A stretch of 64,000 nucleotides of DNA from an uncultured Verrucomicrobiae bacterium (lineage in GTDB: Bacteria; Verrucomicrobiota; Verrucomicrobiia; Chthoniobacterales; UBA10450). This document shows, piece by piece, positions 1-64,000 of this stretch. The DNA lies in contig CAVYXA010000001.1 in the NCBI GenBank assembly GCA_963772365.1, positions 992,001 through 1,056,000 of the forward strand, given 5' to 3'. The notes under the pieces are model-generated. The model searched no databases. It was given only the letters and a program-made list of their open reading frames with translations, and had not been told where the DNA came from. Both the position numbers and the translations under genes were made by a program. Every line of letters starts with the position of its first letter. The stretch's first letter is position 1.

Positions 1-2007
1 CCAGTGATGTTCAAAGGGTTGGCCATCTTGAAAGTCGAAATCGACCGCCCAAAAATCGATAAAGTCGAAGCCGCTTTTGATTGTGCGCTCGCGTAAAGCT
101 TCAAGTTCTTTGCTTGGGACTTCAGCCAATGATGGAAGAAACTTCGTTAACTTAATATCCACGCTTCCATCTTTTCGATTGATTGCCTCAGCTTCGAGCA
201 CGGCAACTTCCAGAAACGGCGGCGGACTTGTGCGATTCTTCTCCATGATCTCGCGCGGAATCGGAATCAATTTCATCTGCACGCCTTCGCTTGCTTCGAC
301 TTCGTGACAAGTCAGCCGCAAATCCATTTCGAAATCCCACGAAAGGCAGTGCGCTTCTTTCGAACCGGCTTCCCGCGCTGCTTTCGCAACTGCGCGCACT
401 TCGTCTTGCGTTAGCAAGCTGTCGATTCCATCGACATAAACGAGCGCGCGACCTTTGCGCCCGTGAAGATATTGAGTTGGATTCGGCAATAGTTCGGCCT
501 TGTAAAAACCGAGCACCACTTTTCGATGCTCGTCATCCGCGCCTTGCAGCCGTTCCTTCTGCCACCATTGGCGCTCGTAACGGCCGAGGTTGTAAACGTC
601 GAACGCGCGATAAGGCTGGCCTTCGTCATGCAGCTTGCGCTGTAGCTCGATCAAGCGCTTGCGGCTGGTGTGAATGGAGAACCGGCCGAGGTCGCACATA
701 ATCCAGCGACGTCCCAGCCGCTCGGCCACCGCGCCGGTCGTCCCGCTGCCGCCGAAGAAGTCGGCGACGAGATCGTCTGGGTTGCTGCTGGCTTTGATGA
801 TGCGTTCGAGAAGAGCTTCGGGTTTTTGAGTCGCGTAACCCATACTTTCCGTAGCCTGTGACTGCAACGTCATCATGTCAGTCCATAAGCTCGGCACTGG
901 CTTTCCTTCACTCACCTCATCCCAATACGACTTAGTCTGAATGCGTTGTTCTTTGGATTCTGGAAAGTAAAGCCGTCCCATCTTATCCAGTTCCAGCATC
1001 CTTTCTTTGGAAACCTTCCAGCCGTTTTGTGGCGGCTGATAGCCCTTATATTCGTAAATTAGATTCGGTCGCGGGTGAGGACTCGCAAAATTGCCGAGTC
1101 TAAAGCGTCGCCAACCAAGCGGTGCATCCTCACCTTTCTTTAACTTCTTGGTTTCCCCTGTTGGGGATTCCGCATAAACAAAGAAATCTTCAAGGTAGGT
1201 GTCTGATTGGGCCATCTTTGGGTCATTCCACGCGTAAGTTTTCGACTTGCCGTAAAACAGGATCGAGTCGTGAACGATTCCGTAACGACGTGGATCGTTA
1301 TGCGATGCAGTTCTTTGCCAGATGATTTCGTTGAGAAGATTTTCCCTTCCAAAAATATCGTTCATCACAAGACGAATGCTTGCGCTCACTTGCGTTCCGA
1401 CATGCACATAGATGCTTCCCTTTTCACTCAGTAACTCCTTCATCAGGGTGAGCCGCTCATACATCATGTGCAGATAGGAGTCGGTGCCTTTGCCCCACAT
1501 GTCGCGATAAGCAACCATCTCCAAAGTGGATTGATCTTTGCCGACCGTTTCCTTCTCGTCGCCGATCGGCACGTCCATCGTGAAATCCGCGCCGACATCG
1601 AATGGCGGGTCGATGTAGATGAGGTCGATGCGGCCTTTGAACTCGGCTAGCAGGCTGGCCATGACGAGCTTGTTGTCGCCCCAGATGAGCCGGTTGCGGA
1701 AATCGCCGTTCGCGCCATTTCCGCCGATGGACGGATTCGCCGTGGTGAACGTCTTCTTCGGATATTGGCCCGATTCCTCACGAATCTTTGCGCGTGTCTT
1801 TTCGAATAGTTCGATCTGACCTTCCGCTGCCGCGCGACTCCGCGGCTCGTCGATCGTCTCGATCTTCTGCATCGGCATCGCGCATCCCGCGATGTCCACA
1901 ACACGACGATTGCCGTACTCGTCATACTTGCCATCCCAAACCAGTTCCGTCTTAATTTGCGAGAGCGGATGCGGATTTGCTGGGCCGTAAGGCGGTTTCT
2001 CAGTCAT
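1..2007 (-). CDS. Site-specific N6-adenine DNA methyltransferase (beta class, type III R-M Mod-like), 3' end runs off the window
   Basis: Manual translation from ATG at 2007: [28 protein letters not shown]...LIWGDNK...[10 protein letters not shown] (motif IV)...[14 protein letters not shown]...[10 protein letters not shown] (motif I)...[19 protein letters not shown], still open at position 1. Absent from the ORF track because no stop lies in the window. Confidence 0.92.
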
Positions 2008-2339
2008 GTTCTGGCATAAAGCTTTGCGGCGGTATTCATCGATGCAACCAACGCGTTGCCTGTCTCCTCGCGTTGATCGCGTTTTACGGCGTCAGTGTTT
2101 CTATCCCAAAAGAACAAGGAACGCAGCATTCTTAGAGAATGAAGGTAGAAGGATAAATTAAGAAAGTGAGACGAGAATTCTTCGGCCGGGGGCATTTGTT
2201 GGGCGAAATCCTACGCAAAAGTTCTGAGATTGGGAGCGGAAAAAGTATCGTTCAACTCCAGTGCATCCGGGCCGGAGTGGTGGTGATTTATTTGCGTGGC
2301 AACGTGGCTGCGTTTGGGAAGCTGTCAGCTTCCCCTTCA

Positions 2340-2549
2340 GTAGCTACAGAAGCTGGACCGATTAATCGACAGCTTGTGATTGGAGCGGCGATTTTTGGAA
2401 TTGGGTGGGGTCGTAGCGGGTTTTGTCCGGGACCGTCGCTGGCGAATCTCGGCGCGCTGTGCGTTGAAGCGCTTGTATTTGTGCCAGCGATGGCGATCGG
2501 AATGTTAGTCGCGCAACGCTTTTTCGGTGCCGATGCCCGATCCGTCTAA
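2340..2549 (+). pseudogene. C-terminal fragment of a YeeE/YedE-like (sulfur transport) membrane protein
   Basis: INRQLVIGAAIFGIGWGRSGFCPGPSLA matches the C-terminal GxxxFGxGWGxxGxCPGP motif. The upstream part of ORF 2166..2549 is unrelated. Confidence 0.6.
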
Positions 2550-2576
2550 AGCCTCAAAGGCGAATGATACTCTGGC

Positions 2577-5500
2577 TTAGCTCGGTGCGCCAGCGGGCGC
2601 AGTGATCGCAGGCTGGCCCTTGGATTTGAGAGAATCATTCACTGCCGGCAAATCCTTGCTCAGGAATTGATCGAATTCCTTGGCAACGTCATCCAGCTCT
2701 TTTTTCAGCGTGTCGATGTAAGCAACCTGATAATCGCCGGGACGTCCTTCATAACTGAGCAGGGCGCCGTAAAGCTGATCGGTGTGCTCGCGAATACGCT
2801 CTTCGCCTGTGATCGCGCCGCCCTCGGTTGTGGCTACGATCTTCTTGCGAACGTTGTCGATCTTACCCTGAAAATCGGTGAGCGTTTTTCGCAATGGATC
2901 TTTTTGCGGCAAAGCAGCGACTCGTTTTACCAGTTCCGACCGCAAAGCCATGATCCGATCCATCAACGCGCTTTCATCACCGAACAACGCATGGACCCGC
3001 ATCGCCGCTTCATATTGCAGCTTGCGGTCGGCGGCATCGAATTTATCCCGCCGATCCAGACCGACCGTAAGTTTCGTCTCGTAAGTATTTCCCGCTTTCG
3101 TTAATCGCACGGTGTATTCGCCCGGCAACACTCGCGGCCCGCGCGTGCCGGCAAAAGCAATCTGCGCAGCAGGGGGAACACGCGGCGGTTTTTCGTGCAT
3201 GCTCCAAGTGACTCTATTTAGACCCGGCCGTTTGCTTGCCGGAAGATCATCGACAACGCGGCCGCTCGAATCCACCACTTCGATCTTCAACTTCCCGAAT
3301 AGATGCCTGGTGCGCTGATAATAATTAATGACCGCAGCGTCCGGTGGATTGTTGCCAACAAAAACAGCATCACCATTGGCCCAGCCACCTTGTGCTTCAA
3401 TCCGCTGTTGAGTGGGTCGACCTGCGACAAAAGCAATCTCCTTCGACATCAACTCCGGCGTCAGTTCGCGCCATGGAGAGATATCATCAATGATCCAGAT
3501 CCCGCGGCCATGGGTAGCGAGAACCAGGTCATTGTCGCGCGGGTGAATCGCGAGGTCGCGCACGGCGACGGCCGGGAAATGGCTACCCTTGAACTGGGCC
3601 CACTGCTTTCCGCCATCGATTGAAACCCAAAGACCAAATTCCGTTCCGAGGAAGAGCAGGTTCGGTGAAACAAGGTCTTCCTTGATCACATGCGCATAAC
3701 CGCGCACCCCTTTTGAGTCCTGCGGCGTGACCAACGGCGTCCACGTTTTGCCGTAATCGGTGGTGCGAAACACATACGGGGCCATGTCCCCATAAGTATG
3801 CCGATCGAACGCAGCGTAAGCCGTTCCCGCCTCAAAGTTGCTCGCCTGCACCCAGTTCACCCAGGAGTTTTTCGGCAGGCCCGGTACATTGCCAACGACA
3901 TTGGTCCAGGTTTTCCCATCGTCATGAGTGATTTGCAGGTTGCCATCATCGGTTCCGACCCAGATCAATCCTTTTTCCTTGGGCGATTCGCTGATGGAAT
4001 AAATCGTGGTGTGCATTTCCGCCGACGAGTTGTCGATCGTAACTCCGCCCGATTGTTCCTGTTTTTGTTTCTCCGGATCATTGGTGGTCAGGTCCGGCGA
4101 GATGCGGTCCCAGCTCTGGCCGTGGTCACGCGAGCGAAATAGAAATTGTGCTCCGATGTAGATCGTTCCCTTTTCGTTGGGCGACAGCGCAATCGGTGTA
4201 TTCCAGTTGAAGCGCAGCTTCTCATTCAAGCCGGGAGTCGGTTGAATCGTGCGCGAATCATGCGTGTAACGATTAACTCGCCCGATGTTCCCGCCCTGAT
4301 ACTCCGCATAAATGTAATCGGGATCAGCCGGATCGGGGAACATCCAGAAACCGTCGCCATTAAACATGTTTTCCCAGCGCGAGTTTGTTATGCCGCCGGG
4401 ATATTGCGAATCGCCGACCCAGGATGCGTTATCCTGCAAACCGCCATAGACATGATACGGATCCGCATCGTCGAGACTTACGTGATAAAACTGCGAGATG
4501 GGCAGGTTCTCACCTTTCCACCATTTGGTGCCGCCGTTGTAGGAATACCACATGCCGCCATCATCGACGGAAAAAACTGTCTGCGGATTGGTCGGATCGA
4601 TCCAAACATCATGGACGTCGCCATGCGTGCCTTGAAAACCGCCCACTACCGAAAAGCTTTTCCCCCCGTCCTCACTCAAGATCAGCGAGCCATCCGTTTT
4701 AAACACGCGGTCCGGATTTTTAGGATCGACAATCAGATTGGCAAAATAGAAGGGCCGCCAAACCATCCAGTTGCTCTTATCGCGCTTGTCCCAGGTCGCC
4801 CCGCCGTCATTGGAAACAAACAGCGCGCTGTCGGGCGATTCGACAAAGCAATAAACCCGTTTTGCATTCGAAGGCGCGATCGCGACTGCCAAACGTCCAT
4901 ACGGCTTCTTCGGGAAACCTTTGTTTTTGTCCGGGGTAATTTCGGTCCAAGTTTTGCCGCCATCAGACGAACGAAAGAAACCGCTGGCCGACGGTTTATC
5001 GGGTCCGTTGCCGCCTGAACGATAACCCCATCCGGTCCTACGGAAATCCCACATGCAGGCAAAAATGACATCGGCGTTCACCGGATCGAGCGCGATCGAA
5101 CTGCAGCCCGTTGAAAGATTGGCTCCTTTTAGAACAAGATTCCATGTCTTGCCGCCATCCGTTGTCTTATAAAGACCGCGGTCCGGCGAATCGCTCCAGA
5201 GCGGGCCAGGAACGGCTGCAAAAACGATGTCGCTGTTTTTTGGACTAACGATGATCTTCGAGATCCGCTCCGATTTATCCAGACCCATGTGCATCCAAGT
5301 CTCGCCATTATCGGTCGATTTGTAGATCCCATCGCCAATTGAGACGGTGTTTCGGGTCCACGATTCACCCGTGCCGACCCAGACGTTCTTGGAATCTTTC
5401 GGATCGATGGCGACAGCGCCGATGGATTGGACCGGTTGCTCGTCGAAGACGGAGCGATAACGGGTTCCCGCATCCTCCGATTTCCATACGCCGCCGCTGG

Positions 5501-5723
5501 CCGCGCCGATGAAGATGGCGATTTTGCCTGACGGTTCCCGCTTTCCGGCAATCGCCGCGATACGACCACTCATTGCAGCCGATCCAATATTGCGCGCGCC
5601 GAGTCCGGAAATGGTGGCGTAGTTAAATGGAGGTTGCTTCGACTCGGCAGCAAACGCAGCGGAACAGGTTACCGCAAATAAGTGGAAAACGACCAGTGAA
5701 CGCGTTGGTAAAGAAAGTCGCAT
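2577..5723 (-). CDS. Secreted VPS10/sortilin-like BNR (Asp-box) repeat beta-propeller protein
   Basis: Signal peptide, GARNIGSAAMSGRI motif, many SxDxGxTW repeats, GGLQDNASW motif. Confidence 0.9.
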   Translation of the reverse strand: MRLSLPTRSLVVFHLFAVTCSAAFAAESKQPPFNYATISGLGARNIGSAAMSGRIAAIAGKREPSGKIAIFIGAASGGVWKSEDAGTRYRSVFDEQPVQSIGAVAIDPKDSKNVWVGTGESWTRNTVSIGDGIYKSTDNGETWMHMGLDKSERISKIIVSPKNSDIVFAAVPGPLWSDSPDRGLYKTTDGGKTWNLVLKGANLSTGCSSIALDPVNADVIFACMWDFRRTGWGYRSGGNGPDKPSASGFFRSSDGGKTWTEITPDKNKGFPKKPYGRLAVAIAPSNAKRVYCFVESPDSALFVSNDGGATWDKRDKSNWMVWRPFYFANLIVDPKNPDRVFKTDGSLILSEDGGKSFSVVGGFQGTHGDVHDVWIDPTNPQTVFSVDDGGMWYSYNGGTKWWKGENLPISQFYHVSLDDADPYHVYGGLQDNASWVGDSQYPGGITNSRWENMFNGDGFWMFPDPADPDYIYAEYQGGNIGRVNRYTHDSRTIQPTPGLNEKLRFNWNTPIALSPNEKGTIYIGAQFLFRSRDHGQSWDRISPDLTTNDPEKQKQEQSGGVTIDNSSAEMHTTIYSISESPKEKGLIWVGTDDGNLQITHDDGKTWTNVVGNVPGLPKNSWVNWVQASNFEAGTAYAAFDRHTYGDMAPYVFRTTDYGKTWTPLVTPQDSKGVRGYAHVIKEDLVSPNLLFLGTEFGLWVSIDGGKQWAQFKGSHFPAVAVRDLAIHPRDNDLVLATHGRGIWIIDDISPWRELTPELMSKEIAFVAGRPTQQRIEAQGGWANGDAVFVGNNPPDAAVINYYQRTRHLFGKLKIEVVDSSGRVVDDLPASKRPGLNRVTWSMHEKPPRVPPAAQIAFAGTRGPRVLPGEYTVRLTKAGNTYETKLTVGLDRRDKFDAADRKLQYEAAMRVHALFGDESALMDRIMALRSELVKRVAALPQKDPLRKTLTDFQGKIDNVRKKIVATTEGGAITGEERIREHTDQLYGALLSYEGRPGDYQVAYIDTLKKELDDVAKEFDQFLSKDLPAVNDSLKSKGQPAITAPAGAPS

Positions 5724-5734
5724 GATGAAATTAT

Positions 5735-6484
5735 TTATTTCGAAACTGGAAAACGGAAGGCGGCATCCTCTACGGGGACATTGGCCTCTGCTTTTTCGAG
5801 AATGACCTTCGCTTTGTCGGGATCGTTTTTGGAACCCGTTTCAATCGAGAACGGGAAATAAACACCGTTAACTTTTTCGTAATCGCCCAAATCCTTTTCT
5901 TCTTCCACCTGGGCGCCGTGCTCTATTCGCTGAGTCAGGACGCGGATTTCCAGGAAGTAATCAGGATCCAGGTAAACATAACTGACGTCTCCATTTTTGC
6001 GCACGACCCGCAGTTTGTGCGCTTGGGTACCATCGACATCTTCTGTCCCCAGATACGTGACGGTGCTGCCTTTGGCTTTCCAATCCACCAATGGACCGCC
6101 GATCTCGGCATCTTCACTCAATTCTTTGGCATCGTCGGCTGACATCCTTTCCGGATCCCTGCGGCCTTGAAATGGCGAGACTCGCCAGGCTTCTTTTCCA
6201 TTGTAAGCCTGAATCTGGGTCATTCCCTGGATGGATGCTTCGATGCGCAGTTCATCGGGACGCTTTTTTGTTTCGACGTAACCAAGTTGAATTTTTCCCT
6301 GATTAACTAGAAGCTTCCCGCTCATTCGAAGCGATTTGATCGCCTGCAGCGCAGTCGCGCCCCCTTTGGCTTCGATATTCTTCGCCACCAGCTCATCTAC
6401 CGTGAATTTCTTTTGCTCCGGCGCAGCTGCGAGGCTCATTGCGGAGACAATAACAACAGCGAGAAAAACTGGTCGCAGATTCAT
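5735..6484 (-). CDS. Outer-membrane lipoprotein-sorting (LolA-like fold) periplasmic protein
   Basis: Signal peptide from MNLRPVFL, then TVDELVAKNIEAKGG...YLGTEDVDG...DYEKVNGVYFPF. Directly upstream of the VPS10 gene. Confidence 0.7.
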   Translation of the reverse strand: MNLRPVFLAVVIVSAMSLAAAPEQKKFTVDELVAKNIEAKGGATALQAIKSLRMSGKLLVNQGKIQLGYVETKKRPDELRIEASIQGMTQIQAYNGKEAWRVSPFQGRRDPERMSADDAKELSEDAEIGGPLVDWKAKGSTVTYLGTEDVDGTQAHKLRVVRKNGDVSYVYLDPDYFLEIRVLTQRIEHGAQVEEEKDLGDYEKVNGVYFPFSIETGSKNDPDKAKVILEKAEANVPVEDAAFRFPVSK

Positions 6485-6612
6485 GTTCGGGTGTGCGGTG
6501 ACAGATACCGGCTCTTTAAGGTCTTGCAAACCAATTTGCGCTCACCAAAGATAATCGCGACTGCTGACGACATAAAGGGTCTTCACACTAGAATTAGTCG
6601 CATAAACAGGCT

Positions 6613-6694
6613 TGTCATGTTGAGCGCAGCGAAACATCTCATTCTATTTCTCTGCAGAAATGATCGGAGATTCTTCGCTTCGCTCAGAATGACA
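6613..6694. repeat. Palindromic REP-like element, family A (TGTCAT.YTGAGC..AGCGAA ... TTCGCTTCGCTCA..ATGACA)
   Basis: Inverted arms TGTCATGTTGAGCGCAGCGAAACATCTC and GAGATTCTTCGCTTCGCTCAGAATGACA. The family recurs across the window. Confidence 0.85.
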
Positions 6695-6839
6695 TTTATG
6701 AGATACGTCGGTGGATTCTCGCTGCTTTTCTAATCCCGCTCTGAACCCCGGCTCGCGGCATGAATACCGCTTCACAGGTCTCGATCTTGCTCGACACTTC
6801 GAGCAATGTTTTGCTGAATGCGATTCTGAGATTAGACCA

Positions 6840-8666
6840 ATGCCAATGCCAGATTCTGAAAAAGTCCAGGCCGCGTGGGCGGCCGTCACGAAAAAGATTG
6901 AAGGCCAAGCCTCAACCAGCGGCAGAAGAGTTGCGATTAAGAGCGATTCGGCAGAGCTGACCCATTCACAGCTCGAAGCACAAGCAAATCAGCTTGCGCA
7001 TCATCTCCGGACTCTGGGCGCGCAAAAGGAGGTTTTGATCGGAATTTGTCTGGAGCGATCGCCTCGTTTTATTTCTACCGCACTCGCTATTCTAAAATCC
7101 GGTGCGGCATATCTCCCGATCGATCCTCGCGATCCAGCGGAACGATTGAAATTCATTGCCAGGGACGCCGCAGTGAAGTTGATCATTACAGATCGACAGT
7201 TCGCGGAGCTTTTTGAGGGTTCCGGCGCAAAAGTCGTCAGTCTCGATGCGGAGCAGAGCACGGTTGCTCAATGCTCAACGGAAGCACTGGAGACAGATAT
7301 TCGACCGGAGGACCTCGCCTACGTGATTTATACATCCGGTTCAACGGGACAACCCAAGGGCGTTGAAATCACACATCGAAATCTCGCAAACCTGGTCGCG
7401 TGGCATGTCCGGGCCTTTCATGTCGATGTTTCCACGCGAGCTACGTTTCAGGCAGGCGTCGGATTCGATGCGGCTGTCTGGGAAATCTGGCCGCACCTTT
7501 CAGCCGGAGCCACAATTTATTTACCTGGTGAATCGACGCGCATGGACGCCGCAGCCCTGCGCGACTGGCTGGTTTCAAATCAAATCACTCTGAGTTTTGT
7601 GCCAACCGCAATCGCCGAACAGTTGCTGGGATTAACCTGGCCGGAAAAAGCTTCTTTGAAATTCCTACTCACTGGCGCCGATACTCTCCATCGGTTTCCC
7701 CCACCCGATCTCCCATTCGCATTCCTAAACAACTACGGCCCTACCGAGTGCACCGTCGTAACTACATCCGGTATTATCCCGCCCTGTTCCAAACCTGATG
7801 GTCTGCCATCCATCGGAGCGCCTATTGAGAATGTTCACGTCAGGATCGTGGACAAGCAATTGCGTGAAGTTCCTGATGGAGATTCCGGCGAAATCTGGAT
7901 CGGCGGCGCAGGCGTTGGGCGCGGGTACCGCAACCGGCCCGAGTTAATGGCAGAAAAGTTTATTGATAACAGCGGCTCGCGATTTTACCGGACCGGCGAT
8001 CTCGGGCGGCGCCTGCCGAATGGGGAGATTGCATTTCTGGGACGCGTTGACGATCAGGTAAAAATTCGCGGGTACCGAGTTGAGCTCGGCGAGATCAATG
8101 CCGTTCTCAATGAACATCCGACTGTTCGCGCGAGCGTTGTAATTCCTCGCGAAGATGTTCCGGGAGAGAAACGCCTCGTCGCCTATGTCGTCTCGGCCAG
8201 CTGTGGAGGGCGCGATCAGCAATGTTTGCGCGAGTGGATTCGAGAACGATTGCCCGATTACATGGAGCCTGCGGCGTTTGTTTGGATGGAGTCGCTGCCA
8301 CTAACTTCAAATGGTAAAATCGATCGCGCGGCATTACCGGTTCCGCAGCTCGATGCAAATGAGAACGAAAGGGAATTCGTCGCGGCCCGGAATCCGATTG
8401 AAGAAGCGCTGGTAGAAATTATCGGCGACGTGTTAAAGGTTCCACGTGTCAGTGTGCACGACGATTTCTTCCAGCTTGGGGCACATTCTCTTCTCGGCGC
8501 CCAAATCGTCGCTCACGTCCGTAATGTTTTCGGCGCGGAGCTAAAGCTGTTGGATGTGTTTGATGCACCGACGGTTGCCCAGCTTTCGGTGCGGGTGGAA
8601 CGCGCATTGACAAATCAGACGAACGGAAACAGTGAAACGCAGCCGGCCCATGCCGCGCTGAATTGA
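6840..8666 (+). CDS. NRPS loading module A-T (predicted Leu)
   Basis: YTSGSTGQPKG, YGPTE, YRTGD, QVKIRGYRVELGEI, NGKIDR, and PCP motif FFQLGAHSLL. Manual specificity code DAWFLGNVVK. Start taken at ATG 6840 (ORF track start 6711). Confidence 0.92.
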   Translation: MPMPDSEKVQAAWAAVTKKIEGQASTSGRRVAIKSDSAELTHSQLEAQANQLAHHLRTLGAQKEVLIGICLERSPRFISTALAILKSGAAYLPIDPRDPAERLKFIARDAAVKLIITDRQFAELFEGSGAKVVSLDAEQSTVAQCSTEALETDIRPEDLAYVIYTSGSTGQPKGVEITHRNLANLVAWHVRAFHVDVSTRATFQAGVGFDAAVWEIWPHLSAGATIYLPGESTRMDAAALRDWLVSNQITLSFVPTAIAEQLLGLTWPEKASLKFLLTGADTLHRFPPPDLPFAFLNNYGPTECTVVTTSGIIPPCSKPDGLPSIGAPIENVHVRIVDKQLREVPDGDSGEIWIGGAGVGRGYRNRPELMAEKFIDNSGSRFYRTGDLGRRLPNGEIAFLGRVDDQVKIRGYRVELGEINAVLNEHPTVRASVVIPREDVPGEKRLVAYVVSASCGGRDQQCLREWIRERLPDYMEPAAFVWMESLPLTSNGKIDRAALPVPQLDANENEREFVAARNPIEEALVEIIGDVLKVPRVSVHDDFFQLGAHSLLGAQIVAHVRNVFGAELKLLDVFDAPTVAQLSVRVERALTNQTNGNSETQPAHAALN

Positions 8667-8681
8667 AACTGGCAGAGCGTA

Positions 8682-9905
8682 ATGGTCACATCAGATGCGA
8701 GCCTGAGTCTCGTTCGATTGCTAGAACAGGAGGTCCTGGCGGACCCTTATCCGCTGTATCGCAGATTGCGTTCGGAAGATCCGGTGCATTGGGACCGTTT
8801 CCTCCAAACCTGGGTCGTCACTCGCTACACCGACGTCATAAACGTCCTGGGCTCTTTTTCCGCCGACCGGACACCAACGCCGGAGCAGCTGTCAACAATG
8901 GGTCTTTCGGCGTTAAACCCAATCGCGAAAGTAATGGTAAAACAGATGTTATTTATGGATGCGCCGGCGCATACTCGATTGCGCGGCCTGGCATCGGCTG
9001 CCTTTACTCCCCAGCGAGTCGCGGCATTGCGTTCACATATTCAAGAGATTGCCGATAATTTGCTCGACAGCGTCCAGGCGCGCGGGCACATGGATGTGAT
9101 TGCCGATTTTGCCGCGCCATTGCCGGCAATTGTCACGGCGGAAATGCTCGGGGTTCCGACCGAAGATCATGTCGATCTTAAAAAGTGGTCGGCTGATTTC
9201 GCCGAAATGCTCGGCAATTTTCAACACAATCCCGATCGCGTCTCGCGCGTCCTGGTAAGCACCAACAGTCTGGTCAATTATTTCCAAAACGCGATCCGCA
9301 AAATGCGAGATCATCCGCAGGAAGGTCTAATCTACTCGTTCATGACCGCGGAAATTAACGGTGACCGCTTAACCGAGGAGGAGATTGTGGCCAATTGCAT
9401 CGTGACAATGGTCGGTGGCCAGGAAACAACAACAAACCTGATTGGCAATGGACTGCTCACGCTACTTCGCAATCGCGAGCAGCTCGAGCAGCTCCGAGAC
9501 ACGCCGCAGTTACTTCAATCCGGTCTGGAAGAGTTGCTGCGTTACGAGAGTCCAAGCCAGCACACCGGTCGCATCGCACGTCAGGATGTCGAGCTCGGTG
9601 GAAAAACGATCCGCAAAGGACAGGCAGTGATGGCGATCATGGCTGCCGCGAATCGCGATCCGGAGCGATTTCCCGAACCGGATCGTCTCATTCTCGACCG
9701 CTCCGACAACAAACATGTGGCGTTTGGCTGGTCGAGTCACTTTTGTTTCGGCGCACCGCTGGCCCGTATCGAAGGACAAATTTCATTTGCAACCATTTTG
9801 CGACGCCTGAAAAATCTGGCGCTCGCGCCCGGACCATTGATCTGGCGGGAGAATTCTGGTCTTCGCGGCCTCACAGCATTGCCGATCACGTTTTCAAAAA
9901 ACTAG
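8682..9905 (+). CDS. Cytochrome P450
   Basis: I-helix GGQETT, ExxR (ELLR), AANRDP and heme-ligand motif FGWSSHFCFG. Confidence 0.95.
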   Translation: MVTSDASLSLVRLLEQEVLADPYPLYRRLRSEDPVHWDRFLQTWVVTRYTDVINVLGSFSADRTPTPEQLSTMGLSALNPIAKVMVKQMLFMDAPAHTRLRGLASAAFTPQRVAALRSHIQEIADNLLDSVQARGHMDVIADFAAPLPAIVTAEMLGVPTEDHVDLKKWSADFAEMLGNFQHNPDRVSRVLVSTNSLVNYFQNAIRKMRDHPQEGLIYSFMTAEINGDRLTEEEIVANCIVTMVGGQETTTNLIGNGLLTLLRNREQLEQLRDTPQLLQSGLEELLRYESPSQHTGRIARQDVELGGKTIRKGQAVMAIMAAANRDPERFPEPDRLILDRSDNKHVAFGWSSHFCFGAPLARIEGQISFATILRRLKNLALAPGPLIWRENSGLRGLTALPITFSKN

Positions 9906-12900
9906 ATGCAGCCGGAAACAAAGAGAGCGGACAAAGCTTCTGAGGTGCTTCGATCTCCCCTGCAGCGATATCGGCAGGCGAAGGCGGTTGCGGCGATTCG
10001 AAAAAGAAAGCAGAACGGCCGGGCGCCGCTTTCCTACAGCCAACGGCAAATCTGGTTGCATTCGCAACTGGCAGGTGACGCCCTGATTTATAACGAACCG
10101 ATCACGATTTATCGGGACGGCGAACTGGACGTTGCCGCATTGGAACGTGCGTTTACCGAAATCGTTCGTCGACATGAAGCGTGGCGAACCACATTTCACT
10201 GGAACGGCGACGAGGGTGTGCAGGTTGTGCACGATGCTCCGGATCGCGTGAAGATTCCGATTGCCGATCTTCGTGGTCATCCAAAAGCGGAAGAGGAAGT
10301 ATTGCGCATCGCAACCGAGGACGCGCACCGACCATTCGATTTAGCAGAAGGTCCGATGTATCGGCTTCGCGTCCTTCAATTGGCGGACGATGAATACCGG
10401 CTTTACATCGCCCTTCACCATATCATTTTTGATGGCGTTTCACTTTATCGCGTGCTGATGCCGGAGTTGCTGGCGCTATATCAAAGTTTTTCGAAAAACG
10501 AATCACCTCAGCTCGACGAATTGCCGATTCAATACGCCGATTACGCCGCCTGGCAGCGCGAATCGATGAAAGAAATTCCGCCAGATCGCCTTTCCTACTG
10601 GGAAAATGCTTTAGCCGATCTGCCAACTGTCGATCTAAAGACAGATCGCCCGCGCCCACCGGTCCAAACCTACGCCGGTGCCATGGAAATGTTTCAGGTC
10701 TCGCATGAAACGAGCGCGGCGCTGAAGGCTTTGGGGCAGGAGCAACATGCTGCACCGTTTGTCGTAATCGGAGCGGCATTCATGACGCTGTTGAATGGTT
10801 GGACAAAACAAGAAGATATCGTCATTGGAGGAATCAGCGGAGGGCGCGAGCGCATCGAAACACTGAATCTGCTGGGCTGTTTCCTCAATACCATCCCGAT
10901 CCGCTGCGCGTTTTCGAAGGAAGATCCTTTTGTCGATCTTCTCTCGCGAACGCGTTCTGCCACGCTGAACGCCCTTTCAAACGAAGTGCCATTCGAACTG
11001 CTGGTGCAAAGATTCGGCCGGGATCGCGATCCAAGCCGCTCACCGCTTTTCCAGATTTTGATCGTCATGGAGCCGCCACTCGAACCGCTTCCCGCCGGGT
11101 GGCGTTTCGCTTACATGGACGTGAAATCCGAGACAACGAAATTCGATCTTCAGCTTGGCTTGGAAGATCGCGACGGCAGATTCGCAGGTAGTTTTATTTA
11201 CAACACAGATTTGTTCGATCGCGAAACAATCGAACCCCTTAAACTGCGCTGGTTAAGGTTGCTCGATCAAATTGCAGCCGCGCCCGCAAAGAGAATCCGG
11301 GAATTAGTCGATACGGTTTGGCAGGAGACAGCGTCGCTTCCTCCGGCGGAATGGAGCGGCACGCGAACGAATTATCCTCGCGATTTAGCTGTCCACCAAG
11401 TATTCGAGCAGCAAGCGCAGCGTACTCCGAATGCTGTCGCTGTGGTTTTTGGCGAATCGCAGTTGAGTTATGCTGAGTTGAATCAGCGGGCGAATCACCT
11501 GGCGCGACGTCTTCAAGCGAGCGGCGTGACGACCGGCGCACCGGTCGGCGTTTGGATGGAGCGATCGCTAGAAATGATTGTCGCGCTATTGGCCGTTCTC
11601 AAAGCTGGTAGCGCCTACGTTCCGCTCGATCCATCCTACCCAGTCGAGCGCCTCAAATTGATGATCGACGACATAGAGACGCCGGTCATTCTCACTCAGC
11701 TAAAGTTCAAAGAGCAGATCGCTGCTCTTAATCAGAAAGCGACGATGATCTGCCTGGACGAAGAAGACTTGTCCATGCAACCAGTACAGATCTTCCACCT
11801 ACGGCCAAGGCGACGGACCTTGCTTACATCATTTACACTTCGGGATCGACTGGGCTGCCAAAGGGAGTTGCCGTGCCTCATCGAGCTATTGTTAGGTTAG
11901 TCAAAGAGACTAATTATGCTTCGTTCTCAAGCGGCGAAACGTTTCTCCAGCTTGCTCCGATTTCATTCGACGCATCTACATTCGAAATCTGGGGGCCTCT
12001 CTTGAATGGAGGCAGACTTGTTGTCATGCCAACCGGATCGTCCTCGCTTCAGGAGATCGGCCGAATCATTGCCGAGCAGCGTGTTACCACATTGTGGCTC
12101 ACCGCCGGCTTGTTCAATGCAATGGTGGACGAGCGCATCGATGATTTGCGTCCGCTACGGCAACTCCTCGCCGGTGGCGACGTTCTTTCCGTCCACCATG
12201 TTCGCAAAGCGATGGCCGCACTGGACAATACGCAGTTGATTAATGGCTACGGCCCGACTGAAAGCACGACTTTCGCCTGTTGCCACATCATTGATCGAAA
12301 CGCGCCCCTTGAGAGTTCGATTCCAATCGGCAAACCGATTGCGAATACTACGGTTTACATTCTCGATGATAATATGAAGCCGGTTCCAATCGGCGTGAGC
12401 GGTGAACTGCACATCGGCGGAGATGGACTGGCACTTGGTTACTGGGGGCGCAAAGATCTGACCGCAGAAAAATTTGTGGTCAATCCCTTCAGCAGCGAAG
12501 ACCGCGCGCCCCTCTACAAAACTGGCGATCTCGCGCGTTGGCGGGCGGATGGCACCATTGAATTTCTTGGCCGCGGAGACAACCAAATCAAATTGCGCGG
12601 ATTTCGCGTCGAGCCTGGCGAAATAGAGGCAGCATTAAAAGAGCAAGATGGCGTCCGCGATTGCGCAGTTTTGCTACGCAAGGAAGCGTCCGGCGACAAG
12701 AAGCTTGTAGCCTATGTCGCAGGCACGACTTCTTCGCAACAGCTGTTCCCTTTGCTGAGAAAATCGCTTCCCGACTACATGATTCCTTCTGCCATTGTGG
12801 TCTTGGCAGTTCTCCCACGTACGGCGAATGGCAAACTTGATCGCGACGCATTGCCAGCTCCAGATTCCGTGGCTAACAAGGATTTTGTCGAACCAAAGAC

Positions 12901-13234
12901 CGCATTGGAGAAGGAGCTTGCGATCATCTGGGCGGGAGTGCTCGGTTTGGACAGCATCGGAACTGCCGATAGCTTTTTCGATCTGGGCGGCCATTCTCTC
13001 GCGGGGCTACGGGCGGCTAATCAGTTATCGGAAAAATTAGGTCAGCGTTTTTCTCCCTCAATTTTTTTTCAAGCACCGACTATCGCTGGCATGGCGGAAT
13101 TGCTGGAAACGAGATTTCCCGGTGCCGTCGCGCGTTGGGTCGGAAAAGTTAAAGAGGATCGGATAACGGGAAGCATGGCACCAGTAACGGCGGTGGATCG
13201 AGGATCACGTCGGGCAAAGAAACCGATTCGCTAG
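9906..13234 (+). CDS. NRPS elongation module C-A-T (predicted Val), split by a one-base frameshift near 11780
   Basis: C motif HHIIFDG (10416-10436). The A-domain N-terminus is in ORF 9906..11900, while DLAYIIYTSGSTGLPKG continues in the frame of ORF 11873..13234. Code DAFWLGGTFK. PCP motif FFDLGGHSL. Confidence 0.9.
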
Positions 13235-13244
13235 GGGCATTTGC

Positions 13245-15806
13245 ATGAATTCACCGCTGCCGAACGCCCCCGCGCTTCAAGATTCCACTTCAGGGGCGAA
13301 GGAGCAGTCCTTAACTAAAGAATCTGTTCTTGAATTTCCGGCGACACTTGCACAACGCCGCTTCTGGTTGCAGCACCAATGGAGTGAGAGCGGTAATCCT
13401 ACTCTCAACCTGACAACTCCCCTTCGCTTACGCGGCTTTCTTAATGCTGACCTGCTCCGGCGCGGCCTGGACCAGCTCATCGCTCGCCATGAAATACTAC
13501 GAACCACCTTCCAGGCGGAGCACGGCGAATTGCTCCAGCTCATTTCTCCGACCCTTCCTATTATCTTGCCATCGATTGAAATCGAAAATCATGCGGCTGA
13601 AAATTATCCCCTTTTTATTGAGAGAATCGCGCGCGAAGAGGCAGAGCAACCTTTCGATACTCGAACCGGTCCGTTGCTGCGCGCCCGTTTGTTTAAGCTG
13701 AACGATCTTGAGCACCTGCTTCTTCTTACAATGCATCGTCTTATTTCCGATGAATCGAGCGCGGAGATAATGGCTCGTGAATTATGCGAGTATTATGCAG
13801 CGCTTTCGGAAGATCGACAGCCATCGCTCCCGGAGTTGGGCATCCAATTTGCCGATTACGCCCATTGGCAGCACGAACGATTGCTTGCCGGTGATTTCGC
13901 CACGCAACAGGAATACTGGAAGACTCAATTAACCGGGGCTGTCCCTGCTCGGCTTCTTCCAGATGATCGATCGCGGTTAGCGGTTGGCCGAGGGCGAAGT
14001 TCAAGCCTCGCGAGGGTCCTGCCTTCTCATCAAGTGGATGCGCTTAAGATGCTCGGTTCACGACACGGAACGGCACCCTTGGTCGTTTTCCTCGCGCTGT
14101 TTGACGTGCTGCTTCATCGATACACTGGTCAATGCGATTTTTTCGTAACGGTTTCGACCCCTAACCGTGAGCGCGAAGATTTCGATTCGATTGTCGGCCC
14201 GCTGGCCAATCCGCTGCTTCTGCGAATCAATTTAAACGGTCGCCCGAATTTTCTGGATGTGCTGCATCGATTGGGTCGCGTCACGCTCGATGCCTTTGCC
14301 AATCAGGAAACACCCTTTGGACTGCTTCTGGATGATTTTCAGGCCTCTCAATTACAAGTCGCTTTCGCATATCAAGCGGCTTCGATGGAAAACCCATTAC
14401 GGATTCCGGACGGGCTAACGATCGAGACGCTGATGTGCGTGAGCGGCGGTCTGGTGCACGATCTAAGCGCGGCAGTCATTGACGGGAAAAATGAGACGCG
14501 CCTGCAAATCGACTATGATCCGGAACGCTTCGACAATGAAACGGTGGAGCGAATGCTTCAAGACTACGCGGATTTGCTGCGAGAGGTAACTCTTGGTCCG
14601 ACACAATCAATTGCTGTATCACCCTCTTCTACATTATTGACCCGGGTTCGAGATCGCTCCCCGAATTCCTTAGAGAAGCGTGCGGCAGCGACCCCAAGGG
14701 TCCGCCCGTATCTGGGTCTGCATCTTCAGCTGATCGATATTTGGGAAGACATTCTCGATGTCCGTGGGATCGGCATCAATGACGATTTCTTCGGACTTGG
14801 CGGCAACTCCCTCCTGGCTTTACGGATGCTGCTTCGGACCGAGCGCATTTGTGGCAAACGAATTCTTCCCGGGTCCTTCGCCAAGAGTTCGACTATCGAA
14901 TTCCTGGCTAACGAGATGGCACGGGAAGCAATCGACGACGCACCCAGCCTTACCGCAGTGCATACGGAAGGAGATCGGACGCCGTTCTTCTATCTTCATG
15001 GCGATCTATTCGGTGGAGGTTTTTACACCCGAAAACTCTCGCAGTCCCTCGGGCTAGATCAGCCGGTTTACGTCCTGCCTCCGCATAATCTCCGTGGATT
15101 ACGCGAAGTTCCGACTGTTGAAGAAATGGCGGCCGCCCATCTGCAGGCATTGCGCTCCGAGCGACCGCATGGGCCGTACATAATAGGCGGATTTTGCCAG
15201 GGCGGTATCGCAGCCTATGAACTGGCACAGCAAATCGTATCAAGCGGCGATACGGTCGAACTTCTTCTTCTCATCGATGTTGGACCGGAAGACAGATTGT
15301 TGGTTGTTCTCCGTCGAATCTGCAGCGCTCTGGCGAAATTGTTTCACTGGGACAGCTTTTCGCAGATAGATCATTTCTCGAAGTGGGTGCTCGTCCGCAC
15401 CAAATTTACCGCCTGGCGTAAATTAAGTACTCGCCGAAAGCTGCAGCTCCTCCTCGGTCAGGTTCGAAAGAAACTCTTTTCGATCTGCAATCTTTTCCGA
15501 TCTGCAAAGAAAGATCATGCTACTTCCTCGGCGCGATCTCCCCAATTCGATGTGCCAGCGTCGTTTCTTTGGGCTTCGGCTGGCTATTCGCCCAAGCTCT
15601 ATTCTGGACCGGTGGCTATTCTTCTTTCTGAAGATCTGCTGGATCACGGTGGCCGCCTCGCTCGACAGTGGCAGCCGCTGGCGCCAAAAGTCATGCTCCA
15701 TTCACTAAAGGGCAGTCATCTGGAATGCATCACCGCACACGTCGACGATCTGGCGGCGACGATAGACAAATGTCTGCGCGATTCTTCGCGAGTTGTTTCC
15801 AAATAA
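13245..15806 (+). CDS. NRPS termination protein: degenerate C (HRxxxDE) - T - TE (Cys nucleophile), no A domain
   Basis: Condensation-fold motifs QRRFW, RHEILRT, QFADYAHWQ with active-site HRLISDE. PCP motif FFGLGGNSLL. TE motif GGFCQGG with His in GSH. Confidence 0.88.
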   Translation: MNSPLPNAPALQDSTSGAKEQSLTKESVLEFPATLAQRRFWLQHQWSESGNPTLNLTTPLRLRGFLNADLLRRGLDQLIARHEILRTTFQAEHGELLQLISPTLPIILPSIEIENHAAENYPLFIERIAREEAEQPFDTRTGPLLRARLFKLNDLEHLLLLTMHRLISDESSAEIMARELCEYYAALSEDRQPSLPELGIQFADYAHWQHERLLAGDFATQQEYWKTQLTGAVPARLLPDDRSRLAVGRGRSSSLARVLPSHQVDALKMLGSRHGTAPLVVFLALFDVLLHRYTGQCDFFVTVSTPNREREDFDSIVGPLANPLLLRINLNGRPNFLDVLHRLGRVTLDAFANQETPFGLLLDDFQASQLQVAFAYQAASMENPLRIPDGLTIETLMCVSGGLVHDLSAAVIDGKNETRLQIDYDPERFDNETVERMLQDYADLLREVTLGPTQSIAVSPSSTLLTRVRDRSPNSLEKRAAATPRVRPYLGLHLQLIDIWEDILDVRGIGINDDFFGLGGNSLLALRMLLRTERICGKRILPGSFAKSSTIEFLANEMAREAIDDAPSLTAVHTEGDRTPFFYLHGDLFGGGFYTRKLSQSLGLDQPVYVLPPHNLRGLREVPTVEEMAAAHLQALRSERPHGPYIIGGFCQGGIAAYELAQQIVSSGDTVELLLLIDVGPEDRLLVVLRRICSALAKLFHWDSFSQIDHFSKWVLVRTKFTAWRKLSTRRKLQLLLGQVRKKLFSICNLFRSAKKDHATSSARSPQFDVPASFLWASAGYSPKLYSGPVAILLSEDLLDHGGRLARQWQPLAPKVMLHSLKGSHLECITAHVDDLAATIDKCLRDSSRVVSK

Positions 15807-15811
15807 ACACC

Positions 15812-16540
15812 ATGTCTGCTGCTATTTCAGGGCAAGCTTGCGCAGAGGGAGTTCGGCGCCACTTGCACGGTGTCGATTCACCGGAGCCTGACGTCCAAAT
15901 CTGGATCGCACATTTAGATTCGCTTGACGCAAGCGACATCGAAAAAATGAGCGTTTCGCTCGATCTGGCTGAATCAAGGCGCGCCGCCGAATTTCGATTT
16001 GCGCAGGATCGACAACGCTACTGTGCAGCCCATGGTCTGCTTCGACATGTACTTGGGGGGATGCTCGGCCAGGAACCGCGCGACATTGTTTTTCAGCATG
16101 AGACTCACGGCAAACCCAAGATTGTTCAACAAACGAAGGATACGCGGAAGCTGCATTTCAATATCTCACATTCAAAGGAATGGGCGCTCTTTGCCGTTTC
16201 ATGGGAACGCGAAGTGGGAATTGATTTGGAAGCCGAAGGGCTATTGCCCGGACACAGCGAGCTGATCGATCTTGCATTGCGCGTCTTTTCACGACCTGAA
16301 TTCGAGAAATGGCAATCTTTGATAAATGAAGAAGCCCGCCGAACCGCGATTCTGCGTGCGTGGGTTCGCAAAGAAGCGTGCATTAAGGCAAGCGGCGAGG
16401 GTCTTCATCTCGAGCTATCGCAAATTGAATTATCCGCTGGTCCCAGGCGATCTCACCTGGGTTCCATCCAAAAAAAGCAGCGGTGGACTGTGCATGATCT
16501 AATTGTTCCCGCGGCTCTGGCGGCTGCGATTGCGGTTTAG
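15812..16540 (+). CDS. Sfp-type 4'-phosphopantetheinyl transferase
   Basis: GKP, FNISHS, VGIDLE and [15 protein letters not shown] motifs. Confidence 0.92.
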
Positions 16541-16565
16541 CACGAGCGGCAGAGCCGCAAAGACA

Positions 16566-16647
16566 TGCTCGCGAGAGGACTCGAACCTCCACGGGTTTCC
16601 CCATACGGTCCTGAGCCGTACGCGTCTGCCAGTTCCGCCACGCGAGC
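16566..16647 (-). tRNA. tRNA-Leu(CAG), CCA not encoded
   Basis: Reverse complement GCTCGCGTGGCGGAACTGGCAGACGCGTACGGCTCAGGACCGTATGGGGAAACCCGTGGAGGTTCGAGTCCTCTCGCGAGCA: acceptor stem, anticodon arm TACGG-CTCAGGA-CCGTA, long variable arm, GTTCGA T-loop. Confidence 0.97.
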
Positions 16648-16736
16648 GAGGAGATTTGATCTATGATGTTTGATCTTTATTTTGTCAAAAAAGCCATCTT
16701 CTAGGCGCTGAATACCTGTCGATCTTGCAGCAGTAC

Positions 16737-17615
16737 TTAGCCACGTCTGCGTTTTCGGGCGCGCGATTCGATTTGCTGCGCTTTGCGAACCTTGCCGAGC
16801 GAGCGCAGCAAGTCGGCATAATTTGAGGCGACGATCTCGTAATCTTCCGGCAGCGGCTCGATTGTCCCCTCCCAGGTTTCGAGAGAGGCGCGATACAGGT
16901 CGGCAGCTTTCGCGTAATCGCCACGCGAGTGATACACGACTGCCAGATTAGATTTCGATTGGGCAATATCGCCGTGACCTGGTGGCAGCGCCTTCTCGCG
17001 AATGGCCAGCGCGCGCACATGAATCTTTTCCGCTTCAGCGTAACGACGCTCGTTTGTGTAAAACACCGCCAGGTTGTTGAGCACCGACGCTACATCGGGA
17101 TGGTTCGGGCCGAGTTGTTTTTCATAAATGTCCAAAGCGTGAAGATAATATGGCTCGGCGGCCTTTTGTCGGCCCGACTTACGAAAGATAAGCGCGACAT
17201 TATTCAACATTGTGCCCAGATCGGAATAGGGCAGCTCCTCCAGTTTGGTTCCGGCAGTAATCGCCTTTTCGTAGAAACGGATTGCCTCTTCGGGCTGGCC
17301 GAGATTATCGCACAAGAAAGCCAGCCGGCGTGCCGAGCGAAAGATTGCGCGTTGATCGGGCGGATTGGCTTTTTCGAATATGGAATGCGCCTTCAGCAGG
17401 TGCACCTTTGCCGTCGTGCGATCGCCTTTTTGATCGAGCAACTGCCCCAGTTTTTCATAGCTCAAAGCAAGTGAATTTTCCTCCTCGCCGAAGGTGCGCT
17501 TGGCCAGGTCGAGAGTGGTTTCGGCCACGCGAATGGCCTCAGGAATACGATTGCTGGCCCGCAGAGTGTCGAGTTTATCGTTAAGAATCGACCAAAGCTT
17601 TTCTTCGCCCTTCAT
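16737..17615 (-). CDS. Tetratricopeptide repeat protein (kinesin light chain-like TPR)
   Basis: Repeats such as LGPNHPDVASVLNNLAVFY and ALAIREKAL. Confidence 0.88.
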   Translation of the reverse strand: MKGEEKLWSILNDKLDTLRASNRIPEAIRVAETTLDLAKRTFGEEENSLALSYEKLGQLLDQKGDRTTAKVHLLKAHSIFEKANPPDQRAIFRSARRLAFLCDNLGQPEEAIRFYEKAITAGTKLEELPYSDLGTMLNNVALIFRKSGRQKAAEPYYLHALDIYEKQLGPNHPDVASVLNNLAVFYTNERRYAEAEKIHVRALAIREKALPPGHGDIAQSKSNLAVVYHSRGDYAKAADLYRASLETWEGTIEPLPEDYEIVASNYADLLRSLGKVRKAQQIESRARKRRRG

Positions 17616-17622
17616 CGAACAT

Positions 17623-18132
17623 TTACCAGCCCTCGCTTAACTGACTGACCAACTGGGTAGCAAGATCTTCCGTGGCCAGAGGCAGGGCCTGTCGCTCGTC
17701 GGTCACGACATCTCCGCCTACAAAGAAGCTGGTTCTTCCTGCGGCAGTGGAGCTCGGCACAAGCTGCGACCCGTCGCGTCCTTCTACATGATATTTCACT
17801 CGCAGGGTGAGGTTGAATTCAGTCGTGGCGAGCACATTCCCTCGCACCGAGCGCGCCGGTGTCCGGGTAACATCGACAATGTCTGCCACTAAAGTAGCAT
17901 CGCCGTTTCCATCGCTGGCCACCTCAAAAGTTCCATCCTGTTGCAATTGCTTGATCACCGTATCGGTGACCAAAACCTCAATCCGCGGCAACAGCGTGCG
18001 ATTCTTGAAAGTAGGAACAGCGATGCTGTGGACATCGCGCAGGTAATAAGGTTTAACCGGCCCGACATGATATCCAAGGCAGCCGGTGAGGCAGCAGCAG
18101 GCAATTGCCGTCGCCAGAAAAGGTGTTCTCAC
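17623..18132 (-). CDS. lptE: LPS assembly lipoprotein LptE
   Basis: Lipobox LTGC followed by GY, SIAVPTFKNRT, C-terminal helix. Coupled to the bamD-like gene. Confidence 0.8.
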   Translation of the reverse strand: MRTPFLATAIACCCLTGCLGYHVGPVKPYYLRDVHSIAVPTFKNRTLLPRIEVLVTDTVIKQLQQDGTFEVASDGNGDATLVADIVDVTRTPARSVRGNVLATTEFNLTLRVKYHVEGRDGSQLVPSSTAAGRTSFFVGGDVVTDERQALPLATEDLATQLVSQLSEGW

Positions 18133-19442
18133 GGCGTCGGTGATGCAGACGGCGCCGGCGTGGGAGATTCCATCTCGCTGGAGCTACGATCCGAAGAAAG
18201 CGAAGAGGGCGGCAAAGCAAGATCCGTTGCAGGCGCGGGAGCAGATTCGCCTGCAGATGGTTCAGGAGTAGAAGGGGCCGGCAGCATCGGCTCCGGCGTT
18301 GAAGAAACCGGTGTAGCGGTTTCCTGCGGCAATGGAGTTGGTTCAGCTGCGGTCGCGGCAGATTCCTCTTCCGGCGTTGCTGGTTTCGGGGTTGGTTCTG
18401 ATGATACGACGCCATGTTGGCTTTCAGCCCCCTTCTTCTTCTCCTCCGCTGAGGTCGCAACCAACGGCTGCAATGCAGCATCGCCGAATTTTTTGCGAAG
18501 CTGATCAATCCGTTTTTGGGCCTGCTCGCTCTCGGCCGAGCCGGGTTGCTGCCGGATCACCTCATTATAATAGATCGCCGCTGCGCGATAATTTCGCTGC
18601 TTGTCGTAGAACCTGGCGATCTTGAGGGAACTGGTCGTTTGTTTGTTTTCGAGCCGCTTCAGGTAAAGGCGGGCTTGGGCAGCTTTTTCATTGTCGGGAT
18701 AACGGAACAAAAAATCCTGAAAAGCAGTTTTGGCTTTAGTCGTCGCATCGATATCTTTTGTTCCAGACTTTGCGGCGCTGTACCAGAGGTACCCGATCTG
18801 ATATTGGGCCGCTGCTGCCACGGGCTGGTCGGGAAATTTGTCCACCACTGCGCGGTAAGCGTCGATGGCGGGATCGCTGAGATGTTGCTTTTCACGCGCC
18901 AAGCCGATGTCGAACTGCGCGCGAGCGGTATATTTTCCGTAGGGGGCGGTGCGAATGATCGCGGCAAAGATCTCGATGGCGTGATCGAGCCCCGAGCCGA
19001 GCGGCATTCCAAGGACCTTCACCTTCTTGCCACTGAGGTAAAGCTCGCCGATGCGAAATTGCGCCTCTATAGCTTCATCGAAGTGCGGACTAGTGGGATA
19101 TCGTTCCACCAACGAGCGATACAAGTCGGCTGCCGGAATAAATTTGCGCTGCTTTTCCTCTAATTCCGCGGCATGATACAAAGCCCATGGGGCGAGCACG
19201 TCCTTGGGATGATGTCGCACGAGCGCTTTGTAGGCGCTGATCGCCCGACCCAGATTATCTCTATCTTCGGCGTTCTGGCCTTTTTGAAACAATTCTTTTG
19301 CGTCGTGACTCGATTGCTGCGCCCCGGGCGGAACAAACTTGGCTCCTTCGCCCGGTTTGAAAACCACGGGCGCCTTCATCAGGGCGGGAAAGCTCAGCAC
19401 AGCAACGAGGAACAAAATGACAGTGCGGACTCTCAAATGCAT
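18129..19442 (-). CDS. bamD: Outer membrane protein assembly factor BamD-like TPR protein with Pro/Ser/Thr-rich tail
   Basis: AFQDFLFRYPDNEKA...KIARFYDKQRNYRAAAIYYNEV pattern. Confidence 0.8.
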   Translation of the reverse strand: MHLRVRTVILFLVAVLSFPALMKAPVVFKPGEGAKFVPPGAQQSSHDAKELFQKGQNAEDRDNLGRAISAYKALVRHHPKDVLAPWALYHAAELEEKQRKFIPAADLYRSLVERYPTSPHFDEAIEAQFRIGELYLSGKKVKVLGMPLGSGLDHAIEIFAAIIRTAPYGKYTARAQFDIGLAREKQHLSDPAIDAYRAVVDKFPDQPVAAAAQYQIGYLWYSAAKSGTKDIDATTKAKTAFQDFLFRYPDNEKAAQARLYLKRLENKQTTSSLKIARFYDKQRNYRAAAIYYNEVIRQQPGSAESEQAQKRIDQLRKKFGDAALQPLVATSAEEKKKGAESQHGVVSSEPTPKPATPEEESAATAAEPTPLPQETATPVSSTPEPMLPAPSTPEPSAGESAPAPATDLALPPSSLSSDRSSSEMESPTPAPSASPTP

Positions 19443-19571
19443 GGGGTCTGGCAGGGTAAATTAGTTCTCGATTCCGTCAAGGAACCCATTGGTCTCAGTC
19501 TGTCCCAATTCTAGAATTTTGGCCCTCGCTACAGAGGAGACAAATGAGGCAAATGCAACGTAGATTGGCCC

Positions 19572-20447
19572 GTGAACCTGATTGACCAGCAAAAGGTAAA
19601 AATCGGCACATGCGCTTGGAGCTTTAATGAATGGCGGGGCGCGTTTTATCCGCCGGAATTGCCCGAATCTCACTGGCTCGAATTTTATTCACGATATCTA
19701 TCCTGCGTCGAAATCGATTCCACCTTTTACGGCGCTCCCACGGAAGAAACGCTTCGCCGATGGGTCGAGGCGACACCGGCGGCATTTCGTTTTTCCTGCA
19801 AACTGCCACGCGAGATCACCCATGCGCGTCGTCTGCGTGATTGCACTGATGAGTTGAACTCATTCCTCGCGGCCATCGAGCCGCTCGCTCCGAAGTTGCG
19901 AGTCATCCTGATCCAACTGCCTCCCTCTTTCGCGCCAAAAGACGGCCGCCGAGTTCTTCGCAACTTTCTGGTTCAACTGCCGCAATCGTTTCGGTTCGCC
20001 ATCGAGTTTCGTCATCCCGGCTGGCACCGGCCGCAGATCATCAGCCTTCTCGAAAAACATCGTGTCTGCTGGGTTTGGGCGGATACCACTCCTCTCAATG
20101 AACGCAACCTGGCCCCGTTCGAGTTTCTCCCGCGCACAACCGATTTTTTGTACCTGCGGCTACTCGGCGATTACGCCACCAAATACAGCGCGGATGGAAA
20201 ACATCTTCACCGATACGAAAAGCTTCTTTGGAAACGAGAGGCAGCGCTCGAGAGTTGGTCGCTCAAGATCGACAGGCACCTGGGCGAAGTCCGCAATATC
20301 TCCGTTTTCGCTGGTAATCACTTCGAAGGTTTCGCGCCCGAGACATGTCAGCGTCTCGCTCACCGTCTCGGGTTCGACCTATCGCTGCCCTCAGAAACCG
20401 AGAAAATTTTCTCTGAGCAAAACCGCGCGCAACTCGATCTCTTTTAA
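19572..20447 (+). CDS. DUF72 (YecE-like) protein
   Basis: IGTCAWS..W.G.FYP, VEIDSTFY, LIQLPPSF, AIEFRH, YLRLLG. Confidence 0.92.
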   Translation: MNLIDQQKVKIGTCAWSFNEWRGAFYPPELPESHWLEFYSRYLSCVEIDSTFYGAPTEETLRRWVEATPAAFRFSCKLPREITHARRLRDCTDELNSFLAAIEPLAPKLRVILIQLPPSFAPKDGRRVLRNFLVQLPQSFRFAIEFRHPGWHRPQIISLLEKHRVCWVWADTTPLNERNLAPFEFLPRTTDFLYLRLLGDYATKYSADGKHLHRYEKLLWKREAALESWSLKIDRHLGEVRNISVFAGNHFEGFAPETCQRLAHRLGFDLSLPSETEKIFSEQNRAQLDLF

Positions 20448-20468
20448 TGACGAAGCCCGAATGACGAG

Positions 20469-20890
20469 TCAGCTGCGACGCCTATGGCAAGCCAGTACCG
20501 AGATTCGACTAATAATGGACACGTCGGTGGCATTGATCATGTTGTTGGCATTCACATCCTCGCGGAAATTTGTCGCATCAATCAGCTGACCCGCCCGCGA
20601 TCTGGCAAGTGCAACGTCAGTCGCGTTTACCACGCCATTGTCGCTCACGTCACCAGCTAGCACCCGCATTGAAATAACTACATTGCCGATACCACCACTG
20701 GCCCCGTTGAGCGTGACGTTCATCGTCTGCGCGTTGGCGACGTTGGTCAGCGGAACAGTCACGACATTTCCACTGATGGTGACTGTACAATTGGGGTCGC
20801 AAGTTCCTGCGCTACCGACGCAGCCTTCGCCCGTGGTAACTTGCGCCTGTGGATTACCGATAACGGTAATGTTGCCAGAGAAAGCAATTA
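20469..20890 (-). pseudogene. Orphan C-terminal fragment of a secreted protein with dockerin-like repeat
   Basis: IIAFSGNITV...VTVPLTNVANAQT...GDVSDNGVVNATDV...REDVNANNMINATDV. No N-terminus or start. Adding one A near 20510 restores the ending IIKSNLGTGLP*. Confidence 0.65.
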
Positions 20891-21089
20891 TCCCTCCGTC
20901 GTGGTGGGAGATTTCAATGGAGATGGAAAGCAGGACGTCGCTGTCGCCACAGACGCAACAATTAGGATCGACATTCCATGGTTCGCCATCTTGAGAGCAA
21001 GCCTTGTCATGCCGCTATCCTGTCGTTTCACCCCGGCAAACTTGGCGCCGATAATCCAGAAAACTCTTCGGCGAATAGTAACGTCGGCG

Positions 21090-22374
21090 TTACTTTTCGA
21101 ATCGGATCACGTCGCGCTGAAAATATGGCTGTAGTTTTTCCGGAATCTTGATCGAACCATCCGGCTCTTGATTGCTTTCAATCAGCGCCAGCGAATAGAC
21201 GCGGCAGGGCCAGGCCCGAACCGTTGAGTGTATGGCAAAAACGGTTTTTACCATCGACATCTTTAAAGCGCAGGTTCATCCGGCGCGCTTGAAAGTCTTC
21301 AAAGTTCGAGCAGCTCGACGCTTCCAGATATGCCTGCTGAGCGGGCGACCAGACCTCGATGTCGTATGTCTTGGCCGATCCAAATGTGAGATCGCCGGTG
21401 CACAGCTCGATCACGCGATAGTGCAAACCAAGAAGCTGCAACACGCGCTCGGCATCGGCCGCTAACGATTCCAGCTCGTCATATGATTTTTCTGGCACGC
21501 TGATCTTGACCAGTTCGACCTTGTCGAATTGATGGACCCGAATGATCCCACGCGTTTCGCGTCCAGCGGATCCCGCTTCACGGCGGAAACAGGGCGTATA
21601 AGCAGTGAACTTTTTCGGAAGATCGAGAGCGGCCAGAATTTCTTCCCGATGCAGATTCGTTACCGGCACTTCGGCGGTCGGCACGAGAAAGAACTCGCCG
21701 TTCTCCAAACCATACATGTCGGCCTCGAATTTCGGCAATTGAGTGGTTCCGATCATGCAATCGCGCCGCACTAAAAATGGCGGGCTGACCTCGAGATATC
21801 CATGCTCTCGTGTGTGCAGATCGAGCATGAACTGGATCAGCGAACGTTCCAAACGCGCACCTGCGCCAGTAAAACAGATGAAGCCGCTGCCGCTTAACTT
21901 GGTCGCGCGCTCCAGATCGAGTAGGCCCAATTTTTCGCCGAGCTCGACATGATCGAGAATCTTGTCACCCAGTTCCGGTTTATCGCCCCAGCTCCGGATG
22001 ACTTTGTTATCGCTCGCATCTTTTCCGATCGGTACGGTCTCGTGCGGTAAATTCGGAATTTGAAGCAGAAGATTTTTTTGCACTTCTTCATTTCTCCCGA
22101 TCGCTTCGTTTAGCTCGTCGATGTCCTTGTTGATCTGGCCGACTTCCGCCTGCAGTTGCGAAGTCTCTTCGCCGCGACTCTTCAAAGCGCCGATCTTTTT
22201 GCTCAATTCATTCCGTTGCGCCCGGAACTGCTGCACGTTCGTCTCCTCCACGCGTCGCTGCTTGTCGCAACTCAGCACTTCCGAGATCATGAGATCGTAA
22301 TCCTCTCCGCCGCGCGTGCCCAGGCGTTGCTTAACGAAATCGGGTTTCTCTCGAATCAGACGAATGTCGAGCAT
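21090..22374 (-). CDS. serS: Seryl-tRNA synthetase (one-base frameshift near 21189)
   Basis: MLDIRLIRE, PTAEVP, CFRREAG, HQFDKVE, HTLNGSGLALPR. Removing one G gives AALIESNQEPDGSIKIPEKLQPY...* ending at 21090. Confidence 0.96.
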
Positions 22375-22481
22375 GGCGCAGTATGAATTATGAAAGCCGA
22401 ATGTCTAATGAGGAAGGAGTGAACCGAATCCTCGTCTGTCGCCCGGGCAAAGATCAGCAGAGCAAACCTTGCGTTCAGAGC

Positions 22482-22775
22482 CTAATGGGCAAAGCCGCGC
22501 GATCGTTTACCGCGCCTTCGAGCCTCGGGCGGTCTGCGCGATTTCAAGAACGCCGAGCCCGGCAAGGGCAATGTGCGCTTTACCGATTCCTGAGGATGAA
22601 CGCGCACGTTGATTCGGATGCCGCTCGCGTCCTTTCCGCGAAACAGACGCTCCCAATCCGCTTTTGCAGCCTCACAGAGTCGCCGGTAATTGCGATCAAT
22701 CGCCTGCTGAATTGTCGTAACCAGCTCGATCGTGCGGGCCGCAGATTTGATCGTCGTGGTTTCAGGGTTTTCCAT
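22482..22775 (-). CDS. Hypothetical protein
   Basis: 97-aa ATG-initiated ORF filling the gap between co-oriented genes. No recognisable motif. Confidence 0.3.
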   Translation of the reverse strand: MENPETTTIKSAARTIELVTTIQQAIDRNYRRLCEAAKADWERLFRGKDASGIRINVRVHPQESVKRTLPLPGSAFLKSRRPPEARRRGKRSRGFAH

Positions 22776-22832
22776 CGCTTCGGCGTGAAAGCAGGATTCG
22801 CACCGATTCCACCAGGGAGAGCGCGTGTCTCC

Positions 22833-23864
22833 TCAGAACTGGACCGCGATTCCGCCCCGAAGCCGATAATCGGGGACCGCTTGCAGCGAGGTGTTGTCGA
22901 TGGATACCGGGAGATCTACCGCAATCTCCGCGCTCCACCGCCCGCGAGACGCCACCAACCTCGGCCCTGCAAAAACGGATGTTATGCCGGTGTCTTCAGC
23001 CTTCTTCCCGCGGAATCGATCGACATCCTTGTGTTCGCCGGAAATGACAAATTGCACTCCGGCTATCGTATCACTACGGCGAATAACATAATAGCCAGGC
23101 CCCCCGTTCCAGACAAGGTCGTCAGCAAAATGATACTGATGTGCGCCGTCGCCCCGTAAGGTAAATTGCGTGGCTGCGTCAAAAAAGAGACTCTTATAAC
23201 GGAGTGAGGTTTGTTCGCCAAATAAACCGTCATACGAACCCGTTCCAAGCGTCAGATCGTGTCCATGAATTCCACTTTCCGGCGCCCCCGGAATTTCGAT
23301 TTCATTGAATTCTTCCTTGATGCGAGAAGTATCGCCGGTCGGAAACTTCACTCCCGCCAGGAGGACGGCGGACACAGTGAAATCCGGCTCGTGCTCGACG
23401 GCGACCGGGTTCTTGTCATGGAATTCAAATGATCTCCTGGCCGGTGACGCGTAGTGAAAGGCAACGGTTCTGAGCAGCAGTGAAACATCGCCAACGCCGG
23501 ATACGGTCCCGCGATCGATGGCAAAACCTTTCGGTCTCTTGAAGTCGCGATAGATAATCGGAACATTGACCTGAAGCGCGAACCGGCTCGTTAGGTCATA
23601 ACCTGTCACAAGCTGGGTGATTGAGCTGGCCAGATATTGTCCGGTAGGATTGTCGATCTTGTCGCCGTCAACCTGGAGCGTTCCGAAATATGTAAATTGC
23701 TCGCCGATCGCGCTGTAGAATCCACGAGCCCAGGGCGGCAGATTCGTTTCCTCCATCTGCGCCATGGCATTGAGTTGCGGCGTATAACAACCGCACAGAT
23801 CGCAAGCGCGACTCGCGACCAAACCGAAAGATATAAAGAGGCAAGTCAAACGTAAGATTTTCAT
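22833..23864 (-). CDS. Outer-membrane beta-barrel transporter-like protein with N-terminal CxxCxC
   Basis: Signal peptide then ACDLCGC, SGVGDVSL, GVKFPTG, LGTGSYD, terminal aromatic residue (AVQF). Confidence 0.75.
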   Translation of the reverse strand: MKILRLTCLFISFGLVASRACDLCGCYTPQLNAMAQMEETNLPPWARGFYSAIGEQFTYFGTLQVDGDKIDNPTGQYLASSITQLVTGYDLTSRFALQVNVPIIYRDFKRPKGFAIDRGTVSGVGDVSLLLRTVAFHYASPARRSFEFHDKNPVAVEHEPDFTVSAVLLAGVKFPTGDTSRIKEEFNEIEIPGAPESGIHGHDLTLGTGSYDGLFGEQTSLRYKSLFFDAATQFTLRGDGAHQYHFADDLVWNGGPGYYVIRRSDTIAGVQFVISGEHKDVDRFRGKKAEDTGITSVFAGPRLVASRGRWSAEIAVDLPVSIDNTSLQAVPDYRLRGGIAVQF

Positions 23865-23978
23865 CTGGGTTTCTCCTGGAAAGGGAAACAGACTGCGATC
23901 GCTCGCGATGCTTCCCGTTTAAGAAATGCGCGACGCTGCGCTCCGCGTACTCACGCGGCGCAATCGGAGCGCGCAGGA

Positions 23979-24395
23979 TCAAACGGGCGTGAACCGGGGC
24001 GGAGGAACCGGCGGTGAGTCACCGATTCGAGAGCGTGGGAGATTGTGCGGCGGGTAATGAACCGGAACAAACCGTGGAATTAACCGAAAGCTCCGCGTCA
24101 TACAGACAAGATCAACTTTCGGTGTGGCTACTTGGAATTGCGGCTTCTTCTCCGAATTCTTTCCCGCACTTACCACATGGCAAAGAGCGCATGGATGAGC
24201 GCCATCAAATGTTCTGGTGATCGCCGCGCACAAGGACACGCGCTTTGCGTTATCGACAAGCATGGTCGCCCACGCAACCGACTGAAGCGCGATCCAGTGC
24301 AAGCCAATCGCGCAACAAAGAGAAATGATTGTGAGGATGCGGGCACAACAGCGAAGCACGGCTGCAAAGTAACGGCGCAACAAATCAGATGTCAA
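23979..24395 (-). CDS. Small membrane protein with CxxC and C-terminal polyproline (DUF2946-like leader protein)
   Basis: Hydrophobic N-terminus, DGAHPCALCH, ends PPVPPPRFTPV. True start may be slightly downstream of 24395. Confidence 0.65.
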   Translation of the reverse strand: MTSDLLRRYFAAVLRCCARILTIISLCCAIGLHWIALQSVAWATMLVDNAKRVSLCAAITRTFDGAHPCALCHVVSAGKNSEKKPQFQVATPKVDLVCMTRSFRLIPRFVPVHYPPHNLPRSRIGDSPPVPPPRFTPV

Positions 24396-24501
24396 CGAAT
24401 CGAAAGCCGCGCAAAGATTTTGGCCGAGGATCTGGGGAGCGGCGCCTGATTAAAAAGCTGTCATCCCGGGCTTCGCTCAGGATGACAAAGCGGCATGAAT
24501 C

Positions 24502-24534
24502 AAAAACCCGGATCGAAATCCGATCCGGGTTTTT
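24502..24534. terminator. Intrinsic (bidirectional) terminator downstream of 6S RNA
   Basis: AAAAACCCGGATCG-aaatc-CGATCCGGGTTTTT perfect hairpin with A/T tails. Confidence 0.85.
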
Positions 24535-24542
24535 GAAATTTT

Positions 24543-24726
24543 TACCCCGCTGGTGCCGTTCAGATGGATCTCCCGTTCCCTTTCGGTAAACGGCGGATGA
24601 CCGTCGTGGAAGCGTCTGACTTCCAATCAAGGCCTGTCATGTTCTTCCAAGACCGAGCCTCCTCTTTTTCTCAATCGAAGTATCGGTTCGAGGACCTCAC
24701 CTTTAATCTCGAACATCGCAGGGTAA
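24543..24726 (-). ncRNA. ssrS: 6S RNA
   Basis: Reverse complement starts TTACCCTGCGATGTTCG, contains GAACCGATACTTC and CCGTTTACCGAAAGGGAACGGG, ends GAACGGCACCAGCGGGGTA. Ends are complementary, length is about 185 nt, motifs resemble E. coli 6S, and it lies just downstream of pheT. Confidence 0.85.
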
Positions 24727-24835
24727 ATTTTACATCCCGAAAGCTTCGGGACCAGGAAAGCCGTTAGCGGAGAGTTGAGAGAAAAGCACTGGTTTCCTGC
24801 CCAACCCTCAACCAACGGCTCTCACTTTCAAAGAA

Positions 24836-27181
24836 CTACTCGCGCAATTCCGCGCCGAGTTCATGCCGCAATCGCTCGCGAATTCTCGCGTGGGCCGCGG
24901 TCACTTCCTCATTCGTGAGTGTGCGAGTCTTGTCGCGATATGTCAATGAATAAGCGAGCGATTTTCGCCCCGGACCGAAGTCGCCTCCCTCAAAAAGATC
25001 GAACAATTCCACCTTCTCGAGTAACGACTCCCGCGCTTCCTGAATCACCCGCTCAATTTCCTGATGAGAAATTTTTTCTGGAACAATCATCGCGATGTCT
25101 CGCCGAACGGCCGGAAATCTTTCAATCTCGTGAAACTTAATTTGTCGTCCGGTCAAGAGAAGATCGGCATGCAACTCAGCGATTAATACCGCACCGGGCG
25201 CCGGCGATCTCGCGGCCGCTAGTTGTCCTCCAAACCCAATCATGCGATCGCTCGACCAAACTTCGACAGCGATTGCGAGGTCGGGGAATGTTGTTTTCCG
25301 AAACGACAGCTCCGGAACGATCAAAGCTAGCGCGCCTTTGAGGTCAAACAGATCAAGCTTTCGGCTGCTCTGCGATCGCCAGTTGGATTGATTGGCGAAA
25401 TTTCCCCACAGCAGAATTGCCAGATGTCGCTCCTCCTTTCCCGAGGGTGGAATGAACGCGCGTCCGAGCTCGAAAATCGCCACCTTTTCTGCGCCTGTTC
25501 GAATGTTGCGTTCCAGCACCCCTATCAAATTGCTAATCAAACTGGGGCGCAGAGCGACATGTTCTTCGCTCAATGGATTGCGCAGATCAACGGCATGATC
25601 GCTAAAAGGCGGGGCGATTCGCGGAATGAGTTTCGATGTTCGCGCTTCCGAAAAACCACCCGACACCAACCGGTTTCGCATCGCGGCTTCCCGGTCGTAC
25701 TCCCGATCAGCGTCACTCGTCGGCGTAAATCGGCTTCGGTCCGTGCCCGGAATTTTTTGCACGTCGTAAGCGCGCAATACTTCTTCGATAAGATCGACAT
25801 CCCGCTGCAAATCCCGGCGATAACTTGGTATTTTCCAGGTCGCTCCATTTTTGCTCCTGCTCGTGCTCTTAATCTTGCCCAGTGCAAACCTTTCGAGAAT
25901 TGCATCGACAGTTTTGGGTTGGATGTCGATCCCGAGCAGTCGATCGCATTTGCCGTAACTCAAGGAAACATCCGCTGGATTTTCCGGAAGCTCGCCTGCG
26001 ACCATGGTTTCATTCGCGGGTGTTCCCCCTGCAATTTCACTAATCAAATCCGTCGCCCGCTGCGATGCGCGCAAGACCATTTCGGGATCAATCCCGCGCT
26101 CGAAGCGATAACTTGCATCGCTCGGCAACATCAGATTACGCGCCGTTTTTCGAATGCTCGCAGGCAGAAAGTAAGCGCTCTCCAGCAAAATATTTTTTGT
26201 GGATGCTGTCACTCCCGTTTCCTCGCCCCCCATGACTCCTGCAATTCCTACCGCCCGTTCTTGATCGACCACGACCAGGTTCTCCGAAGTCAGCGAGTAA
26301 GTTTTTCCATCCAGTGCGAGAAACTTTTCACCATCGCGTGCGAGTCGAATATTGATTCCACCGCGCAATTGATCGGCATCGAACGCGTGAGTCGGTTGGC
26401 CGAGCTCGGCCATCACAAAATTCGAAACATCGACAATGTTATTGATCGAGCGCATCCCGACGCTTTCGATTTTTGTGCGCAACCACTGGGGGCTTGGCCC
26501 AACCTTCACATCGTCGATCCTGCGTGCGGAGAAAAACGGACACTCGTGCGGCGCCGAGATCGCCACGCCTCGCTTTTGTTGGGCAGGCGCTCCGCCTGCC
26601 GGCGAGCGATGCGCTTGCCCTACAATTTTCGTGTCCTTCAGCGCCGCAATCTCGCGCGCTAACCCATAATGACTCAGTAAATCACCGCGGTTCGGCGTAA
26701 TCTCCGCATCGAGAATTGTATCGGATGGAAAAACATCGACAATCGCTGTGCCGACCTTTACATCGGGCGATAAAATCAAAAGACCCGAAGCATCTTCCCC
26801 TAACCCGAGCTCGATCGGGCTGCACAGCATTCCCTCACTTTCAACGCCTCGCAATTTGCTCTTCCGAATCTCAAGTCCGTTAGGCAATTTCGCGCCCGGA
26901 AGAGCCAACGGGACTTTATCGCTTACCTTGTAATTCTTTGCGCCGCAAACGATCTGGCGTTTGACGCCACTGCCATCATCCACTTCGCACACGCTGAGGC
27001 GATCCGCGTTCGGATGCTGTGACGATGCAGTGATTTGCGAGACCACTACGTTATCGATCTTTGCACCTCGCTTCTCGACTCCTTTGATCTCAATCCCGGC
27101 CAGCGTCAGCAGTTCGACCAGGTCATCGATCCGTTCGGGAAGATCGACAAACGCGCGCAGCCAGTTAACGGAGAATTTCAT
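24836..27181 (-). CDS. pheT: Phenylalanyl-tRNA synthetase beta subunit
   Basis: MKFSVNWL, HPNADRL, IVCGAKN, ITPNRGD, ASYRFERG, FPAVRRD. Confidence 0.98.
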   Translation of the reverse strand: MKFSVNWLRAFVDLPERIDDLVELLTLAGIEIKGVEKRGAKIDNVVVSQITASSQHPNADRLSVCEVDDGSGVKRQIVCGAKNYKVSDKVPLALPGAKLPNGLEIRKSKLRGVESEGMLCSPIELGLGEDASGLLILSPDVKVGTAIVDVFPSDTILDAEITPNRGDLLSHYGLAREIAALKDTKIVGQAHRSPAGGAPAQQKRGVAISAPHECPFFSARRIDDVKVGPSPQWLRTKIESVGMRSINNIVDVSNFVMAELGQPTHAFDADQLRGGINIRLARDGEKFLALDGKTYSLTSENLVVVDQERAVGIAGVMGGEETGVTASTKNILLESAYFLPASIRKTARNLMLPSDASYRFERGIDPEMVLRASQRATDLISEIAGGTPANETMVAGELPENPADVSLSYGKCDRLLGIDIQPKTVDAILERFALGKIKSTSRSKNGATWKIPSYRRDLQRDVDLIEEVLRAYDVQKIPGTDRSRFTPTSDADREYDREAAMRNRLVSGGFSEARTSKLIPRIAPPFSDHAVDLRNPLSEEHVALRPSLISNLIGVLERNIRTGAEKVAIFELGRAFIPPSGKEERHLAILLWGNFANQSNWRSQSSRKLDLFDLKGALALIVPELSFRKTTFPDLAIAVEVWSSDRMIGFGGQLAAARSPAPGAVLIAELHADLLLTGRQIKFHEIERFPAVRRDIAMIVPEKISHQEIERVIQEARESLLEKVELFDLFEGGDFGPGRKSLAYSLTYRDKTRTLTNEEVTAAHARIRERLRHELGAELRE
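26577..26624. repeat. 48-bp GTAG-type REP palindrome inserted in frame in pheT
   Basis: TGTTGGGCAGGCGCTCCGCCTGCC-GGCGAGCGATGCGCTTGCCCTACA, translated as VGQAHRSPAGGAPAQQ. Confidence 0.75.
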
Positions 27182-27238
27182 GTTCAGTTATATTGTCATC
27201 CCGAGCGAAGTCGAGGGATCCCGGGTAGTGGGTCAGTT

Positions 27239-27850
27239 TCACTTGGCCTTTGGGGAAGGTGGCGGCTGTGACCCCTCGGGTGGGTCGAAAATTTGGATTC
27301 CGCGCGGTCTGTCGTCCTTTTTGGGCGGAGGCCCTAAGTCTGATATGTCGGCTAATTCCTTGGCGACGGGCGGCGGCGGAACCCCGGATGTTTCAAACCG
27401 CGACGTGTTTTTCAAAACGCGCAGCCACTCACGCTGGCATTCAGCATTTATGTCGGCCTGAGCGCCGTGAACCTCAGCCACGTAAAATTTATCAATGTCC
27501 GTCTGTTGAAGTTTCTTGTAACCAAGCTCTTTCGCCATCTCTGACATCAGCTCCAGGTATTTGTAGTTTCGTGAAGACCGAGACACTTCGCTTGGGTCCT
27601 GCAAATTATCGTAATATTTATGCCAGCGATCTAGCACTGTTGGGGAATCTTCAAATATCACATCAATCAGATTCAGAGCATTGGCCCATTCGTAACTTAC
27701 TGGATAGGATTTACGGAAGGCCATTAGGGTTGTGAATAAACGGATTTTCGCATCACGTTTTTCTTTCCTGTGTTGCCACCAAAGCGTGACACAAACGGCA
27801 GTAACTGGACTCAGGACGATGGCAATTACTTCAACAGTAGGAAACGGCAT
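27239..27850 (-). CDS. IS passenger: membrane-anchored hypothetical protein (DUF6680-like)
   Basis: N-terminal TM VIAIVLSPVTAV, then LFTTLMAFR, ALNLIDVIF, LMSEMAKELGY. Its stop overlaps the TIR. Family assignment is from memory. Confidence 0.7.
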   Translation of the reverse strand: MPFPTVEVIAIVLSPVTAVCVTLWWQHRKEKRDAKIRLFTTLMAFRKSYPVSYEWANALNLIDVIFEDSPTVLDRWHKYYDNLQDPSEVSRSSRNYKYLELMSEMAKELGYKKLQQTDIDKFYVAEVHGAQADINAECQREWLRVLKNTSRFETSGVPPPPVAKELADISDLGPPPKKDDRPRGIQIFDPPEGSQPPPSPKAK

Positions 27851-27859
27851 GCGCCAAGA

Positions 27860-28681
27860 CTAGAGAAGCGCAATAATTTCGTCCAGACTCCAAACGTGCT
27901 TGGAAACGCCAGCTTCCATTGCTGGCGTAACGCGCAAGGTTTGATGAATCCGGCAGAAGTTGTAATACATGAAATAGAGCGCCAGCGCGTGTTCGTGGTT
28001 TTCAAGTTTCTTTGAAAAGCCATTTGTTAGACGAGTGAATCGGCGCATCGACATGCGCATCGTGAGATTCTGGCGCTCGGCAAAACTCGTCGAAACATGA
28101 TTATGATCGGGAGCGCCGATGATGATCGCTTTACGTGCTCCCATGCAGATCGCTGGACTATAGCGCGTCTCTGGAGATTCGTTCACAGCGCCATAAATCT
28201 TTTGCAACATCGCGTAGTCAATCTCCGCTCCGAAGGCATCTTCCACCGCGCTCAAATACGCGCGATGTCCGTCTGTCGTGAGTTGCACGCGATTTGCCAA
28301 TCTCGCTTTCAAGTCGTGCATGAAATGATAAGCGCAACCGGCGTCACGGTGGCCGACAAACCAGCAAGGAATCAATTTTGTTTCCGCATCAAGCGCCGTC
28401 CACGTCCAAACATCGCCCGCGCCCTTTGCTTTCATTTTGGCGCTGCAATTCTTTTCCTTCGCTCCGACGAAACTCCAAATCTCATCGGCTTGAAGGTGTT
28501 TGCATTTCAGATTCACGAAAGCTTTGTCCTGATAATCAGAGCAAGCGCGACCAAGATCACAGAGAAGTTTAACGACAGTGTTTTTCGCAACGCCTGTCAT
28601 TCGGACGGTGGCGCGGATACTGTTTCCTTCGACCAAGCAGGAAACAACTTGCGCCCGTTTGTCGGCCTTCAATTTGTTCAT
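27860..28681 (-). CDS. IS1-family transposase (single ORF, HTH plus DDE)
   Basis: LVEGNSIRATVRMTGVAKNTV (HTH), QADEIWSFV, LTTDG, STSFAERQNLTMRMSMRRFTRLTNGFSKK. Confidence 0.93.
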   Translation of the reverse strand: MNKLKADKRAQVVSCLVEGNSIRATVRMTGVAKNTVVKLLCDLGRACSDYQDKAFVNLKCKHLQADEIWSFVGAKEKNCSAKMKAKGAGDVWTWTALDAETKLIPCWFVGHRDAGCAYHFMHDLKARLANRVQLTTDGHRAYLSAVEDAFGAEIDYAMLQKIYGAVNESPETRYSPAICMGARKAIIIGAPDHNHVSTSFAERQNLTMRMSMRRFTRLTNGFSKKLENHEHALALYFMYYNFCRIHQTLRVTPAMEAGVSKHVWSLDEIIALL

Positions 28682-28776
28682 CCCCGATACTTGCCCATAG
28701 CAAGTAGTCCGTCAAGAGTTATTCTTGCCCTTTTTTCGTATTGACTACTTGCCCGCTATGTGTATTCTAGTCACCT
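28682..28776. promoter_or_regulatory. Divergent sigma70-like promoters with repeated (GAC)TACTTGC boxes
   Basis: TTGACT-N16-TATTCT (28741-28768) just before the P63C ATG. TTGACG on the minus strand (28710-28715). Palindrome TACTTGC-N5-GCAAGTA (28688-28706). GACTACTTGC present on both strands. Confidence 0.55.
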
Positions 28777-29859
28777 ATGGTTATTGAAAGCTCCGAACAA
28801 GCGAAACAGATGGCCGAGGCGGGAAGCGCAAAAGGTGGTCGCGCCCGTGCAAGCGTATTGACTCCGGAAGAACGTAGTGAAATTGCTCGGAAGGCAGTTA
28901 ATGCGCGGTGGGCGAAAGCGGGAAAAAGCAAGCAGCAGAGTCCAGAAGTGGAAGAGTCGGGACGGGACGATGCGGGAGAAGAAACCGCGTCCGTGACGGC
29001 AGCAAACAACGACAGCCTTCCGTTTTCGATGTTTCGCGGTCAGTTAAGGCTCGGCGACATTGAGATGGAGTGCCATGTCCTTAGCGACGGCAGTAGAGTT
29101 TTTACTCAGAGGGAGATCGTTCGCGTATTAACTGCGGGAAAAGGAAGTAGCAATTTAAACGTACACTTGAAGGGCAATCCATTGATTGACAACGAGTTAG
29201 CCGTGAAAAAAATCAAGGAGTTCAGGGTGCCCGGTAATCCGCAGGTTGCACTTGGCAGAGAAGCAACGGTGCTGATTGAGATTTGCAGCCGATATTTAGA
29301 GGCACGCGATCAAACCAAACTTACGACCGGGGGCCAACTGCGATACGCCGCGCAAGCGGACATCATCATACGCTCCTGCGCGAAGGTCGGCATCATCGCG
29401 CTGGTCGATGAGGCGACCGGTTATCAAAAAGTAAGAGCGAAAAACGCACTCCAACTCAAACTGCAAGCGTTCATCGCGGAAGAATTGCAAGAGTGGGCGC
29501 GAATGTTCCCCGATGATTTTTGGTTTGAGCTAGCGCGTTTAGAGGGTGTGCGATATTCCCCACGGGCGCGACCTTTGCGGTGGGGCAAGTACATCATGGC
29601 CTTTGTTTATGACGCAATCGACAAAGATGTGGGCAAGACCCTGCGCACGAAAAATCCGAATCCGCGCTTCGGACGTAATCACCATCAATGGTTAAAGGAG
29701 TTCGGGAAAGAAAAACTGATCGGTCAGATTCAATCCGTCATTACGATTATGAAACTCTGTAATAACATGGAGGAATTTCGCGCGAAATTCGCTAAGGTTT
29801 TCCAAAAAACTCCACTTCAAACCTCATTCGACGACATCAATTGGAACGTGGCAGCTTAA
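28777..29859 (+). CDS. IS passenger: P63C domain protein with N-terminal KGGxARA...SEIARKA..ARW motif
   Basis: ECHVLSDGSRV, AKVGIIALVDEATGYQ, WARMFPDDFW, NHHQWL. Confidence 0.85.
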   Translation: MVIESSEQAKQMAEAGSAKGGRARASVLTPEERSEIARKAVNARWAKAGKSKQQSPEVEESGRDDAGEETASVTAANNDSLPFSMFRGQLRLGDIEMECHVLSDGSRVFTQREIVRVLTAGKGSSNLNVHLKGNPLIDNELAVKKIKEFRVPGNPQVALGREATVLIEICSRYLEARDQTKLTTGGQLRYAAQADIIIRSCAKVGIIALVDEATGYQKVRAKNALQLKLQAFIAEELQEWARMFPDDFWFELARLEGVRYSPRARPLRWGKYIMAFVYDAIDKDVGKTLRTKNPNPRFGRNHHQWLKEFGKEKLIGQIQSVITIMKLCNNMEEFRAKFAKVFQKTPLQTSFDDINWNVAA

Positions 29860-29861
29860 TT

Positions 29862-30017
29862 TTATCGCCCGTGGCTAGAGCGAGAGTGACGCTGAGCGGA
29901 TTGGCGCACGTTCGGCTTCACGCCAGTTGCCTTTTGAAAGACCGAAAACGCGGTCTGTGCAAAATCACGTTCTTCCCTTTTCGGCTGGCGCTTGGACTTC
30001 CGCTTTGGTTTCGGCAC
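29862..30017 (-). CDS. IS passenger: 51-aa basic protein
   Basis: Manual translation from GTG: MPKPKRKSKRQPKREERDFAQTAFSVFQKATGVKPNVRQSAQRHSRSSHGR*. Below the ORF track cutoff and convergent with P63C. Confidence 0.5.
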   Translation of the reverse strand: MPKPKRKSKRQPKREERDFAQTAFSVFQKATGVKPNVRQSAQRHSRSSHGR

Positions 30018-30148
30018 GCTAGACCGTTGCACGAATCACCGTGAACGAACAATTAAAAATCAAACTGACCCACTACCGGATCCCGTGGCATTGCGGTACA
30101 TTTCGCAACGGAATGTCTCGCTTTCGCTCGACATGATGGCGTTGCTAC

Positions 30149-31162
30149 TCATGCGAACTGCCTCAAAAAACGCAGATCGTTCTGCGCGAACAGCCGGATA
30201 TCGGGAATATCGAACAGGATCATGGCCAGCCGATCCATGCCCAGCCCAAAAGCGAAACCGGTCCATTTTTCCGGATCGTACGCATCATCGCTGCGCGCTT
30301 TGTTGACTTGTTCGAATACTTCGGGATGGACCATTCCCGAGCCGGCTACTTCGATCCATTGTTCACCGCTCTTAAGCGCCTTCGATTTCACATAGATTTC
30401 CAAGCTCGGTTCGGTAAAGGGAAAATAGTGCGGACGAAATTGAACGGCCGTGTCCGGTCCGAAAAGCTCACGCATGAAAAACTCGAGCGTGCCTTTCAAA
30501 TCCGCTACGCTGACATTTTCATCGACGTAAAGTCCCTCGATTTGGTGAAACTGCGCGCTGTGCGTGGCATCGACTTCGTCACGCCGATAAGCTGCGCCGG
30601 GGGCGATCACCCGAATCGGCGGCGGAGCAGATTCCATGGTCCGGATTTGAACAGTCGAAGTATGCGTTCGTAAAAGCCGGCCATCGGGAAGATAAAATGT
30701 GTCCTGCTCATTACGCGCAGGATGTTCGGGAGGCGTGTTCAGTGCTTCGAAGCAATGCCATTCCGTTTCGATGTCCGGTCCGTCGGCCAGCGCGAATCCC
30801 ATTCGCCGAAAAATCTGAATGGAACGGTCGAGCATTTGCGTGAGCGGATGCAAGCTGCCGATCTCATGCGGCGTGCCGGGTAATGAGATGTCGATCTTCG
30901 AGAGAGTCTGGGCTTCCTGCTGCGTTTGAAAACTTTTGGCTCGCTGTTCGAGAGCCGCACCGACGGCGGTGCGCGCTTCATTCAACAATTTCCCAACAAT
31001 CGGACGCTCTTCTTTGACGAGCGATTTCATTTGCTCGCCCCAGGCAGAAATGCTGCCGGATTTGCCGAGATATTTTACCCGTGCAGCTTCTAGCGCTTTT
31101 TCATCGGCCGACTCGTCGATTTCACGCAGGGCCTCGTCGCGAAGTTGTTCCAGCGAATGCAT
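30149..31162 (-). CDS. pheS: Phenylalanyl-tRNA synthetase alpha subunit
   Basis: HPARNEQDTF, LLRTHTS, FHQIEGL, YFPFTEPS, GFAFGLGMDRLAM. Start taken at MHSLEQ. Confidence 0.98.
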   Translation of the reverse strand: MHSLEQLRDEALREIDESADEKALEAARVKYLGKSGSISAWGEQMKSLVKEERPIVGKLLNEARTAVGAALEQRAKSFQTQQEAQTLSKIDISLPGTPHEIGSLHPLTQMLDRSIQIFRRMGFALADGPDIETEWHCFEALNTPPEHPARNEQDTFYLPDGRLLRTHTSTVQIRTMESAPPPIRVIAPGAAYRRDEVDATHSAQFHQIEGLYVDENVSVADLKGTLEFFMRELFGPDTAVQFRPHYFPFTEPSLEIYVKSKALKSGEQWIEVAGSGMVHPEVFEQVNKARSDDAYDPEKWTGFAFGLGMDRLAMILFDIPDIRLFAQNDLRFLRQFA

Positions 31163-31167
31163 GAACT

Positions 31168-31234
31168 GTGAATCGTTAAATCGCCACATCGTTACATCGA
31201 AAAATCGATTCACGATTCTCGATGTAACGAATCA
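31168..31234. repeat. Degenerate 8-bp (ATCGTTAC/ATCGTTAA) inverted microsatellite; relatives at 32899-32930, 49644-49720, 54415-54480
   Basis: gtgaatcgttaaatcgccacatcgttacatcg...cgattcacgattctcgatgtaacgaatcac. Confidence 0.65.
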
Positions 31235-31618
31235 CGCCGCTTTTTTCTTTGACTTCGACTTGTCTTCCAGCGCGGCCTTCGCTTGATCGACAATTGATTT
31301 GAACGCCGCTTCGTCGGTCACGGCCAGATCGGCGAGGATCTTGCGATCCAGCCCGATACCTGCGGCTTTCAGTCCTTCAGCAAATCGGCTGTAAGTCATT
31401 CCATTGGCGCGGGCAGCCGCGTTTAATCGTTGAATCCAAAGATAACGGAACGTTCGCTTGCGCGTTTTACGGTCGCGATATGCCCAATACTGGGCTTTCA
31501 TCGTCGCGTCTTTGGCGTAGCGGAAAAGTTTGGAACGGCGTCCGCGGTAGCCTTTGGCTTTTTTCAGAATGCGTTTGCGTCGCGCCCGGCTGGCCGGCGC
31601 GTTAGTGGCTCTTGGCAT
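31232..31618 (-). CDS. rplT: 50S ribosomal protein L20
   Basis: MPRATN...AKGYRGRRS...[23 protein letters not shown]...[10 protein letters not shown]. Confidence 0.98.
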
Positions 31619-31792
31619 TTGTGTTTCGTCTCCGCTCTCGCGAAAGACTCCTCGTTCAGCGGGCTGTTGTTACATTGTCGATCCTTCCGACCTCGCTCGC
31701 TGATTCATCCGGCAGCTGCCGGACAGGTGGAAAGATTTGAGCGAGGAAGGTAGAGAACAAACCACAAATGACAACCGAATTGTCGTTCCGCC

Positions 31793-32548
31793 CTAATTGC
31801 TCCGGGATGGTCTTTTGATGGCGACGCCTTCCTGCTCCAAGCGCGATCGCAGCTCACGAGCAAATTCCACCGCCTCGGGATTATCGCCGTGCAGGCAGAT
31901 CGTTTCCGCGCGAACATCGCCATCCGGTCCCTCAACGCTGCGCACTTTTCCCTCGCGTAGCATTCGCAGGACCCGCGGCGCGGCTTCTTTGGCATCGTGA
32001 AGCAATGCATCCGGCCGGGAGCGCGAGACCAGCCAGCCGTTGGCGAGATAATTCCGATCCGCAAAAACCTCATAAGCGATTTGCAAGCCGTGAACCAGCC
32101 CTGCGCGCGCCATTGCGCTTTTGTCTGGCGCAAACAGAATCAATTTCGGATCGACAGATTTCGTAGCGCGGACGATTGCGTCCGCCAACTTCTCATCGCG
32201 GACCGCCATGTTATACAGCGCGCCATGCGCCTTCACATGATTGACCTCGACTCCGGCGGCGGTTGCGATCGCTTGAAACACGCCGAGCTGATAAACGACT
32301 GCGTCGAAAACTTCCTCGGGACTAACGTTCAACTCTTTGCGTCCGAAGTTTTCGCGGTCGAAAAAACTTGGATGCGCACCGACGGCGACACCGTGTGCTT
32401 TCGCCGCCATGACAGCAGCGTGCATGGTATCGGCGTCGCCGGCGTGAAAACCAGTTGCCACGTTTGCCGAGCTGATCAGCTCGAAGAGTTCCTCATCGTG
32501 TCCCGCGCCTTCGCCGAGATCGGCATTGAGATCGACATGCAAACTCAT
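31793..32548 (-). CDS. pxpA: 5-oxoprolinase subunit A (LamB/YcsF)
   Basis: DLNADLGEG, ISSANVATGFHAGD, HVKAHGALYN, EVFADRNY, ICLHGD. Confidence 0.95.
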   Translation of the reverse strand: MSLHVDLNADLGEGAGHDEELFELISSANVATGFHAGDADTMHAAVMAAKAHGVAVGAHPSFFDRENFGRKELNVSPEEVFDAVVYQLGVFQAIATAAGVEVNHVKAHGALYNMAVRDEKLADAIVRATKSVDPKLILFAPDKSAMARAGLVHGLQIAYEVFADRNYLANGWLVSRSRPDALLHDAKEAAPRVLRMLREGKVRSVEGPDGDVRAETICLHGDNPEAVEFARELRSRLEQEGVAIKRPSRSN

Positions 32549-33522
32549 AAAGGGCGCAGGCTGAGCCCGACTCGAAACCGTTCCAGTTCGCGTTCTCTCT
32601 TGATCAGCAATCCGTGCGATTCTGCGAGAGAGATCTCGCGAAACGTGACTTTATCGCCGCCCCGAAGCTGCGCAGCCTGAGGAAGATCGACAGTGATCAC
32701 GTGCGCGATTTTGGGATAACCGCCGATCGTTTGGCAATCTCCAAGCAACAGAATTGGTTTTCCGCTCGGCGGCACCTGGATTGTGCCCGGCGCCACCGCT
32801 TCGGAAATAAGATCGACATCGTCCTTACGCTTCAATTCCACTCCGTCCAATCTTGCGCCCATTCGATCGGACTCTGTCGTAACTGTGAAAGCCTGATTCG
32901 TGAATCGTTGCATCGTTGCATCGTTGCATCGGAACCAATCTGCGCCACGAATGAAACGCAAATTCGGTGTGGTCCGTGCCGGACTCACCCATTCATGCGG
33001 CGCGCTCCATGGCGAAATTCTTTCTGTAGTCCCGACGTCTCGGGACGATCGTCGCCGTCTGGCTAACGGAATTTCGTCGCCATCGCGTAATATGCGGCCA
33101 TTAAACCCACCGAACCCGGCCCGGAGATCAGTCGATCGGCTCCCGAGAATTAGTGGCACATCGATCCCACCAGAGATGGCCACCCAGCATCGACAACCGA
33201 CTTCCGCATGCTGAAATTTCATTTCATCACGGGCGCTTACATGCGCGGCGTGTCCGGCCGGGAGTGACGTGGATCCTAATCGCACATCGAATTCGCCGCC
33301 GCACCAGGCGACAATCCGCTTATCTGCGAAGCGCAGTTGTAAACCGCCTAACGTAATTTCAAGCCCAGCGGCCGACTCATCGTTGCCGACGAGAAGATTT
33401 GCGATGCGCAGCGCAAATGGATCGAGCGCGCCACTGGTCGATACGCCGAATCGCCGAAAACCTGTTCTCCCAAGATCCTGAACGCTGGTCAGGAATCCAG
33501 CGCGCAAAATGGTTGCGCTCAT
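32545..33522 (-). CDS. pxpC: 5-oxoprolinase subunit C
   Basis: TSVQDLGR, LGSRST, SDRMGARL, GTIQVPPSG, QTIGGYPKI. Confidence 0.93.
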   Translation of the reverse strand: MSATILRAGFLTSVQDLGRTGFRRFGVSTSGALDPFALRIANLLVGNDESAAGLEITLGGLQLRFADKRIVAWCGGEFDVRLGSTSLPAGHAAHVSARDEMKFQHAEVGCRCWVAISGGIDVPLILGSRSTDLRAGFGGFNGRILRDGDEIPLARRRRSSRDVGTTERISPWSAPHEWVSPARTTPNLRFIRGADWFRCNDATMQRFTNQAFTVTTESDRMGARLDGVELKRKDDVDLISEAVAPGTIQVPPSGKPILLLGDCQTIGGYPKIAHVITVDLPQAAQLRGGDKVTFREISLAESHGLLIKRERELERFRVGLSLRPL

Positions 33523-34235
33523 TTCGACAATGCAACGAATTCGTCGCGGGTGATTGACCGGATTCGGACGCGATCGCCTGCCTGCAAAAGCGTTGGCGGA
33601 TCTTTTTGCGGATCAAACAGCCTCAATGGCGTCCGGCCAATCAAATTCCAGCCGCCCGGAGAACGGAGAGGATAGATTCCGGTTTGCGCGCCTCCGATTC
33701 CCACCGAGCCGGCTGGAATTTCCTTCCGCGGTGTCGCCCTGCGCGGCGTGGCCAGTTTGCCCGGCATTCCCGAAAGGAACGGAAAACCTGGCGTGAAACC
33801 GATGCAGCTCACTCGATATTCAGCCGCGCTGTGGAGATCGACAATTTCTATTACCGACAATCCTGTTTGCCGCGCCACGTCAGATAGATCGAATCCAAAC
33901 TCCGGATCGTAACAGACCGGGATTTCGACTACGCGCTCGGTGAGACGCAGATTCGAGCCGGGGTCAGCGCCGGCGGCTACAGCGGCTTGAATTTGTTGAG
34001 CAAGTCGATCAAGGATGTGGGTCTCTTCTCCATTGCTGTCTGCCACGCTGACCGGATAAAAGAAAACGGCAACCGTGGTGTAAGCTGGCGCCAGCTCAAT
34101 CACTCCGGGAATTCGAGCCGCTTCCAACCGGCGAAATACGCGCAGGACCTCCCTAGCTGTTTCATCAGGCGCATCGTCAAATCGATCCCGCACCCGCAGG
34201 ATCAAAGCCGAATCTCCAAGCGGTGCAATGTCCAT
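33519..34235 (-). CDS. pxpB: 5-oxoprolinase subunit B
   Basis: PLGDSAL, EIPVCY, GFTPGFPFL, GIYPLRSPGGWNLIGRTP. Confidence 0.95.
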   Translation of the reverse strand: MDIAPLGDSALILRVRDRFDDAPDETAREVLRVFRRLEAARIPGVIELAPAYTTVAVFFYPVSVADSNGEETHILDRLAQQIQAAVAAGADPGSNLRLTERVVEIPVCYDPEFGFDLSDVARQTGLSVIEIVDLHSAAEYRVSCIGFTPGFPFLSGMPGKLATPRRATPRKEIPAGSVGIGGAQTGIYPLRSPGGWNLIGRTPLRLFDPQKDPPTLLQAGDRVRIRSITRDEFVALSK

Positions 34236-34247
34236 CGCGCTATCCTC

Positions 34248-34805
34248 TCATGTTGAGGAACGGGACGCGCCCAGTGTTTTTAAAAGAGGAGTGCGCGACA
34301 GAGGCAATCTCCCGAACAGATTGCCCAGGGCAAAAGCGGGATCGCTCTTGAGCTTTTTCACGTCGTGCACGCCGGCGATGCGAGCCAGTTCGGTTTCAAA
34401 ATGCGAGACCGCGCGGAGAGTTGGATCGTTCCCGTCGAGATAACCGAACGCGCGTCGCAGAAGATCGAACAGCTCCGGCTCATGATGATCGCGCTCGGTG
34501 CAAATCTCGATCAGTTCGACAAAGTACGCCGCGGTCTGTGTTCGTGAGTAGTTTTGCCGAATGCCGCCAAATGGATTTTTAAGAATTACTTCAGTCAGCG
34601 TATGCAATGTCGATCTTCGGCTCCGTGCGATTTGGATTTCTGTTTCGAAAAAAAGGTCGAGCTTCCCGGCGAACTGGCTTTTGGCCCGACGGGCCCCTTT
34701 GGCAACGGTTTGAATGCAGCCGAGTGATTCTGTGCACCAGGAGACGATCAGGCTGGTATCGCTAAACTTCCGTCTGCGTAACAGAATTGCCGCGCTGCTT
34801 TCCAC
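34248..34805 (-). CDS. recO: DNA repair protein RecO (short form)
   Basis: AILLRRRKFSDTSLIV, VAKGARRAKSQF, AAYFVEL, FETEL. Confidence 0.85.
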   Translation of the reverse strand: MESSAAILLRRRKFSDTSLIVSWCTESLGCIQTVAKGARRAKSQFAGKLDLFFETEIQIARSRRSTLHTLTEVILKNPFGGIRQNYSRTQTAAYFVELIEICTERDHHEPELFDLLRRAFGYLDGNDPTLRAVSHFETELARIAGVHDVKKLKSDPAFALGNLFGRLPLSRTPLLKTLGASRSST

Positions 34806-34859
34806 ATGAATTCATAGCGCGAGACTTTGCGGGAGGCGAACTTCCACACAGATTTCGGC

Positions 34860-36158
34860 ATGTCATCGAGAACGACCGAAACCGCGCGTGTGCCGGAAGA
34901 CCTCAGTGGCCGGCTGCGACGTATGCCCGTCGGCGGCGTAAGCTGGCGACACACTTTTCGCGCGCTCCGACATCGCAATTACCGCCTCTTCTTCTGGGGC
35001 CAGCTCGTCTCGCTCATCGGCACTTGGATGCAACAAACAGCGATGAGCTGGTACGTGTACGAGATCACGAATTCAAAACTTTTACTGGGCACCGTCGCAG
35101 CTGTGGGTTCGGCGCCGATGATGCTGTTTTCAATCTGGGGCGGCTCACTGGCCGATCTTTATCCGAAACGCTCGATTCTCTTGATCACACAGAGCGCGCA
35201 AATGGCTTGCGCGTTCTTACTCGCCGCCGGCGCATGGGCCGGATTCGCGACGCCGCTTTTTATCATGGTCATCGCGGCTTTGAACGGAATCGCAATGGGA
35301 TTCGATATGCCGGCGCGTCAGGCGTTCACCGTCGAAATGACCAGCCGCGAAGATTTGCTCAACGCGATTTCGCTCAATAGCTCGATCGTTAACGGCGCCC
35401 GCGTTGTCGGGCCGTCGATTGCCGGTTTGCTGATTGGCGCAGTGGGCGTGGCTATGTGTTTTTTCCTCAATGGGGTAACGTTTATTGCAGTGATTGCCGG
35501 GCTGATCATGATGCGATTGCCGCCTTTTCATCAACCCAGCCGGCATGTCTCGGCCGGGGAACACGCCTGGAACGGTATTGTGTATTCCGCGAAACACCCT
35601 CGGGTCCGGACGATACTTTTGCTGTTTCTTGCAGTCGGTGTGTTTGGCTGGTCGTACGCGGTGCTGATGCCTGCCTTTGCAAAAGATGTTCTCAATCGTG
35701 GAGCCAACGGCTACGGAATTTTAATGTCGGCAAGCGGGACAGGCGCGCTTATCGGTGCCCTCGTGGTCGCGACATGGGGCCACTTGATTGCGCCAAGAAA
35801 ACTTGCCCTCGGCGGTGTCTGGGTTTTTTCGGCGGCCTTACTCGCAATTTCGTTCACGCGAAGTTTTTCTTTGTCGCTAGTGTTCCTCTGTATTGCCGGA
35901 TTCGGCATGCTCCTATTTTTTTCAACTTCAAACACCGTTCTCCAAACGATCGTCCCCGACGAAATGCGCGGGCGCGTGATGGGGATTTGGTCGCTCGTGT
36001 TTGGCGCGATGATTCCATTCGGGAGTTTGGAAGCCGGCACCGTCGCTAATTGGATCGGAACGCCGTTCGCACTTGGTTTGGGCGGCATTGTCTGCGCCGC
36101 GTCTGCCGTGGTAACGCTCGTTATGATCCGACGCCGTGAAACCGCGAAGGCTCAGTAG
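34860..36158 (+). CDS. MFS transporter (MFS_3-like)
   Basis: FRALRHRNYRLFFWGQLVSLIGTWMQ, FDMPARQAF, PDEMRGRVM, about 12 TM segments. Confidence 0.93.
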   Translation: MSSRTTETARVPEDLSGRLRRMPVGGVSWRHTFRALRHRNYRLFFWGQLVSLIGTWMQQTAMSWYVYEITNSKLLLGTVAAVGSAPMMLFSIWGGSLADLYPKRSILLITQSAQMACAFLLAAGAWAGFATPLFIMVIAALNGIAMGFDMPARQAFTVEMTSREDLLNAISLNSSIVNGARVVGPSIAGLLIGAVGVAMCFFLNGVTFIAVIAGLIMMRLPPFHQPSRHVSAGEHAWNGIVYSAKHPRVRTILLLFLAVGVFGWSYAVLMPAFAKDVLNRGANGYGILMSASGTGALIGALVVATWGHLIAPRKLALGGVWVFSAALLAISFTRSFSLSLVFLCIAGFGMLLFFSTSNTVLQTIVPDEMRGRVMGIWSLVFGAMIPFGSLEAGTVANWIGTPFALGLGGIVCAASAVVTLVMIRRRETAKAQ

Positions 36159-37565
36159 TCAACGATTGACTATGTGAAGCGCTCGTTTCTCCACGTTCAG
36201 CGCCGCTTCTTTCACTGCTTCACTTAAGGTCGGATGCGAATGACAGGTGCGACCTAGATCTTCCGAGCTTCCGCCAAATTCCATCACCGACGCGGCTTCC
36301 GCGATTAGTTCCGAGGCCACGTGTTGCAAAATGTGGGCTCCGAGAATTCGATCCGTCTTCGCGTCGGCGACAAATTTGACCATTCCATCGACATCTTCGT
36401 TCGCCAACGCGCGGCCATTCGCGCGAAATGGAAATTTCCCAATCCGCACGTCGAGACCTTTTTCTTTGGCCTGATCTTCCGTGATCCCGACGCCCGCCAG
36501 CTCGGGATTTGTGTAAATGATTCCAGGGATCACGTCGTAGTTAATGTGACCTGCTTTGCCCGCGATGATCTCGACGCAGGCAATCCCTTCATCTTCAGCT
36601 TTATGCGCCAGCATTGGCCCCGCGACGACATCGCCAATCGCGTAAATGCCCTCGACATTCGTGCGGAAATTCTTGTCGATCTTGATTCGTTTCTTCTCGT
36701 CAAATTCGACCCCGACCTTTTCCGCGCCCAGGCCCTCCGAAAATGGTTTGCGACCGACTGAGACGAGCACCTTATCGGCATCGAACTTCATTTCTTCGCC
36801 GCCTTTTGTCGCGGTCGCGATCACTTTGCCGTTGTCGATCTTCACGTCGCTGACTTTGGTTTCGAGATGAAACGTCATTCCTTGCGCGGCAAGTGACCGT
36901 TGAAGCAGGTTCGATAATTCAAGATCGAACCCGACCGCGATCCGCGCCAGAAATTCGAGCATTGTCACTTCTGAACCGAGCCGGTTCCAGACGGAGCCTA
37001 ATTCGAGACCAATCGCACCCGCGCCGATCACGAGAAATTTTTTCGGAGGCTCCGTAAAACAAAGCGCCTCCGTGCTGCTCACGATTTTGTCGCTGTCGAA
37101 TTTCGCGAAGGGCAATTCGACCGGAACGCTACCCGTCGCGATCACGATATTTTTCGTCTCGATCTCCTGAATTTCGCCCTTCGATGATTTCACCGAAACT
37201 TTGCAGGGAGCGGTGATTGTGCCCAACCCTTCGAACGTGGTCACCTTGTTCGTCTTCATCAATGCGCGCACGCCACCGGTGAGCGTCTTCACGACTTTTT
37301 CTTTGCGCGCTTGCATCTTGCCAAGATCAAGATCGACATCGCCGACTTTGATCCCGTGTTTCTCCGCTTCCTTTTTCACGAAAACGAAATGATCGCTCGA
37401 CGTGAGCAAGGCCTTGCTCGGAATACAACCGACGTTGAGACAAGTACCGCCCAGTTCCTTGTCCTTCTCGACAATCGCGGTTTTCAGGCCGAGCTGCCCA
37501 GCGCGGATCGCAGCCACATAGCCCCCCGGCCCGGAACCGATGATTACGACATCAAATTTGTCCAT
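36159..37565 (-). CDS. lpdA: Dihydrolipoyl dehydrogenase (E3)
   Basis: GSGPGGYVAAIR, GGTCLNVGCIPSK, HPTLSE. Confidence 0.97.
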   Translation of the reverse strand: MDKFDVVIIGSGPGGYVAAIRAGQLGLKTAIVEKDKELGGTCLNVGCIPSKALLTSSDHFVFVKKEAEKHGIKVGDVDLDLGKMQARKEKVVKTLTGGVRALMKTNKVTTFEGLGTITAPCKVSVKSSKGEIQEIETKNIVIATGSVPVELPFAKFDSDKIVSSTEALCFTEPPKKFLVIGAGAIGLELGSVWNRLGSEVTMLEFLARIAVGFDLELSNLLQRSLAAQGMTFHLETKVSDVKIDNGKVIATATKGGEEMKFDADKVLVSVGRKPFSEGLGAEKVGVEFDEKKRIKIDKNFRTNVEGIYAIGDVVAGPMLAHKAEDEGIACVEIIAGKAGHINYDVIPGIIYTNPELAGVGITEDQAKEKGLDVRIGKFPFRANGRALANEDVDGMVKFVADAKTDRILGAHILQHVASELIAEAASVMEFGGSSEDLGRTCHSHPTLSEAVKEAALNVEKRALHIVNR

Positions 37566-37574
37566 ATTTTACTC

Positions 37575-37709
37575 TGTCATTCTGAGCACAGCGAAGAATC
37601 TCGAAACATTCGGGCTTTCCTACACCCAAGACGAATGATCGGAGATGTTTCGCTTCGCTCAACATGACAATCATCTCACCTTGTCATTCTGAGCAACGCG
37701 AAGAATCTC
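37575..37709. repeat. Family-A palindrome (37575-37669) plus extra left arm (37682-37709)
   Basis: TGTCATTCTGAGCACAGCGAAGAATCTC...GAGATGTTTCGCTTCGCTCAACATGACA, then TGTCATTCTGAGCAACGCGAAGAATCTC. Confidence 0.85.
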
Positions 37710-37734
37710 AAATCATTTTTTGGGAACGACTGGA

Positions 37735-39021
37735 TTAAAAATCGAGCGGCAACTTCGTTGGGTCCTCGATACATTCCTTCACTTCCACGAGAAACGTGAC
37801 GGATTCCTTGCCATCGATGGCGCGATGATCGTAGCTGAGCGCGAGATACATCATCGGGCGGACCTCAACTTTCCCGTCGATTGCGACCGGGCGCGGCATG
37901 ATCTTGTGCATGCCCAAAATCCCACTTTGTGGCGGATTGAGAATCGGGGTGGCGAAGAGTGAGCCGAAAACTCCACCGTTAGTGATGGTAAATGTCCCGC
38001 CTTGCAGTTCTTCAATCTTCAATTTTCCCTCACGCGCCCTCGTCGCGAATCCGGCGATGTCGCGCTCTAATTCGGCGAAACTTTTCTTGTCGGCGTCGCG
38101 CACGACCGGGACGACGAGGCCGCGTTCGGTGCTCACGGCGATTCCAATATCGTAAAATTTGTTCTGGATAAAATCGCCATCTTCGATCCGGCCATTTACC
38201 GGCGGCACGGATTTGAGCGCTTCGATGGCGGCTTTGATGAAGAACGACATGAAACCGAGTTTTACGCCGTTCTTTTTGGTAAACGCTTCCTGTGATTCAG
38301 CGCGCAACTTCTGAACCGCACTCATATCGCATTCATTAAAGGTCGTAAGAGTCGCGGTCGTTTGCTGCGACATCACCAGTTGTTCCGCGATTTTGCGGCG
38401 CAACGGTGACATCTTTTTGCGCGTAAATCGGCCACCGCTCGATACAGGGGCGGCGGCAGGAAAGCTGTCAGCTTCCCCAACAGGCTTTTCTGCCGACCGA
38501 GAAAGAGACTGTCGATCCTCAGTGGCGGCGAGCACGTCGCCCTTGGTCAAGCGACCCCCTTTTCCGGTACCGGAAATTTTCCCGGGTACTAGATCCTTTT
38601 CCTCGACAATCCGTCGAACCGCGGGCGACAAATCTTTTTCCGGCACCGCCGCCTCTTTTGCCTTCTCTGCTTTCTTCTCAACCGCAGCTTGTTGTTTTTT
38701 CGCTTCCGCTTCTTCCTTTGCTTCTTTCTTCTCAGGCTCTGTCTTTTTCTCTGCCGGCTTCGTTTCTCTGTCCTGAGGTCCCGACTTCGAATCGTCAATC
38801 GTGGCCACTACTTCGCCGATTTTTACTTCCTGGCCTTCCGGCACTTTCGTTTCGAGCAAACCGGCCTTCTCCGCCACAATTTCCGTGGAGACTTTGTCGG
38901 TCTCCAAAGTGAAGAGCGGCTCGCCTTCGTTGACAAAATCTCCGGACTTCTTGTGCCATGTTGTGACGACACCGCTGGTGATCGATTCACCGACAGCTGG
39001 TATTTTTACTTCAATGGCCAT
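37735..39021 (-). CDS. sucB: 2-oxoglutarate dehydrogenase E2 (dihydrolipoyl succinyltransferase)
   Basis: [14 protein letters not shown], lipoyl [28 protein letters not shown]. True start 39021. Confidence 0.96.
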
Positions 39022-39077
39022 CGCCTGATGAGCGTCGCGGGAGGAAGCTCGTTCGTCAACAGCCCAGGGTGGCAGAT

Positions 39078-41828
39078 TCAGATTGAGAACGCGTCCGTAA
39101 CCAAACGCTTTTGTTCGCGTTTGTGCGTCGTCAATGCGCCAACTGCCGGGCTCGCGCTGGCATCGCGACCTGCATAGGCAATCTCGCGGCAAAACATCGT
39201 GCGTAATCTCGGCTCGATGAATGTCCAGGCCCCCACGTTCTGCGATTCTTCCTGACACCACACGAGTTTCACTCCCTTGGGAAACCCCTTCATCAATTGG
39301 CGCAGCTTCTCTTCTTCGAACGGATAAAGCTGCTCGATTCGAATGATCATTGCGTTGTCGATCTTCTTTTCGTCACGGTGACGCAGCAGATCGTAATAAA
39401 CTTTGCCTGAGCAGAAGATGACGCGCTTGATCTTGCTCGAGGTCCCGACCTCGGGCGAGCTGAGAATTTCTTCAAATCGCCCGCAGGTAAATTCCTCTGC
39501 GCGCGACGAAGCAACCTTTGCCCGCAACAGACTTTTCGGCGTCATAATGATCAGTGGCTTAACGAATGGCCGTTTCATCTGGCGTCGCAGGACGTGAAAG
39601 TATTGCGCGGCAGTAGTCAGATTACAGACCTGCATGTTGTCCTCCGCGCAAAGCTGGAGAAAACGCTCGAGCCGCCCGCTGGAATGTTCCGGGCCCTGCC
39701 CTTCATAACCGTGCGGAAGGAGCATTACGATGCCACTTGGCCGTTGCCACTTCGATTCCGCCGACGCGATGAATTGATCGATGATCGTCTGCGCCCCGTT
39801 AGCAAAGTCGCCAAACTGCGCTTCCCAGAGACAGAGCAGGTTTGGATAATCGAGCGAGTATCCGTAATCGAAACCGAGCACGGCCGCTTCCGATAACGGA
39901 CTGTTGTAAATACAAATCCGCGCCTGCTTTTCAGCCAGATGCATGAGCGGCACGTATGGCTTGCCGGTTCGAGCGTCGTACAAAATCGAATGCCGCGTGC
40001 TGAATGTCCCACGTGAACTGTCCTGGCCAGACAATCGAATCGGCGTCCCTTCCAGCAGCAGCGATCCAAATGCGAGTGCCTCGGCGTAATGCCATTCGTA
40101 CGGACCGCCATCTTCGAAGACTTTGCGCTGATGATCCAGAACGATTCGTTTAATTTTCGGCTGGACTTCAAATCCTTCCGACACACGGGTCAGACCATCG
40201 ACAATTGTCTTGAGCGTCTCGTCACTGATTGCGGTCGGCTCCGATTCACTGGTGTAAGGCGGTTGGAAAATCGCAGTCGATTCATTGAATTTCGCTTTAG
40301 CCGTTCCTTTCCGCTTCTCAATTGCTTTCACTTCGTCCCGGGCCATTTCCAGCCGAAGATCGAATTCTGTTTCGAGCGAAGCGGCGTCGTCCTCGCTTAA
40401 CGTTCCGGCCTCGAGCAACTCGCGTTTATAAAGCTGCGTGACTGATGGATGCTTTTCAATCTTCGCGTAAAGATAGGGCTGAGTGAACGAAGGCTCGTCG
40501 CCCTCATTGTGGCCGTAGCGGCGATAGCAGTACATGTCGATGACAACGTCGCGTCCGAACTCCTGGCGGAAATCCAACGCCAGATCCGTAACGAATTTCA
40601 CGGCCAGCGGATCGTCGCCGTTCACGTGGAAAATGGGCGCCTCGATTATTTTTGCGATGTCTGTTGCGTACATCGACGAACGTGCGTCTTTCGGAAGCGT
40701 GGTGAATCCGATCTGATTATTGACCACGATGTGAAGAGTCCCGCCGGTGCAGTAGCCGGGCAGTTGTGAAAGATTAAGCGTTTCGGCGACAATTCCCTGC
40801 GCGATAAATGCCGCATCTCCATGCACTAAAAGCGGCAAGACTTTGCGCCGATGCTCGGTGTCTTCGCGAATGCGCTGCCGGGCTCGCGTTTTACCTTCCA
40901 CAACAGGATCGACAGCTTCCAGGTGGCTCGGATTAGCCGAAAGACGAATCTCGACCTCAGCGCCGGAAGCGAGTTTGCGCACGGTGTGATAACCCAGATG
41001 ATATTTCACATCGCCATCGCCGGCCACGAGCTCAGGGACATAATTTTCGCTGAACTCGGTGAAGATGACCTTGAGCGATTTGCGCAGGAAATTCGCGAGA
41101 ACATTGAGCCGGCCGCGGTGGGCCATTCCCATTGAGATTTCCTCGATGCCACGATCCGGACATCGATGCAGAATCGTGTCGAGAATCACCATGAGCGATT
41201 CCGCGCCTTGCAGCGAAAACCGTTTTTGCCCGACGTAACGCGTGTGCAGGAATGTTTCGAACGACTCCGCCTCCATCAGCGCCCGCAAAAGCGCGACCTG
41301 GACTGCGTGCGCAGTCGACCGTTTTTCCGGGCGAGTCTCCAATCGTCGCCGGATCCATTCGCGAACCCGCGCGTCCTGAATGTGCATGAATTCGGAGCCG
41401 ATGGAATCAGCATAAATTCGCTCCAAGCCGGCGATCATCTCCCGCAACGTCATTTGCCGATTATCGAAGAAGAATTTCGAAGAAACGCGGAGATCAAGGT
41501 CGGCTTCGCTGAACCCCAACTCTGGCAGGGTAAGCAAAGAATTTTCCGGCCGGGTCTCTGCTAAGGGATCAATTCGCGCAATCGTGTGCCCAAGCGTGCA
41601 ATAGGTGTAAACCAAACCATCGACACGCGTCTGCAATGCAACTTCGTGGGCTTGCGCCGTCTCCGCTACAGCCGCGCCATTGCGCTGCGGCAGATTCCCA
41701 AGCTCAAACCCTTCAAAAAACGCCGACCAACTCGAATCGACCGAGGCCGGGTCTTCCTGCCAACGCCGATAATTTTCCTCGATCAAATCCAGATTCGCCC
41801 GCGTGTCGATGGTTGTGCGCATGTCCAA
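39078..41828 (-). CDS. sucA: 2-oxoglutarate dehydrogenase E1
   Basis: [54 protein letters not shown]. Confidence 0.98.
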
Positions 41829-41890
41829 GATTAATCTGCAACCATTGATCGACGCGGCAAGTCCAAGCGCTAGCCTGCGGGCATTTCAAT

Positions 41891-42011
41891 TGTCATTCTG
41901 AGCGAAGCGAAGAATCTCAAATCGTTTAGTTTCGACCCGTCGAAGAAATGATCAGAGATGTTTCGCTTCGCTCAATTCGCCACAGGACGAATCCGCCGTG
42001 GCGGACATGAC
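41891..42011. repeat. Family-A palindrome whose right arm is interrupted by a 30-bp mini-element (41976-42005)
   Basis: ...TTCGCTTCGCTCAA[TTCGCCACAGGACGAATCCGCCGTGGCGGA]CATGACA, compared with the uninterrupted arm at 37642-37669. Confidence 0.85.
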
Positions 42012-42066
42012 AGGTAGGCGGTGGCAAGTTGACAGTGTGAACGCCGCCTCGTTACTTGCAGCGCAC

Positions 42067-42552
42067 ATGACTGCCACAGAAGTGTTTGAATCCGTTACGA
42101 GCGGCGGCGCCAGTGATTTTGCCGGGGCGGTCACCATTCTAAATCGCCATAAGCTGTGGTGTTTAATTGGCGGGCTGGCCGTCAATTGTTATGCGGAACC
42201 AGTTTACACGATCGATGTCGATCTTGTCGTAATGGCGAGTAACCTGGAGCAAATTGGTCGCGAGTTTGAAGCAAGCGGATTGCAAGTGAAGCCATTCGAG
42301 GATTCAATGAACGCCCAGCGACCAGGCAGCAAGCTGAACATCCAATTTACAACCGATCCCCGCTACCAGGAGTTTCTGGCGGATGCAACGGAACGCGAAG
42401 TTCTTGGGATGCAAGTTCCCGTAGCCCGTCTGAAGGACATCATTCGCGGGAAGGTGTGGGCGTGGAAAGACGAGCTTGATCTAATTCGAATCGCGGAAGC
42501 GAATCCGGGACTGCAGCGACTGATTCCGGAAGAAATCACTAAACAGTTATGA
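42067..42552 (+). CDS. Nucleotidyltransferase-fold hypothetical protein
   Basis: CLIGGLAVNCY...TIDVDLV (GG..A / DxD pattern), GKVWAW. Confidence 0.7.
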   Translation: MTATEVFESVTSGGASDFAGAVTILNRHKLWCLIGGLAVNCYAEPVYTIDVDLVVMASNLEQIGREFEASGLQVKPFEDSMNAQRPGSKLNIQFTTDPRYQEFLADATEREVLGMQVPVARLKDIIRGKVWAWKDELDLIRIAEANPGLQRLIPEEITKQL

Positions 42553-43682
42553 CTCGGATAGTGTCGTCGCTGACCGCGCTGTCGATCATCGCAACATCGA
42601 CATCACTCCTCGCCCAAGCCGATCCCGCTTCTGAACCGGCGGTGCTAGCGGTGGCAAAGGTATTGCCTGCTGTCGTAAGTATCAACACCGAACGCGTGGT
42701 GCGGCGCCAAATCCACGATCCGTTTGAAGATTTCTATGCGCAGTTTTTTGGGAACTATCGGGTCCGCCCGCGGGAGATCCGCCAGAAAATCCAAAGCCTC
42801 GGGTCGGGTTTCATCGTCGATCCTGCGGGCGACATCGTGACTAATCAACACGTCGTGGAACGGGCCGCGGATTTAAAAATTCAGGTCACGACCAATGACA
42901 ACAAGACCTACAATGCGCGCTTCATTACTGGCGACGAGAAGAAGGACCTGGCCTTCATCAAGATTGAAGCGAAAGACCCGTTCCCGTTCATCAACCTGGA
43001 AAATATTTCGCCAAACTTGCTGGGCGAAACGGTGATCGTGGTCGGCAACGCGGTCGGTTACGGCAGCTCGATCAGCCGCGGAGTTTTGAGCGCGGTGAAA
43101 CGCGACATCACCATCGATAACATCGAGTACAAGGACCTTGTCCAGACCGATGCCGCAATCAATCCGGGCAACAGCGGCGGCCCCGTCATTGATCTATCCG
43201 CTCGTTTAGTTGGGATCAGCTCGGCCAAAATGGCGTTCACACCGCAGGGGCTACCGACACAGGGGCTCGGTTTTGCCATTCCCGCAAACGTTGTCAGAGA
43301 CAGCGTGAATCAATTCAAAAAGATCGCCGAGAAGCAACCGGCGCCGACTGAGCCTGGTAACACACAAACATCGCGTGCAGAGCGAATGTTTGGAATGCAG
43401 CTTCAGGATCTCACTGATGAGCTTTCCGATGCGCTGGGTTATGCGCGCGGTCACGGCGTGTTGATTGCCGCGGTCGAGCCCGACAGCCCGGCTGACGAGG
43501 CGGGCATCGTCCGTGGCCTGATGATTTACCGCATTGGCAACTACGATGTGAACTCGACAAAACAAGTGGAGGATTTGCTGCAGCAAGCGACCTCTGGCGC
43601 GTCTGTTGATTTTGCCGTGGGAGTGGTTCGCTCGCGCGGGCGCGGTCAACGAATTGAAACTTTATCGCTTACGGCCCGTTGA
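42549..43682 (+). CDS. HtrA/DegP-like serine protease with one PDZ domain
   Basis: LGSGFIV, TNQHVV, DLA, QTDAAINPGNSGGP, C-terminal PDZ. Confidence 0.93.
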   Translation: MTRIVSSLTALSIIATSTSLLAQADPASEPAVLAVAKVLPAVVSINTERVVRRQIHDPFEDFYAQFFGNYRVRPREIRQKIQSLGSGFIVDPAGDIVTNQHVVERAADLKIQVTTNDNKTYNARFITGDEKKDLAFIKIEAKDPFPFINLENISPNLLGETVIVVGNAVGYGSSISRGVLSAVKRDITIDNIEYKDLVQTDAAINPGNSGGPVIDLSARLVGISSAKMAFTPQGLPTQGLGFAIPANVVRDSVNQFKKIAEKQPAPTEPGNTQTSRAERMFGMQLQDLTDELSDALGYARGHGVLIAAVEPDSPADEAGIVRGLMIYRIGNYDVNSTKQVEDLLQQATSGASVDFAVGVVRSRGRGQRIETLSLTAR

Positions 43683-43742
43683 CAGCGGCGAAAAAATTCG
43701 CAACGCAATAAGAGGTTAGTTGTCTCATGAAAAATCGGGATC

Positions 43743-44678
43743 ATGATTAAAGTCGAGAATCTCACCAAGCGTTACGCAGGGCAGACTGCGATCCAGGATT
43801 TGAATTTCGAAGTGGGCAAGGGCGAGATCATGGGATTTCTCGGGCCCAACGGCGCCGGCAAAAGTACCACTATGCGGATTCTGGCCAGTTTCATGCCCCC
43901 GACTTCGGGACGCGCGAGCGTGGCCGGTTACGATGTTTTCAAACAATCGCTTCAGGCTCGATCGCACCTCGGCTACATGCCGGAAAATGTACCGCTCTAT
44001 AACGACATGCGCGTGACCGAATATCTGAATTACCGCGCTTCACTTAAAGCTGTGCCGCATCGAAAAATGGCGGAGCGCTTAGGCGATGTGAAAGAACTGT
44101 GCGGTCTAAAAGATGTGGAGCGGAAATTAATCGGCACACTTTCCAAAGGATATCGGCAGCGGGTCGGGCTGGCGGATGCCCTTATTGCCGAACCCGATCT
44201 TCTCATTTTGGATGAACCGACGATTGGTCTCGATCCAAACCAGATTCGCCAGGTGCGCGAGTTAATTAAGAACCTCGGCGAACAACACACGATACTGCTT
44301 TCGACACACATTCTGCCGGAGGTCGAGATGACGTGCTCCCGGGTAATCATCATTCACAAAGGCCGGATCCAGGCATGCGATACACCGGAAAATCTTGTGG
44401 GAAAGATTCGCCAGGCCGGCGGGGTCGCTGTCGAAGTGAAGATTGGAAATGACAACGGAGCGGCGGAACTGAAAAAGATCTCGGGTGTGCGCGACGTCAC
44501 GACTGAGGCCGACGGAGAATGGAAGAAATTCTCATTGCGAGTCGAATCCGGTGTCGATGTTCGCGAAGAAGTTTTTCGACTGGCCAAAGCGCGAAATTGG
44601 AACCTGCGCGAGCTATCCCAGCGACGGGCCACACTGGAAGATGTGTTCGTAGAAATCACGCATACTGATGAAGTGTAA
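43743..44678 (+). CDS. ABC-2 type transporter ATP-binding protein (GldA-like)
   Basis: GPNGAGKST, LSKGYRQR, LILDEPT. Confidence 0.95.
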   Translation: MIKVENLTKRYAGQTAIQDLNFEVGKGEIMGFLGPNGAGKSTTMRILASFMPPTSGRASVAGYDVFKQSLQARSHLGYMPENVPLYNDMRVTEYLNYRASLKAVPHRKMAERLGDVKELCGLKDVERKLIGTLSKGYRQRVGLADALIAEPDLLILDEPTIGLDPNQIRQVRELIKNLGEQHTILLSTHILPEVEMTCSRVIIIHKGRIQACDTPENLVGKIRQAGGVAVEVKIGNDNGAAELKKISGVRDVTTEADGEWKKFSLRVESGVDVREEVFRLAKARNWNLRELSQRRATLEDVFVEITHTDEV

Positions 44679-44692
44679 AATGAGAGACTGCC

Positions 44693-45448
44693 ATGCGTAA
44701 ATTCTTCACGTTGCTCATGCGCGAAGTGCGCGGCTACTTCTATTCGCCGATCGCTTACATCGTTCTGATTTTCTTTCTGTTGATCAGTGGGGTGGATTTT
44801 TATTTCCAGGTTTCGTTCATGAACCAGCGCCAGGTGCAGTACTCGGTGCAGGAAGCATTCTTCAATTCCGTGTTCTTCTGGTTCGCATTTGTCCTGATTT
44901 TTCCGCTCATCACGATGCGCCTCTTTTCGGAAGAATTTAAGCTCGGCACGATCGAACCGCTCATGACCGCGCCGGTGCGGGATTGGCACGTGGTTCTCTC
45001 GAAATTCTGCGGCGCGCTGATCTTTTACATCGTCCTCTGGATCCCGACGCTTCTTTATTTTGCGATCTTTCAGAAGGTCACAGGGCAACCCGCTGCGAAT
45101 TCGGCCGGCGCCTACTGGGGCTCGTATCTGATGCTTTTGCTGTTGGGAATGTTTTATCTTTCGGTGGGATGTTTCGCCTCTGTGTTGACTCGAAACCAGA
45201 TTATCGCGGCGATCATTTCCTTCTGTGCCATTACGCTCCTGTTCTTCCTGGGTCTGGTCCAGTTTATCCTGCTGGAGGTCAGTTCGTACACACGCGATTT
45301 ATTGGGCTATTTCTCAGCGATTGAACACATGGGCACGTTCTCGCGCGGCATCATCGACACCCGGCCCATCGTTCTTTATGTCAGTGCGACCATCCTGATG
45401 CTGACGCTCACTTATCAGGCATTTCAATCACGCAAATGGAGACTGTAA
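44693..45448 (+). CDS. ABC-2 type permease (GldF-like)
   Basis: YFYSPIAY, PLITMRLFSEEFKLGTIEPLMTAP, TRNQIIA. Confidence 0.9.
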   Translation: MRKFFTLLMREVRGYFYSPIAYIVLIFFLLISGVDFYFQVSFMNQRQVQYSVQEAFFNSVFFWFAFVLIFPLITMRLFSEEFKLGTIEPLMTAPVRDWHVVLSKFCGALIFYIVLWIPTLLYFAIFQKVTGQPAANSAGAYWGSYLMLLLLGMFYLSVGCFASVLTRNQIIAAIISFCAITLLFFLGLVQFILLEVSSYTRDLLGYFSAIEHMGTFSRGIIDTRPIVLYVSATILMLTLTYQAFQSRKWRL

Positions 45449-46956
45449 CCGAACCACAGACCAGCAAGCAGGCCAGCAAAGGTTCCGGGCGAAAAATCCA
45501 TCGCATCGGGATAGGTCTAAATGTCCTGGTTCAGCTGGTCTTGGTTTTTCTGCTGGCGACGATGGTGAACTCCATCGCATTCAAGCATTACAAGCGCTGG
45601 GATGTTTCCCGGAACCACAAGTACGCCCTCTCGGACAAAACGAAGCGTTTCCTCGACACCATCAAGGGCAAGGCCAAGATCATCGTTTTCTTCGCGCCCA
45701 ACACTCCGATCACCGCCGATGTTGAGAGCCTGCTGACTGAATATCAGTATGCCGGCCGCAGGAAGATCGACGTCGAATACATTGATCCTCAGCGAAACCT
45801 TTCCCGAGCAAAGGAGGTCCTCGAGAAATACAAAGTCGTTAGCGACGAGAGCCTGCTCATTATCGATTACAAGGGACAGAATAAGACGGTGAAGGCTTCC
45901 GAGATGGCCGATATCGACCAAAGCGGCGCGATGTTCGGCGAGGGTCCGCGAGTGACCGCATTCAAGGGAGAACAAGCAATCACGAGTGCGATGATGGATT
46001 TGGTCGAAGGGAAAAAGCAGTCCATCGGTTATGTGACCGGCCACGGGGAACCGGCGATCGCCAGCAGCAGCCCGATCTCGGTGCTGAAAGCATTCATCGG
46101 AAACGAGAATGTAAAATTTGAAGAACTCAATCTCTTCAATGTGGGCGCGATCCCGTCGGACGTGCAGATCGTTATGATCGATGGACCTAAATATGATTTT
46201 TCCGACCGCGAGATGAAATTGCTGCGCGATTTCTGGGAGAAGCATGGTCGCTTCCTTGTTCTTCTCGATCCTGCTGCCAAGACGCCGCGGCTGGATGCTT
46301 TCCTCAACGAGCTGGGAGTAAAGGTGAATGACGATCGCCTGATGGCGTTTTTGAAGACTGGCATTCAGGAGCTCGCGATCACGCGTGATGTTTACGCGCA
46401 ATTTTTGGGAGGCAGCCCGATCACGCTAAGACTCGCTGGCGCGCGAACGATATTAGTCGGCGGCACGTGCTCGCTTTCGCTGGATGCAAATCGAGTGCGT
46501 TCCGCCAATATCCAGCTTCAGCCGCTCCTTCAGGCCGAGAAAGGTTATTTCGCCGAGAAAGACTACAACTCAAACGATCAGGTCAAATTCCAGGCGGATG
46601 CCAAAGGCGCGGCCGCCGCGCCGCCCATCACCATCGGCGTTTCCATCGAAAAAGGCGGCAGTGCCGATGAGCGCGTTCAGGTCAATTCGTCGCGAATGGT
46701 GGTATCAAGCAATGCAACTTTCATTCAGGACAATGCGATTACGCAGGACCAGGAGGGATTGGATTTCATTTCCGCCTGCGTCAATTGGTTGCTGAGTCGC
46801 GAAAAGTTGATCGGCATCGCGCCCAAAGTCCCGCAGACACTCACGTTCAGTCTCACCGAAGCCTCATTGCGGAACCTGCGATGGCTAATTCTCGTGCTCA
46901 TTCCACTGGTCCCGGCTTTGATCGGCTCGTTCGTTTGGTGGCAACGTCGCGCCTGA
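45436..46956 (+). CDS. GldG-like ABC transporter auxiliary protein
   Basis: RWDVSRNHKYALS, GEQAITSA, YVTGHGE, VNWL, C-terminal TM ending WWQRR. Confidence 0.88.
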   Translation: METVTEPQTSKQASKGSGRKIHRIGIGLNVLVQLVLVFLLATMVNSIAFKHYKRWDVSRNHKYALSDKTKRFLDTIKGKAKIIVFFAPNTPITADVESLLTEYQYAGRRKIDVEYIDPQRNLSRAKEVLEKYKVVSDESLLIIDYKGQNKTVKASEMADIDQSGAMFGEGPRVTAFKGEQAITSAMMDLVEGKKQSIGYVTGHGEPAIASSSPISVLKAFIGNENVKFEELNLFNVGAIPSDVQIVMIDGPKYDFSDREMKLLRDFWEKHGRFLVLLDPAAKTPRLDAFLNELGVKVNDDRLMAFLKTGIQELAITRDVYAQFLGGSPITLRLAGARTILVGGTCSLSLDANRVRSANIQLQPLLQAEKGYFAEKDYNSNDQVKFQADAKGAAAAPPITIGVSIEKGGSADERVQVNSSRMVVSSNATFIQDNAITQDQEGLDFISACVNWLLSREKLIGIAPKVPQTLTFSLTEASLRNLRWLILVLIPLVPALIGSFVWWQRRA

Positions 46957-46963
46957 TTATCTC

Positions 46964-47054
46964 TGTCATGTTGAGCGAATCGAAACATCTCCACTCATTT
47001 CTGCCGGAAGCGAATCTGATTGATCAGAGATACTTCGCTTTCCTGAGAATGACA
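46964..47054. repeat. Family-A palindrome
   Basis: TGTCATGTTGAGCGAATCGAAACATCTC...GAGATACTTCGCTTTCCTGAGAATGACA. Confidence 0.8.
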
Positions 47055-47065
47055 GAACGATAGCC

Positions 47066-48937
47066 ATGAATTGGAAGACTACAGTCGCCCTTCTCGTGAT
47101 CGTTGTCGGTCTGGGGGTGTACCTGAAGTTCTATGAAATGAACCGGCCGACAACTGCCGAGGCCCGGGAGCAATCGCAAAAGGTCGTAAAGCTCGATCGG
47201 GATAAGATCGACGGGATCATGATTCAAAATGGCGATCAGACAATCGACCTCCGCCGACACGACAGTAAGTGGCGTCTCGAAAGGCCGATCAAGGATCAAG
47301 CTGATAGTTCCTTGATTCAGAATTTGCTCTTCGATCTCGAAGGTTGGGAAAAGGACGCCACAATTTCAGCGAAAGAAATCGAGGCGGATAAAAGCAAGCT
47401 GGCTGAATACGGCCTGAACAAGCCGAAGCTTCGTTTGAAATTAAGCGGCCCCGACGCGCCGCCGGAGATTCTTTTTGGAAAGGATGCCGCGCTCGAGGGC
47501 AAAATGTACGTCCGGTTCGAGAACTCGAAGGAAGCCCTCATTGTCCCTGGCACAGTAAAAAAAGATATCGACAAGAAACCCGAGGACTTCCGGGACCGTA
47601 AGCTAACCGACCTGATTGCGCCCCAAGTCACGCGCGTTGTTTTAAAAACGAATGCCGGCGAAATGGAGCTCCAGAAAAAAGACGATCATTGGGACATTGT
47701 GAAACCACTTCGAGCGAGAGGAGACGATCAGAAGATCAACGAATTGATCGCCCAGGTCACGAACGCTCGCATCGAGCAATTTGTCGCCAGCGATCAGGGC
47801 GACCTTCATGCCTACGGCTTGGCTGAACCTCGCGGCTCGATCACTTTATTCGGGCAGGACGACAAATCCGCCGGACGGACGGATTCGTCCCGTGGCGAAC
47901 AGGGGCAGATGCTCCAAATCGGCGGTCCCGCGGGCGCGGGAGAAAAACAAAAGGATCAAGTCTACGTCCGGTTCGCTTCGCGTGGTTTCGTTTACACGCT
48001 ACCGAAAAAAATCGAAGAAATCCTGAATACAAAGCCGAACGATCTACGCGACCGGCACCTGATCCGGATCGACACAAATATTCTCGATCGGATCACCATC
48101 GACAAAACAGGAGGGAAGAAAATCGTTCTCGCCCGAAAGGGTGAAAACTGGACGATTGTCAGCCTGAATAATGCACCGGCCAATTCCAGCGAGGTTCGTC
48201 GCTTAATTCAGATATTGCAGAATGAACAAGTCGCCAGATTTGTCGAAGATGTGGCCTCGAATCTGGCCAAATACGGCCTCGACAAACCGCAGCTGCAACT
48301 GACGTTCAGCTCTTTCGCTTCGGAAAATACTGCCGAGACGAAGGCAGGCGAACGTCCATTCGCGACGCTGGCGTTCGGCAAAGTGGAAGGGAACGATGTT
48401 TACGCCCGAGTCGGTGACGAACCGTTCATTGTGGCCGTGCCTCGCACTTTGCTCGATCAAATTTTTACCGATCCCTTGCAGTGGCAGGAATTGTCGATCT
48501 TCAATTTCAAACCGGAACAGATCCAGCGGTTCACCCTTGCGACTGGCCAGGAAGAATTGTCGATGGAACGCGGGGAGAATAAGCAGTGGCGATGGGTAAA
48601 AGGGAGTGGCACGATTAATCAGACGAATGTGCAGTCACTTATTAACACGGTGGCGAAGCTACATGCTGTGCGTTGGTCCGGTGCGACGATTCCGCAGCAA
48701 GGCTTGGAGAAACCGCAACTGAGTTTCACCTTCATGACCGGAACGCAACCGAAAGATTCCCACGTGTTGAAAATCGGCATTCGCACTCCGGACGGAATGT
48801 GGTTTGCCAAAGAAGAAGGGCGCGACGGAACGTTTGCCATTAGCAATCCCGATTACGACGCGTTGAAGCTGCCGCTCGTGAAAGTGGCCAAACCTTCATC
48901 CACTCCGACGGTTACCCCGAGCGCGACCCCGCACTAG
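47066..48937 (+). CDS. DUF4340 domain protein (three repeats)
   Basis: N-terminal anchor, repeated YGLxxP and DxRDR motifs, follows GldG as is typical. Confidence 0.85.
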   Translation: MNWKTTVALLVIVVGLGVYLKFYEMNRPTTAEAREQSQKVVKLDRDKIDGIMIQNGDQTIDLRRHDSKWRLERPIKDQADSSLIQNLLFDLEGWEKDATISAKEIEADKSKLAEYGLNKPKLRLKLSGPDAPPEILFGKDAALEGKMYVRFENSKEALIVPGTVKKDIDKKPEDFRDRKLTDLIAPQVTRVVLKTNAGEMELQKKDDHWDIVKPLRARGDDQKINELIAQVTNARIEQFVASDQGDLHAYGLAEPRGSITLFGQDDKSAGRTDSSRGEQGQMLQIGGPAGAGEKQKDQVYVRFASRGFVYTLPKKIEEILNTKPNDLRDRHLIRIDTNILDRITIDKTGGKKIVLARKGENWTIVSLNNAPANSSEVRRLIQILQNEQVARFVEDVASNLAKYGLDKPQLQLTFSSFASENTAETKAGERPFATLAFGKVEGNDVYARVGDEPFIVAVPRTLLDQIFTDPLQWQELSIFNFKPEQIQRFTLATGQEELSMERGENKQWRWVKGSGTINQTNVQSLINTVAKLHAVRWSGATIPQQGLEKPQLSFTFMTGTQPKDSHVLKIGIRTPDGMWFAKEEGRDGTFAISNPDYDALKLPLVKVAKPSSTPTVTPSATPH

Positions 48938-48966
48938 AATCCGAACGTCGGGAGTTTTTCGATCAG

Positions 48967-49080
48967 AAAGCGATGCGAAGACGCCTCGCACTCCTAAAGC
49001 ATTTCGTGCAAAATGAAATGAAGCTTTCTGTCGTTTCGCGTCAGCTTTTGGAAGTGCGCGGCGTCTTCGCACCGCTTTTC
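48967..49080. repeat. REP doublet, family B (AAAGCG..GCG...CGC..CGCACTCC)
   Basis: AAAGCGATGCGAAGACGCCTCGCACTCC ... GGAAGTGCGCGGCGTCTTCGCACCGCTTT. Confidence 0.8.
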
Positions 49081-49161
49081 GGGATGAAACACGAGCAAGA
49101 GATCTGCGTTGCCCACAGCATTTCAACATTGGCCAGTCAGCTTAAACAAAGCTTGCATTGA

Positions 49162-49629
<468 letters not shown>

Positions 49630-49767
49630 CGCGCATGCGCGCGCATCGTTACATCGTTAAATCGTTACAAGGTTGCAACGGTTAATGTCATCGCCCATGT
49701 AACAATGTAACTTTTTGATCGTTTCACTTTTCATCCTTCATCCCTCAACCTTCATCCTTAGAAAAAC

Positions 49768-51189
49768 ATGCCCAAAGACAAAACCCCATCTGACGTCAGC
49801 AAATTGATTAAAGATAACGACGTGAAGTTGATCGACTTCAAGTTCACGGATCTGCTCGGCACGTGGCAGCATTTCACGACTACGCTAACCGAATACAACG
49901 AAGAGATTTTTACCGATGGCCTTGGCTTCGACGGCTCGAGCATCCGCGGCTGGCGCGTCATCAACGCTTCAGACATGCTCGTGATTCCGGATCCGGCGAC
50001 AGCCTGGATCGACGTTTTTAATGCGGAAGCAACCCTTTCGCTCATCTGCACTATTGTCGATCCTATCACTCGCGAACCATACGACCGCGACCCACGCGGT
50101 GTGGCCGAAAAAGCCGAGGCCTATCTGAAAAGCACCGGCATCGCCGATACCGCATTCATCGGGCCGGAAGCAGAATTTTTCATCTTCGATGACGTGCGCT
50201 TCAGCTACGCGGCGAATTCGTCATTTCATTCGGTCGAAAGTGTGGAGGGGCATTGGAACAGCGCGCGCGAAGAATATCCGAACCTCGGCTATAAGATTCG
50301 GCCCAAGGAAGGCTACTTCCCGGTCTCGCCGATGGATAGCTTGCAGGACATTCGCAACGAGATGTGTCTGGAATTGGAGCGTGCCGGGGTAGCCATTGAA
50401 CGCCAGCATCATGAAGTTGCCACAGCTGGCCAGGCCGAGATCGACATTCGCTTCGCTCCACTCAAGCGAATGGCGGACAGTCTTCAATACTACAAATACA
50501 TCATTCGAAATGTTGCCAAACGGCACAACAAAACGGTGACGTTCATGCCCAAGCCGCTCTTCGCCGACAATGGTTCGGGGATGCACACCCACATCTCGCT
50601 TTGGAACGGCGATAAACCGCTGTTTGCCGGCAATGGTTATGCCGGCTTAAGCGATACCGCGCTCTTCTTTATCGGCGGCATTTTGAAACACGCCCCCGCC
50701 CTCACCTGTCTTACCAATCCGACTACAAACAGCTTTAAACGTCTCGTGCCGGGATTCGAAGCACCGGTCAATCTCGCTTATTCGGCGCGCAATCGTTCCG
50801 CCGCCATTCGCATTCCAACGTATTCGCCCAGCCCAAAAGCGAAACGAATTGAGTTTCGGACGCCCGATCCGGCAGCCAATCCCTATCTCGCGTTCTCGGC
50901 TTTGCTGCTAGCTGGCCTCGATGGAATCCAGAACCGGATCGATCCAGGCGACCCGCTTGACAAGAATCTCTACGAGCTGCCGCCGGAAGAACTCGCTCAA
51001 ATCGCCAGTGTCCCGGATTCGCTCCGTGGCGCGATCGAAGCACTCCAATCCGATCACTCGTTCCTTTTGCGCGGTGATGTCTTCAACGCCGAATTCATCG
51101 CAAATTGGATCGACATGAAACAAAAGGAATACGACGCCCTTCGCCTCCGCCCGCATCCGTATGAGTTCTCGATGTATTACGACGTGTAA
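49768..51189 (+). CDS. glnA: Glutamine synthetase type I
   Basis: [45 protein letters not shown], adenylylation site NLYEL. Confidence 0.98.
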
Positions 51190-51231
51190 TTTGGCTTTAT
51201 CGTTTCGCTGAACTTTCGCATCGAAGTGCTT

Positions 51232-51320
51232 GTGGAATGCGGGGCGTCCTCGCACCGCTTTTCTCTAAGCACTATTCCAAACCAAAAGCGATGCGAGGAC
51301 GCATACGCACTCCAAAAGCT
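51232..51320. repeat. REP doublet, family B
   Basis: GGAATGCGGGGCGTCCTCGCACCGCTTT ... AAAGCGATGCGAGGACGCATACGCACTCCAAAAGC. Confidence 0.8.
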
Positions 51321-51389
51321 CACGCGAAACGCGGCTACGCTTCCTCTGGCGAACGTTTGCCGTTATCTTTCGAACCACTATCCTTCGGC

Positions 51390-51839
51390 ATGTCTAAACC
51401 CCGGATCCGCATTGAAGTGCAGGTGATGTTTTTCGATACGGATTGCGGGGGAGTCGTGTCGAATATCGCTTACCTGCGTTTTATCGAAATGGCTCGGACC
51501 CGGCTGGCGGAAGAACTCGGTCTCCATCTGGCTGAGATGGCTGAGACACAGCAATACCCAGTTGTCGTCCGGACCGAGATCGATTACCGCCGAGCCGCCA
51601 AATTAGCCGACGAGCTTGTCATCGAGGGCTGGCTCGACCGAATTGAACGCGCCCGATTTTGGTGCGCGTTTCATATCGTTCGCAAGAAAGACAACGCGCT
51701 GATTGCCGAATGCCGCCAAATGCTCGCATTGATTGAAATGCCCGCCGGGAAACTGCTGCGTTTGCCAGAGCATTGGGAAAAATATCGGACGACTCCCGCG
51801 GCGACCACCATCGAACCGGTATTGGAACGCTCGTCGTAA
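51390..51839 (+). CDS. Acyl-CoA thioesterase (YbgC/4HBT family)
   Basis: VMFFDTDCGGVVSNIAYLRFIEMAR, EIDYRRAA. Confidence 0.9.
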   Translation: MSKPRIRIEVQVMFFDTDCGGVVSNIAYLRFIEMARTRLAEELGLHLAEMAETQQYPVVVRTEIDYRRAAKLADELVIEGWLDRIERARFWCAFHIVRKKDNALIAECRQMLALIEMPAGKLLRLPEHWEKYRTTPAATTIEPVLERSS

Positions 51840-51842
51840 GAA

Positions 51843-53630
51843 ATGATCGCTGGGGCGCGCACACTTAGCATCCAAGAAACTCTGCTCGAGCCGCCGGCCT
51901 TGCCCGCGCCTCCTACGCGACATGCTCTGCTCGTCATCCTTATTGCGCTGGCTGCGCTCTTACACCTGGCGACGGTTAGTTCGGGCGATCTTTACAGCCA
52001 GACGGAGGGCCAATACGCAGGCGCGGCCTGTGAGATGATTCAGACGCATCAGTGGTTTTTGCCTACGAATGACGGCATCTACCGGCTCCAAAAACCACCA
52101 CTGCTTTACTGGCTGCTCATCCTTTCATTCAAACTCTTCGGCATCGATGCGGCGGCAGCGCGTCTGCCGATTGCATTGTCGATCATCGCTTCGGCGGCGC
52201 TGATTTTCCTCATTGGCGAAAAGCTGGGCAGTTACTGGCGGGGTTTTATTGGCGGTCTCATCTATCTCAGCTTCTGCGGCACATTTCTTCTGGCTCGCAT
52301 TGTCATGCCCGAAGCGCTCTTTAGCATGTTGATTACGGGAGCCATTTATTGTGGCATCTGTGGTTATCAGCGTCGCAAGTACAGACGTCTGTGGTTTGCG
52401 GGATTCTGGATCTGCGCCAGCCTGGCTTGCATAACGAAAGGCTTGTTGGGCCTGGTGTATCCAGCTGCGACTTTTCTGATCCTTTCGATCTTTTATCGAG
52501 AAGCACGGCTTCGTTTTCGCGCACTGTTACGCTGGGAATACTTGGCTATCTTCTGCCTGATCGTGCTCCCGTGGCATATCTGGGCCGAATTGCGCTTCCC
52601 CGGGTATCTTTATTATCTGACCCACTCGGAATGGATCGGCCACGTGCGGGGCCTTTCCGATGCCACTCATGATTTTCTTGGCATGCCCGTTCACCAATTC
52701 CTTATTATGCACCTGGCTTGGTGGTTTCCCTGGTCCCTTGCTCTCTTGCCGGGAATTATCTTTGCCTGGCGTCGAGTCTTGCGAGCGCACGAAATGGAAT
52801 TCGCCGATGCATTGCTGCTTTGCTGGATGAGCGTCATCTTCATCCCGCTTCTCTTTGTTGGCCAACGCCAGGATTATTACTCGATGGGTATGTGGGCCGC
52901 ATTCGCCCTCTGGGCCGCGACTGCATGGGACCGCATGCCGGCGCGATGGCGTGGTGCTGGGGCGGTGTTAGTCGGCCTAACAGGCGTAGCCAGCGCTGCC
53001 CTCGCAATATTTTTATCAAGAGCAGCTCAGTCTCTTAATGGGAATTGGGGAGTGATGGACGACCGCTGGACGGCTTGGAGAGCGCTGCATGATATCCCGC
53101 TTTCCACCTGGCTTACATTTCGACCTATGCTGATCGTAATCGCTTGCTCGCTCATTCTCCTATCGATTGTTGCTATCTATTTCATTTTCAGAGAGCGGGA
53201 AAAACTTGCCGCCATCGCTTTGGCCGGAGCCATGATTCCGAGCGGGCTGAGCATGATCGATGGCGTGGGACGCATGGCTCCTTATTTTTCGCTGGCCGAT
53301 TTGGCGCGCTTTCTCAACTCCCATCTAAAAGAAAACGTGCTTTTCGAAGGACCGCTCGCCGACGGCTGCAGCCTAATTTTCTACCTGAAGAAGCAATTCC
53401 TGCTCGTTAACCAAAACCCGCGTAAGGAGGCGCCAATGGGTGCGCTCTCGAACAATCTTTTTTTAGATGACGAGGAGGTTTTGAAAATGTGGGGTGAGCC
53501 GAAGTCCGTTTATCTGATTATCGAGCAATCACGTATGAGTCACTGGACGAAGCTGCTTACGGAACGATTTCACATCTATCATGAGGTCGCCGAATCGGGC
53601 ACTTATGTCGTCTTGAGCAATCAATTCTGA
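51843..53630 (+). CDS. ArnT/PMT-like polytopic glycosyltransferase
   Basis: [32 protein letters not shown], multiple TM segments. Confidence 0.88.
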
Positions 53631-54190
53631 GCAGCGCGAACGTCCTTCGACAGCAAACGGCCCCAAAATTGGTCGTAGGGATGAACGCGCGTGACCGGTT
53701 CCCCATCACGCACCAGCGGACGATGCTCGTTAGCCCACTGGAAAATACCGCCATCCAAATTTTGCACATTTGTGAAACCCGCTGCGCGCAAGCGGGAAGC
53801 AAGATTCCCCGAGCGATAACCCACCGCGCAATAGGTCACAATCGCCGCACCCTTTGAGACATTCGGCAAAGCTGCTTCGCTAGAAGCGCCAGGATCGACC
53901 CTGCGCGCCCCCGGCAAATGGCTCACGTTCCATTCGGCCTCGGTGCGAACATCGAGAAGAATCGGTGGTTTCCGTTGTCGATCTTCCAGCCAATCCGCCA
54001 GCTCATTTGTGCTGATCCATCGCATTTCCGGAAATTGGCTCCGCAATGACGCTCGAAGCATGAACCATTGAAACGCGCTGGTCCGGACCGCGCCGTATCC
54101 GGCCACCAGCACGATCAACGCCGTCACAATCAGGCCAAGCCGCGTATTGGATTTGCGAATCCGTCGTGGCAAAGGGCTGGCTAAGTCCAT
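53621..54190 (-). CDS. Rhodanese-like domain protein
   Basis: [37 protein letters not shown]. Confidence 0.92.
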
Positions 54191-54251
54191 TTGAAAAATT
54201 CCCGAGCCGGTTTAATATGAGCGCTCATTTTCGTCACTTCTACGCTAAGTT

Positions 54252-54407
54252 ATGTCACAACATCGAAGTTTAAAGGGAACCAGCACCATCGCCGCCAAGC
54301 GCAACGTCCTGAAGCGCTTCGAGCGGGTCGAGATTCTGAAAAAGCGCGGGCAATGGAAGGAAGGACAGAAAGTCCTCGGACTTCCCAAAACCAAGCCTGA
54401 CGTCTAA
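54252..54407 (+). CDS. PVC superphylum small basic protein (TIGR04137-like)
   Basis: Manual translation MSQHRSLKGTSTIAAKRNVLKRFERVEILKKRGQWKEGQKVLGLPKTKPDV*. Below the ORF track cutoff. Confidence 0.9.
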   Translation: MSQHRSLKGTSTIAAKRNVLKRFERVEILKKRGQWKEGQKVLGLPKTKPDV

Positions 54408-54485
54408 ACGGTGGATCGTTAAATTGTTGCATCGTTAAATGGCTGGACGATTCACGGTTTTAACGAGTCACGATTTACGGTCCCC

Positions 54486-55181
54486 ATGCGTCTCAATCGC
54501 TTTCTCGCCGCTGCCGGCGTCGGTTCGCGGCGGCATTGCGATGAATTGATCGCGGCCGGCCGCGTTACGATCAATGGCCAGGTTTGTACCAGGTTCAATG
54601 CCCAGCCCTCTCCGCGCGATCACGTAAAGGTCGACGGCAAGCTTGTTCACGTCGATCACCCGATCACTATCATCCTGAATAAACCGGCCGGATTCGTTTC
54701 AACGCGAAAAGATCCGCACGTGCGCGATACGATTTTCGATCTGTTGCCTCCAAAGTTCGCGCGGCTCTTCAACATCGGCCGACTCGATGCGCAAACAGAA
54801 GGTTTGCTCCTTCTCACAAACGACGGCGATCTCGCCCAGCGGCTCACTCATCCGCGCTACAAGATCGACAAGGAATATGAAGTAAGCCTCGATCGAGCGT
54901 GGGATTCGACACTCACGCCAAAGCTGACAAAAGGGATCCTTCTCGACGGCAAACGCGCGCGAATCGAGCGGCTCCATTCAATCGCTCCGGGGCGATTACG
55001 CGTTGTTCTGCGACAAGGAATTAACCGACAAATTCGCAGGATGTTTGATACGCTCGGCTACGGTGTAAAGCATCTCACCCGCAGCCGGGTCGGGAACATT
55101 CGCCTCGGCGATCTGCCGCGCGGCCACTGGCGTTTTCTGACAAAGCGCGAGCTCGACTCGATATTGCCGGGTGCTCGTTAG
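54486..55181 (+). CDS. rluB: rRNA pseudouridine synthase (RsuA/RluB family)
   Basis: S4 domain MRLNRFLAAAGVGSRR, NKPAG, GRLD, GLLLLTNDG, NRQIRRM. Confidence 0.88.
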   Translation: MRLNRFLAAAGVGSRRHCDELIAAGRVTINGQVCTRFNAQPSPRDHVKVDGKLVHVDHPITIILNKPAGFVSTRKDPHVRDTIFDLLPPKFARLFNIGRLDAQTEGLLLLTNDGDLAQRLTHPRYKIDKEYEVSLDRAWDSTLTPKLTKGILLDGKRARIERLHSIAPGRLRVVLRQGINRQIRRMFDTLGYGVKHLTRSRVGNIRLGDLPRGHWRFLTKRELDSILPGAR

Positions 55182-55206
55182 ATCAACCGTGATTGCGCCG
55201 TGCGGA

Positions 55207-55323
55207 AAAGCGACGCGAGGACGCGTGCGCACTCCGAAAGCTTCGCGAAATGTGGACAACGCATTCGTCCAGGTGTCGCACGAAGTGCTTTCGGAGTGCG
55301 ACTGCGTCCTCGCATCGCTTTTT
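55207..55323. repeat. REP doublet, family B
   Basis: AAAGCGACGCGAGGACGCGTGCGCACTCCGAAAGC ... GCTTTCGGAGTGCGACTGCGTCCTCGCATCGCTTT. Confidence 0.82.
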
Positions 55324-55390
55324 CCTACGCGCGCCATCAATGCACACTACGTTTGACACATTGCCTGGGAAGCCGTCGTTGCTACTAAAT

Positions 55391-56173
55391 ATGGAACTCG
55401 ACGGATGTAGCGCACTCATTACCGGCGCTTCTGCCGGAATTGGACGCGAGTTCGCCCGGCAACTCGCATCGCGCGCCCGCTCACTAGTGCTGGTGGCACG
55501 TCGCCTCGAGCGCTTGGAGGAATTGCGCGATGAACTGCTCAATCGCTCGCCGCACCTGATTATCCACATTCGCGTTGTCGATCTTGCTGACAACTCGCAG
55601 ATCGATCAATTGACCGAATGGCTTCGGGACCAAAAAATCGATATCGATTTACTAATCAATAATGCGGGAATTGGTGATTACGGGCCGGTGGCAACAAGCC
55701 AGATCGAACGAGATGATCGTATGATTCGAGTGAACATCACGGCAATCACGCTGCTCACTCGACATCTGCTGCCGCAAATGATTGTCAAAAAGCGAGGCGC
55801 GATATTGAACGTCAGCTCGAGCGCAGGATTTCTTCCGATTCCAGGCATGGCCGTTTATGCCGCCAGCAAATCTTATGTGATCAGCTTTTCGGAAGCGCTT
55901 CGAGCAGAACTCAAGGGGACCGGGGTTAGCATCACAACCCTTTGCCCTGGACCGGTGCACACCGAATTTGGGGATGCAGCAAAGCGCCCGGGCAACGATC
56001 CATAACGCGCGCCCGAGTTCGTTTACATGTCCGTCCAAAGAGTCGTCCGTGACGCCCTTGCAGCCGTTGAGGCTGATCGCCCTTTGGTCATTCCCGGTTT
56101 CTGGATGAAGCTCGGAATGTTTCTCGTTCGTCTCACGCCGATGGCGATCTTGCGCCGGGTTTTGGCAAGATGA
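55391..56173 (+). pseudogene. Short-chain dehydrogenase/reductase with in-frame TAA at 56003-56005
   Basis: TGASAGIG, NNAG, YAASK, CPGPVHTEF. After the TAA the same frame continues RAPEFVYMSVQRVVRDALAAVEADRPLVIPG...* to 56173. Confidence 0.8.
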
Positions 56174-56335
56174 GGTGGCTCGGCTTCTCCGAAGACGCTC
56201 GTAAGACAATCGCCGAAGGGGCACGCCTCGGTCTTCGGCACCGTCACACGAAAGTTTGGCGGCAAAGCAGCATTTGCTTTATTAAGGCGCTGAGGACAAA
56301 GCGTTCCACCCGAATTGCCATAGTTGAATCTCTGA

Positions 56336-57535
56336 TTAGTCGTCCTCGTCCAGCAAATCTTTCAGCATCGGCTGTGGATTGCTCGGCAACTCTTCGACAT
56401 CGCGCAGCTTTCTCGTGATGGCACGCGACCGAACATCGACATCTTCCATTTTTCGCGCCGCTTGATCGAGTTTGTCCTTCACTGTCGATAACGCTTCGCC
56501 GAACTTTCCGAATTCCGTTTTTACTCCTGCCAGTAAATTCCAGACTTCGCTTGATCGCTTTTGAATGGCCAACGTTCGAAAGCCCATCTGCAAACTGTTT
56601 AGTAATGCGACGAGGGTCGTCGGACCAGCGAAGACTACGCGACAATCGCGCTGGACTTGCTCCACCAATCCGGCCCGCCGGATCGCCTCCGCGTAAAGCC
56701 CCTCTGTCGGCAAAAACATCAACGCGAAATCAGTCGTGCGGGGCGGGTTGATGTATTTCTGGCAAATGTCCTTTGCGCTCTTCTTTAACTGCATTTCCAG
56801 GCTCTTCATGGCGCTGTCGATCGCATCGATATCGCCCTTGTCCTGCGCCGCCAGCAGCCGGGTATAATCTTCCGTCGGAAATTTCGCATCGATCGGCAGC
56901 CAGACCGGCGCGCCATTTTCATCGCCTGGCAGCTTGATTGCGAACTCGACATGTTCGCCGCTTTCTTCGCGCGTCTTCACATTTTTGGCGAACTGATCGG
57001 GCGTAAGCACCTGCTCGAGCAATGCGCCCAATTGCACTTCGCCCCATCCACCCCGGGTTTTAACGTTGGTCAAAACTTTCTGCAATCCGCCTACGTCGCT
57101 GGCCAATTGCTGCATAGCGCCGAGCCCTCTGTGCACCTGTTCAAGCCGTTCGCTCACTAGTTTGAATGATTCACCGAGGCGCTTCTCCAGCGTCCCCTCC
57201 AGTTTTTCATCGACAGTCGACCGCATCTTATCGATCTGCTTTGCGTTATCCTCCTGCAATTGTTTCAACCGAAGATCGACAATCGAACGCACGCTCTCGA
57301 GTGATTTCGTGAGTTCTTCGCGCTGCGCTTTCGCCGCGCCCGCGTTTTCCTCCCGAGTCCGGGCCATTTCCTCACGCAGCATCCGTTCTCCGCGCTCCTG
57401 AGCGGTTTCCAGAAGTTCAATCTTTCTCAACACGGAGCTCTCGTCACCAGCGCCGCGTCGGGCGAGCAAAAGAATGATTCCCGCAAGCAAAATGCCACCG
57501 ATCAAGCTGGCGATGAGATAAAGCAACGGAGTCAC
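56336..57535 (-). CDS. rmuC: DNA recombination protein RmuC
   Basis: VDEKL, NVKTRGGWGEVQL, LPIDAKFP, KYINPPRTTDFALMFLPTEGLYAE. Confidence 0.95.
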   Translation of the reverse strand: MTPLLYLIASLIGGILLAGIILLLARRGAGDESSVLRKIELLETAQERGERMLREEMARTREENAGAAKAQREELTKSLESVRSIVDLRLKQLQEDNAKQIDKMRSTVDEKLEGTLEKRLGESFKLVSERLEQVHRGLGAMQQLASDVGGLQKVLTNVKTRGGWGEVQLGALLEQVLTPDQFAKNVKTREESGEHVEFAIKLPGDENGAPVWLPIDAKFPTEDYTRLLAAQDKGDIDAIDSAMKSLEMQLKKSAKDICQKYINPPRTTDFALMFLPTEGLYAEAIRRAGLVEQVQRDCRVVFAGPTTLVALLNSLQMGFRTLAIQKRSSEVWNLLAGVKTEFGKFGEALSTVKDKLDQAARKMEDVDVRSRAITRKLRDVEELPSNPQPMLKDLLDEDD

Positions 57536-57549
57536 AATGCGTGAATATC

Positions 57550-57618
57550 TGTAGCGGCGGTCTATGACCGTCGCAAACTTCCGCCCGAAAATGGCAACGG
57601 TCGCAGACCGCCGCTACA
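57550..57618. repeat. GTAG-type REP doublet, followed by a degenerate family-A palindrome (57668-57782)
   Basis: TGTAGCGGCGGTCTATGACCGTCG ... CGGTCGCAGACCGCCGCTACA. Confidence 0.82.
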
Positions 57619-57784
57619 TCAAAATTGCAGCTTGTTTCCCGCGCAGACGCTCCGGTCCTGTCGGCATTGTCATCCTGAGCGGAGTGAAGGACCTCGCGCA
57701 AACTGGTTGAGCACGCTAGCCAGATTATGTGGCCGAAACTTCGCAGGCGTGTTCCCTCGCTTGCGCTCGGGATCGCGATGCACC

Positions 57785-59771
57785 TCAGAAGCGTAATTTT
57801 GCTCCCGCGTAGACAGCTCGCCCGAGCGCGGGAAAGCCGAAGACCTCGGCGTAATGTTCGTTCGTTAAATTATCGACTCGGCCAAAGATCGACATATGCG
57901 GATTGATTTCGTATTCCGCCGCGAAATTGACGAAAACGTAATCTTCAATGTCAAAGTTTGGTCCGCCAAAATTCAATTCTTCACGCGCATTCACAAACTT
58001 GGCGGCGACAGTCGTGCGTAGTTTGCTGCACCAAAGGTAGGAAGCTGAGAGAGATACTTCATTCCGTGGCCGACGCGGCAATCGGGCGCCTTGCTGCTGC
58101 GAAATGTCTGTCGACGACGTTTTCTCTGCGTCCAGATATGTGTAAGTGGCAATCAAGGTAAGGTCGATCATCGGTTGGGCGCGCAATTCCGCTTCCAATC
58201 CCTGCGTTTCTGCCGAGCCCAGATTAAGCGTTTCGAACAATCCGTTAAACCCAATCACGTTGGACAGGTCATTGTGAAAATAAGTAGCGCCGACCATGAC
58301 GCGATTTATCCAGAGCCGTTGCTCGACGCCGATGTCCCAGCCGAAATCTTCTTCCGGACGTAATTCGAAATTCATCCCGAAAATCTTGTCCTGACTGCTC
58401 GGCGGGCTGAATCCCGTAGCCGCGCTGGAATGCAGCGTCGTATTCGTCTTGTCGATCTTGTAACTGCTCGCGACGCGATAAGTCCAAACGTCGCCGAACT
58501 GATTGAAATGATCGATCCGGCCGCCGGCGACCAGAATGAGATTGTCGATGTTAGCTGTTGCTTCCAGAAAGCCAGCGATTTCTTCGGTGTGATCGCTTAT
58601 GAACGTCGGACCAAACAGTACCGAAAGGGCGCTCCTCGCCTGCGTTTAGCCGGCTGTAGAAGAATCCACCAGTAAGCGTGAGCCATGAAGTTGCTTGCAT
58701 ATCGCTTTGGTAATCGATCTGCGTTCTCTCGAATAAAGCGCGCGTCGGGCCGACAAATCCATCCTGGTTCGGATCATTAAGCTGCCGTTCGTGATCGTAG
58801 GCGAACACGAACTTCTGGATCCACCAATCCGTCACTATCCAATCGATATGGGGCGCAATCAGCCAGCGTTCGGTCAGAAAATTGTCGAGCGGACGCGGAT
58901 CGAAGATCGTGTTCGGATTCCCGGTATCGCTCAGCGAATAGGTAAGCAGACTGCCGATTCGCAGGTTCTCATTTGGCGACCAGCCAAGGTTGGCAACTGC
59001 CGCCGTGTTACGATATTCATTATTCGGCCGCGCATTATCGGTGTCGATGCGGCTGGCGCCGATCGAATAATCGAATTCTTTAATCTTGCCATCGCTCTCA
59101 AACGATTCGCGAAACGTCCCGTACGAACCACCTTCAGAGGTTATCGAAGCACCTGGCGTCCCCTCGCCCCGTTTCGTAAAAATCTGAATTACGCCAGCCA
59201 AAGCTCGTGGACCGTAAATGGTGCTTTGCGGACCGCGGACGATCTCGATCCTCTCGATGTTATCAATGCTCAGATCGGCGAAATTGAATGCGCCTTGCAG
59301 TCCTTGGTTGATGGGAATCCCATCGAGCAACACCTGGGTGTGTTCGCTGCGGAGGCCACGCGTGAAAACCGAAGTGAGCTGACCAGCCGTGCCGGTTTCG
59401 ACAACTGAAACGCCGGGAATTTCGCGCAATGCTTCAGCGACTCGTTCGATCTGTTTCTGATCGATATCTTCGGATGAAATCACGGTCACGCTGGCGGGCG
59501 ATTGATCGAGCGGAACACCCGTGCGAGTTGCGGAGACAACAACCGTTTGGGTTTGCTCCTCCTGCCCGAACGAACCGAGCGGAGCTAACGCGAGCAACGC
59601 GGCGATCCGGATTGGGTAGCGCACGCGTCTCGCGTGTTGGTTTTGGCGTCGCGCCAAAACAATCTTTAGTTTAGATTTGGTCCGCGGAGGACGATGAACA
59701 CTCCTAGGAAAGTTCGCGATCGCGAGGACGCGTGCGCTACCCGGAAAGGTGATTGAACGTATTTTCAGCAT
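57785..59771 (-). CDS. btuB: TonB-dependent receptor, BtuB-like (one-base frameshift near 58621)
   Basis: TonB box/plug VVVSATR...RGLRSEHTQVLLDG...IERIEIVRGPQSTIYG. Removing one G joins it through VAGGRIDHFNQFG...TGFSPPS to ORF 57785..58375, which ends RVDNLTNEHYAEVFGFPALGR...LRF. A cobalamin riboswitch lies upstream. Confidence 0.85.
59614..59742. repeat. 129-bp GTAG-type REP palindrome inserted in frame in the btuB signal-peptide region
   Basis: GGGTAGCGCACGCGTCTCGCG ... CGCGAGGACGCGTGCGCTACCC. Removing it gives MLKIRSITFPIRIAALLALAPLGSFGQ. Confidence 0.8.
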
Positions 59772-59884
59772 AACAAGTTTCCTCCAGTTGTTGAGAGGCG
59801 GACTCGTCGCCGAAACGAAAACGTCCAGCTCTCATTCTTCTTTTTGCGAAGAAGTTTTTTCGTGTCCCGCACTCGCGGGACCGA

Positions 59885-60095
59885 ATGAGGTGGACCCGGT
59901 CGAATATTCTGGCTCCTGGCGTATGGTCCGAAAGCTTTCGGACGCACCTTTCTCCCGCCTTCACCGATGTCGCCGCATTCGCGGGACGACCGATTGGCCC
60001 ATGGGAAATTGTATCCAGTTACAGCAGCGCAACTGCTCCCGATTTACACGGGATTTCTCGCGCCGATCCACTAATCCAAGCTCGCAAAGAACCCA
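59885..60095 (-). ncRNA. Cobalamin riboswitch (divergent); boundaries approximate
   Basis: Reverse complement contains GAGAAATCCCGTGTAAATCGGGAGCAGTTGCGCTGCTGTAA, then GCCA...GGTGAAGGC, and a B12-box-like CCAGGAGCCAGAATA. Lies 5' of the btuB-like gene. Confidence 0.7.
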
Positions 60096-60187
60096 CAGCG
60101 CCGTTCCGCCGACGCCTTTCATCAGGGTTAGCCAGCAGATTGTCTCGACTCAAGACAAATTTGATCAATCGCGCTATACTGGCCGCC

Positions 60188-61180
60188 GTGCCCGAATCCG
60201 ATTCCTCGCCAAATTTTGTCGTTACCGGCGGCGCCGGCTTCATTGGGTCCAACCTGACCCTCAAATTACACGAACGATTCCCCAATGCGCGCCTGACGGT
60301 AATCGATGACTTTCGCTCCGGCGATTTTAAGAACCTGGCGGGATATCGCGGTGATTTCGTCGCTCAAAATCTGGCTACGCTTGATTGGCAGCAACAATTT
60401 GGCGATCAAAAGTTCGACGCGATCTTTCATCTCGCCTCGATTACAGACACCACCAACCACAATCAGTTCCAGCAGGTCCACGATAACGTGGAAAGTTTTC
60501 GGCGGATCCTGCGATTCGCACGTCAGACGGAGACCCGAATCATCTACGCCTCTTCAGCCGCCACCTATGGTCCGGCGAGCCAGGCAAGCGTCGAATCAAA
60601 CGGTGCTGCCCCAGCGAATATTTACGCGTTTTCCAAGGCGATCATGGACAACATCGCCACGCGCGAAGCAAAGGAGAACCCGGATTGGATCATCATCGGT
60701 GTTCGCTATTTTAACGTTTACGGTCCACGCGAAGCGCACAAAGGAGTGCCCGCAAGCATGGTTTATCATTTGTCACAACAGATGAAAGCCGGTCAGCGCC
60801 CACGGATTTTTAAACATGGCGAACAGAAACGCGATTTCGTCTATGTAAAGGACGCTGTGGACGGCACGATTCGTGGCCTGGATGCAAAGGCCAGCGGAAT
60901 TTTCAATCTCGGTTCGGGGCGGGCGCGTTCTTTTAACGAACTTGTCGATGTTCTAAACAAGACGCTGGGCACGAAATTTCAGCCTGAGTACATCGACAAT
61001 CCTCACGCGCATTATCAAAACTTCACCTTGGCCGATCTTACCAGAGCGCGCGGCGTTCTCGGCTACAAACCGCTCTTTCCCCTCGAAGACGGCGTTCGGG
61101 ATTACATGCAGTGGTTGTACGGCGCGAACTCACGCGCCATCATCTTGAGCCAAGCGAAGAATCCGGCAAACCGTCCTTGA
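60188..61180 (+). CDS. hldD: ADP-L-glycero-D-manno-heptose 6-epimerase
   Basis: VTGGAGFIGSNL, YASSAATYG, YAFSK, RYFNVYGPREAHKG, RDFVYVKD, YQNFTLAD. Start taken at GTG 60188. Confidence 0.9.
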   Translation: MPESDSSPNFVVTGGAGFIGSNLTLKLHERFPNARLTVIDDFRSGDFKNLAGYRGDFVAQNLATLDWQQQFGDQKFDAIFHLASITDTTNHNQFQQVHDNVESFRRILRFARQTETRIIYASSAATYGPASQASVESNGAAPANIYAFSKAIMDNIATREAKENPDWIIIGVRYFNVYGPREAHKGVPASMVYHLSQQMKAGQRPRIFKHGEQKRDFVYVKDAVDGTIRGLDAKASGIFNLGSGRARSFNELVDVLNKTLGTKFQPEYIDNPHAHYQNFTLADLTRARGVLGYKPLFPLEDGVRDYMQWLYGANSRAIILSQAKNPANRP

Positions 61181-61226
61181 TGAAGCAATGCCGGATGGTT
61201 GGTGATCGTTTTCTCGATGCGAAACC

Positions 61227-61637
61227 CTATCCTTCCCAAAGGAATTTGGTGGGCCGGTTTATTTCCGGCGCGAGACTTTTGTGTACCGGACAATTAAGAC
61301 CGGTTTGTTCGAGAACCTGTCGATGCGGCGAATCCGGCGGCAATGGCACGTGAACTTCCGAGGGCAATCCGACAATTCGGCGGGGCGAATCCTTCGACAT
61401 TTCCTTAGTAACGGAAACGGTCATCCCTTTCAAGCTCACGCCCAGCTCCTCAGCCTTGATTCCCATTGTGGTGCTAATGCATGTCCCGAGAGCGGTAGCG
61501 ACAAGATCTGTAGGCGAAAACGATTCGCCTTTCCCTTTATTGTCCGCCGGAGCGTCGGTCGGGATTTTTGACTGCGACGGCCCGTGCGTCGCGTCGCAAT
61601 GCAAATTGCCGGTGTATGTGATCGTGATGTTGACCAT
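61227..61637 (-). CDS. OsmC family protein
   Basis: TDAPADNKGKGESFSPTDLVATALGTC, CPVHKSL. Confidence 0.92.
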   Translation of the reverse strand: MVNITITYTGNLHCDATHGPSQSKIPTDAPADNKGKGESFSPTDLVATALGTCISTTMGIKAEELGVSLKGMTVSVTKEMSKDSPRRIVGLPSEVHVPLPPDSPHRQVLEQTGLNCPVHKSLAPEINRPTKFLWEG

Positions 61638-61721
61638 GACGAATTATGAGCTGCGTCTTGCGCGTTGTCATGTCGCGGCAGGCAGACGTCTTTGATGCGG
61701 TGGATTAGCGAACGGAAAAGG

Positions 61722-62252
61722 TTAATCCTTTTTCTTCCGGAAACGCTGAACACTCAAGAGCAAGCTGGCTCCCAGGATGGTCATGACCCACGTCGATGGT
61801 TCGGGGATCAGATCAACCGGCTGAGCACCGTTCAGGAAAGCCTCGTACATCGGCACAGCGGCGTTGGCCGAGTTGTCGATCGTCCGATTGGCAGCTTGGG
61901 CCACGCCGCGGATAACGAGTTCGCCAATTCTGTCCGCGTGAAATTCCTCAAATTTTCTAAAGTTCAAATTTCCATTAACGCCTGGGACCATGCTCAGACG
62001 CCGATTATCCGAGACGTAGTTATTTGTGACGCCGTCTTCCAAATTCAAGTCCAGCCCGCCATTCGCCATCATGTCAACCTTTGAAGGCTGATGCGCTGCG
62101 GAAGCTGGCCCGAGCCCCCAATTCCGAATCCCCGAGGCCGCGCTGAATGGAAACAGCTGGCTCTGGGCATCTGCATTGCCGGCCATCAAGAGCACCGTGA
62201 AGGCACTCACCGCAAAAACGAGTGAGCCGCGAATAATTATCCCTTTCGTCAT
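61722..62252 (-). CDS. PEP-CTERM sorting domain protein
   Basis: Signal peptide; C-terminal IPEPSTW plus TM plus RFRKKK. Confidence 0.85.
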   Translation of the reverse strand: MTKGIIIRGSLVFAVSAFTVLLMAGNADAQSQLFPFSAASGIRNWGLGPASAAHQPSKVDMMANGGLDLNLEDGVTNNYVSDNRRLSMVPGVNGNLNFRKFEEFHADRIGELVIRGVAQAANRTIDNSANAAVPMYEAFLNGAQPVDLIPEPSTWVMTILGASLLLSVQRFRKKKD

Positions 62253-62382
62253 AACGTTTACGTTCGATTGCGGCTGGCTTCCCTGCGCAGGGGACAGCCC
62301 GCCCTTCGTTTTTTTGCAACATTGATGATGGAACGTTTATGCTTAAAAAGTCAATGCTTTTCTGAGGTCGAGCACGCCGGCT

Positions 62383-64000
62383 TTAAAGGCCACGCTCCTG
62401 CAACTGGGCAATCGTTTCCCGCAGCATTCGATAGCCAAAATGCCCTTGCCGCACCCGCAATAGCTCTGAGCCACGCCATTTTTGATGGATTTGCTCGATG
62501 TCGATGGGTCGCGCGATGGAATCAAATTCACCGGCCACGAAAAGGACGCGGTCGGCCGGGCAGAGTGGCTCGTTCTGAAGCGGAGAACTGAGATGAAAAT
62601 GGCGCGCCACCAACGCCGAGTCGATATTCGCCCGCCGCAGTTTGCGGGACATCCCAGCCGTCACCGGGCTTTGCCAGATCGCATGTTCGACATTCACAAT
62701 CGGCGCCATCAATGCGACAAACCGAAAATCGGCTTCAACCAGGGCAAGCAGCGCGCCGATCCAGCCGCCGTAGCTCGTTCCCAGGATGCCAAACTGCGAG
62801 CCGCCGCGCTGCCGCAGTGCGCTCATCAATTGTCGAACTTCCATGACCCCCTGACGCAATCCCTCGGCGTTACGAATCAGGTCCGCCGTGATGGCGAGCT
62901 CGCCATTCCAATAACCGCGCGGCGTTCTCGAGTAATGATACGGCAAATGAATGAAACATGCGTTCCAACCGAGCTTATTAAAATGCGCAGCCCACCGCCG
63001 ATAACCGATGCGAGTCGCCGAAAGCAGCGAGTGCAGCAGGAAAACCGTCGGCGCACGCCAGCCCTTGGAACATGGAAACAAATCTGCGCGGGCGATATTG
63101 TTTGCCGGAAACGCCGTCTCAATCGGGCTGGGCCAACTGATCGTGACAGCTCGATCGCCGATCTTCTCGGCCAGCTCGCCATTGCCTGAGACCGCATAGT
63201 ATTCCTGTGCGGTCAGTTTCTCGCATCGCTCGACGTAGCGTTCCATTTCCTCACGACTGCGCGCATGCAAGCAATGCCGCGACTGAAGCAAATTCATCGA
63301 CGCACACATGAGACCGTCGACGGTTCTGGCAGTGATACGGCGCGGCGAGCGCTCCGGATGGCGGACCTGTTTCGCCATTCGCACCTGTGGCGAATGCGGC
63401 AAATCGTCGGTCGTTAATTCGAACTTGTTTTTTAACTCCGCATAAAGATTCTTGAACGCGACGGCAAGCTGCTGTTCGATCCGCTCCCGAGCGTCGAATT
63501 TTTCGAGATTCGAAAGTGTCGGGATCAATTGGCCGAAAGCGACCCAGATTGGTATGCGTCGAAACGGCAGCCAGTTTCGCCAATTGTAAAGCCGGTCCGT
63601 TCCAAGAATAACGCAGGGCAAGATCGGAACGTCCGCGATGTGAGCGAGCGTAGAGGCGCCCGGCCGCAATGGTGCGCCCTCCAGCAACGAGCGCGCCCCA
63701 TCGCGGATTCCGCCCTCAGGAAAAACTCCGACGATTCGTCCTCCTTTCAATCGCTCAACTGCCGTTCGAATTGTCTTGCGATCGGCCCGATGTCGATCCG
63801 CCGGGAAAGCATCGACGGCACGCAGAAATTGGCCCAGGCCCGGCACGGGAAAAAATTCCGACATGGCCATCCAGTCGATCTTGCGTCGCGCCACTGACGA
63901 AATGATCGGCGGATCGAAATGGCTGATGTGATTCGCCGCCAGCAGGAATCCGCCTGATCGATTCACATTTTCGCCACGCAAAACGCGAATCCGCGCCACG
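62383..64000 (-). CDS. PlsC-like lysophospholipid acyltransferase fused to an alpha/beta hydrolase; 5' end runs off the window
   Basis: NHISHFD and FPEG acyltransferase motifs, then LPYHYSR, GTSYGG nucleophile elbow, GEFD and QGH. Confidence 0.88.
   Translation of the reverse strand, partial: VARIRVLRGENVNRSGGFLLAANHISHFDPPIISSVARRKIDWMAMSEFFPVPGLGQFLRAVDAFPADRHRADRKTIRTAVERLKGGRIVGVFPEGGIRDGARSLLEGAPLRPGASTLAHIADVPILPCVILGTDRLYNWRNWLPFRRIPIWVAFGQLIPTLSNLEKFDARERIEQQLAVAFKNLYAELKNKFELTTDDLPHSPQVRMAKQVRHPERSPRRITARTVDGLMCASMNLLQSRHCLHARSREEMERYVERCEKLTAQEYYAVSGNGELAEKIGDRAVTISWPSPIETAFPANNIARADLFPCSKGWRAPTVFLLHSLLSATRIGYRRWAAHFNKLGWNACFIHLPYHYSRTPRGYWNGELAITADLIRNAEGLRQGVMEVRQLMSALRQRGGSQFGILGTSYGGWIGALLALVEADFRFVALMAPIVNVEHAIWQSPVTAGMSRKLRRANIDSALVARHFHLSSPLQNEPLCPADRVLFVAGEFDSIARPIDIEQIHQKWRGSELLRVRQGHFGYRMLRETIAQLQERGL

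Follow-up and report, generated by a model that had tools for sequence, protein, structure and literature searches.

Does a tight group of NRPS genes around a cytochrome P450, found in the genome of an uncultured soil lineage, form a working assembly line, and what would such a line release? Chthoniobacterales and Acidobacteria, in which genes of this type were found, are abundant in soil and, to our knowledge, chemically almost unexplored. The 64,000-nucleotide stretch of DNA analyzed here is called the window. At roughly even confidence, the preferred reading is a conserved five-gene line in which oxidised Leu is joined to Val and released by a thioesterase (TE) with a Cys nucleophile, the condensation-like domain of the last protein (C*) being an inactive vestige of a third module.

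Layout, boundaries, and integrity of the operon

Five co-oriented genes were read from six open reading frames (ORFs) in the order A-T, P450, C-A-T, C*-T-TE, and PPTase (Table 1). The intergenic gaps are 15, 0, 10, and 5 nt in gene order, and the whole operon, with its own PPTase, takes up less than 10 kb, which bears out the packing described in the initial annotation. Domain and motif reading also confirmed its count of two A domains against three carrier (T) domains, with an embedded P450. The carrier Ser is kept in all three T domains (LGAHSL, LGGHSL, and GGNSL). The domains matched Pfam profiles with E-values from 1e-91 to 4e-7, and the domain content is therefore not due to chance.

Table 1. 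Features of the operon and its borders (positions in the window)
Feature	Position	Strand	Basis and details
Repeated palindrome, REP-like; left boundary	6613..6694	undefined	upstream of the operon
A-T didomain, stand-alone	6840..8666	+	Pfam AMP-binding and PP-binding; code; motifs; frame open from GTG 6711, likely start ATG 6840, stop 8666; carrier Ser ~8487
Cytochrome P450	8682..9905	+	Pfam p450; best structure match BioI (3EJB)
C-A-T module, two ORFs in the assembly	9906..13234	+	domains, code, motifs, orthologue read-through; ORFs 9906-11900 (C and N-terminal part of A) and 11873-13234 (C-terminal part of A and T); canonical HHIIFDG of C1 at 10416; T2 carrier Ser ~12995
One-base frameshift, linker before the A3 motif	11770..11795	+	splits the C-A-T gene, near 11780
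C*-T-TE gene	13245..15806	+	
C* domain	13245..14615	+	HRLISDE at 13734-13754; motif, tree, profile scores
Third carrier domain (T3), GGNSL	14700..14910	+	Pfam, motif; Ser ~14808
Type I thioesterase	14960..15806	+	Cys651, Asp678 (position I), His825
PPTase, Sfp/HetI-like 4'-phosphopantetheinyl transferase	15812 (likely ATG)..16540 (stop)	+	profile matches
tRNA-Leu(CAG), abuts the 3' end of the operon; right boundary	16566..16647	-	

The palindrome on the left border is present in four copies in the window, where none was expected, and has 69 matches genome-wide (hairpin z -4.6); it is not cluster-specific. In a genome of the same genus (95% complete), examined for an empty insertion site, tRNA-Leu(CAG) likewise follows a TPR gene, the P450 of the cluster is absent, and the left and right flanks of the operon lie on separate contigs, each beside a tRNA. 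Related loci are not located at tRNA-Leu. Two neighbors were rejected as cluster parts: a gene for a secreted protease-like protein (F21), which recurs beside the cluster in relatives, and a trxB-GT4-F40 block, which adjoins it there; both lie elsewhere in this genome.

The frameshift in the C-A-T gene is probably an assembly error, because the frame is continuous across the site in 24 of 27 orthologous loci and serS, 4.6 kb away, is frameshifted too. Programmed frameshifting at ~11780 was ruled out by the continuity of the orthologues at that site. Among control genes of the assembly, 3 of 27 were shifted (one ambiguous), and in a second set 0 of 13. That this copy is a decaying pseudogene cluster with no product was judged quite improbable. 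The broken central gene, a C* lacking the catalytic His, a GC3 of 0.50-0.60 (four of the six ORF stretches fall below the 5th percentile of 924 long ORFs), and the absence of the cluster from the same-genus genome would fit decay, but every other catalytic motif is intact, and the shifts in serS and in the first control set, though not the second, speak against it. So do the breaks in other genomes, which are scattered in position; those in one locus (L047), several in number, are missing from a 96%-identical relative (L026). Conserved synteny with intact genes in other genomes, which the initial annotation had named as the check on a relic, was found: intact orthologues exist in four architectures, and this operon is no relic and does not stand alone.

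Predicted leucine loading and the P450

The specificity codes were DAWFLGNVV(K) for A1 and DAFWLGGTF(K) for A2 of the C-A-T module, which, with the code positions of the Stachelhaus tables, we take to mean Leu and Val. The Leu-code A-T and P450 pair recurred in 80 loci retrieved for Chthoniobacterales and Acidobacteria, counted as 26 Chthoniobacterales-type and 54 acidobacterial loci. DAWFLGNVV was present in 72 of the 77 loci where the code was readable, the other five differing at one position, whereas the codes of downstream A domains vary among loci; the Val code occurs in 23 of the 26 Chthoniobacterales loci. In 26/26 Chthoniobacterales-type and 48/54 acidobacterial loci, the gene immediately upstream of the P450 encodes an A-T protein. 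Because of this adjacency and the near-invariant Leu code, the P450 is linked to carrier-bound Leu. The architecture is not specific to Verrucomicrobiota, and its Leu A-T/P450 core recurs in Acidobacteria; within the host family, the P450 was present in 32 of 301 genomes.

The P450 has the I-helix motif GGQETT and the haem Cys355 within FGWSSHFCFG. Mean column identity was 78% over 34 homologues from two phyla, with the acid-alcohol pair E248-T249, the ExxR residues E284/R287, and C355 invariant in the 34 sequences. In the wider search, 7929 of 8000 scored candidates, other P450s among them, had E <= 1e-100, and the best 120 relatives (query excepted) were 82-89% identical. A plasmid search at E <= 1e-80 gave one match, a Nostoc cluster of different layout with a P450 46% identical. 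The best structure match was BioI (3EJB, E 5e-85), and BioI and PksS were the two best structural relatives; both enzymes act on substrates that are carrier-bound or on an assembly line. No entry named OxyD, NovI, NikQ, or P450sky was present among the best 60 of 400 structure matches. β-Hydroxylation, cited for NovI, NikQ, and OxyD in the initial annotation, is thus an analogy only, drawn from the position beside a stand-alone A-T protein.

The third module and the thioesterase

In the HRLISDE motif of C*, Arg replaces the second, catalytic His and Glu replaces Gly. Among the top 57 homologues found for the last gene, HHxxxDG was found in 53 and HRxxxDE in two; the latter is lineage-specific and no family trait. 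It is kept in three sequences (the window, P0002/L109, and P0057), with the Ser of T3 intact in them. An A domain of 330-420 aa lacking the P-loop, YGPTE, and the catalytic Lys was found in 47 of the 57, and the last protein of most orthologues consists of a canonical C, this dead A, T, and TE. The dead A that precedes T3 in them is deleted in the window. The window falls in a clade of 15 loci with moderate support (FastTree 0.85; SH-aLRT 84 on a fast tree), and every one of them has an impaired third module. The C domain is deleted in 11 of them (nine tandem T-T-TE and two C-A-T-TE) and its catalytic His is lost in four, and in the tandem loci the last carrier Ser is lost in seven of nine (kept in L022 and L023). 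Canonical C with dead A, His-less C, deleted C, and lost carrier Ser form a natural series in which the loss of an NRPS module can be followed clearly.

In a tree computed without X domains, C* falls within the canonical C domains of orthologous operons, and at full length it matched LCL domains with E 5e-54 against 2e-37 and 8e-36 for X domains. On these sequence grounds, C* derives from the canonical C of a third module, and it is likely a catalytically dead remnant. In kistamicin, the change from HHxxxDG to HRxxxDE inactivates the C-type domain (PMC6565677). The identity between the window and L109 is 54% for C* and 57% for TE, with HRxxxDE and the T3 Ser kept in both, and relaxed selection on C* in this sub-branch is therefore not clear. 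The series also shows the X-domain motif arising anew from an ordinary C domain.

The TE has its nucleophile in GFCQG, triad candidates as in Table 1, and a second conserved Asp797 after the post-lid strand. Of the two unusual active sites that had been claimed, both are present, but only the Cys-TE is a family trait; the odd C* site is not, the closest relatives having lost that C domain altogether. Cys was found in 21/21 Chthoniobacterales loci with a TE in view, and was counted by locus since the 56 TE proteins compared had been picked for the Cys motif out of 63. In that set, the position-I Asp lies 27 residues after Cys in 56/56, and an Asp 28 residues before His, near the ObiF1/SulM position, in 54/56. 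The TE was modeled with a pLDDT of 90.7, and the top fold-search matches of the model were the NocB, Pks13, and AB3403 TEs (Z ~21-22), AB3403 (Z 20.9, rmsd 3.9 over 209 residues) sharing the top rank. The best 50 fold-search matches listed did not include ObiF1 or SulM, either of which may rank lower. Sequence and model together suggest a TE that resembles AB3403, not the β-lactone/lactam formers ObiF1 and SulM. Unusual release chemistry of the four-membered-ring kind left no sign, given the ordinary position-I Asp and Val as the predicted last residue.

Probable product, alternatives, and known systems

In the preferred reading, the PPTase would prime the three carriers (an established function of its family), and A1 is predicted from its code to load Leu onto T1, where the P450 may hydroxylate it with redox partners of the host. 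Oxidation at the β carbon has about an even chance, and other carbons or N-oxidation share the remainder. C1, with its canonical motif, would condense the oxidised Leu with Val on T2. The dipeptide could then pass straight to Cys651 of the TE or reach it through thioester exchange via C*-T3; in this transfer, C* would presumably serve only as a dock. Attack of the free N-terminal amine on the Cys thioester, to give cyclo(hydroxyleucine-valine), is the leading mode of release but falls somewhat short of an even chance; transfer to an outside acceptor is rather less probable, and hydrolysis slightly less so again. A tripeptide would have been the product of the ancestral operon, whose third module (C, dead A, T, TE) still worked and was probably charged in trans; the clade of the window would have lost that step. 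An oxidised Leu-Val product, as in the initial annotation, remains the best reading, and the case for the unusual release chemistry joined to it is weakened.

Another possibility, unlikely overall, is that no free metabolite is made and the Cys-TE transfers the oxidised Leu-Val group to a hydroxyl or amine on a surface-polysaccharide repeat or a lipid-linked sugar. Such transesterification has been shown for FrsA, whose TE moves acyl-hydroxyleucine to an outside acceptor (PMC7794379). At least one of five Wzy-pathway markers lies within 10 kb in 43/54 acidobacterial loci (at least two in 31), a GNAT-like gene in 22, a Wzx-like flippase directly upstream in the same orientation in 7/26 Chthoniobacterales loci and in L110, and locus L104 of the same family is set amid polysaccharide genes. 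However, the Wzy markers occur in 0/26 Chthoniobacterales loci, no glycan gene flanks the operon in the window, and the orthologue of the flippase is in a separate locus ~430 kb away. Judged by their domains, the NRPS proteins belong to the cytoplasm, the operon has no membrane acyltransferase, and Ser takes the place of Cys in many TEs of acidobacterial polysaccharide loci. A wider form of this proposal is tentative and slightly less favored: the Leu/P450 cassette, common to two of the most abundant soil phyla, would be a new route for decorating surface polysaccharide with peptides of oxidised Leu. In Chthoniobacterales, the Cys-TE would be the transferase and the third module would have been remodeled stepwise, the branch of the window having reinvented HRxxxDE of glycopeptide X domains as a non-catalytic dock. 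Were the product on the surface polysaccharide, this would be undescribed cell-surface chemistry.

The remaining alternatives give the third module a function, and both are improbable. In one, T3 is loaded in trans with (hydroxy)Leu or Val, C* condenses although its His is missing, and the Cys-TE closes a β-lactone on a C-terminal β-hydroxyleucine. The T3 Ser is retained, the Asp 28 residues before His is near the 30 residues of ObiF1 and SulM, C domains without the second His are not in every case inactive (PMC11546977), and the ancestral C-dead A-T-TE resembles module 3 of CysK in cystobactamid synthesis (PMC7966384). Position I speaks against it: ObiF1 has Gly there, and Asp blocks loading (PMC6668435), whereas the proteins here all have Asp, as does AB3403 (PMC11298585). 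No CysB/SyrC/CmaE-like shuttle was found by profile annotation in the operon or its flanks, and 11 close relatives without the C domain keep the same Cys-TE. An in-trans module (active C, inactive or absent A, live T, stand-alone A-T) is present in 47 homologues but not in the window, and this alternative fits the outer, full-length lineages better. In the other, C* would have become, by a separate evolutionary path, a functional dock resembling an X domain; it would bring the P450 to the T3-bound dipeptide, with oxidation after condensation. HRLISDES of C* matches HRIAADEES of the kistamicin X domain, the two coordinated changes are retained in three sequences, and the second His is missing from 21/106 C domains of the loci, among them a dozen free C domains beside the P450. 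C*, however, groups with canonical C domains of its operon in the tree and scores better against LCL than against X domains, and it reads ALSEDR where X domains have an Arg-rich helix end (GARRAGR) with a role in P450 binding. The P450 is 80-86% identical in relatives without any C*, and its PTED, set against PxDD of the Oxy enzymes, does not discriminate, as BioI has PEED. A predicted C*-P450 complex scored 0.00 in two runs and was counted neither for nor against binding.

In line with the initial annotation, in which the architecture was not recognized as a characterised cluster, no characterised match was found in NCBIfam or the literature. NCBIfam profiles of characterised NRPS clusters scored below their curated cut-offs (SolG and SolI of solanimycin 438 against 2200 and 138 against 850, AusA of aureusimine 382 against 2500, and MxcG of myxochelin likewise), and no account of the cluster was found in a literature search with subscription journals outside its scope. 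The search gave no described function for a P450 family that is large and whose Leu-loading partner hardly varies, and an operon below 10 kb with its own PPTase and four intact architectures makes the chemistry directly testable.

The free A-T protein next to a P450, a pairing near-invariant here, is shared with the stand-alone A-T and P450 systems NovH/NovI, NikP1/NikQ, and BpsD/OxyD, as is the likely oxidation of an amino acid on its carrier. Here, by contrast, the P450 sequence is of the BioI/PksS kind, the acceptor module comes immediately next, and there is neither a type II TE nor a second Leu-type A to re-activate a released amino acid. PlyR has been proposed for 3-hydroxyleucine (PMC3943440). 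GliP of gliotoxin synthesis also combines two A with three T domains and ends in a C-like domain followed by T, and its line makes a diketopiperazine (PMC11610984); the fungal CT-T3 cyclises by itself without a TE, and no homology is claimed. Glycopeptide X domains (Tcp12, kistamicin) share HRxxxDE, the C-fold, a terminal TE-bearing protein, and a P450-containing cluster with the operon, but C* is of separate origin, the order is T-X-TE there and C*-T-TE here, and C* is dispensable in close relatives. ObiF1 (obafluorin) and SulM (sulfazecin) likewise use a GxCxG nucleophile on a small-peptide line, with Asp at position II, a last residue that needs a β-nucleophile, and, in SulM, Gln-Cys-Asn in place of Phe-Cys-Gln. 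AB3403 of A. baumannii (PDB 4ZXH) has the same terminal type I TE with Cys and position-I Asp, in a complete C-A-T-TE module of uncharacterised function for which the available text gives no known P450 cassette. In cystobactamid synthesis (CysH/CysJ/CysB/CysK), module 3 of CysK is loaded in trans from a stand-alone A-T modified by an oxygenase, and syringomycin SyrB1/SyrC is named alongside it (PMC7966384, PMC8748450). The full-length orthologues share this set of stand-alone A-T, oxygenase, and inactive-A module, with a P450 in place of the dioxygenase and no shuttle protein, whereas the line in the window has lost the dead A and also the His of its C domain.

Operon layout and the Leu A-T/P450 pair

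The NRPS operon consisted of five co-oriented genes separated by 15, 0, 10, and 5 nt (see table), and the ORF and domain searches confirmed the tightly packed arrangement with its own PPTase that the initial annotation had described. The flanking genes (left, a lipoprotein-like and a VPS10/BNR gene; right, tRNA-Leu, a TPR gene, and bamD) were unrelated to NRPS, and no redox partner gene was found within the operon. Every A-domain core motif was intact, as were the carrier serines of all three T domains, HHIIFDG of the first C domain, and the acid-alcohol pair and haem Cys of the P450; the departures from canonical motifs were HRLISDE in the C domain of the last NRPS protein (C*) and GFCQG in the TE. 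The specificity codes were DAWFLGNVVK in the stand-alone A-T and DAFWLGGTFK in C-A-T, which we take to be Leu and Val. The genome (90% complete) comprised 6 contigs with a total of 3.35 Mb, and the closest named relatives of its P450 were from Chthoniobacterales MAGs. A REP-like palindromic repeat (6613-6694, 37576-37709, and 41892-41918) was matched at 4 sites in the window and at 69 across the genome, with ≤3 mismatches allowed.

Genes of the NRPS operon, with window positions
Gene	Position	Strand	Basis
A-T	6840-8666	+	ORF and domain search
P450	8682-9905	+	ORF and domain search
C-A-T	9906-13234	+	one gene split into two ORFs
C-T-TE	13245-15806	+	ORF and domain search
PPTase	15812-16540	+	ORF and domain search

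In a scan of GTDB genomes, relatives of the window P450 were encoded on 262 stretches, of which the best 80 were analyzed: 26 loci from Chthoniobacterales-type Verrucomicrobiota (75-86% P450 identity) and 54 from Acidobacteriota (65-73%). The A-T gene was immediately upstream of the P450 in 26/26 and 48/54 of these, respectively (52/54 within 2 kb). The conserved synteny with intact genes, proposed earlier as a check, was found, and the operon is not an isolated relic. The A-T code was DAWFLGNVV in 72 of the 77 readable loci (one letter different in the other 5), while the downstream A domains varied (Val, Gly-type or other codes). With its adjacency also kept, the pair of Leu A-T and P450 is thus the fixed core. 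Within the window's taxonomic family, the P450 occurred in 32/301 genomes, 14/132 high-quality genomes, and 11/36 genera, and the sole same-genus genome examined lacked it; the family tallies and genome data include genomes marked unpublished (G003, G008, G283, G297), on which no conclusion rests.

Several other layouts were observed. Many Acidobacteria had an in-frame fusion of the P450 with the C-A-T-TE or A-T-TE that follows it (L052-L056, L058, L063, L065, L066, L073, L075, L076, L079, L089, L096). A second P450 clade in the same family (65-67% identity; L105:6239-12135, L104:8265-15393, L106:5118-12438) had one A domain only, arranged as A-T / P450 / C-T-TE or C-C-T-TE with a Cys-type TE. 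A Nostoc plasmid (NZ_CP026694.1, L101:10609-26898) encoded a 46%-identical P450 with a vanadium haloperoxidase, AMP-binding protein, PKS, NRPS, and MFS transporter. In genome G020, the Leu-Val operon was directly followed by a second PKS-NRPS cluster (L107:17704-L108:12962) that included hydroxyacyl-CoA and acyl-CoA dehydrogenases.

The solved structures closest to the window P450 were BioI (E 5e-85) and PksS (E 1e-75). OxyD and P450sky have solved structures, and no match named OxyD, P450sky, NovI or NikQ was among the best 60 of 400. Both the A-T gene pairing and the likeness to BioI are compatible with action on a carrier-bound substrate, which may be oxidized at the beta carbon or elsewhere. 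PlyR, proposed for hydroxyleucine, is described as NikQ-like (PMC3943440).

Loss of the third module

In the 57 best homologues of the last NRPS gene (P0002-P0058), the C-domain motif was HHxxxDG in 53, HRxxxDE in 2, and HHxxxEG in 1, with none read in 1. Between C and T, 47 of the 57 had an A-like region of 329-423 aa without P-loop, YGPTE, and catalytic Lys (14 inspected in alignment); the median identity was 56% for this dead A vs 64% for C and for T-TE. A line ending in this C-dead A-T-TE form probably makes a tripeptide. In a tree built on the stand-alone A, P450, and first C and second A domains of 31 loci, the window fell in a clade of 15 (support 0.85; SH-aLRT 84 in a second tree), all with a damaged third module: nine were C-A-T-T-TE, the second C missing (last carrier Ser also lost in seven), two were C-A-T-TE, and four retained a C domain that has lost its catalytic His (the window and L109 with HRLISDE, the other two with PSLVADD and HGAVADS). 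The His-less domains formed one long-branched group nested inside canonical ones in the C-domain tree (0.99). Because of this nesting and the losses in the clade, C* is derived, and dispensable in close relatives; it is probably unable to condense. Retention of HRxxxDE in three sequences, its identity with the motif of the kistamicin X domain, and the similar conservation of C* (54%) and TE (57%) between the window and L109 count against simple decay, and a docking or hand-over role is possible.

Elsewhere, C domains lacking the second His (HQ, HL or HR motifs; L051, L059, L064, L067, L068, L070, L072, L078, L081, L085, L104, L106) lay directly after, near or fused to a P450 of the same family and grouped apart from C*. 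These are possibly interface domains.

Release and alternative readings

The TE nucleophile was Cys in 21/21 Chthoniobacterales loci with the TE in view, with or without a third module; many acidobacterial partner TEs had Ser. Among 56 Cys-bearing homologues, Asp at position I, one of two alternative places of the triad Asp, was present in all; the His was found in 54, and another Asp, placed 28 residues ahead of the His, likewise in 54. A Cys thioester would leave the acyl group reactive, which suits either ring closure through attack of the free amine or hand-over to an acceptor outside the line. From the observed genes, motifs, conservation, and module-loss series, we infer each chemical step of a route to which we give an even chance: Leu would be loaded on the first carrier, oxidized in place, and joined to Val on the second carrier; the Cys-TE would release the product, probably a cyclic dipeptide, with C* a dead remnant or passive dock.

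Transfer of the product onto a surface glycan is a less likely alternative. The TE of FrsA is described as able to move acyl-hydroxyleucine onto an outside acceptor (PMC7794379), and five markers of the Wzy pathway were sought within 10 kb of the acidobacterial loci: 43/54 had at least one and 31/54 at least two. The same five markers were found within 10 kb of 0/26 Chthoniobacterales loci; a Wzx-like flippase gene was directly upstream in 7/26, all outside the reduced clade, and at locus L110. The flippase orthologue of the window genome sits ~430 kb away in a separate polysaccharide locus. A link to polysaccharide is real across the family and weak in the case of the window copy. That genome's Wzy-type locus (L102:16687-L103:16572) has a frameshifted flippase orthologue and type I restriction-modification remnants inserted near a sugar transferase. 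L104 lies between polysaccharide and phosphonate-pathway genes (PEP mutase, TPP enzyme, aminotransferase). An unannotated ~390-aa protein, GNAT-like by language-model features, stands beside A-T/P450 at L090:6760-7932 and 21 other acidobacterial loci, some holding only a PPTase besides, without C or TE.

Recruitment of the P450 by C* in an X-like manner is improbable: the kistamicin X domain carries the same HRxxxDE (PMC6565677), but C* is not an X domain by descent. An active third module with beta-lactone release has an equally small chance. Such release is unlikely in the window's clade because position-I Asp is present and the predicted last residue, Val, offers no beta-nucleophile. Least likely is that the window copy is a pseudogene. 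C-A-T lacks a single base near 11775-11790, within the linker that precedes its A3 motif, a site continuous in 24 of 27 other Chthoniobacterales-type loci (two broken nearby, one unreadable); both broken loci carry further breaks, and the gene is continuous in a 96%-identical relative of one (L047). The essential gene serS, 4.6 kb from the operon, also has an indel in this assembly, and control genes had indels in 3/27 (one ambiguous) and 0/13 in two sets. Read from these comparisons, the frameshift is likely an error of the assembly. In serS (21100-21200, - strand), the frameshift near the 3' end leaves a 398-aa ORF covering 1-395 of 418 model positions, and the C-terminus runs on in another frame, which points to indel errors in the assembly.

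Comparison with known systems

In a comparison that covered NCBIfam and the open literature, the operon proteins scored far below the cut-offs of the models of characterized clusters, and no description of the cluster was found. This family of small NRPS operons is real, widespread, and uncharacterized, and the window copy is a reduced variant. The operon would work like stand-alone A-T/P450 systems; its P450 is at most a candidate member of their P450 group, the nearest solved relatives being BioI and PksS. CysK module 3, which a stand-alone A-T is described as loading in trans (PMC7966384), resembles the C-dead A-T-TE form of the full-length orthologues. The TEs of ObiF1 and SulM are reported to use Asp at position II, and ObiF1 has Gly at position I, where Asp impairs loading; AB3403 combines Cys with a position-I Asp (PMC6668435, PMC11298585). 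With its invariant position-I Asp and Val as last residue, the window operon is not of the ObiF1/SulM type, and its TE is like AB3403 in Cys and position-I Asp.
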